In this document: positions 1-25,158 of the stretch, in pieces
Layout: each line of letters starts with the position of its first letter
How positions within the stretch are numbered: position 1 is the first letter of the stretch
Source of the DNA: a bacterium
GTDB taxonomy: Bacteria; Patescibacteriota; Minisyncoccia; JAJYZQ01
NCBI GenBank assembly: GCA_021799835.1
Contig: JAJYZQ010000001.1
Span: 1-25,158 of the forward strand
Direction of reading: 5' to 3'
Length of the DNA: 25,158 nucleotides
Made by a program: the position numbers and the translations under genes
Notes under the pieces: model-generated
Seen by the model: only the letters and a program-made list of their open reading frames with translations
The model's database searches: none
Told to the model about the DNA's origin: nothing

Positions 1-35
1 TTGACGCAAAAATGGCATTGTTTATTTATGGCCAT
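1..35 (-). CDS. rpsR: 30S ribosomal protein S18, N-terminal fragment (runs off the window)
   Basis: ATG at 35 reads MAINKQCHFCV. It has the CxxC of zinc-type S18 and lies directly after ssb in the conserved rpsF-ssb-rpsR operon. Confidence 0.8.
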   Translation of the reverse strand, partial: MAINKQCHFCV

Positions 36-98
36 ATATAACACTATTAGTAATTATTGTTTTTGTGATAGCTGGGATCGCTGATCAGCAGATGGAGA

Positions 99-575
99 TT
101 AAAAAGGAATATCTTCCAGGTCTTCTTCCGACAGCATATCCTCTTCTTCAATGACGGGGATATCCTGTTTTGCTGCTGTGGGCTTTGCGGGAGTGTGCGG
201 TCGTCCTGTCGCACTACCACCGCCACTTTCCCTTCCGCCAGCTTCAGACCCGCGCGGACCCATCTGCATGCTTTCGGCGACGATCTCGGTCCGATAGCGC
301 TTACCGCCGCTCTGATCTTCCCAGCTGCGCGTCTGTAAGCGGCCTTCAACGAGAACCAGCTTGCCTTTTATAAGATATTGGTGGGCGATATCCGCAAGCT
401 TGCCAAAGAATACCACGCTATGAAATTCGGTTGCTTGCTGTTTGTTGCCGCTTGCGTCGTTCCAGACGCGATTCGTTGCAACACGAATAGTCGTTACACT
501 TCTCCCATCAGGCAATGCCCGATTTTCCGGATCTTGTACGACATTCCCGACGATGATCACTTTGTTAAAATTCAT
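99..575 (-). CDS. ssb: Single-stranded DNA-binding protein
   Basis: NKVIIVGNV...[33 protein letters not shown]; Gly-rich linker; acidic C-terminal DIPF. Confidence 0.98.
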
Positions 576-592
576 AGGGATAACAAGTAATT

Positions 593-1204
593 CTACTTTA
601 CTCCCTGCAATATTTTATCGAGTTCTTCGTCTATTTTTTTTAGCGTTTCTTCCTTGTTTTCTGCCTCTTCTGCGGCGTTATGCTCTGCAGGTGCAGAAGG
701 ATCTTCTCCCGGCTCCGCGGTTTGGTCAGGAGCGGATGGCGCATCATCTGTGGACTTTTCTTCCGCTATAGTTTCTGCCGGCGTTGCAGGAATGTGAGTG
801 GGACGTGTAGCGTGCGGTGCTTCCGGAGCAGCGCTTGCTGGCTCCGCATTTTGGCTTGTTGCCACTGCATTGAGCGTGGATGAAGCGAACAATGGCGCTT
901 GCGCAATATCCTTGGTGTTGCGGCCAATGCCAATGCGCAAGATATTCTTGCTATTTTTCAATATGTGTACTATTTGCATAGGATCTTTTTCCGCAGTAAA
1001 GGTAACTGCACAAAAGTAACCATTGGAAAAATGCCGCACTGTGTACGGAAGTTTTTTCTTAAATGGCGCTACAGTCTGTTGTATCGTAATGCCGCGCGAT
1101 CTTACCTTATCATCAATGCTTTCCAGTTCCGCTTGTGCTTCCTGGGGCGTGAGAGTGGGCGCAAAAATAATGATTGCTTCGTAAAGATTGTCGGTCTGAT
1201 TCAT
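593..1204 (-). CDS. rpsF: 30S ribosomal protein S6 (divergent) with a ~105-aa C-terminal extension
   Basis: [18 protein letters not shown] and ILR follow the S6 pattern in the first ~96 aa; first gene of rpsF-ssb-rpsR. Confidence 0.85.
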
Positions 1205-1236
1205 AAAATAAAGGGTGTGGACAACTAATTTGCTTC

Positions 1237-1265
1237 ACGCTAACACAAAACTGCTGAAATTGCAA
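1237..1265 (-). promoter_or_regulatory. Putative sigma70 promoter of the rpsF operon
   Basis: TTGCAA-17 bp-TAGCGT with a TGn extension, just upstream of rpsF. Confidence 0.5.
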
Positions 1266-1268
1266 CCT

Positions 1269-2309
1269 TCATATCTTAAACTCAATCACGTCTCCGTCGG
1301 CTACAATATAATCCTTTCCGCAGGTCTGTACCCAACCGTTCTTTGCGGCTTGCGGCCATCCGCCCGCAGCGAGCAACTTATCCCAAGGCACGACCATAGC
1401 TTTAATGAACTGCTCTTGAAAATCAGAATGGATGGCTGACCCTGCAACCGGTGCAGTGCTGCCGCGAACAATGGTCCATGCGCGTGTTTCATCCTCACCG
1501 GTCGTAAAAAAAGTGATCAGGCCGAGAGATTGATATGCGCGCGTGATCAGCTCATCAACATGGGCAGCAACGCCGAGCTCTTCTTGCTCTGCGAGAGACA
1601 GATCGCTGGCGTCTAATTCATTGCGGATATTGAGATAAATGAAATCAATGCCGGGCAAGGTTATCTGCTCGCTTTCGTGCGCCACATTCAGCACATAGAG
1701 AAAAGGCTTATGCGTCAGAAGGGTAAGCGGTTGAAGCACTTCGGATTCTTCGGCAGAAAAGCCGACTGCTGAAGCGAGTACGCCATCATTTAAGGCTTTT
1801 TGCGCTTTTTCTAATGTTGCTATTTTGAAAAGCTGTTCTTTTGCCGCTCCCGCTTTGAGATCGCTTTTCGCTTTTTCAAGCGCTCGCCCGATAGTTTCCA
1901 GATCTTTCAGGACAAGCTCAGTATTGATAACCTCAATATCGCGCTGAGGGTCGGGGTTGCTCAACGTGTGAATAATGGATGGATCAGAGAATCCGCGCAC
2001 CACTTCACAAATGGCATCCACCTCACGAATGTGGGAAAGGAATTTATTGCCCAGGCCTTCGCCTGCGGCAGCGCCTTTGACAAGCCCCGCAATATCAACG
2101 AATTCTACAATAGCAGAGATAGTCTTTGCAGAATGAGAAAGAGCGGAGAGCTGCTCAAGCCGCGGATCGGCAACGCTTACCACGCCAACATTCGGATCAA
2201 TGGTGGTGAAGGGGTAGTTAGCAATATCTATTTTGGTTTTTGTAAGCGCCGAAAATAATGTTGATTTACCCACATTCGGCAGCCCCACAATGCCAACCTT
2301 CAGATTCAT
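1269..2309 (-). CDS. ychF: Redox-regulated ATPase YchF (Obg family), 346 aa
   Basis: [43 protein letters not shown] and C-terminal [14 protein letters not shown]. Start set at ATG 2309 because the longer ORF overlaps ymdB. Confidence 0.97.
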
Positions 2310-2438
2310 AGGTCGTGATGAATGCTGCCCGTAATCTACTGCATATACAGGAAAATAACAAGGGGGAAATGCAGTGTGCAATGTCGCTGCAGCGAGTCCC
2401 GCTCGCATTTTGATAGGATTCTGATATGATGGAGGCAT

Positions 2439-3239
2439 ATGCGAGTCATATTTTTTGGTGATATTTTTGGCCGGCCGGGACGAGAAGCGCTTATACAAGC
2501 GCTGCCTGATATTATACGGCGCGAGCAGCCGGATTTTGTTATTGCAAATGCTGAAAATATTGCGCATGGCATGGGAGTTACTAAAAAAGCGCTCAGCGAG
2601 CTGCTCCCGTTTCCTCTGGATTGTTTCACCAGCGGCAACCATATCTTTGCGCTCAAAGAAGCGGGAGAATTGCTCAATGACGAATCATACCGCCTGCTTC
2701 GCCCGGCAAATTGGTATCCCGAAACGCCGGGGTTGGGCGTGCGGATCATAGAGAAAAAAGGGAAAAAGCTTGCGGTGATCAATCTTATGGGCCAGGTGTT
2801 TATGAAGCAGAAAGTTTTATCGCCCCTTTGGGAGCTGCGGCGGATCGTATCGGAAGTTGCGCAGGAGACCAGAAATATCCTTGTTGACTTTCACGCGGAG
2901 GCGACGAGCGAGAAGAAAGCATTTGGTATATTTGCTGATGGCGTAGTAAGCGCAGTGCTTGGCACGCACACGCACATACCTACTGCCGATGAGCAGATTC
3001 TTTCTGCAGGAACCGCATATATCAGCGATGTTGGTATGGTGGGTCCATTCGGTTCAGTGTTGGGGCTTGATGCTCGGGGCGTTATTGAAAACTATCTCAC
3101 ACAGCGCTATGCGCATTTTGAGCCGTGGAGTGGTGACCGCGTGGAGATAAACTTTGTCGTTGTAGATATTGATGAGAAAACCGGTACAGCGACAGCTATT
3201 CGCCGTGAGCGATTGATCGTTCAAAACAATGCAATATGA
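2439..3239 (+). CDS. ymdB: YmdB-like metallophosphoesterase (TIGR00282 type)
   Basis: GDIFG, NAENIAHG, TSGNH, RPAN, DFHAEATSEK, GTHTH, SDVGMVGP; GGAGG Shine-Dalgarno before the ATG. Confidence 0.93.
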   Translation: MRVIFFGDIFGRPGREALIQALPDIIRREQPDFVIANAENIAHGMGVTKKALSELLPFPLDCFTSGNHIFALKEAGELLNDESYRLLRPANWYPETPGLGVRIIEKKGKKLAVINLMGQVFMKQKVLSPLWELRRIVSEVAQETRNILVDFHAEATSEKKAFGIFADGVVSAVLGTHTHIPTADEQILSAGTAYISDVGMVGPFGSVLGLDARGVIENYLTQRYAHFEPWSGDRVEINFVVVDIDEKTGTATAIRRERLIVQNNAI

Positions 3240-3248
3240 CGCCAAGTA

Positions 3249-3276
3249 TTGCCATGCTTGGCTTATTTGCTATACT
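3249..3276 (+). promoter_or_regulatory. Putative promoter of hup
   Basis: TTGCCA-16 bp-TATACT with a TGn extension. Confidence 0.55.
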
Positions 3277-3327
3277 TACCTCAGGGAAAAGGTCGAAGAC
3301 ATTTCATAACTAGTAACGGAACGGCTT

Positions 3328-3600
3328 ATGAATAAGGAACAAATGGTTGAAGCCATTGCGAAAAAAACCGGCCTTTCAAAAAAAGATGCCGCCAATGCTC
3401 TTGCCACCGTGTTGGATGTTGTGCAATCCGAACTCTCTAAGGGACACTCTGTGGTGTTCACTGGATTCGGTACGTTTGCCGTCGCCAAAAGAAAGGCGCG
3501 GGAAGGTGTTAATCCGCGCACGGGCGAGAAAATAAAAATCGCAGCGACCAAAGTGCCAAAATTTAAAGCAGGCAGAACGTTAAAGGATGCCGTAAAGTAA
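3328..3600 (+). CDS. hup: DNA-binding protein HU
   Basis: MNKEQMVEAIA...GFGTF...RKAREGVNPRTGEKIKI...PKFKAGRTLKDAVK. Confidence 0.98.
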   Translation: MNKEQMVEAIAKKTGLSKKDAANALATVLDVVQSELSKGHSVVFTGFGTFAVAKRKAREGVNPRTGEKIKIAATKVPKFKAGRTLKDAVK

Positions 3601-3620
3601 GATTTTGGCAATTTTTCTAT

Positions 3621-3652
3621 AACTAAAACCCCGCCTTGGCGGGGTTTTAGTT
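3621..3652. terminator. Bidirectional intrinsic terminator between convergent hup and rny
   Basis: Perfect 15-bp inverted repeat AACTAAAACCCCGCC-tt-GGCGGGGTTTTAGTT with A/T tracts on both sides. Confidence 0.85.
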
Positions 3653-3696
3653 TGGTAGCTTGTGAATAGGTATACGAGAAACGGTACAAGGGGAAA

Positions 3697-5214
3697 TTAT
3701 CGGGCATATTCCACGATGCGGGATTCCCGAATGACATTGACCTTTATTTCTCCGGGATATTTCAGTTCTTGTTCAATGTTTTTCGCAATGTCTTTGGCGA
3801 GATTCCACATCGCAACATCAGTGATCTTTTCCGGATTGACAAATACGCGGATTTCCCGGCCAGCCTGGATAGCGTAGGTCTTTTCCACGCCATCAAAATT
3901 ATTGGCGATCTTTTCCAGATCTTGCAAGCGATGGATGTAATTTTCTACGGTGTCTTTCCGAGCGCCTGGCCGTGCAGCAGAAATAGCTTCTGCAACCTTC
4001 ACGATAACGCCGGTCAAGCTCTTCTGCTCCACTTCTTCGTGGTGGGCAACGACCGCATCAATAACCGCTTCTTCAACATTGAATTTTTCCAATATTCTGC
4101 GGCCGATATCAATGTGCGTTCCTTGGATCTCATGGTCCAATGCTTTGCCAATATCGTGAAGCAATGCGGCTTTCTTAGCAACCATAATGTCTGTGCCAAG
4201 TTCTGCGGCAATAATGCCAGCAATATGCGCTGCTTCTATGGAGTGCATCAGGACGTTTTGCCCAAAGCTCGTGCGGAATTGCAGTCGTCCGACGAGGGCG
4301 ATCAAGCGCGGGTCAAGTCCCACTACGCCAACATCAAACACCGCATTCTCGCCGACGGTTTTCATCTGTTCGTTGATCTCCTCTTCGGCTTTTTCAACGA
4401 CTTCCTCAATGCGCGCCGGCTGTATGCGCCCGTCTTTGATCAGTTTCTCAAGAGCTGTTTTAGCAATTTGACGCCGCATAGGGTCAAATGCTGAGATAAC
4501 AACGAGTTCTGGCGTATCGTCAATGATCAGTTCTACGCCAGTTGCTTTTTCAAATGCGCGAATGTTGCGTCCTTCTTTGCCGATGATCCTGCCTTTAACT
4601 TCTTCATTCGGCAGGGCAACGGAAGATGTGGTAAGTTCTGCTGCGTGAGATGCCGAATACCGCTCCATAGCAGTAACGATGAGCTCTTCCACTTTCTTTT
4701 GCAACTCATCAGCGCCGTCGCGTGAGACCTTCACGATGCGGCTAAATAGCGCATCGGAGGCATCTTTCTCGACCTTCTTCAAAAGTTCTTCCCGAGCTTC
4801 TTGAGGAGTAAGGTTGGCAACATGCGCAAGTTCTTCTTCTTTCTTTTGTTTGATTGCGCGCACTTGCTCCATGAGATCTTCCGCGTCCTGTTTTTTGGTC
4901 TCCAAATCCCGCTCTTTATCTTCTAAGTTGCGGATTTTGCGCTCCAAATCGGCCTCTTTAGATTCTAATCGCCGTTCTACGCGTTTGAGCTCAGTTCTTC
5001 TCCCCTCCTCATCCTTTCTCGCCTCATCCAAGACCTTTACCGCCTTATCTTTTGCGGATAGAATGACTTCTTTTGCTTGGTCTTTGGCATCAGCTAAGGT
5101 CTTTTCTGCCCTTGCTTCCAATGTGTTCGCTTGCTGGACGGCAAGGTAGCGTCGTAAGCCGTAACCACCTGCAATACCTATTCCTAAGCTAACCAAGATG
5201 TAAATGGTTAGCAT
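3697..5214 (-). CDS. rny: Ribonuclease Y
   Basis: N-terminal TM helix, coiled coil, KH domain (GRIIGKEGRNIRAFE), HD domain (LLHDIGKA...SAARPGAR), C-terminal YPGEIKVNVIRE. Confidence 0.98.
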   Translation of the reverse strand: MLTIYILVSLGIGIAGGYGLRRYLAVQQANTLEARAEKTLADAKDQAKEVILSAKDKAVKVLDEARKDEEGRRTELKRVERRLESKEADLERKIRNLEDKERDLETKKQDAEDLMEQVRAIKQKKEEELAHVANLTPQEAREELLKKVEKDASDALFSRIVKVSRDGADELQKKVEELIVTAMERYSASHAAELTTSSVALPNEEVKGRIIGKEGRNIRAFEKATGVELIIDDTPELVVISAFDPMRRQIAKTALEKLIKDGRIQPARIEEVVEKAEEEINEQMKTVGENAVFDVGVVGLDPRLIALVGRLQFRTSFGQNVLMHSIEAAHIAGIIAAELGTDIMVAKKAALLHDIGKALDHEIQGTHIDIGRRILEKFNVEEAVIDAVVAHHEEVEQKSLTGVIVKVAEAISAARPGARKDTVENYIHRLQDLEKIANNFDGVEKTYAIQAGREIRVFVNPEKITDVAMWNLAKDIAKNIEQELKYPGEIKVNVIRESRIVEYAR

Positions 5215-5239
5215 ACAATGATCTTAAATGTACTAATAA

Positions 5240-5268
5240 ATTCTATTACATATATGCCGCTGTGTCAA
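5240..5268 (-). promoter_or_regulatory. Promoter of rny
   Basis: TTGACA-17 bp-TAGAAT about 25 nt upstream of the ATG. Confidence 0.75.
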
Positions 5269-5501
5269 ACGAGCCGGCAAGCGTGACAAACACATAATGC
5301 ATAGGTACCCTTTACAAATTTTTTGCAGAGCGTATAATGAAAACAATTATGGTATGCTCTATGGTAAAGGTAATGAGCATGCCATGATGATCATATTGTT
5401 CTTTGCCAATGATGAATTCCCTATTGTTTTGCTTGAGGTATTTTTTGTTGCATATACGCAAAGCTCGGAAGGGCATTCTCCGCAGAGCTGTGGCATAAAG
5501 T

Positions 5502-5648
5502 GAGGACACCTCCAATTCAGCCCGCCGGTTCTGTTGAATACCCTTTCTTCTTATGGTGTTGCAAGTAAAAAATAGCCGCTCTTTGTTTGCTCTTAAAGAG
5601 TGGTGGACTGCGGAGCCCCTTCAAAACAATAGAGAATGCTGCATCCTC
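5502..5648 (-). ncRNA. Candidate 6S-like structured RNA
   Basis: The ends pair (GAGGAUGC/GUGUCCUC). Further helices CAUUC/GAAUUG and GUUUUG/CAGAAC, an asymmetric central bubble and a terminal CUCUUU/AAAGAG stem. G-U pairs favour the minus strand. It lies upstream of rny. Confidence 0.45.
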
Positions 5649-5660
5649 GCGTTATTTATC

Positions 5661-5689
5661 TTGCTTTTTTCACTATTTGGCGGTACGTT
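5661..5689 (+). promoter_or_regulatory. Putative promoter of tRNA-Pro
   Basis: TTGCTT-17 bp-TACGTT about 28 nt upstream of the tRNA. Confidence 0.4.
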
Positions 5690-5717
5690 GATGATGTGTT
5701 GAATGGAAATATAGTTG

Positions 5718-5791
5718 CGGGATGTAGCACAATTGGCTAGTGCGCTGGTTTTGGGTACCAGAGGTTCCGGGTTCAAGTCCCGGCATCCCGA
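5718..5791 (+). tRNA. tRNA-Pro (anticodon TGG); CCA not encoded
   Basis: Acceptor CGGGATG/CATCCCG+A, D-arm TAGCACAATTGGCTAGTGC, anticodon arm CTGGT-TTTGGGT-ACCAG, T-loop GGTTCAAGTCC. Confidence 0.97.
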
Positions 5792-6402
5792 CAAGCGCGG
5801 CGATAGTATGTACTTTGTGCTTTATATTTTGTTTTGCGTGTTCGGCTCAAATAGAGGTCGTTTTTCCCTTGTAGCAAAAGGTTGCTTTTGGTATGTAATA
5901 CCCTAGGTTAGCTCTTTTGATGCTCTTACGGTGAGTAAAATTTTGATAGACCCTACTGAAGCAGTATTTATGCCTTGACGGATACTGGTCTTTGAGGTTT
6001 ATTGTTTTGCTGCGCATTACGGAGTATTTAACCTGAGGCGTATACTCTGAGTGTAAGTTTGGTAGAATTTCATTTTTGTACTGAACTATACCTCAGTTTA
6101 GATAGAATGATTATGTTATATATAATACAAAAGTTCTCTAAGAACTGTTGTTTCTTGAGGAACAAAGATTGAATTAATGCTATTGATAGTGCGTAGTATA
6201 TTGAAAGTATATAGAACGCGTATAACAATGGAGAATATGATTTAATGTAGTGAAATGTTTTGAAAGAACTATCCGGTACAAATAGTTATTTGTATGTATT
6301 TCAAGATAAAAATCTTCAGTTTTACTTGTAATGCTCTAGTTTTAGGTGGATCTTCTCATCGTTTTATCTCATAATAATGAATTGTTTAATTGTTTTCTTC
6401 CC

Positions 6403-6428
6403 CTACCCGTTCTTGAGAGAACGGGTAG
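6403..6428. repeat. Perfect 11-bp hairpin
   Basis: CTACCCGTTCT-tgag-AGAACGGGTAG, with outer TTCTTC/GAAGAA pairing. Confidence 0.8.
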
Positions 6429-6732
6429 TTGCGAGAAGAACAAGGCTTTAGGACTAGAGGAGCGTATTATAAGGGTAAGTTGTGTATTATTTACAAATTT
6501 CTGTGTATGAGAAGTGAATAATGTTCATAGCTTCGTCCACTTTATATAAAATATTTGCAGTAATTCATTATTTTTAATATAATAAACTATGTTCTTTTTG
6601 AACACTATATAGTTCTATAAGAACAACAGTAATAATAAGGATCTATTTGATAATTTGTAGGTAACCTTTAGAGTGTCTGAGGCATTAAAATGGTCAAAAT
6701 TTTATATGCAAGGATAATAAATATGCCTTGCG

Positions 6733-7035
6733 AACTGTGACAATTTTCATTGTTTTGTCACACTTCCAACTGTGACAATTTGATTCATTTTGTCACAGTT
6801 CCAACTAGGACAAAACATCATAATAATATATATCAATTAACTGTGACAATTCATAAAATACAAAATGCTATTTTATGGCTTTATAGAGCTGCAAAATGAC
6901 AATTTTGTCACAGCAGATTGTCACACTTCCAACTGTGACAATTGTCACAGTTCATTTACTCATTTTGTCACAGTTCATTTGTTCTGTTTTGTCACACTTC
7001 CAACTGTGACAATTTGATTCATTTTGTCACAGTTC
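6733..7035. repeat. Dense array of an 11-bp motif (AACTGTGACAA / TTGTCACA[G/C]TT) in both orientations
   Basis: Forward copies at 6733, 6768, 6839, 6931, 7002. Reverse copies at 6790, 6942, 6965, 7024, and a 1-mismatch variant at 6755, 6918, 6989. Degenerate copies at 6803, 6894, 6905. Exact 51-bp direct repeat at 6751-6801 and 6985-7035. Confidence 0.95.
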
Positions 7036-7189
7036 GCAGAGTACGTGCCATACGTGAGTTGTAGAGGTTTTTTCTCTCCACTAAACCGGTTTGTGGTGTG
7101 CATTGTACTAATTGTTATCTCATGGTTATAATAGAATGATTGAGGCTGGTATGTTGGCGACCGCTGTCCAATAACGTGATTGCTGCACT

Positions 7190-10100
7190 ATGACTTTTAC
7201 GCATCTTCACACACACTCACATTATTCGCTTTTGGATGGGCTCGCAAAAGTCCCTGATTTGGTAAATCGGGCAAAAGAGCTCGGCATGGATGCGCTAGCG
7301 TTGACGGATCACGGCGTGATGTACGGCGCTATAGAATTTTATAAAGCCGCAAAAGCGGCAGGCATCAAACCGATCATTGGAGAGGAATTTTACTTGGCCG
7401 CAGGATCATATACCAGCAAGAATCGTGAAACGGACTATAAGCGGTATCATATCGTGCTCTTAGCAAAAGATAACGAAGGGTATCGCAATCTTATCCAGCT
7501 TACCACAGAGGCGCATCTCAATGGCTTTTATTATAAGCCACGCATAGATAAAGAGCTTCTCCGCAAGCATCACCAGGGCCTGATAGCGCTTTCTGCGTGT
7601 TTGGCGGGGGAGATTCCTCAGGCGATCCTTGCCGGTGTGTCCAAAAAAGAATTGGATCGTCTTGTTGCCATCTATAGCGATATTTTTGGCAAAGAAGATT
7701 TTTATATAGAGTTGCAGCATCATCCTAACATTCCGCAGCAGGAAAAGGTCAATCAACAATTGATCGCTCTGGCATATCAGCACGGCCTGAAGCTGGTCGC
7801 GACGAATGATATTCATTATTTGCTTGCTGAGGATGGCCCTGCGCAAGATATTTTGGTTGCTGTGCAAACAAATAAGTCTTTGCGCGATGAAAATCGGCTT
7901 TCTATGGTGAATGAGAATTTTTCTATGAAGTCTCCAGAGGAGATGGAAGAAGCATTCAGTAGTGTTCCCGAGGCAATAACCAATACTGCAGAAGTGGCTG
8001 AAAAATGTACTGTTGAATTAGAGTTGGGGAAAATTCAACTGCCCTTTTATAAGATTCCTGAGAGCCATACCTATGAATCCTATGTGCGGGAATTGTGTCA
8101 TATAGGGTTACAAAAGCGTTTTGGATTCGCTACTAATGATACAAAACTATTTCCCCGGGATACTCAAGGGGTGATTATAGTGGGTGCCAACCGTGACGAG
8201 CATACCCGCACGATCCTTGAGCGATTCAATTATGAAATGTCCATTATTGAGAAGACCGGTTTCGCTTCCTATTTCTTGATCGTGCAAGATTTTGTGAACT
8301 GGGCGAAAGATAATGGCATTGTGGTGGGGCCGGGCCGCGGATCTGCTGCAGGATCATTAGTGGCGTATCTCTTGGGCATTACCAACATTGATCCGCTGAA
8401 GTATGACCTTCTGTTTGAGCGGTTTCTGAATCCAGAGCGCATTAGTATGCCGGATATTGATATGGATTTTGCAGATGCGCGCCGCGACGAGGTGCTTGCA
8501 TACGTGGCGCAGCGGTATGGGCGCAACCATGTGGCGCAGATCATCACCTTTGGTACAATGGCATCAAAGGCAGCTATTCGCGATGTTGGGCGGTCATTGG
8601 GTTATGAATACTCTTACTGCGACAACATTGCTAAAATGGTGCCGTTCGGTTGGAATCTCAAGCAAACATTGGACGGCGACCAAGAATTTCAGCGGCTCTA
8701 TAATACTGATGATAAGGCGCGCCGGCTGATAGATTTTGCGTTGAAGCTGGAAGGAGTGTCGCGCCATGCATCTACGCATGCGTGCGGCGTGGTAATTACT
8801 AAAGATCCTTTAGAGCAGATCGTAGCACTCCAGTATGCGTCCCGATCAAAGTCGGCGGTCACAGGTGCGGCAAATGCGGACGATGCAGGAAATGAGAGCG
8901 GAGGAGAATCTGCAGCAGTAGCCCAGTATGTTTCCCATGAAGCATATAATGCCATCAAGAATTCCCCGCAGAACGTAGTGACGCAGTATGAGATGCACGC
9001 CATTGAAGATCTTGGATTGCTGAAAATGGACTTTCTTGGCTTAAGAAACCTTACGATCATTGAAAACACACTCAAGCTAATCAAAAAGATCCACAACGTG
9101 GATATTGATATTGATGCATTGCCGCTTGATGATGATCAGACGTTTGCGTTGTTCCGCCGCGGTAATACAACCGGCGTATTTCAGTTTGAATCTGCAGGTA
9201 TGAAGCGCTATCTGAAAGAGCTGAAGTCAACGAATATTGAAGACGTGATCGCTATGGTTGCGCTGTATCGTCCCGGCCCGATCCAATTCATTCCGGATTA
9301 CATTGATCGCAAGCACGGCCGTACGCCGGTCACGTATCTGGATCCGCGGCTTGAGCCGATAATGGAAAATACGTATGGCGTTATGGTGTATCAAGAGCAG
9401 CTGATGCGCCTTTCTATGGATTTGGCGGGGTTTTCGCGGGGAGAAGCGGATGTTTTGCGCAAAGCAGTAGGCAAAAAGATTAAAGCTCTTCTTGATGAGC
9501 AGAAGACAAAGCTGATAGAGGGAATGATCAAAAATGGTGTGCAAAAAAATACAGCCCAGCAGATATGGGATTCTATAGAGCCGTTTGCAAGCTACGGCTT
9601 TAATCGGAGCCATTCCGTATGCTATGCAGTCATTGCCTATCAAACAGCATACCTCAAGAGCCATTATCCGGCAGAGTTTATGGCAGTGCTTTTAGGCTAT
9701 GATGCGCTGGATATTGAACGAACGGCGTTTCTCATTGACGAGTGTAAAGCTATGGATATCCCCGTATTTTCGCCGGATATCAATGAAAGCAAGGAAAATT
9801 TTACGGTGATCTCAGCACAAGGAAAGCAGGGGAAAGATAGCATTCGTTTCGGCCTGTCCGCCATTAAAAATGTCAGTGCAAATATGGTAAGGGCGATCAT
9901 AGAGGAGCGTCGTGTGGGAGGAAGATTCCATTCTATGGAGGATTTTGTGTTTCGTATGGATCCCACAGCGCTCAATAAAAAATCTCTAGAGGCGCTGATC
10001 AAGTCAGGCGCGTTTGATTCATTGGGCGAGCGCAATGCTTTGTTGGAAAACTTGGAGCATATGCTGCATGCGGTGCGCAAGCTGAATACCATGGTCAGCG

Positions 10101-10591
10101 GTGGCCAGATGGGATTGTTTGATGTCGCACCAAGCGATGATGCTGCCAGTGCACATAACGGATTTCTCTTTAAGATAGAAATGAAAAAAGCCACCCCTGC
10201 CTCGCCTCAAGAAAAGCTTTTTTGGGAAAAAGATCTTTTGGGGTTATATACATCCGGACATCCTATGGCGGATGTCTACGTCTCAAAAGGCACGCGGAAA
10301 ATAGGGGATTGTTATCAGGCCACGGTCAATCCCGCAAATCCGCCGGTGGTGCAGGTTGCCGGCATTGTCAATAAAATCAAGCGCAATTTAACCAAGAAGG
10401 GTGAGTTGATGCTTTTTGTAGAAGTTGAGGATACGACGGGAAAAATAGAGCTGGTGGTGTTTCCGCGCGTACTTGCCCAGTCTATGGATCTTTGGCGCGA
10501 ACGGAATATCATATCTGTATCGGGCAGGCTTGACAATCGGGGCAATTCGTTAAAAATTGTATGCAATAATGCGCAATTGATAGAAGTGTAA
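7190..10591 (+). CDS. dnaE: DNA polymerase III alpha subunit
   Basis: PHP domain (HLHTHSHYSLLDG, TDHG, TNDIHY), GPGRGSAAGSLVAY, catalytic MPDIDMDF and KMDFLGL, YGFNRSH, C-terminal OB fold. Confidence 0.99.
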   Translation: MTFTHLHTHSHYSLLDGLAKVPDLVNRAKELGMDALALTDHGVMYGAIEFYKAAKAAGIKPIIGEEFYLAAGSYTSKNRETDYKRYHIVLLAKDNEGYRNLIQLTTEAHLNGFYYKPRIDKELLRKHHQGLIALSACLAGEIPQAILAGVSKKELDRLVAIYSDIFGKEDFYIELQHHPNIPQQEKVNQQLIALAYQHGLKLVATNDIHYLLAEDGPAQDILVAVQTNKSLRDENRLSMVNENFSMKSPEEMEEAFSSVPEAITNTAEVAEKCTVELELGKIQLPFYKIPESHTYESYVRELCHIGLQKRFGFATNDTKLFPRDTQGVIIVGANRDEHTRTILERFNYEMSIIEKTGFASYFLIVQDFVNWAKDNGIVVGPGRGSAAGSLVAYLLGITNIDPLKYDLLFERFLNPERISMPDIDMDFADARRDEVLAYVAQRYGRNHVAQIITFGTMASKAAIRDVGRSLGYEYSYCDNIAKMVPFGWNLKQTLDGDQEFQRLYNTDDKARRLIDFALKLEGVSRHASTHACGVVITKDPLEQIVALQYASRSKSAVTGAANADDAGNESGGESAAVAQYVSHEAYNAIKNSPQNVVTQYEMHAIEDLGLLKMDFLGLRNLTIIENTLKLIKKIHNVDIDIDALPLDDDQTFALFRRGNTTGVFQFESAGMKRYLKELKSTNIEDVIAMVALYRPGPIQFIPDYIDRKHGRTPVTYLDPRLEPIMENTYGVMVYQEQLMRLSMDLAGFSRGEADVLRKAVGKKIKALLDEQKTKLIEGMIKNGVQKNTAQQIWDSIEPFASYGFNRSHSVCYAVIAYQTAYLKSHYPAEFMAVLLGYDALDIERTAFLIDECKAMDIPVFSPDINESKENFTVISAQGKQGKDSIRFGLSAIKNVSANMVRAIIEERRVGGRFHSMEDFVFRMDPTALNKKSLEALIKSGAFDSLGERNALLENLEHMLHAVRKLNTMVSGGQMGLFDVAPSDDAASAHNGFLFKIEMKKATPASPQEKLFWEKDLLGLYTSGHPMADVYVSKGTRKIGDCYQATVNPANPPVVQVAGIVNKIKRNLTKKGELMLFVEVEDTTGKIELVVFPRVLAQSMDLWRERNIISVSGRLDNRGNSLKIVCNNAQLIEV

Positions 10592-10602
10592 TAATACTAA
10601 CT

Positions 10603-12444
10603 ATGCAAAATAAACATTCTCGCTCGTCAGCAAAGAAGCTATCCAGAGAAAAAAAGCCGGACATTGAGATGATCCGACACTCACTGGCTCACCTTATGGC
10701 GGCTGCTATCAGCAAATTGTATAGCGGTGCAAAATTTGGCGTAGGCCCTGCGATAGATAATGGTTTTTATTATGATGTTGAGCTGCCGGATGGCGCGATG
10801 CCCGATCTGCATCGTATAGAGCAGGAAATGCGTCGCTTGGCAAAACAAAACCTGTCCTATGTGCGCAAAGAAATGCCGATCAAAGAAGCAGTTGCATTAT
10901 TTGATAAATTGGATCAGCCATACAAGCTGGATCTTTTGAACGATCTCGCACAGCTTGGCACGACAGATGCGCAAGCGATCAAGGAATTGCGCGAAGTTGC
11001 GGATGGTGCAAGGGGTGCAAAATCAGTAAGCGTTTATGAAACGGGAGAGTTTGTTGATCTTTGCCGCGGCCCGCACGTGAAAACGACCGCTCAATTGCCT
11101 TTGGAAGGATTAAAGCTCACGAAAATAGCGGGTGCATATTGGCGGGGTAATGCACAGAACACGATGTTGTCGCGCATTTATGGCGTCGCGTTTGCGACGA
11201 AGGCGGAGCTGGAAGACTATATAAAACTGCAGGAAGAAATAGAGCGGCGCGATCATCGCACTATTGCGAAGCGCCTCAAGCTCTTTACATTTTCCGAAGA
11301 TGTCGGGCCAGGCCTGCCGATATGGTTGCCGAATGGCGCACGGCTTTTACAGCTCTTAGAAAATTATGTGCGCGACGAAGAGGAAAAGGCAGGGTATCAG
11401 CACGTGCAGATGATGCACATTGCGCGGAAGCGCCTCTATGAGATATCTGGCCACTGGGAGCACTACAAGGAAGATATGTATGCGCCTATTGATGTGGACG
11501 GCGATCAATATGTGTTGAAGCCGATGAACTGCCCACATCACATTATGGTCTATAAGAATGATCCACATAGCTATAGGGATCTGCCGCTTCGTATAGCAGA
11601 AATGGCAACCGTGTACCGCTATGAAAAATCGGGCGAACTGCTCGGACTTTCTCGCGTACGCGGTTTTACCCAGAACGATGCGCATATTTTCTGCACGCTT
11701 GATCAGATTGACCGCGAGTTCACACAGTTTTTTCTGTTAATGAAAAAGATATACAAGCGCGCAGGCATTAAGGATTACTGGGTGCGGTTGTCGCTGCACG
11801 ACTCTCCTGATCTTGCTAAGTATGTGCATAATGAAAAGATGTGGAAATCAGCCGAAGCCGCATTGGAAAAGGCGCTTATCACGGCAAAAGTTCCGTACAG
11901 GAAAGTGAAAGGTGAGGCGGCGTTCTATGGGCCAAAGGCGGATATTATGGCAAAAGATGTTCTGGGTCGCGAGTATGCCATTTCCACCATTCAAATAGAT
12001 TTTTTCCTGCCGGAGCGGTTTGATCTGGAATATGTCGGCAAGGACGGCGCGAAATATCGCCCGGTAATGATTCATCGCGCTATTCTGGGGTCTGTTGAAC
12101 GATTCATTGCATTTTTACTTGAGCACACGGGTTGCGATTTGCCGCTTTGGTTGGCGCCGCGGCAGATAGCATTGATCACCGTTGCTGATAAACACACTGC
12201 ATACGCAAAAACGGCCTCCGCTGAATTGCGCAAAAACGGCTTCCGCGTGTGGGAATTGTTTGATAATGAAAGCGTTGGCAAAAAAACTCGCGAGGCACAA
12301 CTCCAAAAACTCCCGTATATAGCGGTCATCGGTGACCAAGAAAAGAAAAGCAAAACGATAACGGTACGGAAAAGCACCGCAAAGAAACTTACTACGTTTA
12401 AGCTATCAGCGCTGGTAGAGAAAATGCAGAAAGAGACCAGGTAA
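10603..12444 (+). CDS. thrS: Threonine--tRNA ligase (no N-terminal TGS domain)
   Basis: RHSLAH, DLCRGPH, GAYWRG, KPMNCPHH, YRYEKSGELLGLSRVRGFTQNDAH, AFYGPK, MIHRAILGSVERF. Confidence 0.99.
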   Translation: MQNKHSRSSAKKLSREKKPDIEMIRHSLAHLMAAAISKLYSGAKFGVGPAIDNGFYYDVELPDGAMPDLHRIEQEMRRLAKQNLSYVRKEMPIKEAVALFDKLDQPYKLDLLNDLAQLGTTDAQAIKELREVADGARGAKSVSVYETGEFVDLCRGPHVKTTAQLPLEGLKLTKIAGAYWRGNAQNTMLSRIYGVAFATKAELEDYIKLQEEIERRDHRTIAKRLKLFTFSEDVGPGLPIWLPNGARLLQLLENYVRDEEEKAGYQHVQMMHIARKRLYEISGHWEHYKEDMYAPIDVDGDQYVLKPMNCPHHIMVYKNDPHSYRDLPLRIAEMATVYRYEKSGELLGLSRVRGFTQNDAHIFCTLDQIDREFTQFFLLMKKIYKRAGIKDYWVRLSLHDSPDLAKYVHNEKMWKSAEAALEKALITAKVPYRKVKGEAAFYGPKADIMAKDVLGREYAISTIQIDFFLPERFDLEYVGKDGAKYRPVMIHRAILGSVERFIAFLLEHTGCDLPLWLAPRQIALITVADKHTAYAKTASAELRKNGFRVWELFDNESVGKKTREAQLQKLPYIAVIGDQEKKSKTITVRKSTAKKLTTFKLSALVEKMQKETR

Positions 12445-12465
12445 TAGTTTGACTGATGAAAAGCA

Positions 12466-12502
12466 AAAGCGGCCATTCACTCTGAGAGTGTCTGGCCGCT
12501 TT
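12466..12502. terminator. Bidirectional terminator-like hairpin between thrS and Cys/His microprotein 1
   Basis: AAAGCGGCCA-tt-CACTC-tga-GAGTG-tc-TGGCCGCTTT. Confidence 0.7.
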
Positions 12503-12503
12503 G

Positions 12504-12740
12504 TTATTGGGCAGGTCGTTGGCATTTGCTATGCCGATACCCTGCATTGCCGCCAACGCGGCCCGAAAGGACAATCTTTTTTGAGAATTCTGTGCAGCGG
12601 TCACAGCCCTCTTTACCACACACAAGACAACGCTTTCTCTGGTTGGGCTCTTCTCTGCCGTTCTCAGTTTGCCGGGGCTTTTTATGAATCGGCGCTCCGC
12701 AATGCTTGCAGCGATGATGGGGGTGATCTTTCCATCCCAT
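12504..12740 (-). CDS. Small Cys/His-rich putative zinc-binding protein, paralog 1 (78 aa)
   Basis: AAGGAGGG Shine-Dalgarno 6 nt before ATG 12740; C-x2-C-x23-C-x2-C-x4-C-x2-C-x20-H-x2-C; clear paralog of the next ORF. Confidence 0.8.
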   Translation of the reverse strand: MGWKDHPHHRCKHCGAPIHKKPRQTENGREEPNQRKRCLVCGKEGCDRCTEFSKKIVLSGRVGGNAGYRHSKCQRPAQ

Positions 12741-12767
12741 ACTCATCCCTCCTTTTCTATGATGTGT

Positions 12768-12796
12768 ACAGTACAAAATACTGCACATCCTGTCAA
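12768..12796 (-). promoter_or_regulatory. Promoter of microprotein 1
   Basis: TTGACA-17 bp-TACTGT. Confidence 0.65.
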
Positions 12797-12798
12797 TG

Positions 12799-12818
12799 AA
12801 AAAGGGCGCCGCAGCGCC
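12799..12818 (-). terminator. Intrinsic terminator after microprotein 2
   Basis: On the minus strand, GGCGC-tgcg-GCGCC followed by CTTTTT, just past the TGA at 12824. Confidence 0.55.
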
Positions 12819-12823
12819 AACGA

Positions 12824-13042
12824 TCAGGAAATGGAATGGCAGGTCTTATGCCGAAATCCTTGGTTGTTTGAGCCGGTGTCTTTAATGCGCGTGCAGCAGG
12901 CATCGCAGCCTTCTGTGCCGCATATCTTGCACGTGCGGCGCTTATTCGGCCCGTGCTTGATAGTGCCATACCACGACAATCCCTTATGGACCGGTTCATT
13001 GCAGTGTGCGCACCGTTGGTTCGGATGATCATTCCATCCCAC
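12824..13042 (-). CDS. Small Cys/His-rich putative zinc-binding protein, paralog 2 (72 aa)
   Basis: AGGGAGGG Shine-Dalgarno 7 nt before GTG 13042; same ligand spacing as paralog 1; 24 of the first 49 residues identical. Confidence 0.8.
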   Translation of the reverse strand: MGWNDHPNQRCAHCNEPVHKGLSWYGTIKHGPNKRRTCKICGTEGCDACCTRIKDTGSNNQGFRHKTCHSIS

Positions 13043-13075
13043 AGGAGATCCCTCCCTTATGCAAAGAATGAGTGT

Positions 13076-13104
13076 ATAGTGGAGTAAAACCGCCATATTG
13101 TCAA
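13076..13104 (-). promoter_or_regulatory. Promoter of microprotein 2
   Basis: TTGACA-17 bp-CACTAT. Confidence 0.5.
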
Positions 13105-13141
13105 TTGCGCAGAGTAAAAAGAGTTACCGAGTTGAATATGA

Positions 13142-13645
13142 TCACAAGAATTTTCCGGCGAGAATGCCTACTCCTATCGCTGCCCCGCCCACAATAAGCA
13201 TTTCTAGACCATTGCGGAATATGTGCCGCCGAGCAAATTTTCCACTGGTAATGCCGATAAGAAAAAGTGTTATCAAAGAGAGGATGACGGAAATGGCAAG
13301 TGCGTGGGTGCGGAAGATAAGATAAGGGAAGAGCGGTATGAATCCTACGGCAATAAATGATATGAACATCACTGCGCTAACCTGTATAGATACGATCAGA
13401 GGAGGTTCTTTGCTGTCTGTTAAAAAATCTTCCGCAGCGCGCTCTGAGAGAAACGCTCCAGCGGCCATAGAAAAGCCCTCTACGAGCAAATAAATGATGC
13501 CGGTGGCAAGAATGGTGTTTACGGTATGTTGAGACGAGATAGCGATACCAGATAATAATCCTACAGTAGACACGAGACTGTCTTCAACGCCGAATATAAG
13601 GCTGCGCACATAAGAAGAAGTTTTGGTATGTGTAAAATGCACCAT
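13142..13645 (-). CDS. VIT1/CCC1 family Fe/Mn transporter (short form)
   Basis: IFGVEDSLVSTVGLLSG and GFSMAAGAFLSE motifs; five hydrophobic segments. Confidence 0.88.
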   Translation of the reverse strand: MVHFTHTKTSSYVRSLIFGVEDSLVSTVGLLSGIAISSQHTVNTILATGIIYLLVEGFSMAAGAFLSERAAEDFLTDSKEPPLIVSIQVSAVMFISFIAVGFIPLFPYLIFRTHALAISVILSLITLFLIGITSGKFARRHIFRNGLEMLIVGGAAIGVGILAGKFL

Positions 13646-13656
13646 ACGTGCAAAAG

Positions 13657-14343
13657 TCAGTTATTATTGTTGTTGATGAATGCGCGCAGCGTTGCGTCGC
13701 CGTTGGCAACAATGAAGAAATTGTTTACGGATGCGTATGATAGTAACATATTATCTGTGGCAAGAGAGCTCAGTTCGTTGATGTTTGTTTGGCGATAAGG
13801 ATGGGTAGATAGGAGAAAGTCACTCTTGAGTGCGGTTTGAACGTCAGCGAGGTCATGTTCAAATTCTGCATTATTCTGGGGATTTTGGGTAAAAACAACT
13901 GCCCAGGAATGGTCAGGGTATTCAAAGACGTAAAAATTTCCTTGGAAAATGGATGGATATGCTGTGGCTATATCAAATCTCGCGGCTTTGAAAATGTTTT
14001 GTATGATGATATAGGTTTGTTCACTGAGGGCGGGGGAGCCGGAAAGAAATTGAGTGATGTGTGGCGTATTTGCAAAGAAGTAACGAGGAGACACGCTAAG
14101 TTCCAGAGCGTATCCTGCCGGCGCTATTGCAAGGATGTCTTCAGGAGGAGCACTGAACAATTGATATGCCCATACTGCTGCTCCGCCAATGCTGATACAG
14201 AGGAGAGTAAGGAGAACTATCCACCAGCGAGAGGGAGTGAGCGGATGAATATGCAGTTCTTCGGGCGATTTTAGTTTTATGGTGTCGGAAGAATTTTGCA
14301 GAGGTTCCTTCCGGACGATCTTTATCTGCTTAAAATAATCCAT
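13657..14343 (-). CDS. Hypothetical single-pass membrane protein
   Basis: 228-aa ORF in the same orientation as its neighbours, with one TM segment (WWIVLLTLLCISIGGAAVWAY). Confidence 0.75.
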   Translation of the reverse strand: MDYFKQIKIVRKEPLQNSSDTIKLKSPEELHIHPLTPSRWWIVLLTLLCISIGGAAVWAYQLFSAPPEDILAIAPAGYALELSVSPRYFFANTPHITQFLSGSPALSEQTYIIIQNIFKAARFDIATAYPSIFQGNFYVFEYPDHSWAVVFTQNPQNNAEFEHDLADVQTALKSDFLLSTHPYRQTNINELSSLATDNMLLSYASVNNFFIVANGDATLRAFINNNNN

Positions 14344-14370
14344 AGGTAAAGTTTCCGAGAATAGCGGCCG

Positions 14371-15945
14371 TTAGTGGGTTCGGCCGATGAGATTGAACAT
14401 AGAGTTCTTTGAGGTGGCAAGCAGGAAGAGATTTTTTGCCGTAGCAAATCCGTAGTCTATGGAAAGCTGTGGCGTAGGGAAGTTCATAAAGCGGATATCA
14501 ACGCCGTTATAAGCATTGACTTGGAATGTTGTCGTAGCGGGAGAAACATTCTGTGTCTGTAATGTTGGCGCTAAGCTCGTCGGAATGCTTGGCTCCCAAG
14601 CAAGCATAAAGTTTTGCAGCGCGGTGAGGTTAGAGTACTGCGCGGCTAATCCTAGGCGATTGTTTGTGCCATCAGCATAAATGAACAGCGTATAGGTATT
14701 GGGATTGACCATACCCATTAATGTACTGAGACAGCTGCTGTTTTGCGGTTGGCTGCAAATATTTGCGGGAACTGAAACATCAAGGGCACTGAATAGGTCG
14801 CTGAGCGGCATATAGCTCGTGGCGTTTTGGTTTTGCGTCACAATAACAACGCGGGTAAACGTATTCGGAGTGTACTGTTCTTTCAATAAGCCGAGCAGAT
14901 TTATCGCAAGCAAGCTCAAGTTATTCGGATCAGCAGTGATAGTTTTTGTTGCATCAACCGAGAAAAGGGTCTGAGGAATAGGAAGGGTTTGCGCGGCAGT
15001 TGCGGGTGCGGTGGATGGCGACGTTGCTGGCGTAGTAACCGAGGCGGTTGATGGTGTGGTTGCGGGGTTGGTCGCTGAAGTGGATGGTATAGTGACCGGA
15101 GCGGTAGAGGGCTGTGTCACCGTAAGCTGCTTGCCGGTCTGATGGTGTGGCAAGTAGATGAAATCATAGTAATAAAGTCCCCCGCCGCCGAGTATGATAA
15201 CGAGAAGCAAGATAATCACTGCTGCCAAGGGAAATGTTTTGTGCGGCTGGGGGGTGCGGGGAGGAGGGGGAGTGTGCGGAGTAGGAATAGGTGGTTTTTT
15301 TGCGCCGAGTATTGGTGGAATTGGCGGCTTGGACAAGATAGGCGGTTGTTCTGCACGGGAAGCGTGAGGAATAGGAGGTTTTGTTGTATTAGGGATTGGG
15401 GGGACGTTTGCGCCAATAGGTCCTTTGCCAAAAAGCGCAGCAGGAGGAGTAAGTGAAGGCTCACCATTGCTGGGATGAGACTCTTGGGCAATGAAATGGG
15501 GAACAGGCGCTGCTGCAGAGAGTTTCGGTTTTGCGGCCTCTTCACGCATAATAGGTGGCTTGATAGGTGCAGGAGGAACTTGATTGGGAAAAGGAGAAAG
15601 CGGCGGCATCTTTGGCGCTGCGGGAAACGGCGGTTGCCCCATATCAGAAGTGGGCTTATTCAAGGGCTCCGGAGCGATAGTTGCCGGAATAGGTGCCGGT
15701 GTGCTCAATGGTTTCACCGGTTCTGTAGGTTTTGCAAATATTCCCGCAGGGGGCTGCACTGCGTTAATGCCAGGAGCAGAAGGAATTTTTTCCGGTGCGG
15801 GTGGCGCAAGAGGAGAGCGTTGAGCTGAAGGATTTTGCATATCGCCCTGCATAGTGCGAATGTCATATTCCTTCCCGCCGATATTCATAGTCTGATTTTG
15901 CTGGAGCGTGTTGAGATTTTGCGTGTTTGCTTTTTCGTTTGCCAT
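14371..15945 (-). CDS. Proline-rich single-pass membrane protein with Thr/Pro/Ser linker and globular C-terminal domain
   Basis: Pro-rich ~235-aa N-terminal region, TM segment LAAVIILLLVIILGGGGLYYY, T/P/S-rich stalk. Start taken at ATG 15945 (alternative 15972). Confidence 0.8.
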   Translation of the reverse strand: MANEKANTQNLNTLQQNQTMNIGGKEYDIRTMQGDMQNPSAQRSPLAPPAPEKIPSAPGINAVQPPAGIFAKPTEPVKPLSTPAPIPATIAPEPLNKPTSDMGQPPFPAAPKMPPLSPFPNQVPPAPIKPPIMREEAAKPKLSAAAPVPHFIAQESHPSNGEPSLTPPAALFGKGPIGANVPPIPNTTKPPIPHASRAEQPPILSKPPIPPILGAKKPPIPTPHTPPPPRTPQPHKTFPLAAVIILLLVIILGGGGLYYYDFIYLPHHQTGKQLTVTQPSTAPVTIPSTSATNPATTPSTASVTTPATSPSTAPATAAQTLPIPQTLFSVDATKTITADPNNLSLLAINLLGLLKEQYTPNTFTRVVIVTQNQNATSYMPLSDLFSALDVSVPANICSQPQNSSCLSTLMGMVNPNTYTLFIYADGTNNRLGLAAQYSNLTALQNFMLAWEPSIPTSLAPTLQTQNVSPATTTFQVNAYNGVDIRFMNFPTPQLSIDYGFATAKNLFLLATSKNSMFNLIGRTH

Positions 15946-16090
15946 AGCACAAAATCGCCGTAAAAAATGCACTGTTCAGCAGAGCTATTTATTTACTGCA
16001 ATACAATAAATGAGTGGTCTCACACAATCGCGTATATGCCCAATAAACGAGAGAGCAGAAGAGATTGGAGAGATTATTGGTATTGTACAC

Positions 16091-18175
16091 TTATTTTTGC
16101 GACAAGGCAATTTTACCTCCCGCTTCAACGCGGATAACCGTGACATTCATAGTATCGCCAACGTTGAAATGTGCGCCGCGGCGTATCTCTGACTTATGCA
16201 GCAGGCCATCTTTGCCGGGTGCAAGCTCTATGAATGCGCCGAAATCGGTGATCTTCACTACCTTACCGGAAAAAGTATCACCAACCGCGACTTCTCGCGT
16301 CATATTTTCTATGATTGTTCGCGCTTCGTGCACGGCAGTAATATCGCGGCTTGCGATGTAGACGCTGCCGTCTTGTTCAATGTTAATAGTAGCGCCGGTG
16401 CGATCAGATATTTCATTGATGGTTTTTCCGCCGCTGCCGATCACGAGGCCGATCTGGTCGGGATTAATCTTTACGATGGCAATCTTTGGTGCCCACGGCG
16501 AGATAGTATCGCGTGGTGCGCTCAAGGTCTGCTCTATCTTATCTAATATTTCCATTCGTGCTTTGCGCGCTTGAGTCATTGCGTCACGCAGCATTTGCGG
16601 CGTGATGCCGTCTATTTTAACGTCCATCTGCATTGCGGTAACGCCACTGCGCGTTCCCGCAACTTTCAGATCCATATCGCCATGATGATCTTCGGGGCCT
16701 TGAATGTCGGTGAGTACTTTATAGTTCCCCTGTTCTCCCGTCATTAAGCCCATAGCAATGCCTGCTGCCGGGCTCACGATCGGTACGCCCGCATCCATCA
16801 GTGCCAACGTTGAGCCACATACCGATGCCATAGAAGTGGAACCGTTTGAAGATAATATTTCAGTGACGATCCGTATTGCGTAAGGGAACTGTTCTTTGGT
16901 TGGCAGAATTGCTTCTATGGCGCGCTCTGCAAGTGCACCGTGGCCAATCTCTCTCCGTCCCGGGCCGCGCAGCGGTCCGGTCTCGCCGCTGCAGAATGGC
17001 GGGAAGTTATAGTGATGGATAAAGCGTTTCGTGCCGACGAATTCCATACTTTCCATACTTTGTTCCAGTGCGGGCTCACCCAGCGTGAGTACGCTCAATG
17101 CCTGAGTTTCACCGCGGTTAAAAAGGCCGGAACCATGCGTGCGCGGCAGGATCCCCGCATCTGTCCAAATGGGGCGTAATTCATCCAGCTTTCTCCCGTC
17201 AATGCGGCGATTATGTGCCAAAACGTTCTGGTGAACGATATCATTGATCTCTTCTTCAATGAAGCGGGATGCTTGATGCACGGCAGCGTCAGGATATTTT
17301 TCTGCGATCATTTTTCCCACCTCTTTGGCAAATTTGTTCACTTCATCCATTTTTTCTAAACGCTGGAGATCGCTCAGGAGGATGGCAGAAATTTTTTCGT
17401 GCGCAAGTTCATGAACCGCTTGCTTAACCACCTGGTCATCTTCTTGCAAAGAGAGTGCCAGTTTTTCTTTGCCGATTTCTTTGCGGATATCATTGATGAA
17501 CGCGGTGAGCTTGCTGATCTCTTGGTGCGCTGCTTCTGCTGCCCGCACAATGTCTTCTTCAGATACTTGTTGTGCGCCGCTCTCCAACATATTGATGCGG
17601 TCCGCTGTTCCGGAAACTACCATATCTAACGCTGCAGTGTCGCGTTCCGCGTACGTGGGGTTAATGATGAACTGTTCGCCAACTTTACCCACGCGCACAC
17701 CGGCTATCGGGCCATTCCAAGGGATGTCGGAAATGCTCAGTGCTGTTGATGCGCCGATTAATGCCAGCACATCCGCATCATTTTCTGTGTCAAAAGAAAG
17801 CACGGTGATGATCACTTGCACTTCATTGCGCAAGCGATGGTCAAAGAGCGGGCGGATGGTGCGGTCTACTAACCGCCCGGTGAGAATAGCGTCGTCCGTC
17901 GGCCGCCCTTCACGCTTGATAAAGCGGCTGCCCTTGATCATGCCAGCGGCATAGAGGCGCTCTTCGTAATCCACGCTGAGCGGAAAATAATCAATATTTT
18001 CACGGAGCGAACCCATTACTGCAGTGACCAGAACTATCGTCTCGCCATATTGCACAAGAGCAGAGCCATTTGCCTGCTGTGCGAGAACGCCAACAGAGAC
18101 GGTCAATTCCTTGCCGCCTAACTCCATGCGAAAAGTGCGTGACTTTTCCGCCAACGCAGATGTTGATGTATTCAT
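16091..18175 (-). CDS. pnp: Polyribonucleotide nucleotidyltransferase (PNPase)
   Basis: DYFPLSVDYEER, RIDGR, HGSGLFNRGETQ, RREIGHGALA, SNGSTSMASVC, DMDLKVAG, KH and S1 domains. Start taken at ATG 18175. Confidence 0.99.
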   Translation of the reverse strand: MNTSTSALAEKSRTFRMELGGKELTVSVGVLAQQANGSALVQYGETIVLVTAVMGSLRENIDYFPLSVDYEERLYAAGMIKGSRFIKREGRPTDDAILTGRLVDRTIRPLFDHRLRNEVQVIITVLSFDTENDADVLALIGASTALSISDIPWNGPIAGVRVGKVGEQFIINPTYAERDTAALDMVVSGTADRINMLESGAQQVSEEDIVRAAEAAHQEISKLTAFINDIRKEIGKEKLALSLQEDDQVVKQAVHELAHEKISAILLSDLQRLEKMDEVNKFAKEVGKMIAEKYPDAAVHQASRFIEEEINDIVHQNVLAHNRRIDGRKLDELRPIWTDAGILPRTHGSGLFNRGETQALSVLTLGEPALEQSMESMEFVGTKRFIHHYNFPPFCSGETGPLRGPGRREIGHGALAERAIEAILPTKEQFPYAIRIVTEILSSNGSTSMASVCGSTLALMDAGVPIVSPAAGIAMGLMTGEQGNYKVLTDIQGPEDHHGDMDLKVAGTRSGVTAMQMDVKIDGITPQMLRDAMTQARKARMEILDKIEQTLSAPRDTISPWAPKIAIVKINPDQIGLVIGSGGKTINEISDRTGATINIEQDGSVYIASRDITAVHEARTIIENMTREVAVGDTFSGKVVKITDFGAFIELAPGKDGLLHKSEIRRGAHFNVGDTMNVTVIRVEAGGKIALSQK

Positions 18176-18365
18176 ATACGATCTGAAGGGACAAAAATCT
18201 ATAGGGATGAAATTTTGATAGGCCGCCGACATTGCGGCGTGATCAAATGCTCACCGTTACAGATTTCAGCCCCTGTAATAATTATACGATCTTCCGAAAA
18301 ACGCAGAACTTCACGGCATACTGTTCTTCTGCGCTTTCTGCAGGGCCGTATAGGGATTGCAAAAA

Positions 18366-18878
18366 TTACAGCCGCGACTTCATCAGATATTTATCCGGCT
18401 CCTGGTCTAGGTCAAAATAATCATCAGCAGATTCTTTGATCTTTCGTGAAGTGCTTTTGCCAAACGACATTACTTCCACCTGCTTGCCATGATATTTCAG
18501 GTACTCAATGACGTCGGTAAAGTCGCCGTCACCGCTCACCAGCACGATAACATCCAACGCTTCTTTAAGTCGTATCATATCAACCACAATGCCAACATCC
18601 CAGTCGGCTTTTTTAGCGCCACCGTAGAACTCCTGCAGCTCGCGCTCTTTGGTCTCAATGCCACTCGCAACGAGCGCATCAAAGAACGGCTTTTCTTCGC
18701 CGGTCTTGGTGCGTACCACATAGGCAATGGAGCGAATAAGCTTCCGTCCCGATACGGCAGTACGCAAGATCTCCCGAAAATTCACCTTATGATTATAGAG
18801 ATGTTTTGCGGAATAGTAGAGGTTTTGCACGTCTATGAATACGCCGACGCGCTGTTCTTTGTGTCTGATGATTGCCAC
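18366..18878 (-). CDS. NYN domain (LabA/DUF88, PIN-like) protein
   Basis: VFIDVQNLYY, KKADWDVGIVVD and VLVSGDGDF acidic motifs. Confidence 0.92.
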   Translation of the reverse strand: MAIIRHKEQRVGVFIDVQNLYYSAKHLYNHKVNFREILRTAVSGRKLIRSIAYVVRTKTGEEKPFFDALVASGIETKERELQEFYGGAKKADWDVGIVVDMIRLKEALDVIVLVSGDGDFTDVIEYLKYHGKQVEVMSFGKSTSRKIKESADDYFDLDQEPDKYLMKSRL

Positions 18879-18904
18879 AGCAAAAAAATGAAATTATTGA
18901 GCGC

Positions 18905-19171
18905 TTATTTTCTCAATCCGAGTTTCTTAATGAGTGCGGCATACCGCTCCTCATCTTCCCGCGAAAGATAATCCAGCAAGCGCTTCCGCTTGGATACCAT
19001 CTTTAAGAGTCCGCGGCGAGAATGATTATCTTTAGGATTTTCTTTGAGGTGGTCGGTCAGTTCTTTGATCTGTTCGGTCAATAATGCGACTTGAACCTCT
19101 GAAGATCCGGTATCACCTTCGTGCGCTTTGTATTTTTGAATTATTTTCTGTTTTTTTTCTACCGTCAGCAT
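18905..19171 (-). CDS. rpsO: 30S ribosomal protein S15
   Basis: [16 protein letters not shown]...[29 protein letters not shown]...LGLRK; 88 aa from ATG 19171. Confidence 0.99.
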
Positions 19172-19304
19172 ATGCAATAGGGTATTAATTATTCTGTAGT
19201 ACTACTCTTCTGCTTCGGTATTCGGCGCGCCGATGGCCTGAGCGTGTGCTTTGGCTATCGTGGCGAAGGTTTGTGCGCTGATCCCGTTGCATTTGATTTT
19301 TATT

Positions 19305-19333
19305 ATAGTATCATTTATTGAAGAAAAAATCAA
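19305..19333 (-). promoter_or_regulatory. Putative promoter of rpsO-NYN-pnp, overlapping a divergent xer promoter
   Basis: Minus strand TTGATT-17-TACTAT with a TGn extension. Plus strand TTGCAT-16-TATCAT at 19287-19314. Confidence 0.5.
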
Positions 19334-19335
19334 GT

Positions 19336-20289
19336 ATGCCCACAGAGCGCGATGCCGCCCTTGCGCGGTACATAAATGAATATTTGGAGTATCTGGAAGT
19401 GGAGAAGAACCGCTCGCGACACACGGTTACCAATTATCGCCGGTATCTGCGCGAGTTTTTGGCGTGGTCGCAGGCATCGGAACCAACTGAAATAACCAAG
19501 GAGCTGGTGCGGCAATTTCGTTTATATTTGAATCGCAAAACGACGCGCCAATCTCCTGGACAAGATAGCCGAAATATCAAAAAGATCACACAAGGATATT
19601 ATTTGATCGCTTTGCGCAACTTTTTGAAGTATCTTGCACGTCGGGATATTCCCGCACTCTCGCCCGAACACATAGAACTGCCCAGGCCTGAAGCGCACAG
19701 CGCGCAATTTTTAGAAGGCGAAGAGCTGGCGCGCTTACTGGAAGCACCGCAAGGCGAGAGCTTGCGAGCCGTGCGTGACCGAGCGCTCCTTTCGCTTCTT
19801 TTTAGTACGGGATTGCGCGTATCAGAATTGGTATCACTGCGGCGGGATGACCTCAATATGAAGACCGGAGAATTTTCCGTGCGTGGAAAAGGCGACAAGA
19901 TCCGTGTGGTATTCATTTCTGTGGATTCTGCGGAAAAGATCACCCGGTATTTAGCGCGGCGCACCGACATTGATCCGCATCTTTTTTCGCGGATATATAA
20001 AAAAGAAAGCATGGCACAACAGAAAGATGATCTGGCAATGAGCGTGCGCTCCGTGCAGCGGCTCATCAAGCACTATTCAGCATTGGCGGGATTGCCTAAA
20101 AAAATTACACCCCACACGATGCGCCATTCATTTGCGACGGACTTATTGCGCAATGGCGCCGATCTTCGCGCGGTACAGATATTGCTGGGGCATAGCAATA
20201 TTTCTACGACTCAGATCTATACGCATTTCACCAATAAGACATTGAAAGAAGCGCATCAGAAGTATCACAGCCCCGAAAATAACCTGTAG
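19336..20289 (+). CDS. XerC/XerD-type tyrosine recombinase
   Basis: N-terminal core-binding domain; catalytic R (STGLRVSE), K (RGKGDK), HxxR (PHTMRH), H (LLGH) and Y (TQIYTH) all intact. Start is ATG 19336 or TTG 19318. Confidence 0.93.
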   Translation: MPTERDAALARYINEYLEYLEVEKNRSRHTVTNYRRYLREFLAWSQASEPTEITKELVRQFRLYLNRKTTRQSPGQDSRNIKKITQGYYLIALRNFLKYLARRDIPALSPEHIELPRPEAHSAQFLEGEELARLLEAPQGESLRAVRDRALLSLLFSTGLRVSELVSLRRDDLNMKTGEFSVRGKGDKIRVVFISVDSAEKITRYLARRTDIDPHLFSRIYKKESMAQQKDDLAMSVRSVQRLIKHYSALAGLPKKITPHTMRHSFATDLLRNGADLRAVQILLGHSNISTTQIYTHFTNKTLKEAHQKYHSPENNL

Positions 20290-20369
20290 CGGTACTGTGG
20301 GTATTGCATAGTATTTTAGGTGTAGTATACTATACATTACGATACGTTAAAAATTATATATTATTGAAG

Positions 20370-20403
20370 TATATTACCGGAGTAATTGCTCTACGGTAAT
20401 ATA
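20370..20403. repeat. Inverted repeat in the leader of the surface-protein gene
   Basis: TATATTACCG-GAG-taattg-CTC-ta-CGGTAATATA followed by TTTT. Confidence 0.7.
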
Positions 20404-20417
20404 TTTTCTGCATCCTT

Positions 20418-22670
20418 ATGCCGACTCGTTTCACGCGCCGAGGAGGTATGTATACGGCGGTGCTTGTTCTCTCACTCATACTCATTATGGGTGCGGTATT
20501 TTTCCGCGTTGCTTACGCCCAATGGTCTGAGCCAACCGCTCCACCCACCGGCAACAATACCAATCCTCCCCTAGACACGTCATCCACCAGTCAAAACAAG
20601 ACCGGTGCATTAACCGTTGGCTCTACAACCAACTATACTGCTGTCGGTATGTACGCCCCCATCTACTATGATGCAAACAATACCAGCTACTATCTCCAGC
20701 CTTCCAATACGGGTACCTCTGCCGTGTTTGCCGGAAGTGTAGGAATAGGTACCACCTCTCCTGCTGCACAGCTTGATGTAAATGGCAATATTGCCGTAGA
20801 CACCAACTTTAGTTGGGGAAAGCAAGCAACAGCAAACGGTAATCCTGAAGATAGTTTGTATTTCACTACTACTTTTAATGGTGGATCAAGTGTAAACGAC
20901 TACACCTATTACAAAATTGATGCACCTTCATATGTTATACAAAGCGGTGATTACTTGGAATATGATATTTATTGCAGCCCAAACAATGTAAATGGTATTT
21001 GTGATGGCGGCGTAGAACTTGGTTTTACTAATGGTGCAGTGGGGAGAAATTATAGTCCGTCCGACCAAAATGGTATTGGGTGGTTTGGCGATCACGGTGC
21101 ATATTCAAAGGGGCGGTGGTATCACCGTAAGTTTAATTTAGCAAGTATGGTGGGCCTCACCCTCAATGATGTAGATGTGGTAGAAGAAGCGAATGTAACT
21201 GGTACACTCTCCTATTATTATCGGAACATAGAGATAACTAATAATAACATACAGCAATTAGTGATCTGGAATGGAGGAAATCCGTCGGTTAATGCGCCAG
21301 ATTATACAAATTATGCTACTGCCTATTCAGTGGGTGGCTCATATTTTGCTGGAGGGTATTTTGCGGGTAATGTTGGCATTGGTACCACTGCTCCCCTCAT
21401 CCAACTTCAAGTGGGCAGCAATGGCGGCATCTATAATGATGGCAGTACGGAAATGTTCAGTAAGAATTTATATTACAACAATGCGTGGGACTATATAGCT
21501 AACGGTTTTGCGAGTGGCATCCTTGCAGATTCTAGTGGCAATGTACATTTCTACACCGCACCCTCTGGTACGGCGAACACTACGGCAGCACTTACTGATG
21601 ATATGACCATATTGAATAATGGTAATGTTGGTATCGGCGTCGGCAATCCTGCAGACAAACTCACCATAGCAGGTACCTCATATCCCACCTCATTCACAGG
21701 TATTGGCTCCACAGTCGGTATTACTGGGGGCATCCCTACTAATGGGTTTGCCAAACTTACCTTTGGCAATGGCGCGGGAGGTGATTACGGTGGTATCGGC
21801 CTTTTGGTGACTAATAGCGGCAGCTATCTCTATTTCGGCACGTCAAACAACTATGCCAGTGGTATCACCAACAATGCCATGGTTATTGACTATAACGGCA
21901 ATGTGGGCATTGGGACAACAAGCCCAGGATATAAACTAGAAGTAAATGGCGACATACTTGCTGATGGATGGCTGCGCACCTCGGGTAATACGGGTTGGTA
22001 TAGCCAAACCTATGGTAGCGGCTTTTATATGACTGATAGCAGTTGGATCCGCAGTTATGGAGCAGCAGGCCTCTGGTTTAATAGTGGCCTTATTGGCACC
22101 AATGGCGGTTTAACAATTGGCTACGGAGGATCTTCTAGTCCCAGCGGAGGAGCAATCATTGCGGGCAACGTCGGTATTGGAACGGCCTCTCCCGACCAGC
22201 TACTTACTGTTTCCGGTATTATTCATTCCACTTCCGGTGGATTTGAATTTCCTGATGGTACAGTGCTTACTTCTGCATTGCCAACAGCAAGCTGTACCAA
22301 TATATCCGGAGGAAACAGCGGCGCGTTAGCTTCGGGTGGCAGTTATTCGGTGACCTCGGTAAGCGTCGCAACGAGCTCAACAAAAACACTCATTTCAACA
22401 TTCTCTGACGCGGATTGGTATTACAACGGCTCAAGCTTTGCGTACTACATCACTTATCTATGTGGAGCAAGTGGCGGATGCGTTGTGAATAACTATAACT
22501 ATGCTAACATTGGATATAGCACCGGCTCTAATAATGGGGGTGTGCATATGTCACGGATTTATCCCAATATGCCGGCTGATACCTATACAATGTATTTTGA
22601 AGTGGGCGCACCATACGGGGGCACGATTGGTTGGGACATCGGGTCGTTGTGTTTGAGCACGATGGATTAA
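20418..22670 (+). CDS. Secreted or anchored modular surface protein with five G[NS]VGIG repeats (tail-fibre/adhesin-like)
   Basis: Hydrophobic N-terminal segment ending AYA, then WSEPTAPP..N..PPL; five repeats of the GNVGIGTT.P...L.V.G type; GGFEFPDGT motif; Gly/Ser/Thr/Asn-rich beta-type composition. Confidence 0.85.
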   Translation: MPTRFTRRGGMYTAVLVLSLILIMGAVFFRVAYAQWSEPTAPPTGNNTNPPLDTSSTSQNKTGALTVGSTTNYTAVGMYAPIYYDANNTSYYLQPSNTGTSAVFAGSVGIGTTSPAAQLDVNGNIAVDTNFSWGKQATANGNPEDSLYFTTTFNGGSSVNDYTYYKIDAPSYVIQSGDYLEYDIYCSPNNVNGICDGGVELGFTNGAVGRNYSPSDQNGIGWFGDHGAYSKGRWYHRKFNLASMVGLTLNDVDVVEEANVTGTLSYYYRNIEITNNNIQQLVIWNGGNPSVNAPDYTNYATAYSVGGSYFAGGYFAGNVGIGTTAPLIQLQVGSNGGIYNDGSTEMFSKNLYYNNAWDYIANGFASGILADSSGNVHFYTAPSGTANTTAALTDDMTILNNGNVGIGVGNPADKLTIAGTSYPTSFTGIGSTVGITGGIPTNGFAKLTFGNGAGGDYGGIGLLVTNSGSYLYFGTSNNYASGITNNAMVIDYNGNVGIGTTSPGYKLEVNGDILADGWLRTSGNTGWYSQTYGSGFYMTDSSWIRSYGAAGLWFNSGLIGTNGGLTIGYGGSSSPSGGAIIAGNVGIGTASPDQLLTVSGIIHSTSGGFEFPDGTVLTSALPTASCTNISGGNSGALASGGSYSVTSVSVATSSTKTLISTFSDADWYYNGSSFAYYITYLCGASGGCVVNNYNYANIGYSTGSNNGGVHMSRIYPNMPADTYTMYFEVGAPYGGTIGWDIGSLCLSTMD

Positions 22671-22732
22671 AACCTTACCACTGAGGGCAAGGTTCGGTCT
22701 CAATTAAGAGTAGCTCCGGAATCTTTTACACC

Positions 22733-23911
22733 TTATGCTAAATCAAGTCCGCCATCCGCGCGGAGCGTATTAGGACGGGAAAATTTTCCTTTTTGTGCGG
22801 AGAAATAACCGGCTACGGCAATCATTGCGGCGTTATCTCCGGTAAATGAAAGAGGAGCGAGAAGAAGAAGGGTGTGTGGGAAATCTTTAGTAATCATTGC
22901 GGAAAATTGTTTGCGCAATTCGGTATTTGCTGACACGCCGCCGCCGATGATCAAGGTTTGAGGCCGGTATTTTTTGAGTGCCTTGGCGGTTTTTGCAATC
23001 AGCACATCAAGCACCGCTTGTTCAAATGAAGCGCACAGGTCATTAAGATGATCAGGAGAATACGGCGGCATGCCGGCAGTAGGTGTTTTCTTGCTGATAG
23101 GGCGCACCAGATAGAGTAATGCGGTTTTTAATCCGGAGAAACTAAAATCAAGATCGGCAGAGTGAAGCATTGGCCGCGGGAGATCAAAAAAAGTGCGATC
23201 GCCATTCTGGGCGTGTTGAGAGATCTGCGGTCCGCCCGGATAGGGTAAGCCGAGAATTTTTGCCGCTTTATCAAACGCTTCGCCTGCCGCATCATCGCGG
23301 GTCTCGCCGATTATTTTATATTTTCCCGGCTCAGTAATGAGCACCAGTTCCGTATGTCCGCCACTCACGATGAGCGCTAGCGCGGGAAAAATAATCTGTT
23401 TATTTTCTAAGTAGTTGGCAAAAATATGCCCCTCCAGATGGTTCACGCCTACTAGTGGCTTATGCCAAAGCGTCGCTAATGCGCGCGCTGCATTTACCCC
23501 AACCCAAAGTGCCGGCTCCAATCCCGGCCCCTTGGTTACCGCGATCGCATCAATGGTTGCAATGAGGGAAGAAAATTTTTCGGTGAGTACGGTGAATTCT
23601 TCTAATAGTTCCGGCTCATAGGTAAGATAGCGCGCAGCAGGAGCAGTGCGCTGTTTTTTCGTTGGTGTACTGTTATATTTTTTCAACCTTTTAGCAGGTT
23701 CTGCAAGCGCTTGTGCGAGTACTGCACTAATATTTTTGCGATGCTCGCGCTGCGCTAAAAACGGCACCACACCGCCATACGGTGCGTGGAGAGCGATCTG
23801 TGATGATACAACGCTGGAAAGCAAGCGTACGTGAATGCGTCGCGTGCCGGAAATGTCCGCAAGTGCTGCGGCTGTTTCATCGCATGATGTTTCTAGAGCA
23901 AGGATTCGCAT
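22733..23911 (-). CDS. tsaD: tRNA N6-threonylcarbamoyladenosine transferase subunit TsaD
   Basis: ILALETSCDET, YGGVVP, AVTKGPGL, NHLEGH, SGGHT, TRDDAAGEAFDK, FSFSGLK, TGDNAAMIA. Confidence 0.97.
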   Translation of the reverse strand: MRILALETSCDETAAALADISGTRRIHVRLLSSVVSSQIALHAPYGGVVPFLAQREHRKNISAVLAQALAEPAKRLKKYNSTPTKKQRTAPAARYLTYEPELLEEFTVLTEKFSSLIATIDAIAVTKGPGLEPALWVGVNAARALATLWHKPLVGVNHLEGHIFANYLENKQIIFPALALIVSGGHTELVLITEPGKYKIIGETRDDAAGEAFDKAAKILGLPYPGGPQISQHAQNGDRTFFDLPRPMLHSADLDFSFSGLKTALLYLVRPISKKTPTAGMPPYSPDHLNDLCASFEQAVLDVLIAKTAKALKKYRPQTLIIGGGVSANTELRKQFSAMITKDFPHTLLLLAPLSFTGDNAAMIAVAGYFSAQKGKFSRPNTLRADGGLDLA

Positions 23912-23936
23912 AATTCGTATTTTTACTATTTTAAAA

Positions 23937-24068
23937 TTTGTAAAACAAAATATTTACTACCGCTCAAACGTCCAGCGCGCGTTCTCGCTCTGTGACTTGC
24001 CCGCTCTTCACTGTAGTGGAACCATGCCCGCTCGCTTCGTCAATGTAGTAAATATTTTGCTTTACAAA
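23937..24068 (-). other. 132-bp element bounded by a 24-bp inverted repeat (structured RNA or MITE-like)
   Basis: Arms at 23937-23960 and 24045-24068 match at 23 of 24 positions; the single mismatch forms a G-U pair on the minus strand. The 84-nt interior is GC-rich. Confidence 0.75.
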
Positions 24069-24077
24069 GTAAACATC

Positions 24078-24106
24078 TTGACATTTATCTTTTCCGGGAG
24101 AATACT
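24078..24106 (+). promoter_or_regulatory. Promoter of the carbonic anhydrase gene
   Basis: TTGACA-17 bp-AATACT. Confidence 0.55.
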
Positions 24107-24146
24107 CCAATTTGTTAGTTCGGAGTATTGGTATAAGGGGGATGCT

Positions 24147-24566
24147 ATGGTTACCCATAAGACGCAAGCGGTCGTACTCACGTGCATAGATTTTCGCACG
24201 TACGACCATGCTGAACGAGTATTAGAACAAGCGATTGCCGAGCGGTTTGGTGTTGAATCATTTGACATCATCAGCTTGGCTGGAGGGGCGCGCAATCTTT
24301 TGCAGGACAAGCGGCGCGATGTGGTGCTGGAAGACCTGGCTACATCAGTTCGCTTGCACGACCCCGATCTAATAATCCTCGTAAATCATGAGGATTGCGG
24401 AGCATACGGTGGATCGGCTCAGTTTTCTGATGCTGATGAGGAAGAGCAGTTCCATCAAGAGCAGCTGGAGCAAGCCGCAGCAATAGCGCGGCAGTATGTC
24501 CCGGCTGAAAAGGTAAAAACCTTCTATTTGACCTTGAGCAAATCTCTTGAGCATCAGCTTGCTTGA
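24147..24566 (+). CDS. Small beta-class carbonic anhydrase-like protein (139 aa)
   Basis: Zn-ligand motifs CIDFR (CxDxR) and HEDCGAY (HxxC), plus AGG; AAGGGGGA Shine-Dalgarno before ATG 24147. Confidence 0.85.
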   Translation: MVTHKTQAVVLTCIDFRTYDHAERVLEQAIAERFGVESFDIISLAGGARNLLQDKRRDVVLEDLATSVRLHDPDLIILVNHEDCGAYGGSAQFSDADEEEQFHQEQLEQAAAIARQYVPAEKVKTFYLTLSKSLEHQLA

Positions 24567-24594
24567 GTGATTCAGTCAAGCTCAAAGCAGAATC

Positions 24595-24616
24595 AAGGGA
24601 GCCAACTGGCTCCCTT
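24595..24616 (+). terminator. Putative terminator after the carbonic anhydrase gene
   Basis: AAGGGAGCC-aact-GGCTCCCTT followed by a pyrimidine run. Confidence 0.55.
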
Positions 24617-24670
24617 CTTGCCCTTCTGGCTGTTCGTATGCTACTATAGAGCATCCCTTAACGCAACTAT

Positions 24671-25018
24671 ATGGTACGTTTCCTTCTGCAGATCATTGCA
24701 AATGCCATTGGTATATGGCTGGCGACCTTGATCATTCCTGCTATCCAGTTTTCGGGAAATATTCTCCAATTATTGGTCGCTGGTTTGGTGCTCGGCATTA
24801 TCAATGTGCTGCTCAAGCCTATTCTTAAAATCATCTCTTCACCCCTGATCATCTTGACATTAGGGCTATTTACCATTATTATCAATATGTTCTTACTCTG
24901 GCTCACCGTGAAGCTGGTGCCGGATCTTTTCATTGCTAATCTTGCCGGCTACTTCTGGGGGAGCATTGTAATCAGCTTAGTGAACTTCGTATTTCATCTC
25001 TATAGAAAGCGAGAATAA
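24671..25018 (+). CDS. Phage holin family (4-TMS, YvlD/DUF360-like) membrane protein
   Basis: Four hydrophobic segments and the signature LVLGIINVLLKPILKIISSPLIILTLGLFTIIIN. Confidence 0.88.
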   Translation: MVRFLLQIIANAIGIWLATLIIPAIQFSGNILQLLVAGLVLGIINVLLKPILKIISSPLIILTLGLFTIIINMFLLWLTVKLVPDLFIANLAGYFWGSIVISLVNFVFHLYRKRE

Positions 25019-25041
25019 TTTCCACGTTCCACAATTCCTAT

Positions 25042-25158
25042 ATGCCTACTATCATTGATATTGTACAAATCGTCATAGCGATCCTTATGGTCGTGGTCAT
25101 CTTGCTCCAGCAGCAGGGCAGCGGCTTGTCTGACGTGTTCGGCGGCGGAGGAAGCACC
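25042..25158 (+). CDS. secG: Preprotein translocase subunit SecG, N-terminal fragment (runs off the window)
   Basis: MPTIIDIVQIVIAILMVVVILLQQQGSGLSDVFGGGGST matches the SecG TM1-LLQ...G.GL...FGGG pattern. Confidence 0.9.
   Translation, partial: MPTIIDIVQIVIAILMVVVILLQQQGSGLSDVFGGGGST

Follow-up and report, generated by a model that had tools for sequence, protein, structure and literature searches.

A paired repeat array upstream of dnaE in a CPR bacterium as a candidate docking platform for the winged-helix protein P0001

Introduction

Type II parC centromeres, such as those of plasmids R1 and pSK41, consist of clusters of 10–11-bp repeats situated around a promoter and bound cooperatively by ParR, a ribbon-helix-helix protein, and they combine autoregulation with a structural role; parC is located upstream of parMR. 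Plasmid F carries iterons on both sides of repE as well as an inverted repeat at the repE promoter (PMC13028717). Multi-site arrays read by winged-helix proteins are an already known kind of system. A further protein fold of relevance here is that of PF05635, which has been linked to Avd, with reference to the five-bundle assembly of Xcc0516 (PMC10053308).

The locus described here lies on a DNA stretch of 25,158 nucleotides (referred to as the window), which is contig C26 of the metagenome-assembled genome G000, a CPR-type genome of 537 kb in 101 contigs, 77% complete and with 47.7% GC. Its nearest relatives in the genome set are class-level kin only, with genomes of 0.5–1.3 Mb, a pattern typical of CPR/Patescibacteria, and the metagenome runs containing the window sequence come from mine drainage, tailings, sediment, and soil. 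A repeat array upstream of dnaE in the window is one of a pair, the second member of which adjoins the gene of an orphan protein, P0001. In the literature found, the P0001-type architecture, its restriction to CPR bacteria, the paired-array layout, and the association with DnaA boxes are not described.

The Array Upstream of dnaE

The array is located within the 1975-bp gap between rny and dnaE. The features of this region, in window coordinates, are as follows:

3697–5214, minus strand: rny
5718–5792, plus strand: tRNA-Pro (TGG), from the Rfam/tRNA search
5793–6732, no strand: AT-rich spacer from tRNA-Pro to the array (29–32% GC), ORF-free and unique in the genome
6733–7035, no strand: array of 14–15 copies of the 11-mer AACTGTGACAA in both orientations, assessed by copy count against shuffles
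6755–6778, no strand: 24-bp tail-to-tail palindromic unit, with identical copies at 6918–6941 and 6989–7012 and a degenerate one at 6790–6813
6931–6952, no strand: perfect palindrome of 22 bp in which two copies abut head to head, from the sequence repeat analysis
7104–7132, plus strand: candidate dnaE promoter (TTGTAC, about 17 nt, TATAAT), read from the sequence, the consensus scan not having listed it
7190–10591, plus strand: dnaE (DNA polymerase III alpha, 1133 aa)

The initial annotation, made from the letters of the window, had described 12 near-identical copies of the 11-mer together with degenerate ones in a fixed geometry, and this description stands. All 12 copies with at most one mismatch to AACTGTGACAA lie within 6733–7034, while dinucleotide shuffles yielded 0.35 on average and never more than 3; two further copies, at 6803 (plus) and 6905 (minus), have two mismatches each, and a weaker one is present at 6892–6902. 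Every site sits inside a near-palindromic 13-mer, AAYTGTSACARTT. All four occurrences of the 24-bp unit were re-checked; this unit is probably the basic two-site operator, and its 13-bp start-to-start pair also occurs in the second array. An 11-nt gap separates the partners of three head-to-head pairs (6733/6755, 6768/6790, and 7002/7024), and the forward copies starting at 6733, 6768, 6803, and 6839 follow each other at 35, 35, and 36 bp. Over the whole array the start-to-start spacings are 11, 13, 22–24, and 35–36 bp. The repeats have no unique spacers, the intervening material being itself repeated, which, together with their length of 11 bp and their occurrence in both orientations, rules out a CRISPR array. 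The TATAAT noted earlier occupies 7127–7132, ahead of the dnaE ATG at 7190, and the candidate promoter to which it belongs starts 69 bp past the array end.

The Rfam search of the window returned tRNA-Pro alone, and past this gene 1.4 kb of DNA are devoid of ORFs. Within the spacer, several short GTTC...GAAC palindromes and a perfect hairpin with an 11-bp stem (6403–6428) are found between 6100 and 6630, with no Rfam match and no ORF. On the minus strand, at 6714–6743 and 6820–6849, two array copies contain a TTGTCA hexamer resembling a −35 element, 18 nt away from TATTAT; these pairs are possible leftward promoters directed toward the AT-rich spacer.

Distribution of the Motif and the Second Array

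A genome-wide scan for clusters of AACTGTGACAA, which the initial annotation had proposed as a check, placed 22 of the 24 copies (at most one mismatch) in two arrays, the one in the window (6733–7034) and another on contig C11 (3763–4018); all 18 exact copies in G000 are inside these two. The motif is absent from 40 class-level relatives, the 24-bp palindrome was found in no other public metagenome or genome contig searched, and a comparison of the array with plasmid records gave no similarity.

The C11 array comprises ten sites with start-to-start distances of 13, 24, 24, 77, 24, 24, 13, 24, and 22 bp, among which a plus-strand triplet and a minus-strand triplet face each other over a 66-bp AT-rich core. 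It ends 73 bp upstream of the orphan gene P0001, with a promoter-like TTGACT/TATCGT pair in between. The Rfam search of C11 gave nothing credible.

A dispersed REP-like element of 47 bp, organized around the palindrome CCTGCCTACCGGCAGGCAGG, is present in G000 in at least seven full and many partial copies (C11:2671–2725 and 4280–4326, locus L009, as well as sites on C68, C4, C35, C34, and C62). It differs from AACTGTGACAA, which is confined to two loci, so that the arrays themselves are not dispersed REP/RAYT hairpins. Two inverted copies of the 47-bp element bracket P0001 and the C11 array; they were considered as transposon ends and rejected as such, being members of the dispersed REP-like family.

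The P0001 Protein and Its Family

P0001 is the product of a 305-aa ORF. A word search of 5.8 billion clustered proteins returned only P0001 itself, as did an exhaustive phmmer search of 1.84 billion representatives. A language-model search yielded CPR hypothetical proteins of 270–320 aa, some of them with HTH_DeoR, and per-genome profile searches identified weak but consistent relatives in 33 of 400 other genomes of the class, with E-values of 1e-4 to 1e-6 per genome. The alignment of 20 relatives contains an N-terminal block, LTxAxYRVTDxFP, and a C-terminal block, SxKTIQRDL...GxKRWxxYxL, joined by a variable low-complexity linker; HTH_DeoR is matched in 15 of the 20 and PF05635 in one.

Searched against the PDB, the family profile matched the PF05635 protein 2gsc over the N-domain (E 4e-4), BlaI/MecI-type winged helices, and, weakly, the archaeal centromere-binding protein AspA. 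Single-sequence folding of P0001 was uninformative; AF2 run with the alignment gave a confident four-helix bundle (residues 7–151), a disordered linker (155–232), and a winged helix (234–297). Structural superposition of the modeled bundle gave Z 10.6 with 2rld and Z 10.5 with the DGR protein Avd (4dwl), and a Foldseek search of the model against the PDB and AFDB returned generic winged helices only. Judged by these profiles and models, the family is one with a predicted N-terminal PF05635/Avd-like bundle, a variable linker, and a predicted C-terminal DeoR-type winged helix.

Solved proteins of the Avd/PF05635 four-helix-bundle fold are pentamers. The N-domain of P0001 matches them both by profile (2gsc) and by structure (2rld, 4dwl), and a pentameric state of P0001 is putative, by likeness of fold; unlike these proteins, P0001 has its bundle fused via a long linker to a predicted sequence-specific winged helix. 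The genomes of the two relatives described below, G150 and G035, yielded no reverse transcriptase, and the family is therefore not regarded as a DGR component.

The linker-coding DNA of P0001 (L009:3020–3250) contains four TTYCCGG motifs in 230 bp, which may be a second embedded set of sites or mere codon repetition. Elsewhere in G000, a reverse-transcriptase gene (RVT_1, E 9e-15) is located at C9:5648–6355 (L091).

Arrays at the Family Genes of Relatives

Two relatives belonging to different taxonomic families, G035 and G150, were examined in detail. The G035 homologue is a protein of 248 aa whose N-domain is 27% identical to that of P0001 (pairwise E 7e-8). A run of nine contiguous repeats of 11 bp (ATAAATGWCAK) starts 63 bp downstream of its gene, and beyond it extend 1.4 kb of AT-rich DNA devoid of ORFs. 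The double repeat unit clusters at just one other place in the genome, C48:5037–5140; this second array, by reading of the sequence, comes after a Mur-ligase-like gene. In G150, the gene of the homologue P0003 (236 aa) contains 11–12 copies of AGTTCGGCAA in its own linker-coding region, in several reading frames, and a second array of about 11 copies is situated at 35.6 kb of contig C4 in a 710-bp AT-rich gap, with spacings that include 24 bp three times and 13–14 bp. G000, G035, and G150 thus have exactly two arrays each, one at the family gene and one elsewhere. The 13/24-bp spacing is common to G000 and G150, and the G035 arrays are composed of contiguous 11-bp units.

Smaller sets of sites were found at other family genes: in G262 TAACGGACA is present three times at the start codon, and in G109 the gene is flanked on either side by 22-bp palindromes, 24-bp pairs being present as well. 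Most family loci have few sites or none. The motif cores near family genes, CTGTGACAA, TAACGGACAA, GTTCGGCAA, GATGTCGGACATC, and AAATGACAG, are related to each other, with endings such as ...GTGACAA, ...CGGACAA, ...TCGGCAA, and ...ATGACAG, a likeness to be expected if homologous recognition helices have diverged. The hairpins near the family gene in genomes of family f39 (L038, L048, L060) were not counted among the family sites; at these loci the family gene adjoins a Y1 transposase gene (IS200-like/RAYT) with perfect hairpins of 23 bp on its flanks, and the hairpins belong to the transposase.

A conserved link to dnaE, which the initial annotation had suggested looking for in relatives, was not borne out. 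The second arrays of G150 and G035 adjoin unrelated genes, and the dnaE adjacency is therefore specific to the G000 lineage. As regards the family genes, three genomes have ftsK as the divergent upstream neighbor, and one has gyrB upstream. At several family loci a DnaA box is located about 100–350 bp downstream of the family gene, and in G109 at least it coincides with a promoter-like sequence ahead of the gene of a PG_binding_1 protein. The order ftsK (divergent), family gene, exact DnaA box, large PG_binding_1 envelope gene is found at L036, L043, L044, L056, and L074, from several CPR families, and suggests DnaA-linked control of the envelope genes.

Assembly Support and Plasticity of the Array

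The possibility that the array is an assembly artifact, acknowledged in the initial annotation, was ruled out, since four independent assemblies reproduce it; those from NCBI, ENA, and JGI (L014–L016) carry the array exactly or with one difference. Over the complete 1975-bp intergenic region, the NCBI genome and the JGI contig match the window exactly or but for one base, and the ENA contig L015 is identical to the window in the array and everything upstream of it. The comparison of the array covered L014–L016; a further ENA contig, L023, spans this intergenic region. In addition, Logan unitigs of two studies tile the array at near-flank depth. The strain represented by L015 carries 10 substitutions, without exception transitions, in the 127 bp at 7063–7189, between the array and dnaE, and none in the array; elsewhere in the 9.4-kb locus it has only seven differences, and its DnaE protein is identical. 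Recombination may have left this patch of substitutions, or the promoter may be evolving fast.

The length of the array is nevertheless variable, as revealed by a comparison of Logan contigs of four runs with the window. Three features are involved:

6751–6801, plus strand: 51-bp exact direct repeat, first copy
6985–7035, plus strand: 51-bp exact direct repeat, second copy
6799–6997, no strand: segment present head-to-tail with a 199-bp period in one metagenome, at about 11 times flank depth (run X6, record 16, 257 versus 22.9)

The exact 51-bp duplication had already been recognized in the initial annotation, and it is a recombination substrate: one Logan contig (L017) lacks exactly the 234 bp between the two repeats, and the same deletion, joining both copies, is carried by a chromosome-depth contig (22.9x) of the tailings run X6. 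In two studies the inner 243-bp unitig is present at about 0.7 times flank depth, which makes the full array the major form there. In run X6 a separate 229-bp unitig links 6997 back to 6799 through novel junction words at 257x, which points either to the array having been amplified in tandem or to a separate molecule present in many copies.

A Proposed Docking Platform for P0001

The initial annotation had proposed, in general terms, a multi-site protein-loading platform, and the present data support this proposal. The motif is confined to two arrays, one of which abuts the gene of the predicted winged-helix protein P0001, and the linkage of gene and array recurs in two distant homologues with paired arrays of 11-bp motifs, one of them repeating the 13/24-bp spacing. 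The array is, moreover, fully conserved in the strain with 10 substitutions in the adjacent 127 bp. We consider it somewhat more probable than not, at roughly 55%, that the array, one of two such site clusters in G000, serves P0001 as a docking platform, on which the protein probably forms a promoter-proximal nucleoprotein complex. The link between P0001 and the motif is associative, and we infer binding, oligomerization, and a regulatory effect. Against this reading weigh the weak E-values of the family and the small number or absence of sites at most family loci.

In the proposed mechanism each winged helix would read one 11-mer, with the core TGTGACAA, and several winged helices would be tethered by flexible linkers to one oligomeric Avd-like core. 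Such tethered domains could take sites of mixed orientation and loose spacing (13, 22–24, and 35 bp), and the resulting cooperative complex would coat about 300 bp of AT-rich DNA. This arrangement would explain why mixed orientation is tolerated, why the spacing is only loosely quantized, and why there are some 10–15 sites per array. The complex on C11 would cover P0001's own promoter and lead to autoregulation. Situated 70–370 bp ahead of the dnaE promoter, the complex in the window would most likely dampen this promoter or insulate it, and the two loci could be bridged. A simple steric repression of dnaE is made less plausible by the 69 bp between the array and the −35 downstream of it, a long distance for such an effect; since the dnaE adjacency is not conserved in G150 and G035, an effect on dnaE may be incidental.

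Among described regulators, the autoregulated winged-helix repressors BlaI/MecI, DeoR, and ArsR/MarR are nearest to the C-terminal domain of P0001, and their sites, too, overlap or abut the promoter of the protein's own gene. They have one to three sites per locus, whereas P0001 has ten to fifteen, a second array at an unlinked locus, and a putative oligomerization domain of a different fold.

Alternative Explanations

Replication control of the iteron type, similar to that of plasmids, is the most probable of the alternatives, but we regard it as unlikely. It would make the C11 unit (P0001 gene, array, AT-rich core, and DnaA box) an ori-like element with P0001 as its initiator, and the window array an inc-like handcuffing partner, as with oriS and incC around repE in F. 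The likeness to Rep_3 iterons comprises short repeats, a reader with a winged helix (predicted for P0001), two arrays per protein gene, an inverted pair at the protein's own promoter, a 24-bp period, and DnaA boxes and AT-rich DNA beside some of the arrays. C11 has 24-bp-spaced triplets, the AT-rich core between the opposed triplets, and an exact DnaA box 199 bp away. In a metagenome scan, the iterons of enterobacterial RepE (Rep_3) plasmids were found to contain AACTGTGACAA at a 24-bp period. Three of the six arrays have an exact DnaA box, TTATCCACA, no more than 200 bp away (C11:4217 and, in G150, L062:2045 and L076:1928), against a background of about one per 35–50 kb; the two boxes beside the G150 arrays are two of only six in 200 kb of that genome, and around 17 other family genes 18 exact boxes were found in 54 kb, compared with none in the reversed control. 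The G150 array within the linker-coding region of the family gene is reminiscent of ori-lambda in gene O and of RepA_N plasmids.

Several properties argue against this reading. Unlike Rep_3 iterons, the sites of the window array are of mixed orientation and have no DnaA box within 500 bp. P0001, a predicted four-helix bundle with a single winged helix, is neither a Rep_3 nor a WH1-WH2 protein and has no detectable similarity to RepE, and a search of G000, a genome 77% complete, gave no Rep_3 protein (Rep3_N). The family genes are chromosomal, in conserved synteny (ftsK, family gene, PG_binding_1 protein) with no mobile-element genes nearby, and the DnaA boxes often lie in the promoter of the downstream gene. 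Finally, the GC skew of the 249-kb contig of G150 is strongly negative between position 1 and about 148 kb, with the switch beside dnaA (143.9 kb), and at both arrays (35.6 and 81.8 kb, that is, 108 and 62 kb from dnaA and the switch) it is unbroken, so that they are not long-term origins; lying inside one replichore without a kink, neither is the chromosomal origin or terminus. A looser search for two-copy patterns retrieved mostly coding tandem repeats and RepE plasmids; a Fic-domain match obtained in it (L136) is unrelated.

The iteron features could also belong to an unrecognized chromosome-borne system of CPR bacteria, a possibility that we put forward just as tentatively. In such a system an Avd-like oligomer with tethered winged helices would act on two cognate iteron arrays flanked by DnaA boxes and couple replication initiation or DnaA availability to the expression of dnaE and of large envelope genes, as a domesticated circuit of plasmid-style handcuffing or titration in ultra-small genomes.

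Even less likely is a role in chromosome organization or segregation, with the arrays serving as centromere- or macrodomain-like landmarks at which the bound protein would bring about pairing, anchoring, or condensation of DNA, in functional analogy to parC/ParR, parS/ParB, or matS/MatP. The occurrence of exactly two arrays per genome in three lineages, the position of family genes next to ftsK or gyrB, and the weak profile match to AspA are in line with it. The contiguous repeats of G035, with their 11-bp period, resemble the parC iterons of R1, and repeat clusters around a promoter are common to both systems. The sites in G000, in contrast, are spaced and inverted, and no ParA or ParM partner is adjacent; the window array is flanked by tRNA-Pro and dnaE. 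Canonical parS is not matched either, as the initial annotation had stated and as direct reading confirmed, the 16-bp palindrome TGTTNCACGTGAAACA being absent from the array. The G150 arrays are not placed symmetrically, at 62 and 108 kb from oriC, and nothing connects the protein to the divisome.

A comparably low probability is assigned to a functionless or selfish expansion of repeats, generated by slippage and unequal recombination in an AT-rich spacer and only by coincidence near P0001 on C11. The instability of the array length between populations (the 234-bp deletion via the 51-bp repeats and the amplification with a 199-bp period) speaks for such an origin, and large duplicated blocks make up part of the copy number. 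However, the same spacing pattern is present at two unlinked loci with different flanks, the sites occur in both orientations with a conserved pair geometry, genes and arrays are linked in three taxonomic families, and the lineages have related motif cores.

The weakest alternative, a chromosomal origin with non-canonical DnaA boxes, is very improbable: the region is AT-rich and ORF-free, its flanks diverge (rny on the minus strand, dnaE and thrS on the plus strand), and rpsF-ssb-rpsR is nearby, but no TTATCCACA with up to one mismatch is present between 2266 and 11559, in agreement with the earlier remark that the array does not match the DnaA box, domain IV of DnaA retains the canonical GGRDHTTV signature, dnaA-dnaN is on contig C52, the window has no clean GC-skew switch, and the G150 arrays lie inside one replichore. 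In G000, dnaA is cut by the end of the contig (C52:1–343, L020), so that domain IV only, followed by dnaN, is present and the region upstream, the expected place of oriC, is absent from the assembly. Five DnaA-box-like GTGGATAA repeats with a spacing of 10–20 bp at C62:9848–9961 (L019) were considered as a possible oriC and rejected; they are located directly upstream of mraZ and are probably MraZ boxes.

Significance

The regulation of replication genes and the organization of very small chromosomes are almost unexplored in CPR/Patescibacteria. Here a non-coding repeat block is linked to a candidate protein and to a family spread over a CPR class, the two-array layout recurs, and DnaA boxes are found nearby. 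A defined DNA fragment, a motif, and a protein domain are at hand for binding tests. If P0001 binds the array, this would represent a new architecture for multi-site DNA recognition, in which an Avd-type bundle tethers winged helices, and it may provide an entry point to cell-cycle control in organisms so far genetically intractable.

What the first reader, a model, noticed from the sequence alone, without database searches (positions are those of the whole stretch)
12466..13104. Two tandem, self-contained expression cassettes for paralogous microproteins
Seen: each gene has its own TTGACA-17-(-10) promoter, a strong GGAGG-type Shine-Dalgarno at 6-7 nt, an ORF starting MGW[KN]DHP, and a downstream terminator hairpin (12799-12818 and 12466-12502). 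The proteins share 24 of the first 49 residues with no gaps plus G[YF]RHxxC, but diverge elsewhere. Neighbouring core genes such as dnaE and thrS lack an obvious SD. The six-frame track gives both ORFs wrong, longer starts, so pipelines may mis-call or drop them. Inference: an old duplication kept under selection for ligand spacing, giving a strongly and independently expressed microprotein family I cannot assign to a named family.
Basis: partly seen in the sequence, partly recalled or inferred. Interest (0 to 1): 0.75.

Follow-up and report, generated by a model that had tools for sequence, protein, structure and literature searches.

The report
Tandem FYVE-like zinc-finger microprotein genes
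Two neighbouring small genes in an uncultured, tiny-genome bacterium from mine waste each have their own promoter and strong ribosome-binding site, and encode old paralogues (72 and 78 aa) of a very rare, unnamed two-zinc protein family whose predicted fold is closest to the FYVE finger; what they bind is unknown.

Summary
Minus-strand genes A (12824-13042, GTG start, 72 aa) and B (12504-12740, ATG start, 78 aa) are 41% identical paralogues. Each has an exact TTGACA, a weak -10 at 17 nt and a GGAGG Shine-Dalgarno at 7-8 nt. This genome rarely uses Shine-Dalgarno sites.

Three corrections:
- The -10 boxes match the consensus at only 3 of 6 positions.
- The hairpin between the genes is weak and is degraded in a 98%-identical strain.
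- Gene A's ribosome-binding site and start codon lie inside a -14.7 kcal/mol hairpin, while gene B's are open.

No expression data could be found.

An exhaustive profile search found only five more members (66-157 aa), all from metagenomes. Invariant residues include eight Cys/His zinc ligands. No Pfam, NCBIfam or PDB sequence match is significant. AlphaFold models of both proteins (pLDDT 68-72) have FYVE or FYVE-related fingers as their best matches in four structure libraries. The FYVE phosphoinositide-binding motifs are absent.

My reading: these are stand-alone, basic, binuclear zinc-finger binding modules, duplicated long ago and diverged in two surface loops. The ligand is unknown.

In relatives the gene is single-copy, lies behind a long structured leader with a terminator, and is linked or fused to a second small domain. 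Another note of this scan (e1-5289613) had already proposed a FYVE-like finger here.

The parts
13099..13104 (-). -35 hexamer TTGACA of gene A's promoter
   Evidence: Read directly. It is identical to the hexamer upstream of gene B, although the spacer is randomised. TTGACA is under-represented genome-wide. It is unchanged in strain contigs L004 and L005.
13076..13081 (-). Putative -10 hexamer CACTAT of gene A, 17 nt after the -35
   Evidence: Read directly. It matches TATAAT at 3 of 6 positions, so the scan did not list it. It lies in the block ACT[AG]TACAC, which is 8 of 9 identical at the same distance upstream of gene B.
13050..13056 (-). Shine-Dalgarno site GGGAGGG of gene A (GGAGG lies 8 nt before the GTG)
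   Evidence: It pairs with CUCCU in a predicted hairpin of -14.7 kcal/mol (z -2.2) that also holds the start codon.
12824..13042 (-). Gene A: 72-aa binuclear zinc-finger protein (GTG start), stop codon included
   Evidence: The AF2 model has FYVE domains as its best PDB matches. The protein is not in public protein collections. Against the strain contigs it shows one synonymous and one loop substitution.
12799..12818 (-). Weak terminator-like hairpin (5 bp, GC-rich) plus T-run, between genes A and B
   Evidence: Listed by the scan. Folding gives -11.9 kcal/mol and z -0.9. In strain L004 the substitutions at 12815, 12812 and 12811 leave a 3-bp stem.
12791..12796 (-). -35 hexamer TTGACA of gene B's promoter
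   Evidence: Direct repeat D5, shared with gene A's upstream region.
12768..12773 (-). Putative -10 hexamer TACTGT of gene B, 17 nt after the -35 and preceded by TTG
   Evidence: Read directly; 3 of 6 matches to the consensus. Other TTGACA-plus-Shine-Dalgarno cassettes in the genome have the same layout, TTGACA-N14-TTG-TAnnnT.
12748..12752 (-). Shine-Dalgarno site GGAGG of gene B, 7 nt before the ATG
   Evidence: The initiation region is unstructured, at -1.4 kcal/mol.
12504..12740 (-). Gene B: 78-aa binuclear zinc-finger protein (ATG start), stop codon included
   Evidence: The AF2 model has FYVE-type best matches in four libraries. A 99%-identical protein, P0003, occurs on two other contigs.
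12466..12502 (.). Strong intrinsic-terminator hairpin between the convergent gene B and thrS, probably used in both directions
   Evidence: Inverted repeat I1: 18-nt arms, 89% complementary. The stretch 12440-12520 that contains it folds at -26.3 kcal/mol, z -4.9. A T-run follows the stem on the minus strand. thrS ends at 12444.

Best explanation
These are two real, separately promoted paralogous genes. Each encodes a stand-alone, basic (pI 9.1-9.8), roughly 75-aa protein. Eight conserved ligands are predicted to hold two structural zinc ions in a cross-braced, FYVE-like treble-clef fold: CxxC, 23 residues, CxxC-G-x3-CxxC, a variable loop, then HxxC.

I infer that the proteins are not enzymes but small binding modules. 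The conserved non-ligand residues sit where FYVE domains carry their ligand-pocket motifs. These are W3-x-[DE]-H-P at the N-terminus and N33-x-R35-[KR] just before the third Cys. I therefore propose that they bind an anionic, phosphate-bearing partner. My rough split of the likely partner:
- nucleic acid or ribonucleoprotein, about 40%
- a protein partner, about 30%
- an anionic lipid head group, about 15%
- a role in metal handling, about 15%

The duplication is ancient. The core is kept, while two surface segments (residues 20-31 and 50-66) have diverged completely, which suggests two specificities. The paralogues also differ in their translation signals. B has an ATG and an open ribosome-binding site. 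A has a GTG and a hairpin over the ribosome-binding site.

Shown: the gene structure, the paralogy, the family and its constraint, the conserved signals, and the best structural match.

Inferred: zinc binding and its connectivity, expression, and the ligand.
For: - Paralogy and family. The two proteins are 41% identical, E 1e-18. An exhaustive HMM search of 1.84 billion representatives found four further small homologues, and a fifth came from the word-index search. Invariant residues are M1, W3, C11, C14, N33, R35, C38, C41, G45, C46, C49, H70 and C73.
- Selection. Codon-position differences between the paralogues are 19/18/32. P0005 against P0010 gives dN/dS of 0.34-0.51. Of the four substitutions between strains, two are synonymous and two lie in the variable loops.
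- Signals. TTGACA (6/6), ACTrTACAC (8/9) and the Shine-Dalgarno block are conserved between the two upstream regions, while the spacer is identical at only 6 of 18 positions. The relatives also carry TTGACA and AAGGAGGTG.
- Fold. The two models have pLDDT 72 and 68 and pTM 0.52.
  - Foldseek against the PDB: the top hits for both models are FYVE or FYVE-related (EEA1, RUFY, Vps27, ZFYVE, Rab effectors), with probability 0.8-0.99 and E 0.06-0.4.
  - VIA-align against 48,161 chains: the top 13 are all FYVE-type at Z 3.7-5.0, then a drop to 2.7.
  - AFDB clusters and the ESM Atlas give the same result.
- Weak Pfam hits across members fall in the same clan: FYVE, FYVE_CARP1-2 and PHD-like.
- All members are basic.
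Against: - No significant sequence match to FYVE or to any other family.
- The structural scores are modest for a small domain (TM 0.45-0.58, Z at most 5). The models rest on an 8-sequence alignment.
- The FYVE signature motifs (WxxD, R[RK]HHCR, RVC) are not present as such.
- No transcript, peptide or binding data exist.
- Gene neighbourhoods give no consistent functional hint. Here the neighbours are VIT1 and thrS. In two relatives they are fpg and recO.
Confidence: 0.6

Rival explanations
1. The proteins have a metal-handling role. They would buffer, store or chaperone Zn, Fe or another metal ion, in the manner of a metallothionein, and would be linked to the upstream VIT1-family transporter and to the metal-rich mine habitat.
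For: - The genome recurs in mine-tailings and mine-drainage metagenomes.
- A VIT-family gene lies directly upstream on the same strand, with no terminator in between.
- Each protein has 7-8 Cys and 6 His, including non-ligand His (H6, H13, H19) shared by the two window copies.
- One relative's locus has rubrerythrin/ferritin-like, FeS-assembly and radical-SAM neighbours.
Against: - Only eight ligands are conserved across the family, enough for two ordinary structural sites. H13 and H19 are not conserved.
- Cysteine is about 10% of residues, well below metallothioneins (that comparison is from my own knowledge).
- Conserved W, N, R and G residues and a defined fold point to a binding surface rather than a metal sponge.
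- The VIT1 link is absent from all five relatives' loci.
- No metallothionein family was reported even at E up to 10.
Confidence: 0.12
2. The pair is one bicistronic operon, or is co-transcribed with VIT1, not two independent cassettes. The second TTGACA would then be a relic of the duplication, and the hairpin between the genes would not terminate transcription.
For: - The hairpin at 12805-12818 is weak (z -0.9) and is reduced to 3 bp in a 98%-identical strain.
- Both -10 boxes are poor, at 3 of 6.
- There is no terminator after VIT1.
Against: - Synonymous sites between the copies are saturated, yet the -35, the -10 block and the Shine-Dalgarno site are kept at fixed spacing while the spacer is randomised. 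A relic would have decayed.
- No strain variant touches these elements.
- Other cassettes in the genome share the TTGACA-N14-TTG-TAnnnT layout.
- Read-through and an internal promoter are not mutually exclusive.
Confidence: 0.2
3. The ORFs are not translated. They would be chance ORFs or decaying pseudogenes, or alternatively precursors of secreted or modified Cys-rich peptides.
For: - Gene A is missing from public gene calls.
- There is no expression evidence.
- The family is extremely rare: none was found in 400 sampled genomes of the phylum or in 60 genomes of the class.
Against: - Homologues with the same N-terminus and the same ligands occur in five other lineages.
- The family is under purifying selection.
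- Both genes have strong ribosome-binding sites at the correct distance.
- There is no signal peptide or leader/core architecture, and no modification enzyme nearby.
- The models fold with confidence similar to other small zinc fingers.
Confidence: 0.04

Closest known systems
FYVE zinc finger (Pfam PF01363; e.g. EEA1, Vps27, Hrs)
   Same: - Domain of about 60-70 residues with four ligand pairs.
- The central spacing C-x2-C-G-x3-C-x2-C is identical.
- A Trp/acidic motif lies 7-8 residues before the first Cys, and a basic cluster lies directly before the third Cys.
- It is the best structural match for both models in every library searched.
   Different: - It is bacterial and stand-alone.
- The seventh ligand is His, not Cys.
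- An 11-residue beta-hairpin insertion lies between ligand pairs 1 and 2.
- WxxD is replaced by W-x-[DE]-H-P, R(R/K)HHCR by N-x-R-[KR]-x-C, and RVC by [YFL][RY]H.
- The Pfam score of 11.4 bits is far below the 27.8-bit cut-off.
- Phosphatidylinositol 3-phosphate binding is therefore not expected.
FYVE-related zinc fingers of Rab effectors (Pfam FYVE_2: rabphilin-3A, melanophilin, MyRIP, RIM)
   Same: - The same fold, also without the phosphoinositide motifs.
- These fingers act as protein-binding or structural modules.
- Among the best matches (2zet, 1zbd, 2cjs and 5x6t at Z 4.1-4.5; MyRIP and melanophilin rows with rmsd 2.0-2.3 A).
   Different: - They are eukaryotic.
- They are embedded between helices that contact the GTPase.
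- There is no sequence similarity beyond the ligands.
Prokaryotic binuclear treble-clef fingers (Prok-RING families, bacterial B-box; Burroughs, Iyer and Aravind 2011, as cited in PMC4999995 and PMC4506424)
   Same: - Bacterial, small, cross-braced two-zinc domains.
- Weak hits to Prok-RING_2 (E 0.08-0.1).
- Bacterial B-box clusters appear among the language-model and fold neighbours.
   Different: - No hit reaches a family threshold.
- The ligand pattern and the N-terminal motif differ.
- There is no link to ubiquitin-like or membrane-protease genes in any of the loci.
- I could not read the primary paper; it is not held in the library.
Bacterial metallothionein SmtA/BmtA
   Same: A small Cys/His-rich zinc protein with a zinc-finger-like core. 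It is relevant to metal-rich habitats.
   Different: - It has a much higher ligand density and forms a Zn4 cluster (from my own knowledge).
- No sequence or fold match was found here.

Membership tests
FYVE zinc finger (PF01363) | Score above Pfam's gathering threshold | tested here: not met
   The best is 11.4 bits, E 0.36, against a cut-off of 27.8. Only 2 of 8 members give any hit.
FYVE zinc finger (PF01363) | Eight zinc ligands in four pairs, with the central C-x2-C-G-x3-C-x2-C block | tested here: met
   Alignment A3: C11/C14, C38/C41, C46/C49 and H70/C73 are invariant, G42 is usual and G45 is invariant. The seventh ligand is His instead of Cys.
FYVE zinc finger (PF01363) | Fold superposes on solved FYVE domains | tested here: met
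   FYVE or FYVE-related chains are the top matches for two models, with two aligners and four libraries. The scores are only moderate: Foldseek probability 0.8-0.99 with E 0.06-0.4, VIA Z 3.7-5.0 against 2.7 for the next fold, and TM 0.45-0.58.
FYVE zinc finger (PF01363) | Cross-braced connectivity (pairs 1+3 and 2+4 each hold one zinc) | not testable with these tools
   Model coordinates are not exposed and AlphaFold2 places no metal. The connectivity is inferred only from the fold match.
FYVE zinc finger (PF01363) | Phosphoinositide-pocket motifs WxxD, R(R/K)HHCR and RVC (motifs recalled from the literature) | tested here: not met
   The family has W-x-[DE]-H-P, N-x-R-[KR]-x-C and [YFL][RY]H-x2-C at the corresponding places. 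The mapping of places is by spacing, not by a residue-level structural alignment.
Prokaryotic RING finger family 2 (PF14445) | Score above Pfam's gathering threshold | tested here: not met
   13.3 bits, E 0.096, against a cut-off of 22.4. The match covers only residues 36-49.
Metallothionein-like metal sponge | Sequence match to a metallothionein family, or a ligand count well beyond two structural sites | tested here: not met
   No such family was reported at E up to 10. Only eight ligands are conserved.
Sigma-70-type promoter | -35 TTGACA, a spacer of 16-18 nt, -10 TATAAT | tested here: inconclusive
   The -35 is 6/6 and the spacer is 17 nt in both. The -10 is only 3/6 (A2 and T6 present), which is below the scan's threshold. 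Conservation between the paralogues' upstream regions supports function. No transcript start data exist.
Intrinsic terminator | GC-rich stem followed by a U-run, more stable than shuffled sequence | tested here: met
   12466-12502: the stretch 12440-12520 that contains it folds at -26.3 kcal/mol, z -4.9. For 12805-12818 the criterion is not met: z -0.9, and the stem is degraded in strain L004.

The most novel reading that the evidence does not exclude
This is a bacterial, free-standing relative of the FYVE finger. It would use the conserved W-x-[DE]-H-P and N-x-R-[KR] positions to recognise a phosphorylated ligand, either a lipid head group or a nucleotide/nucleic-acid phosphate. In relatives it would be switched on through a previously undescribed attenuator with a translated leader, and would work with a small partner whose only family lead is a below-threshold LeuA allosteric-domain hit (E 0.022). 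That would make it a prokaryotic counterpart of a domain regarded as eukaryotic, tied to a nutrient-sensing circuit in reduced-genome bacteria.
Probability: 0.1. Interest if true: 0.75.

Novelty: new variant of a known kind. Interest (0 to 1): 0.45.

Why it matters
- Small proteins of ultra-small uncultured bacteria are largely unannotated. Here one of the two genes is absent from a collection of about 15 billion predicted proteins, although it carries clear expression signals.
- The family has about seven known members and no name. Its predicted fold is best matched by FYVE fingers, whose solved examples and nearest predicted matches in these searches are almost all eukaryotic. A few bacterial hypothetical and B-box rows appear among them.
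- If the fold and zinc binding are confirmed, the family adds a free-standing bacterial branch to the FYVE/PHD-like binuclear treble clefs. It would also give a compact, easily expressed model for asking what such a module binds in a cell without endomembranes.
- The contrast between the two promoter-only copies here and the leader-controlled single copies in relatives is a natural experiment in how regulation of a microprotein changes after duplication.

Tried and rejected
- **Sequence families.** Pfam and NCBIfam scans of both proteins and of all eight aligned members gave nothing significant. A profile search of PDB sequences gave only chance CxxC matches.
- **A third copy in the genome.** The hit on contig C101 is an off-frame match inside an S1-domain gene and contains a stop. 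I rejected it.
- **P0004 and P0009 from the profile search.** These are long repetitive proteins that match only short stretches. They are not family members.
- **Matches in G375 and G383.** Both are weak and interrupted by stops. I rejected them.
- **Taxonomy from ThrS.** The best matches are 43-49% identical and spread over many phyla, so no placement is possible. The assembly has no 16S gene, so I could not check the anti-Shine-Dalgarno sequence. RecO of relative L010 is at most about 40% identical to genomes of the window's phylum. This is compatible with the same phylum but not decisive.
- **Expression.** No RNA run holds the stretch. Three metatranscriptomes from the same study gave no contig on 8 kb that included housekeeping genes. 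This is uninformative, not negative.
- **dN/dS between the paralogues.** It could not be computed because dS is saturated.
- **Rfam.** There was no match in 11800-13800 or on the relatives' leaders. The only leader hit is Trp_leader at E 0.065, below threshold.
- **Covariance model of the relatives' leader.** Searched in 150 genomes of the phylum and in the window's own genome, it hit generic hairpins on both strands. The best hit is the 3' end of a beta-lactamase-fold ribonuclease-like gene plus its terminator. The window's own genome had no hit.
- **The partner domain of relatives.** It was not found in the window's genome with that one query.
- **Operator-like palindromes at the two promoters.** None was seen.
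- **Complex prediction.** I did not use it, because I make no claim that A and B bind each other.
Full report
**What is there**

On the minus strand, between a VIT-family transporter gene (13142-13645) and the convergent thrS (10603-12444), lie two short ORFs.
- Gene A is 12824-13042. It has a GTG start, encodes 72 aa and begins MGWNDHP.
- Gene B is 12504-12740. It has an ATG start, encodes 78 aa and begins MGWKDHP.

The proteins are 41% identical (E 1e-18).

The mechanical longest-ORF starts (13096 and 12788) would put the promoters inside the coding regions. They are wrong, because every homologue starts at M-[AGP]-W.

**Expression signals**

| Element | Gene A | Gene B |
|---|---|---|
| -35 TTGACA | 13104-13099 | 12796-12791 |
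| Spacer | 17 nt | 17 nt |
| -10 hexamer | CACTAT, 13081-13076 | TACTGT, 12773-12768 |
| GGAGG to start codon | 8 nt | 7 nt |

- Both -10 boxes match the consensus at only 3 of 6 positions, and the consensus scan did not list them.
- The strongest argument that they function is comparative. Synonymous sites between the paralogues are saturated: differences by codon position are 19/18/32 of 49, and dS is not computable. The 18 bases after the -35 are identical at only 6 positions. Yet TTGACA (6/6), the block ACT[AG]TACAC (8/9) and the AAGGAGGGAT-type Shine-Dalgarno site are kept at the same distances.
- None of these elements changes in two 98%-identical strain contigs. Those contigs do carry a substitution in the spacer and a 3-nt insertion in B's 5' UTR.
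- The signals stand out in this genome. GGAGG precedes the longest start of 10 of 457 long ORFs. dnaE and thrS have no Shine-Dalgarno site. TTGACA occurs 129 times against about 285 expected. Only nine TTGACA sites are followed by a Shine-Dalgarno site and an ORF, and two of the nine are these genes.

**Terminators and the difference between the two genes**

- The hairpin at 12466-12502 is strong: the stretch 12440-12520 that contains it folds at -26.3 kcal/mol, z -4.9. It lies between the two convergent genes.
- The hairpin at 12805-12818 between A and B is weak (z -0.9). In strain L004, three substitutions leave a 3-bp stem. Read-through from A into B is therefore likely.
- Gene A's Shine-Dalgarno site and GTG lie inside a predicted hairpin of -14.7 kcal/mol (z -2.2). 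Gene B's initiation region is open, at -1.4 kcal/mol.
- The paralogues are probably not equally translated, and 'strongly expressed' is unproven.
- No RNA run holds the stretch. Contigs of three metatranscriptomes from the same study cover none of the 8 kb laid, housekeeping genes included. That result is uninformative.

**The organism**

- The assembly has 537 kb in 101 contigs, is 77% complete and has 47.7% GC.
- Near-identical DNA occurs in mine-tailings, mine-drainage, sediment and soil metagenomes from eight studies.
- The closest genomes held are only of the same class.
- ThrS gives no placement and there is no 16S gene.
- The phylum's genomes are 0.4-2.1 Mb, mostly around 1 Mb. This fits an ultra-small-genome lineage, but I cannot name it.

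**The family**

- Word-index searches found only a 99%-identical strain variant of B and nothing for A.
- The exhaustive HMMER search of 1.84 billion representatives, using the pair's profile, found four true small homologues: P0005, P0006, P0008 and the N-terminal 66 residues of the 157-aa P0007. A fifth, P0010, came from a second search.
- None was found in 60 genomes of the class or 400 of the phylum.
- Invariant residues are M1, W3, C11, C14, N33, R35, C38, C41, G45, C46, C49, H70 and C73. That is eight ligands in four pairs, plus a few non-ligand positions.
- P0005 against P0010 gives dN/dS of 0.34-0.51.
- All members are basic, with pI 8.2-9.8.
- Gene B is in the public collection. Gene A is not, in either its short or its long form, and the gene call on contig L004 leaves a 405-nt gap where A lies.

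**Fold**

- No family is significant by sequence. Weak hits scatter over the FYVE/PHD/RING clan.
- AlphaFold2 with the 8-sequence alignment gives pLDDT 72 for B and 68 for A, pTM 0.52, with six short strands.
- Foldseek against the PDB ranks FYVE or FYVE-related chains first for both models. These include EEA1 (1joc), RUFY (2yw8), Vps27 (1vfy), rabphilin (1zbd) and melanophilin (2zet), with probability 0.8-0.99 and E 0.06-0.4.
- An exhaustive alignment against 48,161 representative chains puts thirteen FYVE-type chains first at Z 3.7-5.0, then drops to 2.7.
- AFDB clusters and the ESM Atlas agree. They also show unnamed bacterial proteins of 78-113 aa with a similar shape.
- The central spacing C-x2-C-G-x3-C-x2-C is that of FYVE. 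The conserved Trp/acidic motif before the first Cys and the basic N-x-R-[KR] before the third Cys sit where FYVE has WxxD and R(R/K)HHCR. I make this mapping by spacing and from recalled motifs.
- The motifs themselves are not present, the seventh ligand is His, and there is an extra beta-hairpin between pairs 1 and 2.
- I therefore file this as FYVE-like in fold, not as a member of the FYVE family.
- Another note of this scan (e1-5289613) proposed the same fold from ligand spacing. The fold searches here test and support it.

**Function**

Nothing was measured, so this is inference. A 75-aa, basic, two-zinc domain with a conserved surface patch is most simply a binding module.
- Between A and B the core is conserved, while residues 20-31 and 50-66 are unrelated. 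This suggests two specificities.
- The metal-handling alternative rests on the habitat and the VIT1 neighbour. It is weakened because only eight ligands are conserved and because no relative has that neighbour.

**Relatives add context**

In all five relatives' loci the gene is single-copy and lies about 190-245 nt downstream of a TTGACA promoter. The leader contains:
- an invariant ATG that opens a 19-27-codon, Ile/Leu/Val/Pro-rich ORF;
- a long stem, with nine pairs in the stem and terminator together keeping pairing through changes on both sides;
- a segment (GGGAGGC or GGAGAC) complementary to the 5' arm of a following intrinsic terminator;
- a strong Shine-Dalgarno site after that terminator.

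This looks like a transcription attenuator. It matches no Rfam family, and a covariance model of it found only generic hairpins elsewhere.

In L015 the next gene downstream is homologous to the C-terminal half of the fused protein P0007 (E 1e-8). That domain has a weak LeuA allosteric-domain hit (E 0.022). It was not found in the window's genome with this query.

The window's two copies have no leader and no partner.

**Verdict**

- It is unproven on expression strength.
- It is probably too generous on gene A being self-contained.

Noticed in passing
L006:1357-1565, L015:266-511, L008:3015-3209, L009:764-952, L010:6357-6544: In all relatives the family gene lies behind a long leader of 190-245 nt. 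The leader has a TTGACA promoter, an invariant ATG opening a 19-27-codon hydrophobic (Ile/Leu/Val/Pro-rich) ORF, a long covarying stem, a segment complementary to the terminator's 5' arm, an intrinsic terminator, and then AAGGAGGTG. It looks like an undescribed attenuator and has no Rfam match. The window's copies lack it.
   Followed up: partly
L015:863-1135; P0007 residues 60-157 (L009:950-1423): The gene after the zinc-finger gene in L015, and a truncated copy in L006/L007, is homologous to the C-terminal half of the 157-aa fused protein P0007 (E 1e-8). This is a neighbour/fusion link to a small domain with a weak LeuA allosteric-domain hit (E 0.022). The domain was not found in the window's genome with this query.
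   Followed up: partly
L015:509-661: An extra 50-aa ORF sits between the leader terminator and the family gene. It carries C-x2-C-x4-C-x2-C, resembling the central block of the family. It may be a truncated second copy, which would mean duplication has happened more than once.
   Followed up: no
L009:2-754 and L010:5533-6351: In two of the five relatives' loci the family gene directly follows fpg (formamidopyrimidine DNA glycosylase). In L010 it precedes recO, with uvrA nearby. There is no such link in the window.
   Followed up: no
whole genome G000 (e.g. C19:2358-2651, C17:4359-5051, C43:1461-2027, C101:8829-9461, C35:405-773, C85:70-288): Shine-Dalgarno sites are rare in this genome, and TTGACA is at less than half its expected count. 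A small set of mostly short or unannotated genes shares the TTGACA-17-TAnnnT promoter and an A/G-GGAGGGAT-type ribosome-binding site. This may be a distinct class of highly expressed or recently acquired genes.
   Followed up: partly
window 12765 (between 12765 and 12764 on the minus strand): Both strain contigs (L004, L005) carry a 3-nt CAT insertion in gene B's 5' UTR, between the -10 region and the Shine-Dalgarno site. The ACATCAT repeat is expanded there.
   Followed up: no
window 13025-13070 (minus strand): Gene A's Shine-Dalgarno site (GGGAG) pairs with CUCCU just before the GTG, in a hairpin of -14.7 kcal/mol (z -2.2). Gene B has no such structure. This could be a translational control specific to gene A.
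   Followed up: partly
window 13657-14343 and 14371-15972 (minus strand): Two sizeable ORFs (228 and 533 aa) upstream of VIT1 have no Pfam match at E 0.001 or better.
   Followed up: no
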